Shown here piece by piece: positions 1 to 64,000 of a stretch of 64,000 bases of DNA (position 1 is its first letter; every line of letters starts with the position of its first letter). The notes under the pieces are model-generated. The model saw only the letters and a list, made by a program, of their open reading frames with translations, did no database searches and was not told where the DNA came from. The stretch is taken from contig CAWFDF010000003.1 in the NCBI GenBank assembly GCA_963814585.1, positions 96,001 to 160,000 on the forward strand, in the 5' to 3' direction. The position numbers and the translations under genes are program-made. The stretch is from an uncultured delta proteobacterium. GTDB taxonomy: Bacteria; Myxococcota; Myxococcia; Myxococcales; Anaeromyxobacteraceae.

Positions 1-171
1 CTCTCGGTGATCGCGCCGCTGCACAACGCCGGCTCGTGGCTCTTCCTCTCCTTCTTCGTGCTGCACGTCTACCTGGTCACCACCGGGCGGACCCCGACCC
101 ACCACCTCGCCCCGATGATCACCGGCTACGGCACCCTCGAGTCCGAGGAGCCCGCGGCCGAGCGGAGCTGA
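1..171 (+). CDS. C-terminal fragment of a cytochrome b/b6-domain membrane subunit (PhsC/FdnI-like), 5' end outside window
   Basis: Frame 1 reads LSVIAPLHNAGSWLFLSFFVLHVYLVTTGRTPTHHLAPMITGY...*: a TM helix with two His 14 residues apart plus the 'MITG' tail typical of this family; stop TGA 169-171. Confidence 0.7.
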   Translation, partial: LSVIAPLHNAGSWLFLSFFVLHVYLVTTGRTPTHHLAPMITGYGTLESEEPAAERS

Positions 172-173
172 CC

Positions 174-698
174 ATGGCCACCAGCAAGGAACCCCGTCCC
201 TACCTGAACCCGTACCTGGCCGGAACGCTGCTCGGCGTGGTGCTCTTCCTCAGCTTCTACACCACCGGGGGCGGGCTGGGCGCCTCGGCGGCCCTCTCGC
301 ACATCCAGGCCGGCGTCCTCGACTGGATCGCCCCGGCCCACGTGGACCGGACCGCCTACTTCGCCGAGATGGCCGGCGGCAGCCGCAACACCTGGGACTA
401 CTCGGGCGTCTACATGCTGGTGGGCGCGCTGGTCGGCGGCCTGGTCTCGGGGCTCGTCAACCGGCGCGTCAAGCTGGAGCTCCGCAAGGGGCCGAGCATC
501 TCGACGCCGACGCGGGTGGTCTTCGCCCTGCTGGGCGGGGCCATCATGGGCTACGGCGCGCGGCTGGCCCGCGGCTGCACCTCCGGCCAGGCCCTCTCCG
601 GCGGCGCGGTGCTGTCGGTGGGCAGCTGGGCCTTCGCCCTCTCCATCTTCGCGGCCGGCTACGCCATGGCGTGGTTCGTCCGCCGCCTCTGGAACTGA
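174..698 (+). CDS. YeeE/YedE family sulfur-compound transporter (half-size)
   Basis: ATG at 174 just after the upstream stop; hydrophobic protein with NPYLAG and GARLARGCTSGQALSGG motifs. Confidence 0.88.
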   Translation: MATSKEPRPYLNPYLAGTLLGVVLFLSFYTTGGGLGASAALSHIQAGVLDWIAPAHVDRTAYFAEMAGGSRNTWDYSGVYMLVGALVGGLVSGLVNRRVKLELRKGPSISTPTRVVFALLGGAIMGYGARLARGCTSGQALSGGAVLSVGSWAFALSIFAAGYAMAWFVRRLWN

Positions 699-710
699 TC
701 GGGAGACCAC

Positions 711-2033
711 ATGGCCCCTTACGACCTCTCCAGCCTCGCCGGCACCGTGGCCAGCGCGCTGGTCTTCGGCTCCCTCGGCTTCGGCTTCGGCCTCGCGCTC
801 GAGCTGGGCGGCTTCGGCGACACCCGGAAGCTGGCAGCGCAGTTCTACCTGAAGGACATGACGGTGCTGAAGGTGATGTTCACGGGCATCGTGGTGGCGG
901 CCGTGCTGGTGGCCGGCGCCACCGGCTTCGGCCTCCTCGACATGAGCCGGGTCTGGGTCAACCCGACCTATCTGTGGCCCGGCATCGTCGGCGGCCTGAT
1001 CATGGGCGTGGGCTTCGTGCTGGGCGGCTTCTGCCCCGGCACCACGCTGGTGGCCACCGCCACCCTCAAGATCGACGGCATGCTGTTCCTGCTGGGCGCG
1101 CTCGTCGGGGTCTGGCTCTTCGGCGAGACGGTGGGCAGCTACGAGACCTTCTTCATCTCCTCCAACCTGGGGCGCTTCACGCTACCCGAGTGGCTGGGCC
1201 TGCCGCTGGGCGTGACCGTGCTGCTGGTGGTGGTCATGGCGCTGCTGCTCTTCTGGGGCGGCGAGCTGGCCGAGCAGGTCTTCGGCCGCGGCCGGCGCTG
1301 GGCCGAGGTCTCGCTGCGGCCCAGCCGGCCGCTGACGCTGGTGGGGGCCGGCCTGCTGCTGGCGAGCGTGGTGGTGATGGCCAAGGGCCAGCCCACCCCG
1401 GCGCAGAAGTTCGACCTGCTCGGCCCCGAGGCGCGGCGCCCCGTGGAGGAGCGCGGCGTCTTCGTCCACCCGGCCGAGGTGGTGGCGCTCAAGGACGACG
1501 TCAGCGTGCGGGTCGACATCCTCGACCTCCGCGACGAGCACGACTTCAACCTGTTCCACCTGGGCGGGTCCCGCCGCGTCGACGCGGCGGCGCTGCTGAA
1601 GGCAGGCCAGCTCCAGGAGCTGCTGGCGCAGCCCGGCAGCGCGGTGACCTTCCTGGTCGGCACCGGGGAGGCCCAGGCCCTGGCCACCTGGAAGGAGCTC
1701 AAGGCCCAGGGCGTCGGCAACCTCTACGTCATCGAGGGCGGCATCGACCACTGGCTCGAGCTCTACCCGGCCCCCTCCTGCGTGGCCGAGCGGGTCGCGT
1801 CCAACGACGCCGGCCCGGCCGGCTGGCGCTTCGCCTACGCCACCGGCGACAACCTGCCGTCCGCCTGGCCGGAGCTGCAGAGCTCCCGCGGCTTCCGCTC
1901 GCCCTGCCAGCTGGCCGTCTCCACCGCGGAGGGGCACGAGGGCGGCCACGGGGGGGTGGCCTGGCCCACCTACCAGTTCACCCGCAAGGTGAAGCTGCAG
2001 AGCAAGGCGGCCGTGAAGGGCGGGTGCGGGTAG
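711..2033 (+). CDS. YeeE/YedE transporter fused to a rhodanese-like domain with C-terminal GGCG
   Basis: GGAG SD; N-terminal TM domain with GFCPGT; then ILDLRDEHDFNLFHLGGS...LYVIEGGIDHW rhodanese signature; ends KGGCG. Confidence 0.85.
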   Translation: MAPYDLSSLAGTVASALVFGSLGFGFGLALELGGFGDTRKLAAQFYLKDMTVLKVMFTGIVVAAVLVAGATGFGLLDMSRVWVNPTYLWPGIVGGLIMGVGFVLGGFCPGTTLVATATLKIDGMLFLLGALVGVWLFGETVGSYETFFISSNLGRFTLPEWLGLPLGVTVLLVVVMALLLFWGGELAEQVFGRGRRWAEVSLRPSRPLTLVGAGLLLASVVVMAKGQPTPAQKFDLLGPEARRPVEERGVFVHPAEVVALKDDVSVRVDILDLRDEHDFNLFHLGGSRRVDAAALLKAGQLQELLAQPGSAVTFLVGTGEAQALATWKELKAQGVGNLYVIEGGIDHWLELYPAPSCVAERVASNDAGPAGWRFAYATGDNLPSAWPELQSSRGFRSPCQLAVSTAEGHEGGHGGVAWPTYQFTRKVKLQSKAAVKGGCG

Positions 2034-2120
2034 GCGCTCCGTGCCCCGGGCCCTTCGTGGCGCCACTCACCTGGCCCGGGCCCTGCTGCGGCGCACGCGG
2101 CCTGGCTGCGAGGGGCGCCG

Positions 2121-2456
2121 TCACGCCAGCAGCGCCTCGACCGCCTTGACGATGGCGCCGGATCCGATCTGGCCGCCGGTGTGGCGCGGCGCCGCCTCGG
2201 CGCCGCCGCGGAAGAAGAGGAGCGTGGGGCTGCCGAGGACGCCGAGCTCGGTGGCCAGCTCCCGGTTCCCCTGCCGGAAGACCTTCACGAAGCGGGCTCG
2301 GCCGGCCAGCGCGGCCGCCGCCGCCTCGAGGCGCGGGGCCAGCGCCTCGCAGGGTGGGCACTCGGAGGAGTAGAAGTCGACGACGACCGGCTCCCCGGCG
2401 TCGAGGACCTCGCGCTGCCAGTCAGCGGCCTGGATCTCCTTCACGTTGGCGGCCAT
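2121..2456 (-). CDS. Thioredoxin family protein (CPPC)
   Basis: MAANVKEIQAADWQREVL...VVVDFYSSECPPCEAL...GSPTLLFF. Confidence 0.85.
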   Translation of the reverse strand: MAANVKEIQAADWQREVLDAGEPVVVDFYSSECPPCEALAPRLEAAAAALAGRARFVKVFRQGNRELATELGVLGSPTLLFFRGGAEAAPRHTGGQIGSGAIVKAVEALLA

Positions 2457-2521
2457 GGCGGCTCCGGGTACGGGGCACCGTCGCAGCCCAGGAGGCGCGG
2501 CGGGGCGGTGCGGGACAGGGT

Positions 2522-2545
2522 GCGGAGGCCCCGGAGGGCCTCCGC
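2522..2545 (-). terminator. Perfect 10-bp GC hairpin just downstream of the 33-aa peptide ORF (terminator or transcript-stabilising stem)
   Basis: GCGGAGGCCC-CGGA-GGGCCTCCGC; no U-tract. Confidence 0.45.
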
Positions 2546-2551
2546 GGTGCT

Positions 2552-2653
2552 TCAGTCGTGGCAGCCCGAGACCAGCCGGGAGGCCTTGGCACAGCACTGC
2601 GCCACCTGCTCCGGGGCGCAGCAACCGGCCTTCACCTTCGTCAACAGCTTCAT
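2552..2653 (-). CDS. 33-aa cysteine-rich peptide (absent from the ORF track)
   Basis: MKLLTKVKAGCCAPEQVAQCCAKASRLVSGCHD*; AAGGAG SD 5 nt before ATG; starts 13 nt after the upstream stop; GC-rich third positions. Confidence 0.7.
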   Translation of the reverse strand: MKLLTKVKAGCCAPEQVAQCCAKASRLVSGCHD

Positions 2654-2666
2654 GGCAACTCCTTCG

Positions 2667-2849
2667 TCAAGCGGCGATCTGCTTCTCCAGCTTCGTCTTC
2701 AGCTTCCGCGCCGCATCGCAGTCCTCGCACGGCGCATCGGGCTTCCTGGCGTGCACCTGGCACGTCGCCAGGCAGTTGCCCAGCGACTGGACCATGATGC
2801 GGAGCTCCTTCGCCGAGAAGTCGATGCCGATCGCAGTGTTGGCACTCAT
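2667..2849 (-). CDS. 60-aa hypothetical protein with C-x3-C-x10-C-x2-C
   Basis: MSANTAIGIDFSAKELRIMVQSLGNCLATCQVHARKPDAPCEDCDAARKLKTKLEKQIAA; GGAGG SD. Confidence 0.75.
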   Translation of the reverse strand: MSANTAIGIDFSAKELRIMVQSLGNCLATCQVHARKPDAPCEDCDAARKLKTKLEKQIAA

Positions 2850-3017
2850 CGCGTCCCTCCGAGGCCGGCATCGTAGCGCCCGCCTGGCCACCCCCAGGGT
2901 GTTCCTTGGGGGTTGCGCCAGTTGGCCGCTCCCTCCTTCTGGGAGCCAGGAGAGGCCGCCAGGGTTCGGCCGCCGAACCGCCTGGCCCGGCCCTGGCTCC
3001 CAGGGGGCAGAGGACAC

Positions 3018-3401
3018 ATGGGATTTCTCGACAAGCTCTTCGGCCCCAGGACCCCGAGGGTCCAGCCCGTCCACGTCACCGACGAGAACTTCATCGACGA
3101 GGTGGCGCGCTCGACGCTGCCGGTGGTGCTCGACGTCTGGAGCCCGGGGTGCGGTCCCTGCGCCATGCTGGAGCCGATCGTCATGGACCTGGCCACCGAC
3201 TACCAGGGGCGGGTCCGGGTCGCCGAGATGAACGCCGCCGAGGCCGTGGAGTACGCCGCCCGGCTCGGGGTGATGGGCACTCCCACCGTCCTCTTCCTCA
3301 GAGGCGGGCGCGAGGTGCACCGGGTGGCCGGCTTCGTCGGCTCGCGCTACCTGCGCGAGGTGGTGGAGGCGGAGCTGCTGGGCGAGAGCCCGGCGGCCTG
3401 A
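3018..3401 (+). CDS. Thioredoxin family protein (CGPC)
   Basis: GAGG SD; HVTDENFIDEV...VVLDVWSPGCGPC...GTPT. Confidence 0.88.
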   Translation: MGFLDKLFGPRTPRVQPVHVTDENFIDEVARSTLPVVLDVWSPGCGPCAMLEPIVMDLATDYQGRVRVAEMNAAEAVEYAARLGVMGTPTVLFLRGGREVHRVAGFVGSRYLREVVEAELLGESPAA

Positions 3402-3564
3402 GCCGCTCCGCGCTGGCGGGGAGTTGGAACCTGCCCGGTCTCCAGATGGTGGCGCCCTGCCGCGCGCCCCCAATGTCCACGAGCCGACCCGCCCGGTCCA
3501 GGCCGGTCACCAGGCCGGCGGGCTAGACTCGGGCGGCTGGCGGTCGAGCCTGGGGAGGAACCAC

Positions 3565-4965
3565 ATGGACACGTCCGAGAGTGACCTCCTCCGCCACCCG
3601 CTCAGCCTGGCTGGCGCCGCCCTCGCCACCGTCTGCGGGTCCCTGGTGGCCGTGTTCTTCGTCGCTTCGATGGCCGGCTACGAAGGGAACCCCTACCAGG
3701 GAATGGTGGTCTTCGTCGTCGGCCCCTCGCTGATGGTGGTCGGGCTGCTGCTCGTCCCTCTGGGCGCCTGGCGCGAGCGTCGCCGCCTGGTCCGCCTGGC
3801 GGCCAGCGGCGGCGTCGAGTCGCCGCTCCCGGTCGTCGACCTCAACTCCCCGCGCACCCGGAAGCTCGGCCTGGCCTTCCTCGCGCTCACCACCGTCAAC
3901 CTGCTGCTGCTCGCGGCCGCCTCGTACAAGGGGCTGGAGGTCATGGACTCCTCTGCCTTCTGCGGCTCATGCCACTCCGTCATGGACCCCGAGGCCTCGG
4001 CCCACGCCCGCTCGCCCCACGCCCGCGTCCGCTGCGTGGAGTGCCACATCGGCCCCGGGGCCGGCTGGTTCGTGAAGTCCAAGCTCTCCGGCTCCTGGCA
4101 GCTGGTCTCGGTGATGTTCCACCTCTACCCGCGCCCCATCCCCACCCCGGTCCACGCCCTGCGCCCGGCGCGCGACACCTGCGAGCAGTGCCACTGGCCG
4201 ACCAAGTTCGTGGGCGACCGGCTCCAGGTCATCACCCACCACGCCGACGACGCGCCCTCCACGCCGCTCAAGACGGTCCTGCTGGTCCACGTCGGCGGCG
4301 CGCAGGGCGTCTCCTCCCGCGGGATCCACTGGCACGTCGACCAGGGCGTGAGGCTCCGCTACCAGGCCGATGAGCGCCGGGAGAACATCTCCGCGGTCGA
4401 GCTGACCACCTCCGACGGCCCACCGCAGCGCTGGGAGGTGGCCGGGGCTGCCGCCGCGGGCGGGACCTGGCGCGAGATGGACTGCATCGACTGCCACAAC
4501 CGTCCCACCCACGTGTACCGGACCCCCGAGGACGAGGTGGATGCGGCCCTCCTGCACGGCCGGCTCGACCCGCGGCTCCCCTTCCTCCGGCGCGAGGCCG
4601 TCAAGGCGCTCCGCGTCGAGTACCCGGGCCAGGCGGCCGCCCTGGCCGGGCTGCGCGATTCGCTCCGCTCCTTCTACGCCGGCCAGCCGCTCCCGGCCGG
4701 CGTCGCCTCCGCCGCGCTCCTCGACGCGGCCGCCACCGAGCTGGCCGCCATCTGGGGCCGCAACGTCTGGCCGCAGATGAAGATCGCCTGGGGCACCTAC
4801 CCGACCTTCCTCGGCCACGAGCAGGCGCCAGGCTGCCTCCGCTGCCACGATGGCGACCACGCCACGCGCGAGGGCAAGGCCATCTCCGGCGACTGCGACC
4901 TGTGCCACACGATCCTGGCGCAGGAGGAGAAGGACCCGGCCATCCTCAAGCAGCTGGCGCCCTGA
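3565..4965 (+). CDS. Membrane-anchored hexaheme cytochrome c with NapC/NirT-like N-terminal region
   Basis: GGAGG SD; three N-terminal hydrophobic segments; six CxxCH motifs (CGSCH, CVECH, CEQCH, CIDCH, CLRCH, CDLCH). Confidence 0.9.
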   Translation: MDTSESDLLRHPLSLAGAALATVCGSLVAVFFVASMAGYEGNPYQGMVVFVVGPSLMVVGLLLVPLGAWRERRRLVRLAASGGVESPLPVVDLNSPRTRKLGLAFLALTTVNLLLLAAASYKGLEVMDSSAFCGSCHSVMDPEASAHARSPHARVRCVECHIGPGAGWFVKSKLSGSWQLVSVMFHLYPRPIPTPVHALRPARDTCEQCHWPTKFVGDRLQVITHHADDAPSTPLKTVLLVHVGGAQGVSSRGIHWHVDQGVRLRYQADERRENISAVELTTSDGPPQRWEVAGAAAAGGTWREMDCIDCHNRPTHVYRTPEDEVDAALLHGRLDPRLPFLRREAVKALRVEYPGQAAALAGLRDSLRSFYAGQPLPAGVASAALLDAAATELAAIWGRNVWPQMKIAWGTYPTFLGHEQAPGCLRCHDGDHATREGKAISGDCDLCHTILAQEEKDPAILKQLAP

Positions 4966-5066
4966 GGCCCCACCCGACCTGGGCCGAGCGGTGGTGGCGT
5001 GCCCCGGCGCTGCTGCCCGTCCCGCGCGCCCGGGGCTGATGGTTCCGGGCTATCCTCCCCGACCCC

Positions 5067-6206
5067 GTGATCACGCCCCGCCGCCTCCACATCGCCTACG
5101 CCGTCGACCTGTTCGAGGGCGTCAAGACCGGCGGCGTCATCTCCGCGCAGCGCTTCGTCCGGGCGCTGCGGGAGCGCCACGACGTCACCGTCCTCGCCGG
5201 CGGGCCGAGCCGCGAGGGGCTGGTGGGGCTGCCGCAGTTCACCATCCCGCCCTTCGGCCGGGTGATGCGCCAGATGGGCTTCGTCTTCGCCTGGCCCACC
5301 CGGGCCGCCATCGAGCCGGTGCTGCGTCGCGCCGACGTGCTCCACGTCCAGTTCCCCTTCTGGCTCGGCATCCGCGCCGCCGCGCTGGCGCGCCGGCTGG
5401 GGACGCCGGTGGTGGCGGCCTCGCACCTGCAGCCGGAGAACATGTTCCACAACGTCGGCCTCCGCTCCGCCTGGCTCAACGACCGGACCTGGCGCTTCTT
5501 CATCTCCGCCCTCTACGGCAAGGCCGACCACCTGGTGGTCCCCACCGCCTTCGGCCTGGACGAGCTGCGCCGCCACGGCCTCACCGTCCCGGCCGACGTC
5601 GTCTCCAACGGCATCCCGCCGCAGTTCCACCCCGGCCCCGGCCAGCGGAGCCCGGCCCACGGCGACCGCTTCGTGGTGCTGGCGGTCTCCCGGCTGGCGC
5701 GGGAGAAGCGCATCGACGTCCTCATCGAGGCGGTGGGCCTGGCCCGGAACGCCGCCCGCATCCAGCTGGTCGTCTGCGGCGCCGGGCCGGAGGAGGCCCG
5801 GCTCCGGCAGGCGGCCTCGGCGCTGCCCGTCCCGGTCGAGTTCCGGGTGGTGGAGGTGGACGACGTGCCCGGCGTGCTGCGCGCCGCCGACCTCCTGGTG
5901 CACGCCTCCGAGATCGAGCTGGAGGGGATGGCGGTGCTGGAGGCGCTCGGCACCGGCCTGCCCACGCTGGTGGCCGACGCCCCTTTCAGCGCCGCCGCCC
6001 GGCTGGCCATCGGCGACGAGTTCCGCTTCCCCCCCGGCGACGCCGCGGCGCTGGCGGCCCGCATCGACCACCTCGTCGAGCACCCGGAGCGGCTGGCCGC
6101 CGCCAGCCAGGCGGCCCTCCGCGCCGCCGAGGGGCTGCGGCTGGAGGCCTCGATCGCGAAGCTGGAGGCCATCTACCAGCGCGTGGCGCGGCCGCCGCGC
6201 GGGTGA
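5067..6206 (+). CDS. Glycosyltransferase family 4 (GT-B)
   Basis: VVSNGI, SRLAREKRID, ELEGMAVLEAL (E-x7-E) motifs. Confidence 0.88.
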   Translation: MITPRRLHIAYAVDLFEGVKTGGVISAQRFVRALRERHDVTVLAGGPSREGLVGLPQFTIPPFGRVMRQMGFVFAWPTRAAIEPVLRRADVLHVQFPFWLGIRAAALARRLGTPVVAASHLQPENMFHNVGLRSAWLNDRTWRFFISALYGKADHLVVPTAFGLDELRRHGLTVPADVVSNGIPPQFHPGPGQRSPAHGDRFVVLAVSRLAREKRIDVLIEAVGLARNAARIQLVVCGAGPEEARLRQAASALPVPVEFRVVEVDDVPGVLRAADLLVHASEIELEGMAVLEALGTGLPTLVADAPFSAAARLAIGDEFRFPPGDAAALAARIDHLVEHPERLAAASQAALRAAEGLRLEASIAKLEAIYQRVARPPRG

Positions 6207-6276
6207 GGGCGTCGCCTCGCCACGCGGACGGGGGTTCCGCCTGTCCGCGCGGGTGAGGGCGCCGCCTCGCCGCGCG
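6195..6276. repeat. Two near-identical 32-bp hairpin-forming direct repeats between convergent genes
   Basis: CCGCGCGGGTGAGGGCGYCGCCTCGCCRCGCG at 6195-6226 and 6245-6276. Confidence 0.65.
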
Positions 6277-6281
6277 AGGGG

Positions 6282-8567
6282 CTACGCCTGGCCGCGCGGC
6301 CGCTCCCGCCGCACGATCCAGAGCGAGCCGGGCAGGGCGGTGAAGTCGGCCAGCATCGCCAGCAGGAAGGCGCCCGAGGTGATGACCCCGAACTGGCGCA
6401 GCGGCGGGAAGCTGGAGAGGGCCAGCCCGAGGAAGCCGGCGGCGTTGATGAGCGTGGCGAAGACGATGGCCCGCCCCGACACCCGCAGCGAGTGGCGCAT
6501 GGCGCCGTCGAGCCCGCCCGCCCCCTCCCCCTCCTGCAGGTGGTGGAAGAAGTGGATCTGGTCGTTCTCGGTGGTGCCGAGCACGGTGGTGGCGATGAGG
6601 ATGGTGGCCACGTTGAGGGCGCCCCCCATCAGCCGCATCCCCAGGAAGGTGACCAGGATGGCGAAGACCGACGGGATCATCGCCATGAGCCGCGCCGAGG
6701 GGCTGCGGAAGACGAGGAGGAAGGCGGCGAAGATGAGGGCCGCGGTGAGGGTGAAGCTCTCGCTCAGCGTCGGCACCAGCGCGGCGCCGACCTTGGCCTG
6801 GAGCAGCGACTCGCCCACCACCCGCAGCTCGGCGCCCTGGAAGGCCGGGTCGCCGGCCACGGTCCGGTCCCAGGCCTGGCGCACCCCGGCCACCAGCCGC
6901 AGGTTGTCGGCCTCGTCGTGGCCGTCGAAGACCACGGTGAGCTGGGCGTTCCCCAGCGTGGCCACGTCGATGAAGCCGCGCAGCTCGGGCTGGGTGAGCA
7001 GGAGCTGCTCGACGTCGCCGGCCAGCCGCTCGAACTCGGCCGGGTCCTGCGGCAGCCGCTCCCCCTGGCCGGCCAGGTAGCGCCGCATGCGCAGGAAGGT
7101 GGTCGGCCCCACCACCGCCGAGACCCCGGGGAGCGCCTCCACCGCGCTGGCGAACCGGTCCAGGCCGCGCAGGACCTCGGGCTCGACCACCGCGCCCGGC
7201 GCGGTCCGGACCCAGGCCCGCGCCACGCCCAGCCCCGAGACGTGCTGGCGGAAGAAGCGCATGTCCCGGGCGATGGCCAGCGACGGATCCGACGTAGTCG
7301 AGCGAGTCGACGCCCACCTTCATGGGCTCGAGGCGCCCGGGGAGGCCGAAGAGCGCCACCAGCCCGCGCCGCCGAGAGCAGGAGCGAGCCGGCCACCAGC
7401 GGCCAGCGGAGCCGGTACGTGAAGGCGGGGATGGCCTCGGCGACGCGGTCGTAGAGCGCGGTGCGGATGGCCACCGTTCGCCCGGTGGGGGTTCGCAGCG
7501 CCTTCTGCAGGGCCGGGAAGAGCGTGAAGGCCACCACCCAGGAGATGGCCAGTCCCGCCGCCGTCCACAGCCCCATCTCCCGCACCGGGCGGATCCTCGA
7601 CACCGCCAGCGCCGCGAAGCCCAGCACCGCGGCCACGCTGGAGGCGGTCACCGGCAGGAACTTGCTGGCCAGCGCCTGGAGCTGGTGCTGGTCCACCGTC
7701 ACGCCCTCGGGCTGGTCGACGAAGCGGGAGTGCAGGTAGACCAGCGAGGCCAGCGCCGTCACCATCACCGTGAGCGGGACCAGCGCCGAGACCACCGTGA
7801 AGGAGAACCCGAGCAGCTGCCCCACCCCCACCGCCAGCGCCACCGCCGAGCCCAGCGCCAGCAGCACCGCCAGCAGCGAGCGGACCGAGCGGTAGAGGAA
7901 GAGCGCCAGCCCGACCACCAGCAGGCCGAAGACCGGGAACCAGCGGACCGAGGCCTGGCCCGACTCGCGCTCGATCCAGGACTCGACGTAGGGCGCCCCC
8001 ACCTTGCGGACCAGGCGCACCGCCGGATCGCGGCGTGGCGTCGATGGCGGCGTCGATGGCGGCCAGCGTGGCGTCACGCGCGGCGGCCCCTTCGCTGGGG
8101 AAGGCCACCGCCTGGCCGAGGAAGGTCGGGCCCACCAGCCCCTGCTGACGGAACAGGCTGGCGCCGGTGGCGAAGGTGCGGAAGGCGGCGGCCCCCTCCG
8201 CCGTGAAGGCGAACCCGGGGCGAGCCGTGCGGAAGGCGTCGAGGGCCTGGATGACCGAGACGCCCTTCACGCCGCGGACGGCGCGGGCCAGCGCGTCGGA
8301 CTCGGCCAGCACCTCCGGCCGCCACGGGTCGTCGGCCTCGAGGAGCAGCATCACCAGGTGCCCCTCCGGGAAGACCTCCTGGAAGGCGCGGGTGGCGACG
8401 TAGTCGGGGTCCGACGGCATCACCAGGCCGGAGATGGCCCCCTCCGACGGGATCCGCGTCGCCAGCCACGCCGAGGCCGGGACCAGCAGCGCGTAGAGGA
8501 CGAGGACGGGGACGCGCAGCGCCACGATGCGCGCGAAGATCCGCTCCAGCCGGGGGCGCGGGGCCAT
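6282..8567 (-). CDS. MMPL/RND family transporter, broken by apparent frameshifts near 8025, 7370 and 7290
   Basis: Pieces in ORFs 7320-8585, 6764-8077 and 6282-7262 join into a typical twofold MMPL topology (VLGFAALAVSRIRPVREMG; TTENDQIHFF; GFLGLALSSFPPLRQFG). Confidence 0.85.
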
Positions 8568-8601
8568 CGCTGCCGAACCTACCACGCGCTAGACTCCCGG
8601 C

Positions 8602-9462
8602 ATGCGCCGCGCGCTCGCCCGCCCGTTGCTCGCCGTCCTGCTGCCGCTGTCCGTCGCCTGGCCCCTGGCGGCCCGCGCCGCCGAGCCGCCGGCCACCACG
8701 CTGGTGGCCTGCGCCCCGGGCTACCCCGGCACCACCGCCGAGGCCCAGCCGTCCATGGAGGCCTTCGCCGCCGCGCTGGCCCGCCAGGCCGGCTGGCCGC
8801 CGGCCCGCCTCGGCGCCACCTACCTGTCCACCGAGAAGGAGGGGCTGGCCCGCCTGGCCGCCCCCGGCGCCACCGTGGCGCTCGTCCCCCTCCCCTTCCT
8901 GCTGCAGCACCGCGCCGCGCTCGGGCTCACGCCCCGCCTCACCGTCGAGCAGAAGGGGCTGGGGCCGGCCGAGACCTGGGTGCTGGTCGCGAGGAAGGGG
9001 CGCGTGCACGGCCCCGCCGACCTGGCCGGCTTCACCGTGGTCTCGATCGCCGGCTACGCGCCCGGCTTCGTGCGCGGCGTGCTGGGCCCGGCCTGGCGCC
9101 TGCCGGGGTCGGTCAAGGTGGTCGAGTCGGGGCAGGTGCTGTCGGCGCTGCGCCGGGCGGTGAAGGGCGAGGACGTGGCGCTGCTGCTGGACGGCGCGCA
9201 GGGGGCGGCCCTCCCCGGCCTGCCGTTCTTCGCCGACCTCGACCTGCTGGCCCGCTCGGCGCCGCTGCCGGCCGCGCTGGTGGCCACGGTGGGGACGCGG
9301 CTCCCGGCGGCCCGCTGGGCCGAGCTGGAGAAGGCGTTGCTGGCGCTGCCGGGCGAGCCGGCCGGCGCCGCCGCGCTCGACGCCATCCGCATGGTGAGGT
9401 TCACGCCCGCGGACGTGAAGACCATCGACGCGGTGGGCCGGCTGGCGGGGAGCGGGCGTTGA
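8602..9462 (+). CDS. Periplasmic substrate-binding protein, PhnD/SsuA-like
   Basis: Signal peptide (ARA-AE); VACAPGYPG start; 'LALVARKG...ADLAG'-like and 'ALLLDGAQ' segments typical of class II binding proteins. Confidence 0.65.
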   Translation: MRRALARPLLAVLLPLSVAWPLAARAAEPPATTLVACAPGYPGTTAEAQPSMEAFAAALARQAGWPPARLGATYLSTEKEGLARLAAPGATVALVPLPFLLQHRAALGLTPRLTVEQKGLGPAETWVLVARKGRVHGPADLAGFTVVSIAGYAPGFVRGVLGPAWRLPGSVKVVESGQVLSALRRAVKGEDVALLLDGAQGAALPGLPFFADLDLLARSAPLPAALVATVGTRLPAARWAELEKALLALPGEPAGAAALDAIRMVRFTPADVKTIDAVGRLAGSGR

Positions 9463-10139
9463 GGAGGCGCCCCGCCGTCACGCGCGGCGTGGCGCTGGCG
9501 CTCCTGTCCGCCGCCTGCGCCACGGCGCAGCGGCCGGGGCCACCCGCGACCGGGCCGGAGATCGCGACCGGGGCCGCCGACCAGCCCGCCGCGCTGGCCG
9601 CCCGGGCCCGCGCCGCGGTGAGCCGGAGCGACGAGGAGCCGGACGCCGCCGCGCGCTCGGCCCTGGTTCGGGAGGCCATGGAGGCCGGCCAGCGCTGCGA
9701 GGAGCTGGCGCCGTCCACGCCGACATGCGACTACGCGCTGGCGCTCGCCCTGGGCGTCCAGGCCCGCGAGCAGCGGGCCACCGCCCTGTCGACGCTGCCG
9801 GCCATGGTGAAGCTGCTGCGGGCGGCGGCGGCGGGGGAGCCCGGGCTCGACTCCGCCGGGCCGAACCGGGTGCTGGCGATCCTGCTGGTGCGCGCGCCGG
9901 GCTGGCCGCTCGGGCCGGGCGACGCCGAGGCCGGCGTGGAGTCGGCCCGGCGGGCGGTGGCGCTCTTCCCCGACCACGCCCCCAACCTCACGGCGCTGGC
10001 CGAGGCGCTTCGCGCCAGCGGGGACGAGACGGGCGCGGCGGCGGCGGCGCAGCGCGCCCTGGCGCTGGCCAGGCAGGCCGTGGAGGCCGGACAGCCGGAG
10101 GGGCCTCGCTGGCTGCGGGAGGCGGAGCGGCTCCGGTGA
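9459..10139 (+). CDS. TPR-like helical lipoprotein, TatT/BstC-like
   Basis: TTG start overlapping the upstream stop; lipobox LSAAC; CDYALALALGVQARE and AGPNRVLAILLVRAPGWPLGPGD motifs. Confidence 0.65.
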   Translation: MRRRPAVTRGVALALLSAACATAQRPGPPATGPEIATGAADQPAALAARARAAVSRSDEEPDAAARSALVREAMEAGQRCEELAPSTPTCDYALALALGVQAREQRATALSTLPAMVKLLRAAAAGEPGLDSAGPNRVLAILLVRAPGWPLGPGDAEAGVESARRAVALFPDHAPNLTALAEALRASGDETGAAAAAQRALALARQAVEAGQPEGPRWLREAERLR

Positions 10140-10336
10140 CGCCGTCGCGAGCTCGGCGTGGCGCCCGGGTGGCCAGGGAGGCGGCCCTGCGCCATGCCAG
10201 GCCTGACGGCCGCACCCTCTTCGGGGAGCCCGGTCGTCCTCCTTGCCGCGACGCGGTGGCCGCCGGATGATTCTCCGGCGGGAATCGAGCAGGCGGCCGG
10301 GTCGGACGCGCCTCCCGGTCCCGCCCAGGGGGATCG

Positions 10337-11164
10337 ATGGCGGCACCGCACCCGAGGACTCCCCTCCGCGTCGTCGACCTGGCTCCCGACCAGGAGCGGC
10401 TCTACTTCGCCTGCCTGGAGGACTGGCCCGGCGCCGACCTGGCCGGCGCCGGCGATCACAAGGCCCGCTGGTACCAGCGGGCACGCCAGCAGGGGCTGCG
10501 CGTGAAGCTGGCCCTCGACGTCGACGGCGAGGTGGGCGGCATGATCCAGTACCTGCCCATCGAGCAGGCGCCCGCGGTGGGCCGCGACCTCCACTTCATC
10601 CTCTGCGTCTGGGTCCACGGCCATCGCCAGGGGCGCGGCGACCGGCGGGGGCACGGGCTGGGCACCGCCCTGCTCGAGGCCGCCGAGGCCGACGCGCGGG
10701 CGCTGGGGTCGAAGGGGATGGCGGCGTGGGGGCTGGCCCTGCCGTTCTGGATGCGGGCCTCGTGGTTCCGCCGCCACGGCTACCGGAAGGCGGAGCGGCG
10801 AGGGCTCTCGGCGCTGGTCTGGAAGCCCTTCCGCCCCGACGCCGTGGCCCCGCGCTGGCTCGCCGAGACCGGCCGACGTCCCGACCCGGCGCCGGGGAAG
10901 GTGGCGGTCACCGCCTGCCTGAGCGGCTGGTGCCCGGCGCAGAACCTCGCCTTCGAGCGGGCCCGCCGGGCGGCGCTGCCGCACGGGGAGAAGGTCGAGG
11001 TCCGCCTGATCGACACCTCCGATCGCGCCACCATGGAGTCCTGGGGACAGTCCGACGCCCTCTTCGTCGACGGCCAGCAGGTCCGGACCGGGCCGCCGCC
11101 GTCGCAGCAGCAGCTGGTCCGCCTCATCGGCAGGCGGGTGGCGCGGCTCGAGGCGGCGCCATAG
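10337..11164 (+). CDS. GNAT-fold protein with thioredoxin-like C-terminal domain (YoaP-like)
   Basis: GMIQYLP, FILCVWV, acetyl-CoA motif RRGHGLGTALLEAAE; C-terminal GWCPAQ...LFVDG. Confidence 0.75.
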   Translation: MAAPHPRTPLRVVDLAPDQERLYFACLEDWPGADLAGAGDHKARWYQRARQQGLRVKLALDVDGEVGGMIQYLPIEQAPAVGRDLHFILCVWVHGHRQGRGDRRGHGLGTALLEAAEADARALGSKGMAAWGLALPFWMRASWFRRHGYRKAERRGLSALVWKPFRPDAVAPRWLAETGRRPDPAPGKVAVTACLSGWCPAQNLAFERARRAALPHGEKVEVRLIDTSDRATMESWGQSDALFVDGQQVRTGPPPSQQQLVRLIGRRVARLEAAP

Positions 11165-11259
11165 GAAAGGTCCGGACCGGGCCGTCGCAGCGGCTACTGG
11201 TCCGCCTGGTCGGCAGGCGGGTGGCGCGGCTCGAGGGGGCGCCGTAGGAAGGGTCCGGA
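11079..11259 (+). repeat. Degenerate tandem duplication of the last ~85 bp of the GNAT gene
   Basis: AGGTCCGGACCGGGCCG...GGCAGGCGGGTGGCGCGGCTCGAGG..GCGCCRTAGGAA at 11079-11167 and 11168-11250; a third stub GGTCCGGA at 11252. Confidence 0.85.
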
Positions 11260-12519
11260 AGGCGTGTCGCTCGCCCGTTCCTCAGCTCGTGCCGCCGACC
11301 TGGCGTACCGTCCGACGGTCCGCGCGCCGAAGGCCTGCCTCGCAGCCAAGGCGTTGTGCCGTGCGCAGACGACGCGAAGATTCGCGACCGTGCTCTCCCC
11401 TCCCCTCGCCCACGGCTCCAGGTGGTCGAGCTCCAGCCGGTGCGTCGAGCCGCAGCGGCCTCCCGAGTCGAGCGGCCAGGCGCAGCGCCCCTGGTCGCGT
11501 GCCCAGACGGCGCGGCGGACGGCGGCGGGGATGGCCTCACGAGGGCCGGTGCGGCGGTGGAGGGGCTCGGTGGCGGTGCCGAAGCAGGAGCCGTCGGATG
11601 CGGGCGGCCGCGGCGCGACCTCGTCCGGCTCGGCAGGCGCCTGGGGCGTGGGCGCGACCGTTCGCGGCCGCTTCACCTGGCCGCGGGCCCTGGCCTGCTT
11701 CTCCAGCAGGAGCTGGAGCGCCGCGTGGAGCACCTGCTCGGTGGTTGCGCCAGGGATGGCGTGCGAGAGGCCGTCCCTGGCCATCTCCAGCTCCCGCAGG
11801 AACTCCCGACTGACGGTGACGTGAAGCCGGCGCAGGTCGGCGGTGAGCGGCTCGACGTCGTCGCGGGTGGGAGGAACCGATCTGCGGGCGAGCTGGGCTG
11901 GCGGGAGTCCAGACGTTTGGACTGCCTCCCCGGTCGGGGTCGGCGCCACCGTGGAGGTTGCCATGGGCAAGCGCCCAGCCGCCGGCCCACCTGGCTCCAC
12001 CGGCTGAAGCCTCCGGTCCCGCTCCACCCTGGTCACGAGGTCGCGCGCCGGCAGCTCCGGCCTGGGCGCCAGCGCTGCGGTGACCTCCTGGGCCTCTCGC
12101 GCCGAGAGGCCGAAGTACCGGGGCAGCACCTCGTCCCGGTTCTCCCCGGTGAGGACCTTGGCGAGCTCGGCGGTGGTCGACATGCAGAGCCGGCCATCGC
12201 GCAACGGCTCGATGACCTCGGGGTATCGCTGGACCAGCCGCACCGCGCTGAGCCGCCAGTAGGCCCCGCTCCGCGAGAGACCGAGCTCGACTCGCGCGAA
12301 GGAGAAGAGGTTGGCATGTCCCAGCGCCACCCAGCCGCGGCGGGCGTCGAACGCGGAGAGGGCGACCAGGAAATCGGCCATGGCCGACTGCTCCTTCCGA
12401 AGGAGGGCCTTCAGGGCATCACGCTGCTGCCGTGCTTCCAGGAGCTCGAGAGCGGGGGTGGCCGGAGCGTGAACGAGAGCCGCGGCCGAGGACGGGGTCG
12501 GATGGGCGGTGGCGCGCAT
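11194..12519 (-). CDS. HNH endonuclease with long helical N-terminal region (DUF222/13E12-like architecture)
   Basis: C-terminal IPAAVRRAVWARDQGRCAW...CGSTHRLELDHLEPWARGGESTVANLRVVCARHN. Confidence 0.85.
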   Translation of the reverse strand: MRATAHPTPSSAAALVHAPATPALELLEARQQRDALKALLRKEQSAMADFLVALSAFDARRGWVALGHANLFSFARVELGLSRSGAYWRLSAVRLVQRYPEVIEPLRDGRLCMSTTAELAKVLTGENRDEVLPRYFGLSAREAQEVTAALAPRPELPARDLVTRVERDRRLQPVEPGGPAAGRLPMATSTVAPTPTGEAVQTSGLPPAQLARRSVPPTRDDVEPLTADLRRLHVTVSREFLRELEMARDGLSHAIPGATTEQVLHAALQLLLEKQARARGQVKRPRTVAPTPQAPAEPDEVAPRPPASDGSCFGTATEPLHRRTGPREAIPAAVRRAVWARDQGRCAWPLDSGGRCGSTHRLELDHLEPWARGGESTVANLRVVCARHNALAARQAFGARTVGRYARSAARAEERASDTPSGPFLRRPLEPRHPPADQADQ

Positions 12520-12547
12520 TCACGGATGGTCTCACGCGGGTCTGACA
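12520..12547 (-). promoter_or_regulatory. Candidate PafBC/WYL-activator-type promoter of the HNH gene
   Basis: Minus strand TGTCAG-N10-GACCAT-N6-ATG versus mycobacterial consensus TGTCGG-N10-TA-N3-T. Confidence 0.5.
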
Positions 12548-12629
12548 TTCTCGGGGCGGCGGAAGGGCATGAAACCCAATAGGGACGCCCATTCCCCGGC
12601 GCAGCCAAGGCGAGTCAGCGAGCCCTGAC

Positions 12630-14150
12630 TCACCCGGTCTCGAGGACTCTGAAGCCGCAGCGACGGAGGTGATCGAAGGTCTCGTCCAGCTCCTGAAGCG
12701 CTGGGACGTAGACGACGGTGCCATCCCGTCCGCGAGTGAGGAGCACCCGGTACGCGTTGACCCGCAACTGGAACGGGTCCCTCACCTTCGCGCCGCGCTT
12801 GTACCCCCTGGCAAGCATGCTGGACCACCGGCCATCCTTGCGGAGCAGGTCGGTCCCCCAGGCAAGCAGGACGGCATCGAGCTCCAGCCCCTGGGCCTGG
12901 AATTCGGTCACCACATCCTTGAGGTGCCGGCATGACAGCGGGTTGGACTCACCTTCGCCAAACCAAGGGCCGACCTTCAGTCGCTTCGTATCCTGGAAGC
13001 CGTTGAGGATCCCGAAGTCCTCCAGCGCCTTGTCCTTCGATGACGCAGCGAGTCCAAACCTCGCATCGCGCGCCTCACCGTAGCGCTCGCGAAGGTAGTC
13101 CTTGGCGACCTCGAGGTCGCGGGTCAGATGCAGCCGGTAGCCGCCCTGGAACAGGCCTTCTGCGATCCTGGAGGCGTCGATCGCACCATGACCATGCTCG
13201 AGCACCTTGGCGACGAAGCCATGGAGGTCAGTAGCCAAGTGGAAGCGGATCTCGGTATCGAGGTTCAGCTTTGCTCGCTCGAGGCGGAGCCTACGGCGGA
13301 ACCGGCTTTTCGCCTACCGGAATCGTGCGACGCCGAAGACTTCGGGTGCCGCCCTGGGAGCACCGTGGACCGTCCAACTCCCGGGCTGGGCGCACCCCTC
13401 GAGCGAGCTGAAGCCAATCTCGCACTGGACCAGGCCGCCTTCCTCGCCGATGTGGATCTCCTGGCCGGTCCCGATCAGCCCGATGACGACACACCACTCC
13501 GGGATGCGCTCGGCGAACTCGATGAAGTGCTCCGGCTCGCTCTTGGGTTTCTCGTGCTCGTGGCTCTCCGCGACCCTGTCCTTGTCCCAGGCCCGCTGCG
13601 CCTCGTCGAAGATGCAAGATGTGCTCCGGCGGGATGAGGTGCCTCTTCCTCGAGTACTTCTTGACGTAGTCCTTGACGCCTCGAACGAACGTCTTGCCCT
13701 CACCGCCGGCGCTCCGGAGTTCGTACTGGAGCACCTGCACCAGCGGGCCATTACCCGAGAGGAAGACGGCCGGGGCGGTCGGCCTCCGCGTTCCGCTCGC
13801 GTCAGCGCCAGGTCGTCCAGGTAGTCCGCGTGGACGACCCGGAGCCCGACCAGGGTCTTTCCGGCCCCGGCACCCCGGTGACGAGGATGAGCCTTCGGCT
13901 CCTCGTTCGTGCAGCCTCATGGACGATTCTTCCTATCTCGGCGACTGCTGGATCGGTCACTGCGGCGGCCCGCCAGACGTCGCGGACCGTTCTCGAGTCG
14001 AACAGTTCACGGGCTGCCTATCACCAGGGTCGGAAGCGGCCGGTAGGCGTTCTCGGCGAGGAACTCGGCCGTGGTCAGGGAGCCCGTGGCCCACTCGGGT
14101 TGCAGCCTCTGCACCAGCTCGTCGAGCGCATCTGGGCCGGCAACAGGCAC
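12630..14150 (-). pseudogene. DUF2075-family ATPase/helicase-like gene, 5'-truncated and multiply frameshifted
   Basis: Across frames: LILVTGVPG/AGKTLVGL (Walker A), AVFLSGNGPLVQVLQYEL, IFDEAQRAW, VIGLIGTGQEIHIGEEGG, TEFQAQGLELD, NAYRVLLTRGRDG. Confidence 0.75.
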
Positions 14151-14151
14151 T

Positions 14152-14622
14152 CATCCTCTCTGCCGCGGAGCCGGAGCGAGAACTCTGGGAAGACCATCTC
14201 GTGGAGGAGCTTGCTGCAGGCGCCATCCTGGACACCGAGCGAGACGCGTTGGTCAAGGCCAGGCGTGGACAGGGAGTCTTCCGGAGCAACATCGCTCGCA
14301 TCGAGCGGGAATCCGGATCACGGCGTCTCGAACCCCGCCTACCTCATCGCCAGTCACATCGAGCCCTGGCGGCATACCTCGATGACGAGCGCCTCAGCGA
14401 ACACAACGGTCTGATGCGGCACCCCAGGCTGACTTCCTCTTCGATCGCGGGTTCATCACCATCTCGGAGGGGCGCGTCCTCGTATCGCCCGCGCGGAAGC
14501 CGCGCTCGCCAAGCTGGGAGTCGATCCTGACCACCCACCGGCGATCGGCTCCTTCTCGAGGGAGCAGGAGCGCTTCCTGGCCTTCCACGGTCGGAGATCT
14601 ACAGGTCCCCTCGGCCGCGTAG
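14152..14622 (+). pseudogene. HNH restriction-endonuclease-like remnant, N-terminus missing, frameshifted
   Basis: Across frames: TERDALVKARRGQGVFRSN, GVSNPAYLIASHIEPWR, ERLSEHNGL, DFLFDRGFIT, EQERFLAFH. Confidence 0.7.
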
Positions 14623-14626
14623 CCCC

Positions 14627-15202
14627 CTACCCCTCCACCACCCTCCTCACCGTCCTCCAGTTCCGCCAGGTCCCCATCGTCCCCAGCGTCCGGTCCAGGT
14701 AGTCGGACGTGAGCCGGGTTCCGGAGACGCCCCGCGGCAGGTACAGGAACACCTCCCGCCCCCGGACCGCGAAGCGATCGCCGAGCGACCGGGCCGGGTC
14801 GAGCGCCCTCACCGCGGCCGTCGCCGGACGGTCGGCGAGGAAGACGACGTGGAGCAGCTCCTCGTCGAGTCCCTCCAGCTGGAGCGGGTTCCCGCGCAGC
14901 ACCCCCGCCAGCTCCGCCGCCGAGCGGACCACCATCGCCGGCCGGTGGCCGTACGCCTTCTCGATCCGCGCCGCCACCCTCGCCGGCACCGCCCTGGCCA
15001 CCGCCGTGGTCGCCCGGAACCGCACGTTGCCGCTCTGGATCACCGTGCGCACCGCCGAGCAGCCGGCCGCCTCGAAGAACCCGGCCAGCGCCTCCATGGG
15101 CAGCAGGTTCCTCCCCCCGACGTTCACGCCGCGCAGCAGCGCCACCCACTCGCCGGCGCGCCCGGTCCCGGGTCCAACCGCCTTGTCTCCCATCGGTCTC
15201 AT
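14627..15202 (-). CDS. DUF1697 family protein
   Basis: WVALLRGVNVGGRN...VRTVIQSGNV...GTWRNWRTV; start could also be ATG at 15193. Confidence 0.85.
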   Translation of the reverse strand: MRPMGDKAVGPGTGRAGEWVALLRGVNVGGRNLLPMEALAGFFEAAGCSAVRTVIQSGNVRFRATTAVARAVPARVAARIEKAYGHRPAMVVRSAAELAGVLRGNPLQLEGLDEELLHVVFLADRPATAAVRALDPARSLGDRFAVRGREVFLYLPRGVSGTRLTSDYLDRTLGTMGTWRNWRTVRRVVEG

Positions 15203-15247
15203 CCCCCGCCGGCCATGGCCCGGCGTCACCATTCTGGCCCTCCACGG

Positions 15248-15277
15248 TTGACAAGACCACCACTCCCCACCTATCCG
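15248..15277 (+). promoter_or_regulatory. Possible sigma70 promoter of topA
   Basis: Perfect TTGACA at 15248-15253, weak -10 (TATCCG) 18 bp later, ATG 8 nt after. Confidence 0.35.
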
Positions 15278-15285
15278 TCCCCGCC

Positions 15286-18130
15286 ATGGCTTCCAAGTCC
15301 CTGGTCATCGTCGAGTCGCCCGCCAAGGCCAAGACCATCGAGAAGTACCTCGGCGCCGACTTCAAGGTGATGGCCTCGGTCGGCCACGTGGTCGACCTGC
15401 CGTCCAGCCCGCTCTGCGTCGACGTGGAGAACGACTTCGCCCTCACCTACGAGGTGACCAAGCCGAAGGTGATCGCCGAGCTGAAGGCCGCGCTCAAGAC
15501 CGCCGACGCCCTCTACCTCGCCACCGACGAGGACCGCGAGGGTGAGGCGATCGCCTGGCACCTGCTCGGCCAGCTGAAGCCCAAGGTGCCGGTGCACCGC
15601 ATGGTCTTCCACGAGATCACCAGGAAGGCGATCCTCGAGGCGGTCGAGCGGTCGCGTGACATCGACACCGGCCTGGTGGACGCCCAGGAGGCCCGCCGCA
15701 CCCTCGACCGGCTCTATGGCTACGAGGTCTCGCCGGTCCTCTGGCGCAAGATCGGCCCCAAGCTCTCGGCCGGCCGCGTCCAGTCGCCGGCGCTCCGGCT
15801 CATCGTCGAGCGCGAGTGGGAGCGGATGAAGTTCCGCTCGGCCTCCTACTGGGACGTCTCGGCCCGCCACGCCACCTCGCCCGCCTTCTCGTCCACGCTC
15901 ACGGCCGTGGACGGCCGGCGGGTCGCCACCGGCAAGGACTTCGACGAGAAGGGCGTCCTCGCCTCCGACGCCCGCCCGCTCGACGAGGCCACCGCCCGCG
16001 GCCTGGCCACCGGGCTCGAGGGGCGCCGCTTCGCGGTCCGCTCGCTGGAGAAGAAGGGCTACCGCAGCTCGCCCAAGCCCCCCTTCCACACCTCCACCCT
16101 GCAGCAGGAAGGCGGCCGCAAGCTCCGGCTCGGCGCCCAGCAGGTGATGCGGCTGGCGCAAGGGCTGTACGAGCGCGGCTACATCACCTACATGCGCACC
16201 GACAGCACCACGCTCTCGGCCACCGCCCTCGCGGCGGCGCGCGCCCAGATCGGCGCGCTCTTCGGCGACCAGTTCCTGCCCACCCAGCCGCGCGGCTACG
16301 CCAAGAAGTCCAAGAACGCCCAGGAGGCCCACGAGGCCATCCGGCCCGCCGGCGACGCCTTCCGCACCCCCGAGTCGCTGGCCGGCGAGCTCAGCGGCGC
16401 CGAGTGGAAGCTCTACGACCTGATCTGGAAGCGCACCCTGGCCTCGCAGATGACCGACGCGGTGGGCGAGTCGGTGGCGGTGAGGCTCGAGGCGACCACG
16501 GCCCGGCGGCGAGCGCTGCGAGTTCAGCGCCGGCGGCCGCACCATCGCCTTCCCCGGCTACCTGCGCGCCTACGTCGAGGGGGCCGACGATCCCGAGGCC
16601 GCGCTCGACGACCAGGAGTCCCCGCTGCCAGAGCTGCGCCAGGGAGAGGCGGTGCCGGTCGAGGCGCTCGAGCCCATCGGCCACGTCACCTCGCCCCCGG
16701 CCCGCTACACCGAGGCCTCGCTGGTGAAGAAGCTGGAGGAGCTCGGCATCGGCCGCCCCTCCACCTACGCCTCGATCATGGGGGCGCTGGCGTCCCGGTA
16801 CGTCTGGAAGAAGGGGCAGGCGCTGGTCCCGGACTGGGTCAGCTTCGTGGTGGTGCGGCTCCTCTCCGAGCACTTCACGCAGCTCATCGACGACGCCTTC
16901 ACGGCCGAGATGGAGGACGACCTCGACCAGATCGCCGGGCGGGAGCGCGGTCGCGTCGACTTCCTCAAGCTCTTCTACTTCGGCGACGGGAAGCACATCG
17001 GGTTGCAGGCGCTGGTGAGCGACCTCGACCGGATCGACGCCGCCGCCATCAACTCGATCCACATCGGCAGGGACGCCCAGGGCGTGCTGATCGAGGCCCG
17101 ACCCGGCCGCTACGGCCCGTACCTGAAGCGCGGCGAGGACACCGCCTCGATCCCCGGCAACCTGGCCCCGGACGAGCTGACGGTGGAGCGGGCCCTCACC
17201 ATCCTCTCGGCGCCCACCGGCGGCCGGCTGCTCGGCCTCGACCCGGCCACCGGCCTCGAGGTGCGGGTCAAGTCGGGCCGCTTCGGCCCCTACGTCCAGC
17301 TGGCGCCAGCTCCGGCCAAGGAGGCGGTCGCGGGCCAGGAGGCCGCCTCCAGGGAGAAGTCGAAGGCAAAGGCGAAGGCCGGGCTGGAGAAGCCGGTCAA
17401 GACCCAGTCGCTGCTCAAGTCGATGGACCCGGCCACGGTGACGCTCGACGAGGCGCTCCAGCTGCTGGCCCTGCCCCGCCCGCTCGGCCTGAGCCCGGAG
17501 GGCGACGAGGTGCGGGCCTGCTACGGCAAGTTCGGCCCGTACCTGACCATGGGCGGCGACAGCCGTAACCTCGGCGGCGAGGACGACCGCGTCGCCCTCA
17601 CCATCACGCTCGACCAGGCGCTGGCCATCTTCGCCACGCCCAGGCAGTTCCGCGGCCGGGGCGCGCCCCGGCCTCCGCTCAAGACCTTCGGCGACGACCC
17701 GGTCTCGAAGAAGGCCATCGTCCTCAAGGAGGGCAAGTTCGGCCTCTACGTCACCGACGGCGAGACCAACGCTTCGCTGCGCCGCGGGGATGACCAGGCC
17801 GACCTGACGCCGGAGCGGGCCCAGGAGCTGCTGGCCGAGCGGCGCGAGTACCTGGCCTCGCCCGAGGGCCAGGAGAAGGCGGCGCTGCGGACCGCGCGGA
17901 GGGGCGGCCGGGGGGCGCGGGCGGCCAGGGCCGCGAAGGCCAACGTGCCCAAGCCGGCCAGGGCGGTGAAGGTGAAGGCCAGGGCGGCGAAGGCCGAGCC
18001 GGCGAGCGCCGTGGCGAAGCCCGCGGCCGAGCCGAAGAAGTTGAAGGCGAAGAAGGCGGTGGCCGCCATGGCCGCCGCCACGCCGGAGAAGGCCAAGCCG
18101 CCGAGGAAGAGGGCGGCCGCCAAGAGGTAG
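15286..18130 (+). CDS. topA: DNA topoisomerase I with one frameshift near 16503
   Basis: LVIVESPAKAKTI, ATDEDREGEAIAWH, SAGRVQS, GYITYMRTDS, QEAHEAIRP, GIGRPSTYA; removing one C at 16502-16504 joins ORFs 15286 and 16652. Confidence 0.95.
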
Positions 18131-18140
18131 GGCAGTCAGG

Positions 18141-18247
18141 CCTGCGCGCCGTCGCCACGCGACGGCTTGCGGTGCTTGCGCTGCGCGCGCCGTCGCCACG
18201 CGACGGCTTGCGATAGAAGCCTGCGCGGCGCAGCAAGCTGCGCCTTG

Positions 18248-18248
<1 letters not shown>
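18141..18248. repeat. Three REP-like palindromic units between convergent topA and ettA
   Basis: CTGCGC(GC)-[8-bp stem hairpin]-TTGC at 18141-18170, 18180-18211 and 18220-18248. Confidence 0.75.
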
Positions 18249-19912
<1,664 letters not shown>

Positions 19913-20043
19913 GGCGGCGGGCTCTCGGGGGGCGGTGGGGGATTCTTCGGGGGCGGCAGTCTACTCGAAATTTGGGGCGGGCCGCCCGGGGCGGGCCCCC
20001 GGTACTGGCGGCCGGCCGCGCCGGCTCCTAGGCTCTCCGCCAC

Positions 20044-20517
20044 ATGAACACCGAGCCCCTCCTGACCGACATCACCCACACCATCCAGCTGGCGATCGCA
20101 CCGGTCTTCCTCCTCACCGCGGTCGGCACCACCCTCTCGGTCTTCGGCACCAGGCTGGCCCGCATCGTCGACCGGGCCCGGCGCGTCGAGGCCCGGCTGG
20201 CCGTGGCCACGCCGGCCACGCTGGAGCCCACGCTCCGGGAGCTCAAGATCCTCTCGGCCCGCGCCAGCCTCATCCACCTCGCCCTCACCTTCGGCACCAG
20301 TTGCGCCATCATGGTCTGCCTGGTCATCGCGGTGGCCTTCGTCGGCTACCTCCTCGGCGCCCACGTCGGCGCCGCGCTGGCGGTCCTGTTCATCCTCGCC
20401 CTGGGCGCCTACGTGGTGGCCCTGCTCTGCTTCCTGCGCGAGATCTTCATGGCCATCCAGAACCTCCGCTTCGGCCTGCCGGGCGAGGTCGGCGCCGCGC
20501 CGCCGCCGGGCGCCTGA
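20044..20517 (+). CDS. DUF2721 family membrane protein
   Basis: IQLAIAPVFLLTAVG...RLARIVDRAR...FLREIFMA. Confidence 0.82.
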   Translation: MNTEPLLTDITHTIQLAIAPVFLLTAVGTTLSVFGTRLARIVDRARRVEARLAVATPATLEPTLRELKILSARASLIHLALTFGTSCAIMVCLVIAVAFVGYLLGAHVGAALAVLFILALGAYVVALLCFLREIFMAIQNLRFGLPGEVGAAPPPGA

Positions 20518-20524
20518 ACCCCGC

Positions 20525-21328
20525 ATGCCTCGCAAGGCCGTCCGCGTCTCCATCCTCCTCGTCCTGCTGGCGGTCACCGCCATGTGGGCGTCGGGCCGGC
20601 ACGCGGCGCGCCGGACCCGCACCGCCTGGGATCGGCCGGTCTCGGTCGCGGTGCTGGTCCTCGGCGAGTCCTCCCCCGCCGCCATGGCCAGGCTGCGGGT
20701 CACGCTCGACGCCCTGGCCCGCCGCCTGGCCGACGTGCGCGCCGGCTACGCCCCGGGCGGTGCGGGCGAGACCTTCATCGTGGAGCTGGTCGGCCCGCTC
20801 CAGGTCGATCGGCCGCCGCCGTTCGCGCCGCCAGGCCCGGGACCGCTCGACCGGGTCCTCCACGCCTTCGATCTCTGGCGCGGCGCGCGGACGGCCCACG
20901 CCGCCGCGCCCGGGTTCGTCCCCGGCGCCTGGGACGTCCGGGTCTACGTGGTGGCCGTCCCGCCGGACCAGGACGCCCCGCGCTTCGCCGAGGGGATTGG
21001 GGAGCAGGGCGGCGAGGTGGGCGTGGTGCGGGCCCGCTTCGACGAGCGCGGCGCGACGCTGGCCGCCGCCGCCATCTTCCACGAGGCCTTCCACTGCCTG
21101 GGGGCCAGCGACAAGTACGACGTGAGTGGCCGCGCCGTGGTCCCCGCCGGGCTGGTCGAGCCCGGCCTCGAGCCGCGCTACCCCCAGCGGCTGGCCGAGC
21201 TGATGGTGGGGGAGGTGCCGCTCGGCCCGGGCGCCGGGCGCCTGCCGGTGGGCGTCGCCGAGATCGGGATCGGGCCGGTGACGGCGGCCGAGGTGGGCTG
21301 GCGGCCGCCGCCGGCCGCGCCACCCTGA
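20525..21328 (+). CDS. Exported hypothetical protein with zincin-like HExxH motif
   Basis: N-terminal TM/signal; HEAFHCLGASDKYD followed by AELM (possible Met-turn). Confidence 0.7.
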   Translation: MPRKAVRVSILLVLLAVTAMWASGRHAARRTRTAWDRPVSVAVLVLGESSPAAMARLRVTLDALARRLADVRAGYAPGGAGETFIVELVGPLQVDRPPPFAPPGPGPLDRVLHAFDLWRGARTAHAAAPGFVPGAWDVRVYVVAVPPDQDAPRFAEGIGEQGGEVGVVRARFDERGATLAAAAIFHEAFHCLGASDKYDVSGRAVVPAGLVEPGLEPRYPQRLAELMVGEVPLGPGAGRLPVGVAEIGIGPVTAAEVGWRPPPAAPP

Positions 21329-21438
21329 TGGCGCCGCTCCCGGGTGCCTCGCCCCAGGCCCGATCCCCGCCGCGGCGCAGGCTGCCTGGCGGCGACGGGC
21401 TCGGTCCAGGCGAGGGGTGCCGTGACTCCTCGTGAAGC

Positions 21439-22623
21439 TCAGCGGGGAGGCGCTGGTGGGTGCGCCGCGATGGCCCCGATGGCCTCGCGCGCCAGGTCGC
21501 CCGCGCCGCAGCGCCCGTCGCCCGCCACCGCCCGCTTGAGCCGCTCGACGGCCCCCACCGGCTCCGGCGCCGGCGGCTCGGCCCGGGCGATGGCGTCCAG
21601 CTGTCCGAGCGCGTCGCGCGACCGGCTCTCGCCCAGCGCTCGCGCCGCCAGCCGACGCCTGACGCACTCCGGCGAGCGCCCCTGGCTCGCCAGCGCCGAG
21701 AGCGCCGCCCGGTTGCCGGCCGCCACCGCGCGGCTCCAGTCCTGGAAGGCCGCCCGCGGTGCTCCGCCCAGGCCAGCGTCGGCGCGCGCCAGCTCCAGGA
21801 GCCCCCGCAGGTAGAGCACCTCGCCGTCACCGGCCCCGCGCCTCGCGGTGAGCAGGTCGAGCTCCTCCCGCGCCTGCTGGTAGCGCCCCAGCCGGGTCCA
21901 GCGCTCCACCGGCGCCAGCGAGAGCCACCAGCCCACCGCGCCGGCCAGCCCCAGCGCCACGAAGGCGACCGCCCCCCGGCCCCCGCTCCCCGGCACGGCC
22001 GGGCGGCGCCGCGGCCGCGCGCGCAGCAGCTTCTCGGGCACGGGCGGTGCCAGCCCCGAGACCAGCCCGAGGCCGATGCCGGCGTAGGGGGGATCGCCCG
22101 GCGCCGGCGAGGCGGCCCGCGCCACCCGGAAGAGCCGCACCTCGTCCTTCAATCCCGGCAGCGCGCGCCAGCCCATCTCCTCGACGGGGACGCGCGCGCG
22201 GTCGAGCATCCAGTAGATCGACTCGGAGAACCAGACCTCGCCCGACTCGGCCTCGCCCTCGATGCGAGAGGCCAGGTTGACCGCCTCCCCGAAGACGTCG
22301 CCGCCGGCCAGCCGCACCTCCCCGGCCGCCAGGGCGATGCGCACCTCGATCCGCTCGCTCTCCACCACGCGCCGGGCGTGGTCGGCGAGCCGATCCTGGA
22401 TGGCCACGGCGCAGAGCAGCGCCTCGGTGGGCGCGGCGAAGACCACCAGGTAGGCGTCGCCGATGGTCTTGACCCGCTGGCCGCCGAAGGCGGCGATCAC
22501 CGGCGAGAGGAGCGCCTCGTGCAGGCGGATCATGCGGGCGTTCTCCTCCCGGGTCTGCCGGCTGGTGGCGGCGGTGAACCCCTTCATGTCGGTGAGCATC
22601 ACCACCCGGCTCTCGGTCCGCAT
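21439..22623 (-). CDS. Class III adenylate/guanylate cyclase with TM segment and helical C-terminal domain
   Basis: MLTDMKGFT, VKTIGDAYL, DVFGEAVNLASRIE; K and D specificity residues point to ATP. Confidence 0.88.
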   Translation of the reverse strand: MRTESRVVMLTDMKGFTAATSRQTREENARMIRLHEALLSPVIAAFGGQRVKTIGDAYLVVFAAPTEALLCAVAIQDRLADHARRVVESERIEVRIALAAGEVRLAGGDVFGEAVNLASRIEGEAESGEVWFSESIYWMLDRARVPVEEMGWRALPGLKDEVRLFRVARAASPAPGDPPYAGIGLGLVSGLAPPVPEKLLRARPRRRPAVPGSGGRGAVAFVALGLAGAVGWWLSLAPVERWTRLGRYQQAREELDLLTARRGAGDGEVLYLRGLLELARADAGLGGAPRAAFQDWSRAVAAGNRAALSALASQGRSPECVRRRLAARALGESRSRDALGQLDAIARAEPPAPEPVGAVERLKRAVAGDGRCGAGDLAREAIGAIAAHPPAPPR

Positions 22624-22632
22624 GGTGGCCGT

Positions 22633-24606
22633 TCACCCCTCTCCCGCGGCCCGGGGGGCATCCGCCTCGGGTGCCACCTCCACGGTGACCTCGGTCCCAG
22701 GGACGGCGGGCGGCGCCGGACGCGGCCGGGCCCGCAGCGGCCGGGCCAGCGACGTCCTGGCCACCGTCCAGCGGCGCCGGATCCAGCCGCGCGCCCCGGC
22801 CACGCCGCCCCGCGCCCGCCTGGCCCACGGGGCCTCCCTCCCCAGCCCCCAGATCCGCCCCAGCGTGGCCAGCAGCACGGTCGCGCCGATCGTGACCAGC
22901 CACGCCACGGCCAGCAGGGCCAGGGAGAGGAGCGCCCAGGCCACCCGCGGCCCGGCGCGCCAGCGCCGCTCGCCCCCCGACTCCAGCGAGGCCAGGGCGT
23001 CGGTGATCGGCTCCAGCAGCCTCGACACGCCACCGTCGAGCGGCACCCGATCGGCCTCGCGACCGCCGAAGGGGAGCGTCCCGCCCGACGGCCGGACCCG
23101 GTAGAGGGCCAGCGGCTCGCCGTCCGGCAGGGCGATGGAGGCCGCCACCGGCTCGAGCGGCACCTCGGTCTGGTTCATGGTGAGCACGACGGCGCGGGTC
23201 AGCCAGATGGCCCCCGCCGGTGTCCGCTGCCGGATCGCCTCGGCCAGCGCCACCGGGGTCGCTCGCGGCGCCACCCGCCCGCCCGGCAGCTCGCCGGCGT
23301 GGAGCGAGAGCCGAAGCGCCAGCCGGTCGGCGCCGGCGGCGGCGGTGTTCCAGGCCGCCACCCGGTCCTGGATGGCCATGGCGCAGAGCACGGCGTTGGT
23401 CGGGGAGGCGAAGTCGGCGACCAGCGCCTCGCCGGACACCAGCGCGCGGCGGCCCTCGAAGGCGTGCAGCGCCGGGATCACCAGCCGGTCGTGCGCCAGC
23501 AGCAGCCGCGCCCGCTCCTCCACCGGCAGCGCCGCGGCCCGCCCCTCCCAGCCGTCGATCTCGGTCGCCAGCAGGGTCAGGGTCCGGGACCGCGCCAGCC
23601 CCGAGGTGACCGGCCCGAAGAGGCTGCTCACCGGCCGTGAACCGAACCGCCTCCGGGGCCCGGTGAAGGGCTCGACGTCGCGGGGCGTGGTCCGGCCCCC
23701 CTCCCGCCCGTCGAGGATGGAGAGGAGCTCGGCGGCCGACTGGGCGCGGCCGGCCCGATCCTTCACCGTGGCGCGCGCCACGAAGCGGAGCAGCGCCGGG
23801 TGGGCGGCCAGCTCCGGCACCTCGCGCTCCGGAGACGGCACCGGGTCGTAGGCCTGGGACCGGAGCAGCGCCCGGGTGTCGGCCGAGGGGAACGGGTGCC
23901 GGCCGGTGAGCAGCACCCAGGCGATGAGCCCGGCGCTGTAGAGATCGGCGCGGTGGTCGAGGTCGCCGCCCACCGCCTGCTCCGGCGAGAGGTACTCCGG
24001 GGTCCCCACCACCAGCCCGGCCTGCGTCGTGGCCGTGCCCGGCGCCCCGCCGGACTGCTTGGCGATGCCGAAGTCGAGGATGGCGAGCCGCTCCCGCCCC
24101 TCCTCCGGCACCAGCCAGAGGTTGTCCGGCTTGAGGTCGCGGTGGATGATCCCCGCGGCGTGCGCCGCCGAGAGGCCGCGCAGCAGCTGGCGCATCAGGT
24201 CGGCGACCAGCGCCGGCGGCAGGGCCCCCTCCCGCGCCAGCCGGTCGCGCAGCGACTCGCCCTGGAGGAGCTCCATCACCAGGAAGAGCTCGCCGCTGGC
24301 GGCCTGCCCGAAGTCGAGCATGTCCACCACGTGGGGCGACGAGACCTGCACCGCCGTCCGCGCCTCGCGCTGGAACCGCTCCACCTCCAGCGGGCTGGCG
24401 GCGAAGCGCGGGTGGAGCACCTTGACCGCCACCTTGCGGCCGATGCGGATCGCCTCGGCCTCGTAGACCGAGCCCATCCCGCCCTCGGCGATGAGCCGGG
24501 AGATGCGGTAGCGGCCGTCGAGCAGCTCCCCGGGCGCCAGCGGTGCGGCCGGCAGGAGCTCCTCCGGCACCAGATCGTCGTCGGTGAGCGAGAGGGTCTT
24601 GATCAT
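22633..24606 (-). CDS. Ser/Thr protein kinase fused to a degenerate class III cyclase domain
   Basis: GGMGSVY, VAVKVL, HRDLKPDN, DFG, GTPEYLSPE; then LLATEIDGW...SGEALVADF...LRLSLHAGE; C-terminal TM segment. Confidence 0.88.
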   Translation of the reverse strand: MIKTLSLTDDDLVPEELLPAAPLAPGELLDGRYRISRLIAEGGMGSVYEAEAIRIGRKVAVKVLHPRFAASPLEVERFQREARTAVQVSSPHVVDMLDFGQAASGELFLVMELLQGESLRDRLAREGALPPALVADLMRQLLRGLSAAHAAGIIHRDLKPDNLWLVPEEGRERLAILDFGIAKQSGGAPGTATTQAGLVVGTPEYLSPEQAVGGDLDHRADLYSAGLIAWVLLTGRHPFPSADTRALLRSQAYDPVPSPEREVPELAAHPALLRFVARATVKDRAGRAQSAAELLSILDGREGGRTTPRDVEPFTGPRRRFGSRPVSSLFGPVTSGLARSRTLTLLATEIDGWEGRAAALPVEERARLLLAHDRLVIPALHAFEGRRALVSGEALVADFASPTNAVLCAMAIQDRVAAWNTAAAGADRLALRLSLHAGELPGGRVAPRATPVALAEAIRQRTPAGAIWLTRAVVLTMNQTEVPLEPVAASIALPDGEPLALYRVRPSGGTLPFGGREADRVPLDGGVSRLLEPITDALASLESGGERRWRAGPRVAWALLSLALLAVAWLVTIGATVLLATLGRIWGLGREAPWARRARGGVAGARGWIRRRWTVARTSLARPLRARPRPAPPAVPGTEVTVEVAPEADAPRAAGEG

Positions 24607-24617
24607 GCCACGGCCCG

Positions 24618-25232
24618 TCAGCCGATGAACTCGACCCGCCCCGACTCGAGGTCGTACTCGGCGCCGATCACCATCATCCCGTCGCGGGTCACCAGCCGCT
24701 CGATGGCCGGCGTGCCGTGGCGCAGGTGCTGGACCGCCATCTGCACGTTGATGCGGGTGGCCAGGCGGGCCACCGCCTCGCGATCGCCACCGGTGAGGCG
24801 GGCCGCCTCGACCGCCGGCCGGACCCGCTCCACGATCGACATGACGTTGTCCGAGGCCGGCGGCGATCCCATCTCCACCGCCTCCAGCGTGGCGTCGATG
24901 GCGCCGCACTGGGTGTGCCCCATCACCACCACCAGCCGGCAGCCGAACCGCTCGGCGGCGAACTCCACCGAGCCCACCTGCGAGGGCGAGACCACGTTGC
25001 CGGCCACCCGGATGACGAAGAGCTCGCCCAGCCCCTGCTCGAAGACCAGCTCGGCCGGCGCTCGCGAGTCGGAGCAGCCCAGCACGATGGCGAACGGCGC
25101 CTGGGTCCTCTTCAGCGCCGCCCGGTCCAGCTGCCTCGCCAGCGAGTCGATCGAGATGACGTTGGAGGCGAAGCGGGCGTTCCCGGCCCGGAGCCGGTCG
25201 AGCGCCTCCAGGGCCGACAGGTTGGTGGGCAT
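24618..25232 (-). CDS. Beta-class carbonic anhydrase
   Basis: GCSDSR, RVAGN, GHTQCGA zinc-ligand motifs. Confidence 0.93.
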   Translation of the reverse strand: MPTNLSALEALDRLRAGNARFASNVISIDSLARQLDRAALKRTQAPFAIVLGCSDSRAPAELVFEQGLGELFVIRVAGNVVSPSQVGSVEFAAERFGCRLVVVMGHTQCGAIDATLEAVEMGSPPASDNVMSIVERVRPAVEAARLTGGDREAVARLATRINVQMAVQHLRHGTPAIERLVTRDGMMVIGAEYDLESGRVEFIG

Positions 25233-25265
25233 GATGGCCAGTAGTGCCCGGGCCGGCGGGGCCGG

Positions 25266-27905
25266 TCAAGGCGCGGCGGAGGCCGCCAGGAAGGCGGAGA
25301 TGGCCCCCCGCTGGCGGGACCGCGCGGCGGCGCAGGCGTCGGCCTCCTCCAGCGCCGAGGCCAGCGCCTGCGGGGCCCCGTCGAACGGCACGGCGCGCGG
25401 CCCGAGGAACCTCGCCACCTCGGCTCGCCTCCCCGGCTCGCAGGCGACCGAGGCGGCCGTGGTGATGAGCCAGGTCCCCTCGTCGGACCTCAGCCTGGGC
25501 TGGAGCTCGGCCCAGCGCTCGACGAGGAAGCTCCAGGCCAGCCGGCGGGTGGCGCGTCCGGTGAGCGAGCGGTCGAGGATGGGCGCGGTGTCGCGCAGGT
25601 CGGCGCCGGGCGCGAGCACCTGCGCCAGGGCCGCCCTCGCCAGGGCCGGGTCCTCGAAGCCCCCCAGGGTGGCGAGCAGTCGCCCCCGCTCGGTCCGATT
25701 GGCGGTCCGGGCGGCCTCGGCCACGATGCGGTCGAAGAGCACCCGGTCGCCGCGGCGCGCCGCCACCTGGAGCGCCGGCCAGGCCACCTCGGCCGGCACC
25801 TGCCGGCGGTCGGCGAGCCAGCGCCCCGCCAGCGCCAGGGCCTCGCCGGCCAGCACCGACTCCTCGCCCGGCCCGGCCACCAGCGGGAGCAGCCGGCGCC
25901 GCAGGGCACGGCGCTCGTCGTCGTCGTCCGGTCGCGGCAGCCAGCCCAGCGTCCGGGCCCGCTCTCCCCAGGTGCGCCGGACGAAGGTGCGCCAGCGGGC
26001 CAGGTCGGCGTCGCCGAGCCAGGCCGGCTCCATCACCCCCGCCAGCTGGATCGAGCCCTCCACCAGCAGCCGGTCCGGCTCCAGCGCCAGCGGCGCCACC
26101 AGCCCGAGCGCATCGGCCACGGGCAGGTCGCCGCGCCGGGCCAGCAGCTCCGCGTCGGTGGTGAGCGCCAGCTTCTCGGCCGTGGTGAGGTGGGGCAGCA
26201 GCCGCGACGGCTCGGAGGGGGCCAGCGCCGAGAGGTGGTAGCCGGTGCCGCCGGCGTTGGGCCAGAGCCACTCCGGACAGAAGGGGAGCGCCAGCTCGCC
26301 GCGCGGATCGCCGGCCAGCCCGCAGATGGTGGCCTCCCGGTCGCCGGCCCCGGCCCGCAGGCAGACCGGCACCGTCCAGCGGCTGGCCCGGTCGCGCGAC
26401 CCGGTGGCGAGGAACCGCTCCTGCGTGAGGTCCACGGTGGCGCCCGAGCCGGTGCACCGGGCGCTGGCCCGCAGGAGCGGGACGCCGGGCTGGTCGAGGA
26501 AACCCACGAAGGAGGCCGCCACCGCCGGCCCGGCCGCCGCCGAGAGCGCCGCCAGGAAGTCCTCGCCGGTGGCCACCCCGTGGGCCCGGGCGTCGAGGTG
26601 GGAGCGGACCACGGCTCGCCAGCGCTCCCGGCCGAGGAACTCCTGGTACATGGTGAGCACCGCCGAGCCCTTGGCGTAGGTGATGCCGCCGTCGAAGGCG
26701 CCCTCGACGTCGTGGCGCGAGGCCACCGGCTGGCGCAGCCGCCTGGCCGAGGGGAGGACGTCGGCCTCCAGCCCCTGCGCCCGCCGCGACCAGCGCCCGC
26801 TCACCAGCGTCCGCCAGGCCGGCTCGAGCCGCTCGGTGACGTTGGCGTCCTCCCAGGTGGCGAACGCCTCGTTGAGCCAGAGGTCGTCCCACCAGGCCGG
26901 GGTGACGAGGTCCCCGTACCAGTGGTGGGCCAGCTCGTGGCCGGCGATGCTGGCGTAGGCCTCGCGCCGCTCGCGCGTCTCCTCGCCGGGCGGGATCAGG
27001 GCGAGCGGCTGGCCGAGGGCCACCAGCCCGGGGTGCTCCATGGTCCCCCAGGAGCGAGGCACCACCGCCACGTCGCACTTCTCGTAGGGGTAGGGGCGGC
27101 CGATCTCGGCCTCCAGGGCGTCGAGGAGGCGCGGCGTCGCCTCGACGGCGTGGCGGGTCTCGCCCCCGCGTCCCTTCGGCACCGCGAAGCGGATGGGCAC
27201 CCGGCCAGCCCCGCCCACGCCGCCGTCGACGAGGTCGAACGGCCCGACCACGAAGGCCACCAGGTAGGAGGGCAGCGGCCGGGTCTCCTCGAAGTCGATC
27301 CGCCGCAGCCCCCCCTCGTCGGTCTCGGCGCGGACGGCGCCGTTGGCCAGGGCCAGGTCGCCCGGCTTCACCCGGAGCGTGAGGCGCCAGGGGATCTTGG
27401 AGGAGGGCTCGTCGAAGCAGGGGAAGGCGCGGCGAGCGTCGGTGGGCTCGAAGAAGGTGTAGGCGTACCAGCGGTCCCCCTCCGAGACGGCGTAGAGGCC
27501 GCGCGAGAGGATCCGGTCGAAGGCGCCGGAGAAGGCCACCACCACCTCGGTCTCGCCGGCCGGCGCCGGCGCGCCGGGGGCCAGCCCGAGGAAGCCACCC
27601 GGCGCGGTGAGCCGCCTCGCCGGCCGCCCGCCCACGGTGGCGCTCGAGATCTCCAGCCCCTCGGCGTGGAGCCAGATGACGGCGCCGGGAGCGGTGAGCG
27701 TCACCTGGTAGCGCACCGTGCCGCGGTAGCGCTCCGCGGCCGGATCGACCGTCAGATCGAGGGCGCCGCGCGTGGGGCGAGCCGTGGTGGGCAGCCGCAG
27801 CGTGGGCGGGGCGGCGGCGGGTCGGCGCGCGGAAGGCGCCGCGGTGGGCGCGGCAGTGGGCGCGGCGGCGGCGACCAGCGCCGCCACGAGGAAGGCCAGG
27901 ATCAT
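25266..27905 (-). CDS. Exported M1 family aminopeptidase with ERAP1-like C-terminal domain
   Basis: Signal peptide; [29 protein letters not shown]...WLNEAFA, YAKG. Confidence 0.92.
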
Positions 27906-27911
27906 CCGGCC

Positions 27912-28322
27912 CTATGGGCGAGCCGGGGACTTCATGGACTCGACGAAGTGCAGGTCCATCCCCTTGATGTGGGCGTGGAGCCAGTCCTCGAGCCAGGCGA
28001 CCGTCTCGCGCAGGTCGATGCCCGGATCGGCGTCGAAGCGGGCGCGCAGCGCGGCCAGCCGCTCGAGGAGCTTGCGGTGCTCCTCCACGTGCGCCCCGTA
28101 CTGCTCGTAGGCGTCGAGCCGCATCAGCAGCTCCTCGCTCAGGAAGTGGACCTTGGAGGTGTCCTCGATGCGCCGCAGGAGCTCGTCGACCACGGCCCGG
28201 CCGCGGCCGGTCTCGACCGCGTCCCGCAGCACCGCCAGCAGCCGGCCCTGGAGCTGATGCTCCGAGTCGATGGTCCCGACGCCGAGCTCCATCTCCTTCT
28301 CCCACGCGCTCTTGGGCTCCAT
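27912..28322 (-). CDS. Bacteriohemerythrin
   Basis: GGAGG SD; W...GVGTIDSEH, HFLSEELLM, HVEEH, HIKGMD iron ligands. Confidence 0.9.
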   Translation of the reverse strand: MEPKSAWEKEMELGVGTIDSEHQLQGRLLAVLRDAVETGRGRAVVDELLRRIEDTSKVHFLSEELLMRLDAYEQYGAHVEEHRKLLERLAALRARFDADPGIDLRETVAWLEDWLHAHIKGMDLHFVESMKSPARP

Positions 28323-28515
28323 GCCGTCCTCCCGGATCGGCGCCCAGTGTACGACGGCCGCCGGACCGCAAGCCACCGGGGATCGCGGCGGGCCGGGCGC
28401 CGGCGGCTCCCGCCCGGCCCCGGCTCACGGGGTGCGGCGCGGGCCGTGCCATACTCCCGGCCCGCCCCGGCGATCGGTGGCGGGCCCCGGTCTCCGGCCG
28501 GGAGGAGGAGCGAGC

Positions 28516-29049
28516 GTGGCACGCGTCAGCGTCATCGGCATCGGCAACGTCCTCGAGGGCGACGACGCCATCGGCCCGACCGTGGTGCGGGTCTTCGAGG
28601 CGCGCTACGCGGTCGCCGAGGACGTCTCGATCATCGACGGCGGCACGCCCGGCCTCGACCTCACCGCCTACATGATGGGGCTGGAGGGGCTGGTGGTGGT
28701 CGACGCCATCAAGACCAGGACCGGCGGCGCCGGCGACGTGAAGGTCTACGACAAGCAGGGGATCCTCAACCGCGGTCCCATGGTGGCCCTGAGCCCCCAC
28801 GAGCCGGGGCTGAGGGAGTCGATCCTCCACGCCGAGTTCCAGGGGGTCTCGCCCCCGGCCATCAGCCTGGTCGGCGTGGTGGCCGGCTCGATCGAGTTCG
28901 GCTGCCGGCTCACCCCCGAGGTCCGCGGCGCCATCGACGGCGCCGTCGAGGCGGTCCGCGTCGCGCTGGCGGGCATGGGGGTGCCCGCGGTGAGGCGCGA
29001 CCCGCCGCTCCCGCCCGACCTCTGGTGGGAGAAGCCGCAGCACCCGTGA
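28516..29049 (+). CDS. Hydrogenase maturation protease (HyaD/HybD family)
   Basis: GTG after GGAGGAG; VIGIGNVLEGDDAIG, IDGGTPG, VVVDAI, SPHEPG. Confidence 0.9.
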   Translation: MARVSVIGIGNVLEGDDAIGPTVVRVFEARYAVAEDVSIIDGGTPGLDLTAYMMGLEGLVVVDAIKTRTGGAGDVKVYDKQGILNRGPMVALSPHEPGLRESILHAEFQGVSPPAISLVGVVAGSIEFGCRLTPEVRGAIDGAVEAVRVALAGMGVPAVRRDPPLPPDLWWEKPQHP

Positions 29050-31393
29050 GCCCCGCGGCCGCAGCCGGCGGGGCGCCGCCGCGTTCCGGCGCCGGCCCCG
29101 TCGCCGGGCGCCGCCTCGCCGTCTCCGGCACCGTGCAGGGCGTCGGCTTCCGCCCCTTCGTCTTCCGCGCCGCCGAGCCGCTCGGGCTCACCGGCCGGGT
29201 CTGGAACGACGGCGACGGCGTCACCGTCGAGGCCTTCGGCCCCCCGGCTCGGCTCGACGAGCTGGCGCGCCGGCTCCGCGAGGAGGCGCCGCCCTCGGCA
29301 CGCGGTCGAGCGGCTCGAGGTCGCCACCCTCCCCGGCCTGCCGCCCGCCACCTTCGAGATCGCCCCCAGCGTGGCCGGCGGCGCCGCCGCGGGTGGCCAT
29401 CGGCGCCGACCTGGCCACCTGCGCGGCCTGCCTGGCCGAGCTGGCCGACCCGGCCGACCGGCGCCACCGCTACCCGTTCACCAACTGCACCGACTGCGGG
29501 CCGCGCTTCACCATCGCGCTGGGCGATCCCCTACGACCGGCCCGCCACCACCATGGCCGGCTTCACCATGTGCGCGGCCTGCGCGGCCGAGTACCACGAC
29601 CCGCGCGACCGGCGCTACCACGCCCAGCCCAACGCCTGCCCGGCCTGCGGGCCGCGCCTGGCGCTGCTGGACGCGCCGGGGCGCCCGCTGGCCGGCGACC
29701 CGCTCGCGCTGGCGGCGGCGGCGCTGCGCGCAGGGCCGGCTGCTGGCCGTCAAGGGGCTGGGCGGCTTCCACCTCTGCTGCGACGCCACCTCGCCCGGAG
29801 GCGGTGGCGCGAGCTGCGGCGGCGCAAGCGCCGCGACGAGAAGCCGCTGGCCGTGATGGTGGCCGACCTCGACGCGGCGGCGGCGCTGGCGGAGCTCGGG
29901 CCCGCCGAGGCGGACCCTGCTCGGCTCGGTGGAGCGCCCCATCGTCCTCTGCCGCCGGCGCCCGGGCGCGGCGCTGGCCGCCGGGCTGGCGCCCGGCAAC
30001 CCGCGGCTCGGCCTGCATGCTCCCCTACACGCCGCTCCACCACCTGCTGCTCGCCGAGGCCGGGCGCGCCGCTGGTGATGACCAGCGGCAACCTCTCCGA
30101 GGAGCCCATCGCCTTCGACGGACGCAGGAGGCCCTGGCCCGGCTCGGCGCGGTGGCCGACCTCTTCCTCATCCACGACCGGCCCATCGCCTCGCGCTGCG
30201 ACGACTCGGTGGCGCGGGTGGTGGCGGGGCGGCCGCTGGTGCTGCGCCGCTCGCGCGGCTGGGTGCCGCGGCCGGTGCGGGTGCGGCGCCGCTTCGCCCG
30301 CCCCACGCTGGGCGTCGGGGCGCAGCTCAAGAACGCCTGCTGCCTCGGGCGCGGCGACGAGGCGACGCTCGGGCCGCACGTCGGCGACCTCGACAACCTC
30401 GAGACCTACGCCGCCTTCGAGGCGGCGGTGGAGCGGCTGGAGACGCTTCCTCGAGCTCCGGCCCGAGGTGATCGGCTGCGACCTCCACCCGCTCTACCTC
30501 TCGACCCGCTACGCCCGGGAGCGGGCCGCCGCGCTGGGAGCCCGGCTGGTGGAGGTGCAGCACCACCACGCCCACGCCGCCTCGGCCATGGCCGAGCACG
30601 GGCTCGAGGGGCCGGTGCTGGCGCTCTGCTGGGACGGCACCGGGCTCGGCAGCGACGGCACCGCCTGGGGCGGCGAGCTGCTCCGCTGCTGGCCGGAGCG
30701 GTTCGAGCGGCTGGCCACCTTCCGCCCGCTGCCGCTCCCGGGCGGCGACCAGGCGGTCCGCGAGCCGTGGCGGGTGGCGCTGGCGGCGCTGCTCGACGCC
30801 TTCGACGGCGACGCCCCGCTCGACCTGCCGCTCTTCGCCGCCGTCGCCCGCCGCCGAGCTCGAGGTGGTGCGGCGCATGCTGGCCGGACGGTTCCACTCC
30901 CCGCCGGCCCACGGCGCGGGCCGGGCCTTCGACGCCGCCGCGGCGCTGGCGCTGGGCGCGCCCGGTGGCCCGCCACGAGGGGCAGCTGGCGCTGGCGCTC
31001 GACGGCGCGGCCGACGAGGCCGAGCCGGGGCGCTACCCGTTCGCGCTGGACCGATCGGGGCCGGTCACCCAGCTCGACCTGCGGCCGCTCTGGCGGGCGC
31101 TGGTGGCCGACCTGCGCTCCGGCGCCGGCGCCGGGGCTGGTCTCGGCCCGGTTCCACGCGGCGCTGGCGGCGGCGGGAGCCGAGCTGGTCGCGCCAGGCG
31201 GCCGCGCGGGACGGGCGGCTGCCGGTGGTCCTGACCGGCGGCTGCTTCCAGAACGACCGTTTGGCCGGAGCTGATCCGGGGAGAGCTTTCCGGCTCGTTC
31301 AGGGTATACCTCCACGGCCACGTCCCCCCCGGCGACGGTGGCCTGGCCCTCGGGCAGGCCCTGGTCGCCGACGCGGTGGCGCGCGGCGGGTGA
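29046..31393 (+). CDS. hypF: Carbamoyltransferase HypF, with many frameshifts as sequenced
   Basis: Across frames: GTVQGVGFRPFV (acylphosphatase), CAAC/CTDCGPRF/CAAC/CPACGP zinc fingers, KGLGGFHL, QHHHAH, DGTGLGSDGTAWGGE, GGCFQN, PPGDGGLALGQ. Confidence 0.9.
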
Positions 31394-31408
31394 AGAAGGG
31401 AGCAGGTC

Positions 31409-31705
31409 ATGTGTCTCGGCGTCCCCGGCAAGGTGCTGGCCATCGACGGCCTGGTGGCGACCGTCGACTTCTTCGGCGTCAGGAAGGAGCTGCGCCTCGA
31501 CATCGTCGACGAGCCGGTCACGGTCGGCGACTACGTGCTCAACCACGTCGGGTACGCCATCCGCCGCATCCCGCCCGACGAGGTGCAGGAGACGCTGGCC
31601 CTCTTCGAGCAGATCCTCGACGTCTCCGGCGCCCGCGAGGACCTGATGGCCGCCGACGTGCGCGGGGAGATCGCCGCCGGCGCCAGGGCCAAGGACCCGT
31701 CCTAG
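31409..31705 (+). CDS. hypC: Hydrogenase assembly chaperone HypC
   Basis: MCLGVPGKV...VGDYVLNHVGYAI. Confidence 0.95.
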   Translation: MCLGVPGKVLAIDGLVATVDFFGVRKELRLDIVDEPVTVGDYVLNHVGYAIRRIPPDEVQETLALFEQILDVSGAREDLMAADVRGEIAAGARAKDPS

Positions 31706-31708
31706 GAC

Positions 31709-32862
31709 ATGGCGAAGGACCTGACGCTGGAGCTGAAGTTCCGCGATCCGGCCAAGGCCCGCGCCCTGGTCGAGGCCATGCAGCGCAACCTCGACGCCAT
31801 CGGGCGCGAGGTCTCGGTGATGCACGTCTGCGGCAGCCACGAGCAGGCCATCGCCCGCTTCGGGCTGCGCGCGGTGCTGCCGAGGCAGCTGCAGCTGATC
31901 ATGGGTCCGGGCTGCCCGGTCTGCGTCACCGACGGCCCGGAGGTGGACGAGGCGGTGGCGCTGGCCGGCCAGGGGGTCCGGGTCTGCACCTACGGGGACA
32001 TGCTGCGGCTGCCCGGCACCTCGCGGTCGCTGGCCGACGCGCAGGGGGACGGCGGGCGGGTCGACGTCGTCTACTCGGTGGACCAGGCGGTCGAGCTGGC
32101 GCGGGCGCACCCCGCCGAGGAGGTGGTGTTCTTCGCCTCCGGCTTCGAGACCACCGCGGTGGCCACCGCCGCCGTGGCGCTGACGCCGCTGCCGCCGAAC
32201 TTCTCGATCCTCTCGGTGCACAAGTACGTGCCGGCGGCCATGGACCTGGTGGCCGGGTCGAAGGAGAGCCGGATCGAGGGGTTCATCGCCGCCGGCCACG
32301 CCGCCATCATCACCGGCTGGGGGATCTTCGAGCCCTTCGCCGGAGAAGACCGGCACCCCGGTGGTGGTGGCCGGCTTCGAGCCGCTCGACGTCCTGGCCG
32401 CCGTCGTCAAGCTCACCGACCTCATCCGCGGGAGGAGGGCCGAGGTCTTCAACGCCTACCCGCGCTGCGTGACCCGGGAGGGGAACCAGCCGGCCCAGCG
32501 GACGCTCTGGAAGGTCTTCGAGGCCGCGGACCGGGACCTGGCGCGGCATCGCCGCCGTGCCCCGCGGCAACCTCGACCTGCGCCCCGAGTTCGCCCACCT
32601 CGACGCCCGGAAGCGGTTCCGCATCGACACCGCGCCGGTCCGCGACGAGACCGCCTCGGGGCTGGAGCGGGAGTGCCTCTGCGGCACCATCATGATGGGG
32701 CTGGCCACGCCACGCGACTGCACGCTCTTCGGGAAGGCCTGCGTGCCCGAGTCGCCGGTGGGCGCCTGCATGGTCTCGTCGGAGGGCACCTGCCGCATCT
32801 GGCACACCTACGGCGGCGCCCCGGATCTCCGCGGGGTCGGCGCGCCGGCGCCGGGCAGGTAG
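31709..32862 (+). CDS. hypD: Hydrogenase formation protein HypD, frameshifts near 32342 and 32531
   Basis: MHVCGSHE, GPGCPVCVT, GFETT, then VAGFEP and C-terminal CLCG...C...FGKACVP..PVGACMVSSEGTC. Confidence 0.92.
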
Positions 32863-32877
32863 GGAGGAAGGCGCACC

Positions 32878-33900
32878 ATGGAGAAGGTGGTCCAGAAGAT
32901 CGGCCTGAAGCACGGCTCGGGCGGGCGCGCCATGCGGCAGCTCATCGAGGAGGTCTTCCTGGAGCTGGCCTCGCCGGTGGACGGCGTCGGGCTCGCCGCC
33001 CTCGACGACGGCGCCGCCCTTCGCCTCGGCGACCAGTGGCTGGTGGTGACCACCGACTCCCACGTGGTCCACCCCATCTTCTTCCCGGGCGGCGACATCG
33101 GCCGGATCGGCGTCTGCGGCACGGTCAACGACCTGGCCATGATGGGCGCCACCGAGCCCATGGCCCTGACCTGCGCCGTCATCCTCGAGGACGGCTTTCC
33201 CCGGGCGGACCTCGAGCGCATCCGCGACTCGATGAAGGCCGCCGCCGCGGAGGCCGGCGCGCCCTTCGTCACCGGCGACACCAAGGTGGTGGGCCGGGGA
33301 GACTGCGACGGCATCTTCGTCAACACCACCGGGGTGGCGCTGACCAGGCGGGTGGTCACCGACGCCGGGCTGCGCCCCGGCGACCTGCTCATCGTCACCG
33401 GGCACGTCGGCGACCACGGCATGGCCATCATGTCGAGGCGGCACGACCTCGGGCTGCAGGGCGACCTGCGCTCCGACGTGGCCCCGCTGAACGGCCTGGT
33501 CCGGGCCGCCCTGGCGGCCGGCGGCGACGACGTGGTGGCCATGAAGGACCCGACCCGCGGTGGCGTGGCCGCCTCGCTCCACGAGATGGCCGCCAAGGGG
33601 AAGGTGGGCGTGGTCATCGAGGAGCAGGCGGTCCCGGTGCGCGACGAGGTGCGGGCCGCCGCCGACATGCTGGGCATCGATCCGCTGCTGGTGGCCAACG
33701 AGGGCAAGGCGATCATCGGGGTGCGGGCCGCCTCGGCCGGCCGGGTGCTGGCGGCGCTGCGCGCCCACCCGCTCGGCCGCGACGCCGCCGTCTTCGCGCG
33801 GGCCATCGCCGAGCGGCCCGGCTCGGTGATCCTCGACACCGGCCTGGGGAAGCGGCTGCTGGCCGAGCCCGAGGGCGAGCTCCTGCCCAGGATCTGCTGA
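32878..33900 (+). CDS. hypE: Hydrogenase maturation carbamoyl dehydratase HypE
   Basis: HGSGG, TTDSHVV, GTVNDLAM, DPTRGG, ANEG, C-terminal LPRIC. Confidence 0.96.
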   Translation: MEKVVQKIGLKHGSGGRAMRQLIEEVFLELASPVDGVGLAALDDGAALRLGDQWLVVTTDSHVVHPIFFPGGDIGRIGVCGTVNDLAMMGATEPMALTCAVILEDGFPRADLERIRDSMKAAAAEAGAPFVTGDTKVVGRGDCDGIFVNTTGVALTRRVVTDAGLRPGDLLIVTGHVGDHGMAIMSRRHDLGLQGDLRSDVAPLNGLVRAALAAGGDDVVAMKDPTRGGVAASLHEMAAKGKVGVVIEEQAVPVRDEVRAAADMLGIDPLLVANEGKAIIGVRAASAGRVLAALRAHPLGRDAAVFARAIAERPGSVILDTGLGKRLLAEPEGELLPRIC

Positions 33901-33914
33901 TGGAGGGGCACTAG

Positions 33915-34259
33915 GTGCACGAGTACTCCCTGGTCGAGGCGCTCATCTCCCGCGTCGAGGCCGAGGCCCGGCGGCGCGGGGCGCTCAAGGTCCACGGCCT
34001 CTCGGTGCGCCTCGGCGAGCTGGCCGGCGTCGACCCCGGGCTGTTCCAGACCGCCTACGACACCTTCCGGGCCGGCACCGTGTGCGCCGAGGTGCCGCTG
34101 ACCCTCCGCCAGGTCCCGGCCAGCTGGTCCTGCCCGGCCTGCCACGCCGCCATCCCGCGCGGCGAGATCCTCCGCTGCGCCCCCTGCGGCGAGCCGGCCC
34201 GCCTCGACGACGGCGGCGACGCCCTCACCCTGGACGGCATCGACCTGGAGGTGCCTTGA
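33915..34259 (+). CDS. hypA: Nickel metallochaperone HypA
   Basis: MHEYSL start, two CxxC (CPAC, CAPC). Confidence 0.93.
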   Translation: MHEYSLVEALISRVEAEARRRGALKVHGLSVRLGELAGVDPGLFQTAYDTFRAGTVCAEVPLTLRQVPASWSCPACHAAIPRGEILRCAPCGEPARLDDGGDALTLDGIDLEVP

Positions 34260-34293
34260 TGCGCACCATCACCTGGCGTGGGGAGGAGCCCTG

Positions 34294-35043
34294 ATGTGCA
34301 CGACCTGTGGTTGCGGCGACACCTCGCTGGTCCCGGTGGAGCTGCACGAGAAGATCCTGGCCGGCAACGACCGCGCCGCCCGGCACAACCGCGAGCACTT
34401 CCTCGAGGCCGGCGTGCTGGCCCTCAACCTGATGGGCTCGCCGGGCTCCGGCAAGACCGCCGTGCTCGAGGCCACCGCCCGCGCCGCCGCCGGGAAGGGC
34501 TGGCGGCTCGGCGCGGTCTCGGCCGACCTGGCCACCGACCACGACGCCGTGCGGCTCTCCCGGGCCGGCATCCCCTCGCGCGCCATCACCACCGGGCAGG
34601 CCTGCCACCTGGACGCCGAGCTGGTCCACCGCTCGCTCCACGACGTCGCCTGGCGGGAGACCGACGTCTTCTTCATCGAGAACGTCGGCAACCTGGTCTG
34701 CCCGGCCATCTACGACCTGGGCCAGGCCGCCAACGTGGTGGTCCTCTCCGTCACCGAGGGGGAGGACAAGCCGCTCAAGTACCCGGTGATGTTCAAGGCC
34801 GCCGACCTGGTCCTCGTCAGCAAGGCCGACCTGATCCCGCACCTCGACGTCGACCTGGGGAAGCTGGAGGACGCGCTGTCCCGGGTCATGCCGCGCCCCG
34901 AGCACCTCCTCCTCTCGGCCCGCACCGGCGAGGGACTCGACCAGTGGGTGGCGTGGCTGGCCAGGCGCAGGCTCGAGCACGGCCTGGTCGGTCGCGTGGC
35001 CGGCCTGGCCGGCCACACCCACCCGGCCGCGAAGACCTCGTGA
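34294..35043 (+). CDS. hypB: Hydrogenase nickel incorporation GTPase HypB
   Basis: MCTTCGC, GSPGSGKT, CHLDA, ENVGNLVCP, EGEDKPLKYP. Confidence 0.95.
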   Translation: MCTTCGCGDTSLVPVELHEKILAGNDRAARHNREHFLEAGVLALNLMGSPGSGKTAVLEATARAAAGKGWRLGAVSADLATDHDAVRLSRAGIPSRAITTGQACHLDAELVHRSLHDVAWRETDVFFIENVGNLVCPAIYDLGQAANVVVLSVTEGEDKPLKYPVMFKAADLVLVSKADLIPHLDVDLGKLEDALSRVMPRPEHLLLSARTGEGLDQWVAWLARRRLEHGLVGRVAGLAGHTHPAAKTS

Positions 35044-35055
35044 CCCGGCCCGCGG

Positions 35056-35958
35056 CTACCCCACCAGCCGCGCCAGCGCCAGCTCGTAGCCCTCGAAGTC
35101 GTCGAAGATCTCGACGCCGGCCGCCGCCAGCGTGGCGCGGGCCGCCTGGGCCCCGGCGCCTCCCACCCAGCAGGCCGTGCCGGCCGGCAGCGCGCGCGCC
35201 AGCTCGACGATCGCCGCCGGGCCCTGCGGGCGGGCGTCGGCGCCCGACATGGAGAGGACCACGGCGCGCGGGTGGATGCGCCTGGCCGCCGCCACCAGCT
35301 CCGCCCGGGGAAGCCCGGGGCCGAAGTAGAACGGCGCGGCGCCGGCGCCGGACGCCAGCAGCGCCGCCACCAGGGCCCCCAACTCGTGCGGCTCCCCCTC
35401 CGCGGTGGCGATCAGCAGGCGGGGCGCGCCCGGCGGCGGCTCGCGCAGCCGGGCCAGCGCCCCCACCAGGCTGCGGATCTCGGCGGTGACCAGGTGCTCC
35501 TGGCCGACGCTGAGCTTCCCCTCGTGCCACGCCTCGCCGACCGCGCGCATCAGCGGCAGGGCCACCTCGAGCGCCAGCTGGCGCGGGGTGAGCACCACCG
35601 CCAGCCGCGTCAGCTCCCGGCGCAGCGCCTCGAAGTCGAACCGATCGACCGCGCCGAGCAGGTCGGCGAGCGCGGCCACCGCGACGCCCGGCGTGGCCGC
35701 GGGCGAGGTCGGCGGGCGGCCGACCAGCGCCCGCAGCTCCTCGACGCCGAGCGGCGCGACGCGGCCGATCGGGTGACCCCCCTCGACGGCCCGGCGCAGC
35801 AGCGTGAGCCGATCCACGTCGGCCTCGGAGTAGACCCGGCCGCGCTCGTCCCGCTCCGGCTCGACCACGGCGTGGCGACGCTCCCAGGCGCGCAGCGTGT
35901 CGACCGAGATGCCGGTCAGCTTGGCGACGGCGCGGATGGGATAGGTGGGTGGCCTCAT
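35056..35958 (-). CDS. MerR-family regulator with B12-binding domain (CarH/LitR-like photoreceptor)
   Basis: TLRAWERRH HTH; EAWHEGKLSVGQEH (W-x9-EH, with His after W) and GEPHELG (E-x-H-x-x-G). Confidence 0.88.
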   Translation of the reverse strand: MRPPTYPIRAVAKLTGISVDTLRAWERRHAVVEPERDERGRVYSEADVDRLTLLRRAVEGGHPIGRVAPLGVEELRALVGRPPTSPAATPGVAVAALADLLGAVDRFDFEALRRELTRLAVVLTPRQLALEVALPLMRAVGEAWHEGKLSVGQEHLVTAEIRSLVGALARLREPPPGAPRLLIATAEGEPHELGALVAALLASGAGAAPFYFGPGLPRAELVAAARRIHPRAVVLSMSGADARPQGPAAIVELARALPAGTACWVGGAGAQAARATLAAAGVEIFDDFEGYELALARLVG

Positions 35959-35980
35959 GTGGTGCTCCAGCGGACCATGG

Positions 35981-36019
35981 CGTCCTGCCTCTGACCACAA
36001 TATGTCCCCTGTATATCCA
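35981..36019 (-). promoter_or_regulatory. Candidate CarH-type operator: four hexamers in 11-bp phase
   Basis: Plus-strand CGTCCT 35981, TGACCA 35992, TGTCCC 36003, TATCCA 36014; consensus TGTCCA = TGGACA on the coding strand. Confidence 0.55.
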
Positions 36020-36211
36020 TGTCGCCACCGAACCGTGCCGGTCTTCGATCCCGACCGAGAGTCGTTGACGAGCCAATCCGAACGGGCTCACCCGAACGAA
36101 GCGTCTGACCCGTCCCCCCTGCACCGAGCGGAGCGCCAGGCGCCCGTCCGCCCACCCCGGGCCCTGGACCCTGGGAGCCGGCCGGCCCGGCGTCGCAGGC
36201 CGCGTCGGCGG

Positions 36212-37396
36212 CTACCCGGTGGGCACCGGGACCGGCACCAGGTCCCCGGCGTCTGGCATCACCAGCACCCGGCCCCGCCCGCCGACGAGTCGCGCCGCCT
36301 CCGCCACCGCCGCCTCGAGCGACGGCGCGTGGCGCGCGTAGGTCTGGCTCACCGTGGCCTCGTCCATCCCCGAGACCAGGAGGAGCGTGTACCGCTCCGG
36401 CAGGAACCGCCGGACACCCAGAGTGAATATGGCCTCGTTGACGGTCTTGAGCGGACCGGTCCCCTCGGGGCACTCGGCCGCCACGATCACCACGCCGCCG
36501 TCCTGCAGCAGCAGCCCGGCCGGGGGCACCAGCTTCGACGCCTGGTAGAGGCTCCCCGAGACCGGCAGGGGCGCCGACACCACCACCACCGGCGCCGGCG
36601 CGGCCCGCACCTCCACCCAGCGCCGGAGCAGGCGGACCCCCTCGCGGTGGGCCGCCACCAGGTCGCCCGCCACCGCGCCGGTGATGACGCCGCCCGCCTC
36701 CACCACGTTGAGCATGAAGGTCTCGCGCCCCAGCCGCCGGGCCGCATCCTCCAGGTCGTCGCGGCACGGGTTCAGGTCGACGCGCCCCAGCGAGCTGCCC
36801 GGGTCGGCCTTGAGCAGGTGGTTCTGCCGGATGTCGGCCTCCGCCCCCAGCCCCGGGAAGATCCCCTTGGTCCCCCCGCCGTAGCCGGCGAAGTAGTGCG
36901 GCTTGACGCGTCCGGTGGTGACGATCAGGTCGGCCTCGACGAGGCACCGGTTGACCCGCAACCGCGTGCCTCGCGCCGTCCGCCCCACCTCCACCAGCTG
37001 CGCCTCGTCCCGCGCGTCGTGGTTCACCACCCGGTGGCGCCGCAGCGCCCCCTCCGGCAGCCCGAGCCGCTCCACCGGCCCGGGCTGGTGCGTGCCGTTG
37101 GCCACCGCCAGCGTGATCTGCCGGTCGGGGAGCGCCGCCAGCTCGGCCCGCACCGCCTCGAACAGCTCGGCGCGCGGCTCGTCGCGCGAGGCGTCGGAGA
37201 CGATCACCACCGCCCGCGTCCGCGACGTCGCCAGCTCGCCGAGCCGCCGGGCCCCGACGGGCCGGGCCAGGGCGCCGGCCAGCGCGATCCGGAGATCCGC
37301 CACCGGCGGCGGCGCCGGCGCCGGCAGCACCTCCGCCTCCAGCCCGGGCGGCAGCGTGAGCCGGAGCGGCCGCGCGCCGTAGCCGAGCTCGATCAC
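36212..37396 (-). CDS. LarA-family nickel-pincer racemase/epimerase
   Basis: GTG overlapping the plsC stop; SDASR, ANGTH, VNHDA, KPHYFAGYGGGTKGIFPG, IRQNH, LYQASK. Confidence 0.85.
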   Translation of the reverse strand: MIELGYGARPLRLTLPPGLEAEVLPAPAPPPVADLRIALAGALARPVGARRLGELATSRTRAVVIVSDASRDEPRAELFEAVRAELAALPDRQITLAVANGTHQPGPVERLGLPEGALRRHRVVNHDARDEAQLVEVGRTARGTRLRVNRCLVEADLIVTTGRVKPHYFAGYGGGTKGIFPGLGAEADIRQNHLLKADPGSSLGRVDLNPCRDDLEDAARRLGRETFMLNVVEAGGVITGAVAGDLVAAHREGVRLLRRWVEVRAAPAPVVVVSAPLPVSGSLYQASKLVPPAGLLLQDGGVVIVAAECPEGTGPLKTVNEAIFTLGVRRFLPERYTLLLVSGMDEATVSQTYARHAPSLEAAVAEAARLVGGRGRVLVMPDAGDLVPVPVPTG

Positions 37397-38151
37397 GCGG
37401 CCTCCGGCGGCTCCGCCGTCACCGGCGCCACCGCCTCGGCCGGAAGCGCCGCCACGAAGGCGGCGCGAACCCGGTCCCGCAGCGCGCCGGCGTCGGACTG
37501 GGTGAGCCCCCGGGTCGGCACCGGCGGGAGGAGGCGGGCGACCGCGTCGCACGGGCCGACCTTGGCCCCGCCCTTCTGGAAGCCGGCCGCCGTGCCCGAG
37601 ACCACCACCGGCACGACCGGCACGCCCGCCTCGATGGCCAGCCGGAAGGCCCCCTTCTTGAACGGCAGCAGCCGCGCGTCCCTGGATCGGGTCCCCTCCG
37701 GGAAGATCATCACGTTCATGCCGCGCTGCAGGTAGGCCCTGGCCCTGGCGACCGCCTCGCCGCCGCTCTCCGGGTCGCCGCGCCGCACCGCCATGTCGCC
37801 GGTGAGCCGGAGCATCCAGCCGACCCAGGGGATCCTGAAGAGCTCCTCCTTGACCATCCACTTCATCTCGTGCGGCAGCCGGCAGAGCAGCACGATGTCG
37901 AGCATCGACTGGTGGTTGGCCACCACCACGAACGGCCCGCCCCCGGCCGGCCACGTTCCCTCCAGGCGGAACCTCCAGGGGGGATAGGTGAGGCTGAGCA
38001 GGATCCCGACGAAGCGGAGGAACTTCCCCGGCACCACCAGGTTGCGATCGAAGGGACGCGTCACCGCCCAGAGCACCAGCTGGATGGGCAGGCCGACCAG
38101 GAGGATGACGGCCGCGGCGGTCCAGCCCAGGTACTCGATGAGCTTGTTCAC
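37393..38151 (-). CDS. Lysophospholipid acyltransferase (PlsC family)
   Basis: NHQSMLD (H-x4-D) and FPEGTRS. Confidence 0.92.
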   Translation of the reverse strand: MNKLIEYLGWTAAAVILLVGLPIQLVLWAVTRPFDRNLVVPGKFLRFVGILLSLTYPPWRFRLEGTWPAGGGPFVVVANHQSMLDIVLLCRLPHEMKWMVKEELFRIPWVGWMLRLTGDMAVRRGDPESGGEAVARARAYLQRGMNVMIFPEGTRSRDARLLPFKKGAFRLAIEAGVPVVPVVVSGTAAGFQKGGAKVGPCDAVARLLPPVPTRGLTQSDAGALRDRVRAAFVAALPAEAVAPVTAEPPEAA

Positions 38152-38160
38152 CCCGCCAAT

Positions 38161-39576
38161 TTACAGCGGTGGCCGGGCCAGGTGGTAGTCGGTGCGGCGC
38201 TGCAGCCAGGCCCCGGCCGAGAGCAGCCGCGCCTCGGTCAGCGGCGGGCCCACCAGCTGCAGCGAGACCGGCAGCCCCTGGACGAACCCCATGGGCAGCG
38301 CCAGCGCCGGCAGGCCGCAGAGGTTCCCGGCGGCGCCGAGCGGATCGGGGAAGTCGAAGGCGTCGTCGAAGTTCTCCTCCACCCGCGGCGGCGCCAGCGG
38401 CAGGTTGGGCGCCAGCACCAGGTCGAAGCGCTCGAAGAAGCCGGCCATGGCGCGCTGGGCCTCCCCCCGCAGCCGCATGGCGCGGACGTAGTCCGCCGAC
38501 GAGGCGCGCGGGAGGTAGTCCTGCGGAGCGCGGGTCCGGTGGGAGGCGTCGGCCAGCTCCCGGGTGCGCCCGCTGCGGATCAGCTCCTCGAAGACGCTGG
38601 CCGCCTCGGCCTCCAGGAAGACCAGGGTGAGCGGCTCCCACGGCAGGTCGGGCAGGGTCGCCGGCTCGAGGAGCGCCCCGCCCTCCCGCAGCAGGGCCTG
38701 GGCCCGCTGGAAGGCCGCGACCGTCTCCGGCGAGAGCGCGGCCGCCGGCATCCCCTCGAAGCCGAGCACCGCCACCCGCAGGCCCGGCGTCAGCTCGGCG
38801 CGGACCCGGGGCAGGCCGGGCGGCGGCTGGATCGAGGAGGCGTCGCGCGGGTCCTCCCCGGCCAGGGCCGAGAGCACCAGGGCGGCGTCGAGCGCGCTCC
38901 GCGTGAAGGTCCCCAGCTTGTCGAGCGTGAAGGAGAGCGGCATGGCGCCGAAGCGGGAGAGGACGCCGTAGGTGGGGCGCAGCCCGGTGACGCCGCAGAA
39001 CGCGGCCGGGCAGGTGATCGAGCCCCAGGTCTCCGAGCCGATGGCGAGCGGCACCAGCCCTGCCGCCACCGCCGAGGCCGAGCCGGACGACGAGCCCCCG
39101 GCCCAGCGGGCGAGGTCCCACGGCGTGCGACACGGGCCGGTGAGGGCGGCCTCGCCGGTGTGATAGCCGAGCCCCCCGGCCAGCTCGATCATCGAGAGCT
39201 TGGCGCAGAGCACGGCGCCGGCGGCGTCGAGCCGCGTCACCACGGTGGCGTCCTCGGTGGGGACCCTCCCGGCGAAGGGCCTCGCGCCCCAGGTGGTGGT
39301 GATCCCCCGGGTGTCGACGAGGTCCTTGAGGCCGTACGGGATGCCGTGCAGCGGGCCGCGCCACGCCCCGCGGGCCAGCTCCGCCTCGGCGGCGCGCGCC
39401 TGGCCGAGCGCCCGGTCGGGCGTGATCGTGACCACCGCGCCGAGCCTCGGCCCGAGCCGCTGCAGCCGCGCCAGGACGCTCTCGGCGAGCGCCACCGGCG
39501 AGAGCGCCCGCGTCCGGAGCTGCTCGGAGAGCGAGGCGACGCCGGAGAAGAGGACGTCGTCGGAGAGGAGCGTCAC
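38161..39576 (-). CDS. Amidase-signature family enzyme
   Basis: GTG overlapping the upstream stop; GPLHGIPYGLKD, GGSSSGS, IGSETWGSI; no signal peptide. Confidence 0.9.
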   Translation of the reverse strand: MTLLSDDVLFSGVASLSEQLRTRALSPVALAESVLARLQRLGPRLGAVVTITPDRALGQARAAEAELARGAWRGPLHGIPYGLKDLVDTRGITTTWGARPFAGRVPTEDATVVTRLDAAGAVLCAKLSMIELAGGLGYHTGEAALTGPCRTPWDLARWAGGSSSGSASAVAAGLVPLAIGSETWGSITCPAAFCGVTGLRPTYGVLSRFGAMPLSFTLDKLGTFTRSALDAALVLSALAGEDPRDASSIQPPPGLPRVRAELTPGLRVAVLGFEGMPAAALSPETVAAFQRAQALLREGGALLEPATLPDLPWEPLTLVFLEAEAASVFEELIRSGRTRELADASHRTRAPQDYLPRASSADYVRAMRLRGEAQRAMAGFFERFDLVLAPNLPLAPPRVEENFDDAFDFPDPLGAAGNLCGLPALALPMGFVQGLPVSLQLVGPPLTEARLLSAGAWLQRRTDYHLARPPL

Positions 39577-39815
39577 CCGCAGCTCCCGCGGCCGCCCAGG
39601 ACCCGGAAGACCAGCGCCGGCTCCGCCGAGAACGGAAGGGGCACGGCGCGGAGCGCCGCCAGCGGATCGGTGGCGGCGGAGGTGGACGGGCCGGCCGGGG
39701 CCTGGCTGGCCGGCCCGACGCGCAGCGTGGCGCACCCCGCGGCGGCCAGCGGGACGACGGCGGCGAGCCGGAGGAAGGACCGGCGCGACGAGGCAGGCGT
39801 TGACGGATCGGGCAT
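39573..39815 (-). CDS. 80-aa Tat-signal lipoprotein, probable amidase partner
   Basis: SRRSFL twin-arginine motif, AAAGC lipobox, C-terminal LRAVPLPFSAEPALVF; GTGA overlap with the amidase. Confidence 0.72.
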   Translation of the reverse strand: MPDPSTPASSRRSFLRLAAVVPLAAAGCATLRVGPASQAPAGPSTSAATDPLAALRAVPLPFSAEPALVFRVLGGRGSCG

Positions 39816-39904
39816 GGCGGGATCCTAGCGCGCCTCGGGCGGCGTGGAGGATGGAATGCGCCCTGGACGGCCGGTCGGGCGGCGCGCACCGCCCCGGCGG
39901 AGGC

Positions 39905-41197
39905 TCATCGCTCCTGGGGGGCCAGGCCGCGCAGCAGGTCGGCCCGATCCACGATGCCGACCAGGGCGCCGCCGGCGTCGGTCACGGCCAGGATCTTGTT
40001 CCGGTCCCTCAGCATGAGGGCGATGGCGTCGGCGAGCGTGGTGTCCTCCCGCGCCACCGGCACGCTCCGGGACATGAGCCCGCCGGCGGTGTGCGCCCGG
40101 GCGCGGACGGCCGCCTCGGCCTCCACCGGCCTGGCGTGGGTGAACGGGAGACGCTGCATGAGCGATCGCAGGACCCCGCCCTGGAGCTCCGGGGTGATCC
40201 GCTCGAGCAGCGCCCCGTCCGTCACCAGCCCGACGACTCGCCGCTGCTGGTCCACGACCACGGCGAGGTTGAGCCGGGTCGAGACCACGGCCTGCAGCGT
40301 CTCCGGCAGCGGCGTGTCGGGATGGACCGCCGGCACGTCGCGCCGCATGACGCTCGAGAGTGGCGCCTCGGCCGTCAGCCCGAGCGCCACCGGCTCCGCG
40401 TCCCTGGCCTGGGAGCCGCCGGCGACGCTCCGCAGCAGGTCGTACCGGCTCACCATGCCCACCAGCCGCCCGAAGTCGACCACCGGCAGGCGCTTCAGGC
40501 GGTGGCGCGCCAGCAGTCGCGCCACCTCGGGGAGCGTCGTCGACGGGACGACACAGACCGGGCGAGGCGTCATGACGTCCTCCGCCGTGGCGGCCCGGCC
40601 GCCCAGCGACTCCAGCTCCCGCCTGAGCTCGGGCTGGGCCAGCCTGGGCAGGAGCTCGAGCCGGACGCCCAGGCCGCCGCGCTCGACCAGGTCGGAGCCG
40701 GTGATGATGCCGACCACGCGGCCCCCGTCGATGACCGGCACGGCGCGATAGGACTGGCCGAGGACCTTCTCGACCACCTGGCGCACCGGGGTCTCCAGGT
40801 CGACGGAGGTGACCTGCCGGCTCATCACCTCGCCCACCGTCACGACATCGGTGAGCGGGCGGACCGGGTGCGGCTGGTGGAGCACGATCTCGGTGTCGTC
40901 GGCGGTGATGAAGCCGTGCCGGACGAGCTCGAGGAGCCCTGGCATCAGTCGATCGACCTGGCCAACCCGGTCGATCCACTCGACCACCAGCGGCAGCTTC
41001 CCGGCGACCTCCACCAGGTGGCTGACGTGGACCTCACCGGAGGCGCCGAACCCCTCGACGCCGCGGAAGACCGTGGTGCCCTGGGCGCCTTCCCGCCGGA
41101 GGAACTGCAGGATGGCGACATGGGCCGGCAGGTGGCCCACCCGATCGCCCTCGTTGACGTAGATCCGGACCCGCCTGGCACGCCCGAAGGACTCCAT
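39905..41197 (-). CDS. DUF190 (PII-like) domain fused to multiple CBS domains
   Basis: GGAGG SD; RVRIYVNEGD...GTTVFRGVEGFG...LPLVVEWID; repeated VM-x...P-V-(V/I)D...VG(I/M)(I/V)(T/S)..DL CBS motifs. Confidence 0.85.
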   Translation of the reverse strand: MESFGRARRVRIYVNEGDRVGHLPAHVAILQFLRREGAQGTTVFRGVEGFGASGEVHVSHLVEVAGKLPLVVEWIDRVGQVDRLMPGLLELVRHGFITADDTEIVLHQPHPVRPLTDVVTVGEVMSRQVTSVDLETPVRQVVEKVLGQSYRAVPVIDGGRVVGIITGSDLVERGGLGVRLELLPRLAQPELRRELESLGGRAATAEDVMTPRPVCVVPSTTLPEVARLLARHRLKRLPVVDFGRLVGMVSRYDLLRSVAGGSQARDAEPVALGLTAEAPLSSVMRRDVPAVHPDTPLPETLQAVVSTRLNLAVVVDQQRRVVGLVTDGALLERITPELQGGVLRSLMQRLPFTHARPVEAEAAVRARAHTAGGLMSRSVPVAREDTTLADAIALMLRDRNKILAVTDAGGALVGIVDRADLLRGLAPQER

Positions 41198-41391
41198 GGG
41201 CCACCTCCGGCCGCCAGCGCCCCGGGCGCGGCGGCCAACGATTCGCCGGCCCTCATCATAGGCACCCCGGGGAAGCGTGAAGCGACGACCCACTTGGGAG
41301 CGTGACCTTCGGTGATCGGTGCTCGGTGGCCGGTCTCCCGGTGGCCGGTTGTCGGCGCCCTAGCGCCACGCTACAGTCCGGCCACATCGAC

Positions 41392-41443
41392 GGCGGTGGA
41401 GTCCGCCACGACCGCCGCCCCCGGGCGGCCAATGACTCCTGCA
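41392..41443 (+). ncRNA. Fluoride riboswitch (crcB motif)
   Basis: GGCGGTGGAGTCCGCC-ACGACC-GCCGCCC/GGGCGGC-CAATGACTCCTGC matches the motif, including the GGAGT/ACTCC pseudoknot; lies directly upstream of crcB. Confidence 0.88.
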
Positions 41444-41509
41444 GCGGCGCCAGGCGCCCGGCAGGAGCTCCCTGACAAGAGCTCTTCCGGCGCCTCCGGG
41501 GAGGACGCG

Positions 41510-41923
41510 GTGGAGAGGTTCCTGCTGGTGTGTGTCGGCGGTGCGCTCGGCTCGGGGGCGAGGTACCTGGTCGCGTCCTGGGCCGCGAGCGCCTGGCCGT
41601 CGACGCTGCCGGTCGGCACCGCCCTGGTCAACGTCGTCGGCTCCTGGTTCATCGCCGTGGTCATGGATCTCTCGCTGCGGGCCGGCGCCCTCTCTCCCGA
41701 CCTGCGCCTCTTCCTCGTCACCGGGGTGGCGGGCGGCTTCACCACCTACTCGGCCTTCAACCACGAGACGCTCCAGCTCCTCGAAGAGCGCGCCTACCTC
41801 CTCGCCGGCGCCTACGTGTCCGGGATGGTCGTGCTCTGCCTGGGCGCCGGGCTGCTGGGCCTCGCCACGGCGAGGCTGATCGGCAGCGCCGTGGCCGCGC
41901 TCATCACCGGGTCCTGGCGGTGA
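41510..41923 (+). CDS. crcB: Fluoride efflux channel CrcB/Fluc
   Basis: GGAGG SD + GTG; GGALGSGARY, GTALVNVVGS, GGFTTYSAFNHE. Confidence 0.93.
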   Translation: MERFLLVCVGGALGSGARYLVASWAASAWPSTLPVGTALVNVVGSWFIAVVMDLSLRAGALSPDLRLFLVTGVAGGFTTYSAFNHETLQLLEERAYLLAGAYVSGMVVLCLGAGLLGLATARLIGSAVAALITGSWR

Positions 41924-42222
41924 GCTCCGCGGTGAGCCGACCTCGGCCGTGTCGCGCGCTTCGCGCTCCTGCGGTCCGGGCGACGCGGCGAGAGCGGCGC
42001 CCGCGGAGGTAGCGCCACGCGTCAACCGAGTCCGGACCGAGGATTGGCCCGGCAGCGCGCGCTACCGCGCAGCCAGCGCATGGCTTCGCCGAGCGATGGC
42101 GTCGGCTTTTGCAAAAGGCGTGCCCCTGTCCGATGACCGCTTGACAGCCCTTCGCGTTGGCGCTCTTCTCCCCGCCCTGCAAACACGAGCGAGCCTCCAA
42201 CCCAACGTCACGAGGACGAGCG

Positions 42223-44538
<2,316 letters not shown>

Positions 44539-44575
44539 CCGCGCCGGCTTCAGCCGGCGCAATCCGGAGACATGA

Positions 44576-44610
44576 AGACCGGGTCGCCTCACGGCGGCCC
44601 GGTCTCTTCA
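44576..44610 (+). terminator. Probable intrinsic terminator after maeB
   Basis: AGACCGGGTCGCC-TCAC-GGCGGCCCGGTCT followed by CTTC; a second hairpin GCGCCGGC-TTCA-GCCGGCGC lies at 44541-44560. Confidence 0.6.
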
Positions 44611-44731
44611 CGTCTGGACCACGCGACCTGATGGCAGCGGCATCAGTCCAGGCGGGGCCCGGTTTGCTCACGAGGCGACTCGGTCCTGGTCGTTTCGGGT
44701 TGCGCGGCGCAGAGCGCCGCGCGATCAGGGG

Positions 44732-44751
44732 CCGCCCCGTCACGGGGGCGG
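44732..44751 (-). other. Candidate bacterial SECIS hairpin
   Basis: Minus strand CCGCCCC-CGTGAC-GGGGCGG starting after an 11-nt spacer from the UGA at 44765-44763. Confidence 0.45.
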
Positions 44752-44762
44752 TAGGGGACGCC

Positions 44763-44852
44763 TCAGGTGGGCACGCCCAGCCTGGGGAGCACCCAGGTCT
44801 GGAGCACGAACCAGCCGACGATGAAGAGGGCCAGCTGCAGCAGGTCGCTCAT
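44763..44852 (-). CDS. Small single-TM protein (29 aa to the UGA; 69 aa to 44643 if the UGA encodes Sec)
   Basis: MSDLLQLALFIVGWFVLQTWVLPRLGVPT-UGA; ATGA overlap with the DUF302 stop indicates translational coupling. Confidence 0.7.
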   Translation of the reverse strand: MSDLLQLALFIVGWFVLQTWVLPRLGVPT

Positions 44853-45241
44853 CCCTTCAGCCCGGAGAGGGCGCGGGAGAGCTTCTCGCGGACCTCGGCG
44901 ATCAGCGGCACGAAGCGGGGATCCTGGGCGGCCAGCGTCTGCATGGGGTCGACGGCGGTGACCACGGTGGAGCCGTCGTCGGCCTCGTAGACCAGCACGT
45001 TGCAGGGCAGCATCACCCCGGCGCCCAGGTCCAGGCCGAGCGCCCGGTGGGCGAAGCTGGGGTTGCAGGCGCCGAGGATCTGGTAGCGCCGGAAGTCGAC
45101 GCCCAGCTTCTCCTTCATGGTCGCCTTCATGTCGATGCGGGTGAGGACCCCGAACCCCTCGCCCTTGAGCCGCTCCGGCACCTGCGCCAGCACGTCGTCG
45201 TACTTCGCCTTCAGCGTCCACTTCATCCCGAACTCGGTCAT
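44849..45241 (-). CDS. DUF302 family protein
   Basis: GGAGG SD; GFGVLTRID...YQILGACNP...VMLPCNVLVYE. Confidence 0.9.
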   Translation of the reverse strand: MTEFGMKWTLKAKYDDVLAQVPERLKGEGFGVLTRIDMKATMKEKLGVDFRRYQILGACNPSFAHRALGLDLGAGVMLPCNVLVYEADDGSTVVTAVDPMQTLAAQDPRFVPLIAEVREKLSRALSGLKG

Positions 45242-45333
45242 CTCGGCCTCCCCTGCCTGAGAGCCTGCGCCGGCGCGCGGGGTTCGCGCCTGCTCCCTTC
45301 CGGGGGTCCCCGCCAGGAGGAGGCGGCGAGGTC

Positions 45334-46880
45334 CTAGAGCGTCACCCGGAGCGCCACGCCCAGGTCGAGCACGGGCACCGGCACGCTGACCGTCACCGGG
45401 GGCAGCCCGGGGCCGCCCGCGTCGGCCTCGATGGTGCCGCCGAAGCGGAACTCGCCCCACTGGTGGCCGACGTGGCCGGACACGAAGGTCTCGATCCTCA
45501 GGTAGGTGTTGACCAGCACCGAGTGGTCGAGCCGGATCACCGCCGAGGCGTCGGTGAGGCTGGCCAGCGCCGTGAGCGTGAAGAGGGTGTCGTTCCAGGA
45601 GCCGGGAGCCGGCAGGTAGCCGTAGAGGCCGGCGTACTGCCTGGCCAGGTAGAAGGGCGAGAAGGCCGGCCGCTGGTCGGGCGTGCCCGGCAGGTAGGGG
45701 AAGGCGAGGAGGTACGGGTAGATGTCGGCGGTGCCGTACCCGGAGGCGTCGTAGCCGTACTCGCCGCCGACGGTGATGGTGTCCTGATCGGAGTACTTCC
45801 AGGTCCACTCGGCACCCACCACCGCAGCGGGCGTCAGCCCCTCGAACTCCTTGACCCGGTAGCGGGTGAAGACCGGATCGGCGGCGGTGGTCCCCGGCGC
45901 CTCCTCCCACCGCGGCAGGTCCCGCCCTCGCCGCAGCGCCACCTCGAACCGGAGGTCCAGCTCCCAGAGCGGGAACGAGCCGTCGATCCCGAAGCGGGGC
46001 TGGTGCCCCTGCTGCGCCATGCCGTCGAAGCCGAGCTCGACGCTGCCGAGGACCACCTCGGCGCGGCCGCCGTACCCGACCTGCCCCAGCGTCGACACCG
46101 TCTTCACCGTGCCGTCGGGCTGCAGGCCGCCGGAGAGGTCCTCCAGCAGGGCGATGCCGTAGAGGTTCCAGCCGCGCTTCTCCCACGGGACGTGGACCTT
46201 CACCATGGTGACCCCGCTCCGGGCGTCGAACTGCGAGAGCGGATCGCGGCGGATGGGGTGGAGGTAGTCGGTCGGGTTCCAGAACCGGCCGGTCCCCCAC
46301 TTCACGTGCTGCTTCCCGGCGGTGATGAAGGCGATCCGGCCGAGGTCGAAGTTGACCCACAGCTGGTCGAGGGTGGCGCGATCGACCGCGGCCGCCAGGC
46401 CCGGCGCCACCAGGCTGGCCATCCCTGCCGAGCCCCGCCGGCCGACGGGGTGTGGATGAGCCGGCCCAGCGCGAAGGCCCGGACCCGGTCGTTGGGCCGG
46501 GCGTCGAGGTAGACGTCCAGCAGCAGCGGGTCGGAGAAGGCCCAGTCGGCCGGGGCCTGGCCGCGGCCCCAGGTGGTGATGGCCCGCAGGTAGGCGAGGC
46601 CGCCCAGCCGGAGCCAGTCCTCGCGCTCGCCGCTGATGAGCCCGGCGGCGCGCGGGCCGATCGACTCGCCCAGCAGCTCGTCACCCCGGGCGTCACCGCT
46701 GGCCGGGGCGGCGGGCTGGACGGCGGGCGGCTCCGCGGCCGGGGCCGCCGGAGCCGGGGCCGGGGCCGGGGCCGGAGCGCCGAACAGGTCGGCCTCGCTG
46801 GGCCGCTCCTGCGCCCGCGCCGGGAGGGCCAGCCCCCCGGCCAGCAGCAGGAGCGCAGCGGTCCAGGAGCGCGCGCTCAC
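45334..46880 (-). CDS. Probable outer-membrane beta-barrel protein, frameshift near 46425
   Basis: Signal peptide (ARA-QERPSEADLFG); amphipathic strands; GKQHVKWGTGRFWNPTD; ends LGVALRVTL. Confidence 0.7.
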
Positions 46881-47656
46881 CGGCTCCTCGCCTCCAGCCA
46901 GGCCTTGGTGAAGAGGTTGGCCTCGAGCGGGCGCAGGTCGATCTCCTTGATGAGCACCAGCGTGGAGTTGCCCTTCTCGATCTCGTCGAAGAAGCGCATC
47001 TCCTCCGGGTACCAGACCTCGCCCCCCTTCGACGGCGAGGTGACCTTCTTCCAGCGCGGGTAGTAGGCGGTCCGCATCAGCCGGCCGGAGAGGGCCAGCT
47101 CCTGCCGCTTCAGGACGTTCTGGGTGGCCTGGTCGACCCAGAGCTCCACCTGCGGGAAGGCGACGTCCACGCCGGCCTTCACCTTGAGCGAGACGTGCCA
47201 CGCCTGGTACTTGCCGAGCGGCTCGGCGCCCAGGTAGGTGGCGTCGTACTCCTCGGCCAGCCTCGACTCGTCGAGGTCGCCGCGCCGCGTGTCGGTGCCG
47301 CCGATCCGCTCCCGCTCGGTGCGCCGCTCCCAGCGACCGGTCGATGGATCGTACATCCAGAGGTTCTTCTCGATCCGCAGGTAGCCCTTGCCGGCCTCGG
47401 CCTTGGGCTTGGTGAAGAGGAACATCTGCTTGTCGTCGGCGTCGCGCCGGAAGACCAGCAGCTCGGAGACCACGTCGGTCTTCCCCTTCTCCTTGGCCTC
47501 CATGTAGCAGAGCGCCTTCCAGTCGCCCTGGTTGCGCTGCCGGTCGTCGATGAGCTTGACCAGATCGGCCAGGCCGGCGGGCGTGGCGGGATCGAGCGCG
47601 GCGCGGGCCGGAACGGCCCCGGCGGCGAGCAGCAGGATGGCGAGCAGTCGGAGCAT
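46877..47656 (-). CDS. LolA-like outer membrane lipoprotein-sorting family protein
   Basis: Signal peptide; FTKPKAEAGKGYLRIEKNLWMYDP, ERIGGTD, NLFTKAWLE. Confidence 0.8.
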   Translation of the reverse strand: MLRLLAILLLAAGAVPARAALDPATPAGLADLVKLIDDRQRNQGDWKALCYMEAKEKGKTDVVSELLVFRRDADDKQMFLFTKPKAEAGKGYLRIEKNLWMYDPSTGRWERRTERERIGGTDTRRGDLDESRLAEEYDATYLGAEPLGKYQAWHVSLKVKAGVDVAFPQVELWVDQATQNVLKRQELALSGRLMRTAYYPRWKKVTSPSKGGEVWYPEEMRFFDEIEKGNSTLVLIKEIDLRPLEANLFTKAWLEARSR

Positions 47657-47661
47657 GGCGT

Positions 47662-48969
47662 TCACCCGATGTGGTGCATGGCGGTGACGGGCTTGAGGCG
47701 GGCGGCGCGCAGGGCCGGGGCCAGCGAGGCCGCCACGGTGACCAGCGTGAGCAGGAGCACGTCCTGGGTGGCGGCCCAGCCGCGCAGCTGGAAGGTGAGG
47801 TGCTCCTGGGAGAGGAAGAGCTGCACGGCCTCCGGCACCTGGATGGCGGCGGCGTTCAGGCCCGCGGCCAGCGCGGAGGCCGCCAGCGCCCCGGAGGCGC
47901 ACCCCGCCAGGCCGAGCAGCGTGGACTCCAGCATGAAGAGCCAGAGCACCTTGCGGCGCTGCATCCCGATGGCGCGCAGCGTGCCGATCTCCCGGGTCCG
48001 CTCGCGGATGGCGATGGCCAGCGTGTTGAGGATGCCGATGACGATCACCACCATGAGGATGAAGACCAGGAGGCCGGTGAAGACCTTGATGCCCCAGATG
48101 AACTGCTTGAACTGCCCCAGCTCGTCCTCCCAGGTGGTGACGTCGAGCTTCTGGCCGGTCCAGTCCTCGCTGGGCACCGACTGGAAGAGCTTCATGTAGT
48201 AGGGCTGCGGATCCGGCTCCATGACCCGCCAGCCCTGCTTCTGGAACTCGTCCCGCAGCCGGGCCGCCACCAGGCCGGACTGCTCCCGGTCCTGGAGGAA
48301 CAGGTGGATGGCGCCGGTGGCGTCCGGCGAGAGGCCGTAGAGGCCGCGGAGGGTGTCGGCCTGCATGAAGGCGGAGAAGGCCGACATGATGCCGACGTTC
48401 TTCACCACCACCACCACCCGGAGGTCGACGGTGTTGTTGACGCCGCGCTCGGTGGGGGCCGAGAGCGTGACGACGTCCCCCACGCCCACCTTGAGCCGCT
48501 CCGCCTGCCCCTGGAAGAGGAGCAGGGTGTTGGGCCTGGCGAGCTCGTCGAGGCTGCCGCCCAGGGGCTGCAGCACCCGCCGCACCGCCGGCTCGTTCGC
48601 GATGTCGACACCGCCCAGGACCAGGTCCATGGAGGCGCTGTCCGAGACCGCCTTGGCCCAGCCCCGGCCCCGGACCGTGAAGTAGTCGAGCTCCGGGACG
48701 CTGGCCCTGGTGACCTCCAGCACCCGGTGGTAGCCGGAGACCAGCGGCGCGGCCGACCCGCTGGTGACCTTGAAGAAGCCGCCGACGTTGACGTCGCCGG
48801 TCATCAGGGTGGTGGCCGACTCCATCATGGCCGCCTCGATGCCGGCGGTGAGGGCGCCGAGCAGGACCAGCAGGCCGGTGACCATGGCCAGGGCGGCGCC
48901 GAGGAAGAGGTTGCGGCGGGTGTGACGGGTCAGGTTCCGGGCCGCCACCTGCAGGTCGACGAGGAGCAT
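47662..48969 (-). CDS. ABC transporter permease, FtsX/LolC-E family
   Basis: RNLTRHTRR start; ERTREIGTLRAIG; PALRAARLKPVTAM. Confidence 0.9.
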   Translation of the reverse strand: MLLVDLQVAARNLTRHTRRNLFLGAALAMVTGLLVLLGALTAGIEAAMMESATTLMTGDVNVGGFFKVTSGSAAPLVSGYHRVLEVTRASVPELDYFTVRGRGWAKAVSDSASMDLVLGGVDIANEPAVRRVLQPLGGSLDELARPNTLLLFQGQAERLKVGVGDVVTLSAPTERGVNNTVDLRVVVVVKNVGIMSAFSAFMQADTLRGLYGLSPDATGAIHLFLQDREQSGLVAARLRDEFQKQGWRVMEPDPQPYYMKLFQSVPSEDWTGQKLDVTTWEDELGQFKQFIWGIKVFTGLLVFILMVVIVIGILNTLAIAIRERTREIGTLRAIGMQRRKVLWLFMLESTLLGLAGCASGALAASALAAGLNAAAIQVPEAVQLFLSQEHLTFQLRGWAATQDVLLLTLVTVAASLAPALRAARLKPVTAMHHIG

Positions 48970-48971
48970 GG

Positions 48972-51116
48972 TCAGTCCTCCGTGGACATCGCCTCGACGG
49001 GCGTGACCCGCATGGCGATCCAGGCCGGGTAGAGGGCCGAGGCGATGGCGACGCCCAGCACCAGGATGAGCGAGGCCGCGACGCTGGCCCCGCCCAGGCG
49101 CGGCAGCAGGGCCGGCCCGGAGAAGAGGAAGAAGAGCAGGTCGGTGGTGGCGGGGATGCCGCCGGTGGCGCGGACGATGGCCACCACGCCGCCCCCCAGG
49201 GCCGCTCCGGCCAGGCCGAAGAGCACGCTGACGGCGATGATCTCGACGAGCAGCATGGCGACCACGAAGCGCCGCTGCGCGCCGATGGCCCGCATGGTGC
49301 CCACCTCCTTCACCCGCTGCAGCGCCGCCATCACCATGGCATTGTTGATGATCACCAGCGCCACCCCGAAGAAGATGATGAGCGCGAAGATCAGGATGCC
49401 GCGCAGCAGCAGCACGAACTGCCCGACCATCCCCGAGGCCGCCTCCCAGTCGATGACCTTGAGCTTCAGCCCGGCCGCGTCGGCCGCCGCCTGCACGGCC
49501 ACCTGCGCCTCGCGGATCCGGGCCGGGTCCTCGAGCAGGATGGCGGCGTTGAGCGCCACGCCGTCGTCGATCTCCGCCTGGGTGTAGGCCCGCGTCTCCT
49601 CGGCCAGCGCCGCCTTCCGCTTCTCGCCCACGCCGGCCAGCAGCGACCTCTCGTCGATGGCTGCGGTGCGCGCCGACTCGACCAGCGGCGACGTCGCCCC
49701 GCCGCCGAAGAGCGCCGCCTCGGCGTCCTCGCGCGAGACCGTGGTGACCCCCATCTGCGCCCGGATCCCGGCCAGCTCCTCGGCCTTGTCCCTGGAGACG
49801 TAGCCGTAGAGGTCGCGGAACGACTGCAGGTCCATCACGCTGGTGGTGCCGGCGATGCCCGACTTCTCGATCCCCTTGAACTGGATGAAGCCGTAGACCT
49901 TGACGTTGACGGCGTTGAAGGCCCCGGTCTTGCCGGGCGCCTTGATGGTGATCGTGTCACCCACGCTGATCTGGTAGAGGCGCAGGAGCGGCGCCAGCTG
50001 GTCGTAGAAGATCCGGTAGTGGGCGTCGAAGTTCTCGTCGGAGAGGTCGAAGAGCCGCGCCAGCAGCTCCGGCAGCGCCTCGCCTTCGGGCGCCTTCAGC
50101 GCCGGCCGCAGCCGCCGCTCGGCCTCGGCCGCCTGCAGCGGGTCGAGCTGGACGAGGATCTCCCGCGCCCGGCTCCGGGTGTCCTTGACCCAGCGCTGCA
50201 GCTCCTCCTCCTTGGCGATGCGGGCGTGGAAGCGGTCACGCTTGTCCTTGATCTGGTCGAGCCGGCGCGCGTTCTTCAGCTTGAGCCACTCCTCGGCGTA
50301 CTGCTTGCCCAGCAGGATGCCGCGCTGGCCGGGCGGGATGGGGTTGCCCTCCGCCACCTCGGCCAGGTCGAAGGCCTTCATGAAGGCCTCCACGTCGGTG
50401 CCGACGTAGCGGATGAAGGTGAAGCCGGAGTCGAGCGCCAGCGGCGCGATCCGGTTCTCGAGGAACTCCAGGCCGGCCAGCCGGTCGCGCTCGAACTCCT
50501 TCCAGAAGGCGGGCGCGGCGGCCCGATCGAGGTCGGCCCGCTGCGCGGCGCGGGTCCCGGCGTCCCGGCCATTGGGGTCCACCAGGACCCGGGCCTGGGC
50601 CCGGTCCTCGCTGAGCAGGGCGATGAGGCGGCGCACGTGGGCCTGCCGCGCCTCGAGGCCCCGCCTGGCCTCCTCGTCCTTCGGGTCGACCTGGAGCTTC
50701 CGCACGTCGCCGCGGAGCTTCTCCAGCGCCACGTCGAAGGCGTTGCCGGTGGCCACCAGCGCCTGGTCAATCCCCATGGGCACGATGGTCTTCACGTTGG
50801 GGACCTTGGACAGCACCTCCTTCACCCGGGCGAAGTCGGGGATGGGATCGAGCAGCGACTCGCCGCGCAGCCCGCCGTAGAGCTCCAGCTGCCCCTCGGA
50901 GGTGGACTGGTAGACCTGGAGCTGCCCGCCCAGGCTCCCCTGGATCGAGGTGCGCATGCCGCGGTCGATGCTGTCCATGAGCGAGGCGCCCACCACCACG
51001 ATGAGGGCGCCGACCAGGACGATGAGGCCGATGATCACCGTGCGCACCCGGGCGGCCACCAGGTTGCGGAAGGCGATGCGGAGGAGGACGCGGGTGGCGT
51101 CGAGGCGGGCCGTCAT
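48972..51116 (-). CDS. ABC transporter permease, FtsX family, with enlarged periplasmic domain
   Basis: IAFRNL start; QRVKEVGTMRAIG; YPAWIAMRVTPVEAM; 714 aa. Confidence 0.88.
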   Translation of the reverse strand: MTARLDATRVLLRIAFRNLVAARVRTVIIGLIVLVGALIVVVGASLMDSIDRGMRTSIQGSLGGQLQVYQSTSEGQLELYGGLRGESLLDPIPDFARVKEVLSKVPNVKTIVPMGIDQALVATGNAFDVALEKLRGDVRKLQVDPKDEEARRGLEARQAHVRRLIALLSEDRAQARVLVDPNGRDAGTRAAQRADLDRAAAPAFWKEFERDRLAGLEFLENRIAPLALDSGFTFIRYVGTDVEAFMKAFDLAEVAEGNPIPPGQRGILLGKQYAEEWLKLKNARRLDQIKDKRDRFHARIAKEEELQRWVKDTRSRAREILVQLDPLQAAEAERRLRPALKAPEGEALPELLARLFDLSDENFDAHYRIFYDQLAPLLRLYQISVGDTITIKAPGKTGAFNAVNVKVYGFIQFKGIEKSGIAGTTSVMDLQSFRDLYGYVSRDKAEELAGIRAQMGVTTVSREDAEAALFGGGATSPLVESARTAAIDERSLLAGVGEKRKAALAEETRAYTQAEIDDGVALNAAILLEDPARIREAQVAVQAAADAAGLKLKVIDWEAASGMVGQFVLLLRGILIFALIIFFGVALVIINNAMVMAALQRVKEVGTMRAIGAQRRFVVAMLLVEIIAVSVLFGLAGAALGGGVVAIVRATGGIPATTDLLFFLFSGPALLPRLGGASVAASLILVLGVAIASALYPAWIAMRVTPVEAMSTED

Positions 51117-51126
51117 GGGGGCCCCC

Positions 51127-51825
51127 TCACGCCGCCGCGCCGGCCGGCTCGCGCCCGGTCACCACGCCGTCGGCGATGCGGATGATGGCGTTGGCGTGGG
51201 CCATCACCTTGGGGTCGTGGGTGGAGAAGACGAAGGTGGTGCCGTCCTTCCGGTTCATGTCGCGCATCAGGTCGATGATGTTCTGGCCGGTCAGCGAGTC
51301 GAGGTTGGCGGTCGGCTCGTCGGCCAGCACCAGCGCCGGGCGGGTCACCAGGGCCCGCGCCACCGCCACCCGCTGCCGCTGGCCGCCGGAGAGCTCGTTG
51401 GGCCGGTGGCGGGCGTACTCGGGGATGCCGACCGCCTCGAGCAGCCCCAGCACGCGCCCGGCGCGCTCCGCCCGGGTGAGCCCGCCCTGCAGCAGCAGCG
51501 GGAACTCGATGTTCTGGAAGACCGACAGCACCTGGACCAGGTTGAAGCTCTGGAAGATGAAGCCGATCTGGTGGAGCCGCAGGTCGGTGAGCGCCCGCTC
51601 GGTCAGCCTGGAGGTGTCCTGCCCGGCCACCTCCACCACCCCGGTGGTCGGGGTGTCGACGCAGCCGATCAGGTTGAGCAGCGTGGTCTTGCCCGAGCCC
51701 GACGGGCCGGCCATCGAGAGGAACTCGCCCTTGTCGACGGAGAGCGTCACGCCGCGCAGGGCGTGGACGTGGGTCTTGCCCAGCAGGTAGTCCTTGGTGA
51801 CGTCGCGAACCTGGATGATCGACAT
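51127..51825 (-). CDS. ABC transporter ATP-binding protein (LolD/MacB-like)
   Basis: GPSGSGKT, LSGGQRQR, ADEPTANLD, STHD. Confidence 0.93.
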   Translation of the reverse strand: MSIIQVRDVTKDYLLGKTHVHALRGVTLSVDKGEFLSMAGPSGSGKTTLLNLIGCVDTPTTGVVEVAGQDTSRLTERALTDLRLHQIGFIFQSFNLVQVLSVFQNIEFPLLLQGGLTRAERAGRVLGLLEAVGIPEYARHRPNELSGGQRQRVAVARALVTRPALVLADEPTANLDSLTGQNIIDLMRDMNRKDGTTFVFSTHDPKVMAHANAIIRIADGVVTGREPAGAAA

Positions 51826-51913
51826 GCCGTGGCTCCGGTCTGTCCGTCCGCCGCCGGGACTCGCCCGGGCCGGACATGAAGGCGTCACTAAACCACGCGG
51901 CGAGCGCCCCGTG

Positions 51914-52096
51914 TCACCCCTCCCGGGGCACCACGCCGATCGCGAACCCGCCTGGCTCCTCCTCCACGGCCACCACCCGCCAGGTCTCGCCGCACTCCGG
52001 GCACGACTCCTCGAGCTCCTGCCGCTCGCCGCCCCGGGGGTCGACGAAGCAGGTCAGCCAGGCGCCGCAGCGCGGACACTCCACGTCGTAGTCCAC
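51914..52096 (-). CDS. Small CPXCG zinc-ribbon protein
   Basis: VDYDVECPRCG...EESCPECG; TATAAC -10-like box upstream at 52127-52132. Confidence 0.75.
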   Translation of the reverse strand: MDYDVECPRCGAWLTCFVDPRGGERQELEESCPECGETWRVVAVEEEPGGFAIGVVPREG

Positions 52097-52140
52097 CTCG
52101 TGTCTCGCCCCCGGTTGTCGTCCGCGGTTATAGTCCGGAC

Positions 52141-52805
52141 GTGAGGAAGAAGCCGTTCCACGCCCCATTCGAGAGGCTGGCGGGGCTGAAGAGGGGAGGG
52201 CCCGGTCCGCCCCCCCGAGGAGCGTCCCGGCGACGCCCCCGGCCCCGCCACCACCCCGGGAGCTCACCGAGGAGGAGCTCTGGGCCCGGGCCACGGCCGG
52301 GACCACGCCGGTCGAGGCCGGCGCCGGCCTGGTCCCGCCTCCGCGGCCAGGCCCCCCGCCCCCGCGCGCCTGGCACGCCGATCTCGAGGCCATCGACGAG
52401 CTGCAGGCGATGTCGGCCGGCCAGCCCCGCTTCGAGCTCGCCACCAGCGACTCGCTGCTCGAGGGGTCGGTGGCCGGCCTCGATCCGGACGTGGTTCGCC
52501 GGCTGAAGCGCGGCGACTATGCCGTCGAGGCGCGGCTCGACCTGCACGGGTTCACTCGCGACGAGGCGCGCGGGGCGGTGGAGCGGTTCCTGCGCGGGTC
52601 CCGCCTGGGCGGCAGGCGCTGCGTCCTGCTGGTCCACGGCCGGGGCCGCCACTCCGAGACCCGGCTCCCCGTCCTCAAGGAGGAGCTGGGCAGCTGGCTC
52701 GCCGCGGGCCGCTTCGGGCGCCAGGTCCTCGCCTTCGCCTCGGCGCGTCCGGCCGACGGCGGCGCCGGGGCGCTCTACGTCCTGTTGCGCCGCGCCGGCC
52801 GTTGA
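52141..52805 (+). CDS. Smr/MutS2 C-terminal domain protein, frameshift around 52200-52260
   Basis: N-terminal KKPFHAPFERL; then ELTEEELWARA...LKRGDYAVEARLDLHG...VHGRGRHS...DGGAGALYVLL. Confidence 0.82.
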
Positions 52806-52887
52806 CGCGGTGCCGGACCGCCCCCCCCTGTCACGTTTCCCGGTGACGCCGGTCCAATCAGGCAAGCCCCAGCCGGATCCGTCAGCC

Positions 52888-53802
52888 ATGCCCGCAGAGC
52901 GGCCCACATCACGGCAGACCCCGATCCCTCCGGGCACCTCCGACTCGGTGAGCGATCTCCTGGCGCAGCTCGTCCACGCGCCCGAGGTGGACCTCACGGG
53001 TGGGCTCGGCCTGCGGCTGGTCCCCGGGGCCCGGCTCGGCCGCTTCCTGCTCGCCCATGAGCTGGGCCGTGGCCGGAGCGGCGTCGTCTACCAGGCCCTC
53101 GACCTGGAGCGGGAGCGGCCGGTGGCGCTGAAGGTGTTCCTGCCGGGTCCGACGGGGGTGCCGCGTGGCGCCGCATGGGCCCAGCGCGAGGCCGCCGACT
53201 TCAAGCGGCTCGACCACCCCAACATCGTGGAGCTGCACGGCGTCGGCTCGAGCCCTGCCGGCGCGTACCTGGTCTTCGAGCTCCTGCAGGGCCGGACGCT
53301 CCAGCGGCGCCTGGAGGACGGGCCGCTCGACCTCGACGGCTCCCTGCGGATCGCCGGCGACGTGGGCCGGGCGCTGGCCCACGCTCACGCGGTGGGCGTG
53401 GTCCACCGCGCCCTCACCGCCGCCAAGGTCTTCGTCTGCGACGACGGCGCGGTGAAGGTGCTCGACTTCTCGCCGGGGCGCCGGCTCCCTTCCGGCGCCG
53501 AGGCCGGGTCCGGCCCGGAGCTCTCCCCGGAGCAGCAGGCCGGCTGGCCGGGCGACGAGCGGAGCGACCTGTACGCCCTGTCGGCGCTCCTCCAGAGGAT
53601 GCTCACGGTCTTCGCTGGCGCTGGCCGGGAGGCCAATCCCGGCGGAGTCACCTTGCCGCGGCGTCTTCGCCGGCTCCTCACCTCGGGGCTGGCGTCCGAC
53701 CCTTTTGGGCGACCTCAGTCGGCGGGTGAGTGGCTGGATGAGCTCACCGCGGTCCGGAGCGGGCTGGGCGGCCGCTGGCCGTGGCGAGGCCTGTTCGCCT
53801 GA
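52888..53802 (+). CDS. Ser/Thr kinase-like protein with degenerate catalytic motifs (probable pseudokinase)
   Basis: LGRGRSGVVY, VALKVF, HPNIV retained, but HRALTAAKV replaces HRDLKPxN and DFS replaces DFG. Confidence 0.8.
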   Translation: MPAERPTSRQTPIPPGTSDSVSDLLAQLVHAPEVDLTGGLGLRLVPGARLGRFLLAHELGRGRSGVVYQALDLERERPVALKVFLPGPTGVPRGAAWAQREAADFKRLDHPNIVELHGVGSSPAGAYLVFELLQGRTLQRRLEDGPLDLDGSLRIAGDVGRALAHAHAVGVVHRALTAAKVFVCDDGAVKVLDFSPGRRLPSGAEAGSGPELSPEQQAGWPGDERSDLYALSALLQRMLTVFAGAGREANPGGVTLPRRLRRLLTSGLASDPFGRPQSAGEWLDELTAVRSGLGGRWPWRGLFA

Positions 53803-54027
53803 GGCCCAAGGACCAATCAGCACGATGACTCGAGATTTCCCGTCACATCGGGATCCGGGCCGGGTCTGCAGGTGTAGAGCCGGGGGGCTCTGGGCTCACC
53901 GCTTTCCAGGCGGGGGGCCGCCGTGAGCGCGAGGGTCCGGGTCCGCCTCCGGACGCCCGGGCCCTCGCCGCTCGCATTCCGGGCGGTTCCGCTCGATCGA
54001 CGTCCCGTCCGCGACTACCATGTGGGG

Positions 54028-54597
54028 ATGTCCGTCGAGGAGAAGGTCCAGGAGTCGCTCGCTGCCGGCGACCTGCGCAGCGCGGCCACCGAGGCCATCC
54101 AGGGATACGGTCCCAAGGTGCTCGGCTACCTGCGCTCCATCCTGCGCGACGACAACGACGCCGCCGACGCCTTCTCCAACTTCGCCGAGGACCTCTGGCG
54201 AGGCATCGGCAGCTACCGCGGCGAGGCGTCGTTCAAGACCTGGGCGTACAAGCTGGCCTGGTGCGCCGCGATGCACGTCCGCTCCGACACCTACCGGCGG
54301 CTGGGGCGCCGCCTGGAGTCCGGCGAGGCCTCGGGGCTGGCGGCGGAGATCCGGACCAGGTCGGTGGTGCGCGACGAGGTGCAGCGCCGCGGCCTCGACA
54401 AGCTGCGGTCCACGCTGACGCCCGAGGAGCAGACCCTCCTCTTCCTCCGGCTGGACCAGCAGCTCGCCTGGGAGGACGTGGCCGAGGTGCTCTCCGGCAG
54501 CGGGGAGCCGGTGGAGGCGGCCACGGTGCGCAAGCGGTACGAGCGGCTCAAGGCCGATCTGGCGCGCCTGGTCCGGGAGCAGGGGCTGGCCGAGTAG
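54028..54597 (+). CDS. ECF-type RNA polymerase sigma factor
   Basis: DAADAF...LWRGIGSYRGEASFKTWAYKLA (region 2); LTPEEQTLL...LAWEDVAEVL...TVRKRYER (region 4). Confidence 0.85.
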   Translation: MSVEEKVQESLAAGDLRSAATEAIQGYGPKVLGYLRSILRDDNDAADAFSNFAEDLWRGIGSYRGEASFKTWAYKLAWCAAMHVRSDTYRRLGRRLESGEASGLAAEIRTRSVVRDEVQRRGLDKLRSTLTPEEQTLLFLRLDQQLAWEDVAEVLSGSGEPVEAATVRKRYERLKADLARLVREQGLAE

Positions 54598-54622
54598 CCC
54601 CGGGCGGCCCGGCCCTGGGGCG

Positions 54623-55198
54623 CTACTCGACCATCCCCCGGGAGCGCGCCAGCCTGGCCAGCCGCTCCTTGAGCCGCTCGAAGCGCTTGCGGAGCATGGC
54701 CGGCTCCGGCCTCGACGCGGGCGTCTCCAGGACCTCGGCGATCTCCTCCCACGCCAGCGCCTGGTCGATGCGGAGCACCAGCAGGGTCTGCTCCTCGTCG
54801 CTGAGCTCGGCGCGCAGCGCCGCGAGCTGGGCCCGCTGCCGCTCCACCCTCACCACCGTCCGGGTGCGGATCTCGTCGGCCAGCGCCGAGGCCTCGCTCG
54901 GGTGGAACGGACGCCCGCGACGGCGCCAGGCGTCGTCGCGGAGGTTGAGCGCGGCGTTCCAGGCCAGCTTGTAGGCCCAGGTGCGGAGCGAGGCCTCGCC
55001 GCGCCAGCCTTCCAGGCCGCGCCAGAGGTTCTCGGCGAAGGTGGAGAAGGCGTCGGCGGCGTCCGACTCGTCGCGCAGGGTCACCTGCAGGTACCCGAGG
55101 ATCTTGGGACCGTACTCGCGCAGCGCCAGCGTGGCGGCGCCCCGCCGATCACCGGCGGACAGCAGCTCCTTGACCCGGTCCTCGGGCGTGGCGGACAT
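54623..55198 (-). CDS. ECF-type RNA polymerase sigma factor, close paralog of 54028-54597
   Basis: DAADAF...LWRGLEGWRGEASLRTWAYKLA; LSDEEQTLL...LAWEEIAEVL...LRKRFER. Confidence 0.85.
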   Translation of the reverse strand: MSATPEDRVKELLSAGDRRGAATLALREYGPKILGYLQVTLRDESDAADAFSTFAENLWRGLEGWRGEASLRTWAYKLAWNAALNLRDDAWRRRGRPFHPSEASALADEIRTRTVVRVERQRAQLAALRAELSDEEQTLLVLRIDQALAWEEIAEVLETPASRPEPAMLRKRFERLKERLARLARSRGMVE

Positions 55199-55268
55199 GC
55201 CGGCATGGTAGCCGCCCGGCCGCGCCGGGTCGATCGGCGGCGAGGCGCGCGCCGCGCCGGTCGGGGCG

Positions 55269-55452
55269 TCAGCCCGGGGTGCTGGCGGCCGGCCTCCCCT
55301 CCTCCACCCGGCTGCGGCCCCTGGGTGTCGAGCCGCATGGTGACCACGAAGGCGATGAGGAAGGCCAGGAACAGGAGGACCACCGGAAGTCCGCGCAGCA
55401 GCGGGTGGCGATTGTGGACGCGAAACACCGGGTGGTTCAGCGTGGTCGGCAT
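55269..55452 (-). CDS. Small single-TM hypothetical protein (3' end uncertain)
   Basis: GGGAG SD; MPTTLNHPVFRVHNRHPLLRGLPVVLLFLAFLIAFVVTMRLD; as sequenced the frame runs on into the sigma gene, and an indel would end it at 55269. Confidence 0.45.
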
Positions 55453-55631
55453 GTTCGACTCCCGTCGCGAGAGGCTCGATCGATTCCCCTTCCCGCTAAC
55501 CATGCAGAGGCGAGCGTGCGCCCTAAGCGACCTCTGGCGCCCATCGGCGCCGGGCGCAGCGCGTCAAGGACGGCGACCCCGGGTGAGCCACGCCCCGCTC
55601 GAAGGGAGGGGGCCGGGGCTCCGGCGGGTCG

Positions 55632-56114
55632 TCAACCGTCGATGGCGGCGTCGACCGGCGTCGCCGCCAGCAGCGCCGCCAGCGCCCTCGGCGCCACGCC
55701 GACGAGGAAGCCGCGCGAGCCGCCGTTGACGTAGATGGTGGGCAGGTCGAGCACGGTGCGCTCGACGTAGACGGGCATCGCCTTGCGCGTGCCGAGCGGG
55801 CTGGTCCCGCCCACCAGGTAGCCGGAGTGGCGCTGCGCCACCTCGGGCCGGCACGGCGAGATGCTCCGCCGGCCGAGCTGCCGGGCCAGCGCCTTCACCG
55901 AGACCTCGCGGTCGCCGTGCTGGAGCACGACCAGCGGCGCGCCGGCCTCGTCCTCCATCACCAGCGTCTTCACCACGGCGTGCTCGTCGACGCCCAGCTG
56001 GCTGGCGCTCACCGCCGTGCCGCCGCGCTCCTGGTAGCGGTAGAGGTGCTCGGTGTAGGCGATCTTCCTCTCACGCAGCAGCCGCGTGGCGGGTGTGGAC
56101 GGGGCCTTGCTCAC
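55632..56114 (-). CDS. ybaK: Cys-tRNA(Pro) deacylase YbaK/EbsC
   Basis: TPATRLL, VVKTLV, SGYLVGGTSPLG, NGGSRG. Confidence 0.9.
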   Translation of the reverse strand: MSKAPSTPATRLLRERKIAYTEHLYRYQERGGTAVSASQLGVDEHAVVKTLVMEDEAGAPLVVLQHGDREVSVKALARQLGRRSISPCRPEVAQRHSGYLVGGTSPLGTRKAMPVYVERTVLDLPTIYVNGGSRGFLVGVAPRALAALLAATPVDAAIDG

Positions 56115-56147
56115 GGCGTCACGCCTCCAGCGGCCGGGGGATGTGGT

Positions 56148-56834
56148 TCAGGACAGCTCGGCGGCGATGGCGCGGGCGGCGGCCACCGGGTCGGGCGCGT
56201 CGCGGAGCGGCCGGCCGACCACGATGACGTCGGCGCCGGCGCGCACGGCGTCTCCCGGCGTGGCCACCCGGGCCTGGTCGCCCCTGGGGCTGCCGGCCGG
56301 GCGGACCCCCGGGACCACCAGCAGCGGCCCCGGACCGACGGCGGCGCGGACCGCCGCCACCTCGTGCGGCGAGCAGACCAGCCCTCCGGCGCCGGCCTCG
56401 ATCGCCAGCCTCGCCAGCCGGACCACCGCCGCCTGCGGTGGGCCGGCCAGGCCGACGGCGTCCAGCGCCGCGTCGTCGAGGCTGGTGAGGACGGTGACGG
56501 CGAGGATGCGGACGCGCCCGCCGGCGCCGCGCACCGCGGCCTGGATCATCCCGGACCCGCCGCTGGCGTGGACGGTGAGGAGCGACGCGCCGGTGACGGC
56601 GGCGCTTCGCGCCGCCCCCTCCACGGTGGCTGGGATGTCGTGGAGCTTGAGGTCGAGGAAGACCGGCCGTCCCATGGCCACGGCGGCGCGGACCGCCTGC
56701 GGCCCCTCGGCGGTGAAGAGCTCCAGCCCGATCTTGAGCATCCCCACCTCCGGGGCGATGGCGCGGGCGAAGGGCTCGGCCTCGGACCAGGCGGCGAAGT
56801 CGAGGGCGGCGCAGATCCGGTCGCCCCGGCCCAT
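56148..56834 (-). CDS. pyrF: Orotidine-5'-phosphate decarboxylase
   Basis: [39 protein letters not shown]. Confidence 0.95.
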
Positions 56835-56863
56835 CCCGTGATCCCCGCCGTCACGAGGCGAGC

Positions 56864-58082
56864 TCATGCCTTCCCCACCTGCATCCTCCCCACCTCGCGG
56901 AGGAGCTGCTCGGCCGCCGGCCTGGGCAGCACGTTCTTCACCTCGAAGAGCGCGAAGGTGAGGAGGTCCTCCAGCCCCTCCAGCGAGCGGGCCCTGGCCG
57001 CGGCGCCCCGGTAGGCGCCGGTGGCGGTGACGTTGGCCAGCACCCGGGTCACGTCGAGGTCGCCGTCGGCGCCGAAGCGGACCCCCTCGAAGACGAAGCG
57101 CCTGGTCTCCGGCACCCGCTCGAAGTAGCTGTCGAGCCGCCGCTCCGCGCCGGGGCGCGCCGCGGCCAGCGCGGCGTGGACCCGGAGGAAGATGCGCCGG
57201 TAGAGCTCGAAGGGGCCGGACGAGCGGACCGGGAGCGGCGCGGAGGGCGCGGCCTGGGCCGCCTCCACGGCCACCTCGATCTCCGGCTCGGCGGCCGCCT
57301 GGCCGGCCCGGGCCAGCACCCCGGCCTCGAGCAGGCCCGCTGCCTCCCGGAGGGCGAGGAGGAGCCCGAGCCGGCTCTCGTCGGCCGCCTCGCCGAAGCT
57401 GGTGCTCCCCTCCAGCGCCTCGAGGAGCCGGAGCGTGAACTCGCTGGCCCCGGGGGGCAGCGCCCCGGCCCGGGCCAGCCGGGCGCCCCGTCCGCCCACC
57501 ACCGCGAGCAGGTGCTCGGTCTCGTCGACGCGCTTCAGCCCCTCCAGCAGCAGCTCGCGCGTCCGCTCCGGAAGCCGGACCTCGTTGAGCTCGCCGTGCG
57601 GCCCCTCCACGAAGAGGAACTCCCCCTCGGTGTCGAGGAAGGCACCGAAGAGGATCTCCCGGACCTGCGCGGCGACGCCGGCGTAGAGGATCCGCCGCCG
57701 TGATGACGCCCTGGTCCACCAGAACCTGGCCGAGCGGCCGGCCCGGCCCCACCTCGGCGCTGCAGCGCTGCAGGGCCTCCCAGCCGAGCTGCCCGCCGCG
57801 CCACAGGACCGGACCGAGCCAATCGCACGGCTCGGAGGAGGCGGCGAAGACCAGCTGCCCCTCGCGGAAGTAGAGGCTGCGCAGGTGAGGGCGCTCGCCC
57901 GTGGAGGCGCCGCCGGGGCCGGCGAAGGTGAGCCGGAGCACGCCGCTCTTCAGCGACGAGAAGACCAGCTGCACGACCTCGATGATGGAGAGCGCCGTGA
58001 GCGTCCCGGCCAGCCACGGGCGGCCGTCGCGCGGCGCCTCCAGCTCGCCGTCCCCGCTGCCGATCCTCGTCGCCATCGGCAC
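56864..58082 (-). CDS. DUF4388 (PATAN-like) domain protein, frameshift near 57690
   Basis: [28 protein letters not shown]...[14 protein letters not shown]...[11 protein letters not shown], continuing into ORF 56864-57610. Confidence 0.78.
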
Positions 58083-58097
58083 GCTCCTCTCCGCCCG

Positions 58098-59822
58098 TCA
58101 GCGACCGGCCGCCTCGACCAGCGCCGCGGCCCTGGCGGCCACCTCGCCGATCGGCACCAGGGTCACGTCCTTGCCGCCGCGCAGCTTCCACTCCACCTTG
58201 CCCTCGGCCAGCCCCTTCTTGCCGACGGCGATCCGGACGGGGTGGCCGATCAGGTCGGCGTCCTTGAACTTCACGCCCGGCCGCTCGTCGCGGTCGTCGA
58301 GGAGCACCTCGACGCCGGCCGCGGTCAGCCCGGCCACCACCTGCTCGGCCGCCTCGACCAGCTCCGGCTCCTTTCCGAGCGGCAGCACCGCCACGTGGAA
58401 CGGGGCGATGGCGAGAGGGAAGACGATGCCGTCGGCGTCGTGGTGCAGCTCGATGGCGGCGGCCAGGATGCGCTCCACGCCGATGCCGTAGCTGCCCATC
58501 ACGATGGGCACCTGCGCGCCGGCGGCGTCGAGGACGCTGGCCCTGAGCGACTCCGAGTACTTGGTGCCGAGCTTGAAGATGTGCCCGACCTCGAGCGCCT
58601 TGAAGACGTCGAGCGTGCCGTCGCAGCGCACGCAGCCCTCGCCGGCCTTGACGCTGCGCAGGTCGGCCAGCGTGCCGTGGCCCAGCAGGTCGCGCCGCAC
58701 GTCGACGCCCCGCCAGTGGAAGCCGTCCTGGTTGGCGCCGGTGACCATGTTGGTGCGATCGGCCACCGAGAGGTCGACGAAGACCGGCGCGCCGGTGAAG
58801 TGGACGGCGCCGAGCGAGCCGGCGCTGGCGCCCATGAGCGGCGGGATCTCGTCGGCCCGGGCCGGGCGGACCTCGACGGCGCCGGTGGCGGTCTGCAGCT
58901 TGGCCTCGTTGAGGTCCTGGTCGCCGCGCACCACCGCCACCACCGGCTTGCCGTCGGCGACGTAGATGAGTGACTTGAGCTGGCGGCGGGCGCCCACGCC
59001 GTAGGGCTGGCGCTGCAGCGCCTCGATGGTCACCACGCCCGGCGTGGGGAACTTCTCCAGGGCGGGGGGGCCCGGCTGGTCGGGGACCTGGTCGAGGCGC
59101 GAGGTGGCGGTCTCGGTGTTGGCCGCGTAGCGGCACTTCGGGCAGGCGGCGACGAGGTCCTCGCCGGCGTCGGTGCGGACCATGAACTCGGAGGACTCGG
59201 AGCCGCCCATGGAGCCGGAGTGGGCCTGCACCGCCACGAAGTCGAGGCCGCAGCGGCTGAAGATCCGCTCGTAGGCCCGACGCTGGTCCTCGTAGCTGCG
59301 GTCGAGGCCGGCCCGGTCGACGTCGAAGGAGTAGGCGTCCTTCATGGTGAACTGCCGGACGCGCAGGAGGCCGGACTTGGGGCGCGGCTCGTCGCGGAAC
59401 TTCGCCTGGATCTGGTACCAGACCTGCGGCAGCTGCCGGTAGGAGCGCAGCTCGTCGCGGGCGATGGCGGTGAAGATCTCCTCGTGGGTCATTCCCAGGC
59501 AGTAGTCGCCGCCCTTGCGGTCCTTCAGCCGGAACATGTTGTCGCCCATCACCTCCCAGCGCCCCGACTCCTTCCAGAGGTCGGCGGGGTGGAGGGCGGG
59601 AAGGAGGAACTCCTGGCCGCCGATGGCCTCCATCTCCTCGCGGATGATCCGCTCGATCTTGGCCAGCGACCGCCTGGCCAGCGGGAGGTAGTCGTAGAGG
59701 CCGGCGCCGAGCTGCCGCACGAAGCCGGCGCGGACCAGCAGCTTGTGGGAGGCGACCTGGGCGTCGGTCGGTGCCTCCTTGAGGGTGGGGATGAAGGCCT
59801 TGGAGGCGCGGACGACGGGCAT
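58098..59822 (-). CDS. proS: Proline--tRNA ligase (with insertion editing domain)
   Basis: [59 protein letters not shown]. Confidence 0.97.
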
Positions 59823-59920
59823 GGTCCGCGCGTTATACACCGGCGCCGGGGCCTCCCGAAGCGCCGCGACGACGGGCCGGCGCGCTTTCCTTGCGGCCCC
59901 GTCGGGGTTAGGAATCGACC

Positions 59921-60271
59921 GTGCCCGCCCGCCTCTGGATCGCCCTCGCCGTCGGCGCCGTCATCGTGTCCGTCGGGCTGGCGTGGGACGCGGGGCTCTT
60001 CGCGCCCCCGCCGCCGCTCCTGCTCGAGTCGCCGGAGGCGGTGGCGGCCGGCCGGGCCGTCTTCGCCTCCCGCTGCACCTCCTGCCACCGGGACGTGCCG
60101 CTGCAGCGCCGCGTCTCCGGCTGGACCGCGGAGCGCGCCTACGAGGTCATCGGCCGGCTCCCCACCGTCCCGCGAGCCGGCATGCCGCCCTTCGCGGGGA
60201 CCGAGGCCGAGCGGCGGGTGCTGGCCGCCTTCCTCGCCGCGCTCGGCGCCGGTCGCGCCAGCCAGCCCTGA
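59921..60271 (+). CDS. Small monoheme c-type cytochrome
   Basis: N-terminal [20 protein letters not shown] distal Met. Confidence 0.85.
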
Positions 60272-60379
60272 CGGCGCGTGCGCCCGGCTCGGTCCCGGCG
60301 GCGGCGCGCGCCGGCTGGCCGTGACGTGACCGCGGCAGGCCAGCGGCGCCGGGAGGGCGGCCGCCATCCGGCCCCGGGA

Positions 60380-61495
60380 TCACCGCGATCCGGGCGTCCG
60401 CTCCGCCGCGATCCGGAGCGCCTCGCCCACCAGGGCCTCCTCCAGCTCCTCGGCCTTCATCCGCTTCACCACCTGGCCGGCCTTGAAGAGCAGCCCCACG
60501 CCCCCGTGGCCGTAGGCGACGCCCACGTCCGCCGCCGCCGCCTCGCCCGGCCCGTTCACCTCGCACCCCATCACCGCCACCGAGACCTCGCCCTTCACGG
60601 TCGAGAGCCGCTGCTCCACCCGCTCGGCGATGGGGATCATGGCCACCGAGCAGCGCCCGCAGGTCGGGCAGGAGGTCAGCGACGCCCCCCCGAACTTCAG
60701 GCCCAGCGACTTGAGGAGCAGGCGGGCCACCCGCACCTCCTCCACCGGGTCGGCCGTCAGGGAGATGCGGATGGTGTCGCCGATCCCGTCCGCCAGCAGG
60801 ATCCCCAGCCCGGCCGACGACTTGACGGTGCCGGCCAGCAGCGTCCCGGCCTCGGTCACGCCCAGGTGCAGCGGGTAGTCGAAGCGCTTCGAGAAGAGCC
60901 GGTTGGCGGCCACCGTCATCGCCACGTCGTGCGCCTTCAGGGAGACCTTGATCTCCCGGTACCCCTCGTCCTCGAGGAAGCGGATGTGGCGCTCCGCGCT
61001 CTCCACCATCCCCTCGGCGGTGGGCCAGCCGTGCTTGTCGACGATGTCCTGCTCCAGCGACCCGGCGTTGACGCCGATCCGGATCGGCACCATCCGCTCG
61101 CGCGCCGCCCTGACCACCTCGCGCACCCGCTCCCGGGCGCCGATGTTGCCCGGGTTGAGCCGGATGGCGTGGATGCCGGCGTCGAGCGCGCGCAGGGCCA
61201 GGCGGTAGTCGAAGTGGATGTCGGCCACCAGCGGGATGGGGGTGGCCTTGCAGATGGCCGGCAGCGCGTCGGCCGCCTCGCTCCCCGGCACCGCCACCCG
61301 GACGATGTCCGCCCCGGCCTCGGCCAGGGCGCGGATCTGCGCCAGCGTCGCCGCCGCGTCGGCGGTGTCGGTGGTGGTCATGGACTGCACGGAGACGGGC
61401 GCGCCGCCGCCGATGGCGACGCCGCCCACCCTCACCTGCCGCGTCGGGCGCCTGGCCCCCAGCGCCGACGCCTCCCCCTGACCGTATCCGCCCAT
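60380..61495 (-). CDS. ispG: (E)-4-hydroxy-3-methylbut-2-enyl-diphosphate synthase
   Basis: VQSMTTT, ADIHFD, RLNPGNIG, HLGVTEAG, SCPTCGR, VMGCEVNGPGE. Confidence 0.97.
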   Translation of the reverse strand: MGGYGQGEASALGARRPTRQVRVGGVAIGGGAPVSVQSMTTTDTADAAATLAQIRALAEAGADIVRVAVPGSEAADALPAICKATPIPLVADIHFDYRLALRALDAGIHAIRLNPGNIGARERVREVVRAARERMVPIRIGVNAGSLEQDIVDKHGWPTAEGMVESAERHIRFLEDEGYREIKVSLKAHDVAMTVAANRLFSKRFDYPLHLGVTEAGTLLAGTVKSSAGLGILLADGIGDTIRISLTADPVEEVRVARLLLKSLGLKFGGASLTSCPTCGRCSVAMIPIAERVEQRLSTVKGEVSVAVMGCEVNGPGEAAAADVGVAYGHGGVGLLFKAGQVVKRMKAEELEEALVGEALRIAAERTPGSR

Positions 61496-61560
61496 GTGAA
61501 CCTCCCGGCGGCCCGGATCCTAATGGCCGGACCGCCGGGCGACCACCTCGCGTGCGGGAC

Positions 61561-62607
61561 CTACTTCCTGGCCGCCAGCTCGGCGTCGATGAGGGCGGTG
61601 AAGGCCTCGAGCTTCTGGGCGCCGGAGATGAGGCGGCCGTTGACGAAGAAGGCCGGGGTGCCGCGCACGCCGGCGTCGTTGCCGGCCTTGAAGTGGTCGG
61701 CCACCACCTTGGCCTTCTCCCCCGAGTCGAGGCACTTCACGAAGCGCCCCTCGTCGAGCTTCAGGTCACGGGCGTAGGCCTTGAGGTCGGTGACCTCCAG
61801 CTTGGGCGCCGCGGCGAAGAGCCGGTCGTGCATCTCCCAGTACTTGCCCTGGTCACCGGCGCAGTGGGCCGCCTCGGCCGCCTTGGGGGCGAGGTTGTGG
61901 TTGGGGAGCGGGTAGTCCCGGTAGACCAGCCGCAGCTTGCCCTTGTACTTCTCCAGCTCGAGCAGGTCCTTGACCGTGGCCTCGGCCTTGACGCAGTAGG
62001 GGCACTGGAAGTCGGAGAACTCGATGATGGTGACTGGCGCCGCGTCCGGTCCCTTCGACGGCCCGGTGGCCGCCACCTCGACCTTGGAGGGGAGGTAGGG
62101 CGGCAGCAGCAGCTCCACCTTGGCCTCGGCTCGGATCTGCTCCAGGTACTGGGCCAGCACCGCCTCGCTCTTCTGGCGGCGCAGGAACTGGACGATCTGC
62201 GGCTTGACCTGGTCGAAGGGCTCCTTCACCTGGCCGGCCGCCTTGGCCCGCTCGTAGAGGGCCCGCGACTCCTCGTCGGTGGGCTCGCCGACCTTGGGCG
62301 CCAGCTCGAGGCGGAGGAACTCGTCGACCGGCTTGCCCGCGGCCTTGGCCTTGGCCTCCACCAGCTTCTGGTTGACGAGCTGGTCGAGCGCCGACTTGCG
62401 CAGGTCGTAGGTGCGCTGCTCCATGTCGTTGAGCTCGCCGCGGATCGACTTGTCGAGATCCCCGGCGGTGATCACCTCGGCGCCGATCCTGGCGACCGGT
62501 GCGTTGGGCCCGGCGGTCGCCGAGTCGGTGGCCTGGGCAGGACGGGTGGACTGGCAGGCGATGGCGGCCATGACCAGCACGCCGACGAGGATGGGACGGA
62601 TTCGCAT
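61561..62607 (-). CDS. DsbA-like thioredoxin-fold lipoprotein with SurA-like N-terminal region
   Basis: Lipobox AIAC; EFSDFQCPYC; GVRGTPAFFVNG. Confidence 0.88.
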   Translation of the reverse strand: MRIRPILVGVLVMAAIACQSTRPAQATDSATAGPNAPVARIGAEVITAGDLDKSIRGELNDMEQRTYDLRKSALDQLVNQKLVEAKAKAAGKPVDEFLRLELAPKVGEPTDEESRALYERAKAAGQVKEPFDQVKPQIVQFLRRQKSEAVLAQYLEQIRAEAKVELLLPPYLPSKVEVAATGPSKGPDAAPVTIIEFSDFQCPYCVKAEATVKDLLELEKYKGKLRLVYRDYPLPNHNLAPKAAEAAHCAGDQGKYWEMHDRLFAAAPKLEVTDLKAYARDLKLDEGRFVKCLDSGEKAKVVADHFKAGNDAGVRGTPAFFVNGRLISGAQKLEAFTALIDAELAARK

Positions 62608-62764
62608 GTGGCTCCAAAGGGGGATGAGGATGGGACGGGGCAATTTGCATCGTCCCGCACCCCGAGGTCAATCGGCGGGAGGCCGCCTCCATTCCGCCGC
62701 GCGGCGAGGTGCCCCGGGACCTCTCGGAATCCCGGGCCAGCGGTACTAGACTCCGCCTCCCGCC

Positions 62765-63541
62765 ATGACGAACCCCGACGCCTGGAACCCGGATCGCTAC
62801 GCCCGCTTCGCCGCGGAGCGCCGGCAGCCGTGGGATGACCTGGTCGCGCTGCTCTCGCCGGCCGACCGGCCTCGCGTCCTCGACCTCGGCTGCGGCGACG
62901 GGGCCCTCACCGCCGAGCTCCACGCCCGGCTGCGGGCCAGCCAGACCGTGGGGGTCGACAGCTCGCCCGCCATGCTGGCGAGGGCCACCGCCCGCACCGC
63001 CGGGGGGCTCCGCTTCGAGGCCGGCGACGCCGCGACCTGGAGCGGCGGGCCGTTCGACCTGGTCCTCTCCAACGCCGCGCTCCACTGGGTGCCCGACCAC
63101 GCCGCGCTCCTGCCGCGCCTGGCGGCGCTGGTGGCCCCCGGTGGCCAGCTGGCGGTGCAAGTGCCGATGAACGAGCGCCACCCGTCGCACCTCGAGGCCT
63201 CGGCGACCGCGGCCGAGCCGCCCTTCGCCGAGGCGCTCGGCGGCTACCGGTCGGTGAGCCCGGTGCTCGCGCCCGAGTGGTACGCCGAGGCGCTCTTCGG
63301 GCTGGGCTTCGAGGCGCGCCGCGTCCGGCTCGAGATCTACGGCCACCCGCTGGCCTCGCGCGACGAGGTCGTCGAGTGGGTGCGCGGCACGCTGCTCACC
63401 GACTACGAGCGGCGACTCCCGGCGCCGCTCTGGCCCGCCTTCCTCGACCGCTACCGGCAGCGCCTGGCCGCGGCGCTCCCCGACCGGCGCCCCTTCCTCT
63501 TCACCTACCGGCGGCTCCTGCTCTGGGCGCGTCGAGGATGA
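62765..63541 (+). CDS. tam: SAM-dependent methyltransferase, trans-aconitate 2-methyltransferase-like
   Basis: WNPDRY..F..ER, LDLGCGDG, SNAALHWVPDH, LAVQVP. Confidence 0.78.
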   Translation: MTNPDAWNPDRYARFAAERRQPWDDLVALLSPADRPRVLDLGCGDGALTAELHARLRASQTVGVDSSPAMLARATARTAGGLRFEAGDAATWSGGPFDLVLSNAALHWVPDHAALLPRLAALVAPGGQLAVQVPMNERHPSHLEASATAAEPPFAEALGGYRSVSPVLAPEWYAEALFGLGFEARRVRLEIYGHPLASRDEVVEWVRGTLLTDYERRLPAPLWPAFLDRYRQRLAAALPDRRPFLFTYRRLLLWARRG

Positions 63542-64000
63542 CCCGCTTCGTCGGCATCGACCTCGGCGCCGAGACCATCAAGGTGGTGGAGCTGGCCGGG
63601 GTCCCGGGGGAGCTCCGCTGGACCCGGCGCGCCGCGGTCGAGCACCGCGGGCAGCCCGCCGCGGCGCTGGCCGGGGTGCTGGCCGGATTCGACTGGCCCG
63701 GGGTCGCCGCGGCCGCGGTCACCGGCCGGCTCGGCGCCCGCGTGGCGCTGCCGCGGATCCCGCAGAAGCAGGCGCAGGCGGCGGGGGCCCGCCACCTGCT
63801 CGGCGACGACCCGCTCACCGTGGTGTCCATCGGCGCCCACGGCTTCACCGTGCTGGAGCTGCGCGGGGGCGGCGTCGAGATCTTCCGCGAGAACTCCCGC
63901 TGCTCCCAGGGGACCGGCAACTTCCTTCGCCAGCTGGTGCGAGCGCTTCGGGCTCGAGGTGGAGGCCGCCGCGGCGCTGGCGCGAGGGCGTCCAGGATCC
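63538..64000 (+). CDS. CoA-substrate-specific enzyme activase (BadF/BadG/BcrA/BcrD ATPase), runs off the window
   Basis: ATGA overlap; FVGIDLGAETIKVV and ENSRCSQGTGNFLRQL; probable indel near 63940. Confidence 0.78.
   Translation, partial: MTRFVGIDLGAETIKVVELAGVPGELRWTRRAAVEHRGQPAAALAGVLAGFDWPGVAAAAVTGRLGARVALPRIPQKQAQAAGARHLLGDDPLTVVSIGAHGFTVLELRGGGVEIFRENSRCSQGTGNFLRQLVRALRARGGGRRGAGARASRI

Follow-up and report, generated by a model that had tools for sequence, protein, structure and literature searches.

A YeeE-rhodanese fusion with a conserved Cys-tipped tail, encoded behind an OTR-family octaheme gene, as a possible tethered periplasmic sulfur carrier

The sulfur-carrying arm of SoxY has a V-K-V spacing before its GGC, and in Wolinella succinogenes the rhodanese-fold protein Sud is a periplasmic helper which feeds sulfur to a respiratory reductase. 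Among the YeeE-family proteins, TsuA (PDB 6LEO, 6LEP, 8J4C) has been described as N-out and C-in with nine helices and two essential channel cysteines, C91 and C293 (PMC7449682). SoxT, another member, was reported to import sulfur released from SoxY, and split pairs named PmpA/PmpB, which have the two-gene form found here, were also described (PMC11582611). A phsABC-pmpAB-sulfurtransferase cluster, whose function was called unknown, has been reported in Ca. Electryonea clarkiae, Ca. Lernaella stagnicola and Caldithrix abyssi (PMC9324843). The OTR of Shewanella oneidensis (PDB 1SP3, TIGR04315) carries eight CxxCH motifs. OTR turns over free tetrathionate only very slowly, and since the structure was solved no physiological role has been established for it (PMC12949373).

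At the start of the window (the whole analysed stretch of 64,000 nucleotides from an uncultured member of the Anaeromyxobacteraceae) and directly upstream of it, the gene for a protein of the same family as Shewanella OTR is accompanied by genes for a dedicated heptaheme/cytochrome b protein, for a YeeE pair and for a Cys-tipped arm. The gene order in this conserved operon is otr, heptaheme/cytochrome b, yeeE and yeeE-rhodanese-arm, the arm gene being the last (Table 1). Since this gene lies beside that of an octaheme enzyme, the likely task of the tail is to carry sulfur between OTR and the channel on the outer side of the membrane, and we give about even odds (roughly 0.5) to the reading that the fusion is a tethered periplasmic sulfur carrier serving both.

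Table 1 Features of the locus. Positions are those of the window; those prefixed G000:C3 are contig positions in the source genome
Feature	Position	Strand	Basis or remark
OTR-family octaheme gene	G000:C3:92477-93919		TIGR04315; upstream of the heptaheme/cytochrome b gene
3' end of the 751-aa heptaheme c/cytochrome b561-type fusion	1..171	+	Start upstream of the window, G000:C3:93916
YeeE/TsuA C-terminal half, PmpA-like, 174 aa, predicted N-in/C-in	174..698	+	
Cys135 of RGCTSG, equivalent of TsuA C293, periplasmic side of the channel	576..578	+	Alignment
440-aa fusion: YeeE N-half, anchor helix, Cys-less rhodanese and Cys-tipped arm	711..2033	+	Translation, Pfam, model
YeeE/TsuA N-terminal half, helices H1-H7, PmpB-like, predicted N-out, without C22-equivalent Cys	711..1286	+	Model overlay, alignments
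Cys108 of FCPGT, equivalent of TsuA C91	1032..1034	+	Alignment
Additional membrane helix, aa 206-225, preceded by a basic loop; by prediction it directs the C-terminal module into the periplasm	1326..1385	+	
Cys-less rhodanese-fold domain, aa 254-350; codon 1659-1661 encodes Gly317 at the catalytic position	1470..1760	+	
Basic C-terminal arm with Cys439 (codon 2025-2027); a flexible tip is predicted at aa 434-440	1980..2033	+	

The OTR-family gene is full-length with eight CxxCH motifs, and matched TIGR04315 at 523 bits (cut-off 375) and PDB 1SP3 at E 5e-135. The 751-aa fusion behind it carries PF01292 at residues 547-737 and, in its orthologues, seven CxxCH motifs; no solved relative of this protein was found. 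Sulf_transp (PF04143) was detected in both YeeE halves, with 54.7 and 74.1 bits (cut-off 27), and each half holds one of the equivalents of C91 and C293. The two halves had been described as complementary, which agrees with our alignments: the 174-aa protein corresponds to the C-half of TsuA with Cys135, and the fusion to the N-half with Cys108. The motif RGCTS[G/S] is present in 75/75 orthologues of the 174-aa protein. By domain, cysteines and TsuA fold, the pair belongs to the split PmpAB type of YeeE/YedE (PF04143), and a heterodimeric channel containing Cys135 and Cys108 is predicted. On the fusion, Pfam placed Sulf_transp at residues 35-224 and Rhodanese at 254-350, both above the cut-off, and the translation ends with RKVKLQSKAAVKGGCG before the stop. 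An NCBIfam search of this product gave no family at cut-off, TsuA models included. Two further cysteines, Cys357 and Cys399, were considered as catalytic residues and rejected: they are kept in 120/121 close homologues, but in just 11/58 and 9/58 diverse ones, and more likely form a lineage-specific disulfide.

The conservation of the terminal GGCG, which the preliminary description had proposed to check in homologues, could be confirmed. A KGGCG terminus was found in 120/121 close sequences (the query and the best 120 of 4409 matches, 63-91% identity), the exception being a shorter protein with an unrelated end. Genomes were also scanned with a pattern internal to the rhodanese domain, which gave a set of the best 80 of 111 confirmed loci (28-90% identity). 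By record title these loci represent about a dozen phyla, among them Myxococcota, Chloroflexota, Gemmatimonadota, Calditrichota, KSB1, Spirochaetota, Actinomycetota, Bacteroidota, Planctomycetota and Marinimicrobiota, and 27 of the 80 are Anaeromyxobacter-like or other close kin (at least 48% identity) and thus not independent. The tail [GA]GCG(G) is present in 76 of the 80 loci; the other four comprise one with GGG-TGA-G, one with KGGCG in another frame after a frameshift and two cut by contig ends. Clustering at 50% yielded 144 new representatives, of which 62 have both the YeeE motif and a rhodanese, and a Cys lies within the last three residues in 59 of these 62. The 58 diverse rows of a further alignment (A2) also all end in a terminal Cys, but they were hand-picked with the tails already seen, so that 58/58 is no unbiased count. 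The terminal-Cys tail is therefore confirmed as real and conserved. Lipid anchoring through a polybasic Cys tail was considered and rejected by inference, since the module is already membrane-anchored and a Cys/Sec exchange does not fit it.

The tail had further been likened to the SoxY arm, V-K-V-x-x-GGC spacing included, and this held in part. GGCG is common to both, but in 54/55 aligned tails 12-13 residues separate the V of the KVK strand from the Cys, and positions -3 to -8 before the Cys are variable and basic, so that nothing beyond GGC(G) is in common with the VTIGGC motif given for SoxY in PMC11237559. Homology was not supported either: the product gave no match to PF13501 (SoxY) at E 0.1 and has a rhodanese fold instead, and a PDB search with the last 30 residues returned no SoxY chain, with two chance matches only. 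The likeness of the tail to SoxY is an analogy.

The rhodanese domain (PF00581) overlays on GlpE (1GN0) with Z 11.2 and rmsd 2.5 A over 105 aligned residues. Its loop, VTFLVGTGEAQA, contains no Cys, and in a profile alignment to solved rhodaneses G317 stands at the catalytic-Cys position. The Cys-less loop, pointed out in the preliminary description for this one protein, is kept across the family: among the 79 loci aligning there, position 317 is S in 46, G in 29, A in 3 and C in 1, and the catalytic Cys is thus missing in 78/79. The remaining locus (L091, Cytophagia by record title) is the sole homologue with both a rhodanese-loop Cys and a Cys tail, and therefore loop Cys and arm are not strictly exchanged. 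With G317 instead of the first-position loop Cys, the domain does not belong to the catalytic rhodanese sulfurtransferases. A Foldseek search with the whole model gave no match at E 0.001, with rhodaneses ranked on top, and the ESM Atlas returned unnamed rhodanese clusters only. The Cys-less rhodanese would serve as a scaffold or docking domain.

The membrane side of this module was predicted from the structure model, the charge distribution and naturally split forms. The AlphaFold model of the fusion (mean pLDDT 85.2, pTM 0.77) overlays with residues 15-184 on residues 1-181 of TsuA 6LEP (Z 8.4, rmsd 3.3 A, 162 aligned); the overlay concerns the N-half only, and Z 8.4 is modest for a helical protein, yet it agrees with the sequence matches. 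The overlaid part represents H1-H7 and ends inside, and the sixth helix (206-225) then crosses outwards. Mean K+R counts per segment over 149 sequences were 0.02 for the N-terminus, 3.8 for loop 33-54, 0.8 for 73-87, 1.0 for 106-122, 1.1 for 139-165 and 3.9 for 184-207. The re-entrant loop 106-122 is cytoplasmic by alternation, and its mean of just 1.0 makes it the one uninformative point, which counts against the carrier reading. In naturally split forms, rhodanese and tail make up a separate protein of 207-211 aa, in which the equivalent of the anchor helix is an N-terminal signal-anchor. The partner half, which matches the TsuA C-half, is basic at both ends. Taken together, the TsuA mapping, the K+R counts and the signal-anchor place rhodanese and arm, as a prediction, on the periplasmic side, opposite to TsuB/YeeD. 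Within the arm, residues 421-430 average a pLDDT of 87 and the tip 434-440 falls below 50. A complex prediction of OTR (48-480) with rhodanese and arm gave a median of 0.19, the mark being 0.32, and is counted neither for nor against binding.

The neighbourhood of the arm gene is well kept. Of the loci whose upstream flank reaches 6.6 kb or more, 57/59 contain otr, multiheme, cytochrome b and first yeeE together, and the two exceptions look truncated. The cultured Anaeromyxobacter oryzae Red232 is among the carriers of the operon (locus L024). The cytochrome b redox module, to which the arm had been connected in the preliminary description, is indeed present upstream; however, it does not stand alone but is part of the heptaheme/cytochrome b fusion that accompanies the OTR-family octaheme, and OTR is the more plausible partner of the arm. 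In a reciprocal survey, 201 genomes of the source phylum were searched for OTR, and places of at least 500 bits were counted by hand comparison. In 23 of these 27 places a same-strand yeeE N-half is no more than about 5 kb away, with the tail seen in 21 of the 23; the other four include two at contig ends and two (genome G047) with cytochrome b only. Neither YeeE nor arm occurs within about 8 kb of the seven OTR places of 392-440 bits (7/7) or of the two strong places in G047. OTR thus does not always travel with the arm, which argues against a carrier serving OTR. A divergent sigma-54 activator gene lies upstream of otr, and between the two a GG-N10-GC element resembling a sigma-54 -24/-12 site was recognised by eye (L001:12398-12415). 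Neither a sigma-70 promoter nor a terminator was found in positions 1-2600 of the window. Further upstream (L001:6664-10539, minus strand) a methyltransferase-radical SAM fusion and an OmpP1/FadL-type outer-membrane channel are encoded; a similar channel gene recurs in 8/80 related loci. On the other side, a membrane multiheme cytochrome c of NapC/NirT-like type follows at window positions 3565-4965 (plus strand).

Compared with the described systems, the fusion lies outside SoxY, TsuAB and the catalytic rhodaneses. With TsuA it has the fold and the two channel cysteines in common (PMC7449682); in contrast to the TsuAB importer, the gene is split, TsuA C22 has no equivalent and a TusA-like gene is no regular neighbour (1/80 loci with three own-genome TusA queries). 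TsuB/YeeD is soluble and cytoplasmic, whereas the Cys-bearing helper here is fused and predicted to be periplasmic, and the context is respiratory rather than assimilatory as for TsuA. SoxY and the arm, which is predicted to be periplasmic like SoxY, both have a flexible C-terminal GGCG with one Cys; unlike SoxY, the arm is membrane-tethered on a rhodanese fold, and SoxZ was not found in the 91.7% complete source genome. Sud (PDB 1QXN) gave a weak match to the rhodanese domain, but it is soluble and uses the rhodanese active-site Cys, which is absent here, the Cys being on the tail. By analogy, the fusion would most plausibly work like a membrane-tethered SoxY or Sud. The cluster of PMC9324843 shares a split YeeE (PmpA/B) and a rhodanese-type gene behind a periplasmic reductase, and one PmpA/B-sulfurtransferase fusion was noted there, but its enzyme is the Mo enzyme Phs instead of OTR; its substrate was called unknown, and its description there makes no mention of a missing catalytic Cys, a Cys tail, the membrane side or Sec. 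The relevant passages of PMC13047784, PMC13490349, PMC6896113 and PMC10376724 do not describe the module, and full-text searches of an open-licence library yielded no account of the Cys tail, the Cys-less periplasmic rhodanese, the OTR link or a Sec form.

Exchange between Cys and Sec marks redox-active residues. The locus with the GGG-TGA-G ending (L080, followed by TAG) belongs to the Marinimicrobiota phylum, and its relatives were searched in 151 genomes of this phylum, with matches in 12. A TGA in place of the Cys codon, with a Gly codon and a stop behind it, was found in 4/4 close homologues (61-100% identity, L080 included), whereas all seven distant homologues read in this phylum end with an ordinary Cys codon. 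A SECIS-like hairpin with a 6-bp stem and a G-led loop begins 19 nt after the TGA; 24/24 cells pair, and three pairs are changed on both sides across the four sequences. Its score was reached by 5/500 shuffles and slid controls fell short, all of this with only four related sequences; the single-sequence SECIS fold is weak (z -1.4). As to the Sec machinery, G201 has selA, while selB, which was not found in this small assembly, occurs in each of the three remaining TGA-bearing genomes. With a TGA at a conserved Cys, a hairpin and Sec machinery, the four homologues qualify as predicted bacterial selenoproteins, and Sec likely replaces Cys439 in them. Judged from these TGA forms and the covarying hairpin, Cys439 is likely a redox-active, reactive residue. 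The selenoproteins tabulated in a 2026 review include YeeE GUxSG, several rhodanese forms and a protein of the OTR family; a Sec form of the Cys tail was not seen in those passages (PMC13188914). If the prediction is true, a selenoprotein family which current annotation truncates at GGG would be added. The gene ends of L102, L103, L104 and L105 (GGG-TGA-G-stop with the covarying hairpin) would be its unannotated members, and P0190, a database protein with 9 members, is truncated there too.

In the proposed mechanism of the tethered carrier, Cys439 would receive sulfane sulfur or a thiosulfate group, the source being polysulfide, tetrathionate or the channel, and hold it as persulfide or thiosulfonate. 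Electrons would pass from quinol through cytochrome b and the seven c hemes to OTR, which would reduce the S-S bond on the arm and free the thiol, while the channel would supply or remove sulfur species. The weakest points of this scheme are the nature of the substrate and the transport direction. Besides the features of the protein and its operon, the scheme is favoured by the divergent soxY/soxZ beside otr in lucinid symbionts (PMC11237559) and by the scarcity of TusA/YeeD, the cytoplasmic partner of TsuA, at these loci (1/80), and the rise of otr transcripts with tetrathionate in sediment microcosms speaks for sulfur use (PMC8528874). OTR acting on arm-bound sulfur would explain its poor work on free tetrathionate, and if the substrate in these lineages is protein-bound sulfur, the question of OTR function becomes directly testable. 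However, the best in-vitro activities of OTR are with nitrite and hydroxylamine, and mutants of Shewanella ANA-3 point to sulfite, a free anion (PMC12949373); both speak against the carrier reading. If it is true, split YeeE (PmpAB) pairs would gain a respiratory role, and a new class of carriers would exist on the periplasmic side of the channels.

The alternative which survives best, although unlikely, is a self-contained sulfurtransferase, the strict form of the preliminary interpretation, in which the arm Cys fills the empty rhodanese loop and loads the channel, the cytochromes being merely co-regulated. The invariant FNLFH of the rhodanese domains (55/55), the small residue at the Cys position and the fusion of arm and channel in most loci agree with it, but the model leaves the tip unplaced and L091 has both cysteines. 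Moreover, small secreted proteins of 101-108 aa with a Cys tail are encoded directly upstream of distant OTR-like octahemes without any rhodanese (L119:4781-5083, L120:4796-5098, L148:7183-7506 and L149:9673-9996). They end with KKAGGC or RKTAGC and belong to no Pfam family, and L148 and L149 also have no YeeE within 8 kb.

An oxidative role, in which OTR oxidises sulfur held on the arm in the manner of Sox cytochromes on SoxY, electrons are fed into the quinone pool and sulfane sulfur is imported by the channel, has a low probability. It would be in line with the SoxY-like GGCG tip and periplasmic location, with the uptake of SoxY-released sulfur by SoxT (PMC11582611) and with the divergent soxY/soxZ genes that adjoin otr in lucinid, sulfur-oxidising symbionts (PMC11237559). 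Against this, neither soxY nor soxZ was found in the source genome (91.7% complete), the sister modules contain PsrABC/Phs-type enzymes, which are known reductases, and otr transcripts were raised with tetrathionate in anoxic sediment microcosms (PMC8528874).

We consider equally improbable a thiol-redox relay, in which reducing equivalents would cross the membrane by way of the YeeE cysteines and the arm, so as to mature or reactivate the periplasmic enzyme. A Cys or Sec ending a flexible arm is typical of redox shuttles, and the cysteines line up across the membrane. However, the arm has a single Cys without resolving partner, there being no other Cys in 42/58 diverse modules; the operon already has its own electron-input protein, and the characterised YeeE proteins move sulfur compounds (PMC11582611, PMC7449682). 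Thioredoxins are neighbours in 3/80 loci only. For this reason two thioredoxin-like genes just downstream in the window, with CPPC and CGPC motifs (2124-2456, minus strand, and 3017-3401, plus strand), were rejected as part of the system.

That the arm handles selenium, tellurium or a metal for detoxification or cofactor delivery is highly improbable, despite the predicted Sec forms, the movement of selenium by a YedE-like protein in Methanococcus (PMC11582611) and the weak ExtJ match (E 1e-4, below cut-off) and CusF/OB-like predicted fold (TM 0.61) of a small Cys-tail protein, since P0001 falls well short of the cut-off for the selenium YedE families, the neighbour clusters recurring in at least five loci include no genes for metal or selenium handling, and a single Cys is a poor metal site.

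Returning to the tethered carrier, it was also considered whether sulfur on a membrane-tethered, YeeE-wired Cys/Sec arm is the substrate of OTR-family octahemes and of many Psr/Phs-type molybdoenzymes alike, which would make it a widespread mode of sulfur respiration and a reductive mirror of SoxYZ. We offer this wider proposal tentatively. Distant relatives were sampled in 20 regions, hand-picked mostly around weaker matches. At least 11 of the 20 combine a molybdoenzyme of 740-770 aa with a YeeE pair and a Cys tail; three molybdoenzymes were Pfam-checked, with PhsA as the best NCBIfam match, below the cut-off for two. PsrABC-type Mo enzymes adjoin the YeeE pair, the Cys-less rhodanese and the Cys tail in these relatives. 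Three regions have OTR with a plain cytochrome b, and in two a distant octaheme lies beside a 101-aa secreted protein ending with KKAGGC. A periplasmic sulfur-type redox enzyme is the recurring theme of the Cys-tail loci, which speaks for the tethered carrier.

The source genome itself contains a second YeeE locus (L150:3074-11674, G000:C16:37074-45674). Its order is an ArsR-rhodanese fusion, a secreted tandem rhodanese, a full-length YeeE and an anchored Cys-less rhodanese ending with GGGCL, followed by an enzyme of the type II DMSO-reductase family, for which the assembly shows the alpha gene split over several frames; a further ORF downstream ends with KGCL. Two other database proteins (P0282 and P0338, 375-389 aa) match the YeeE N-half in their C-terminal part and are possible natural fusions of the two halves in permuted order.
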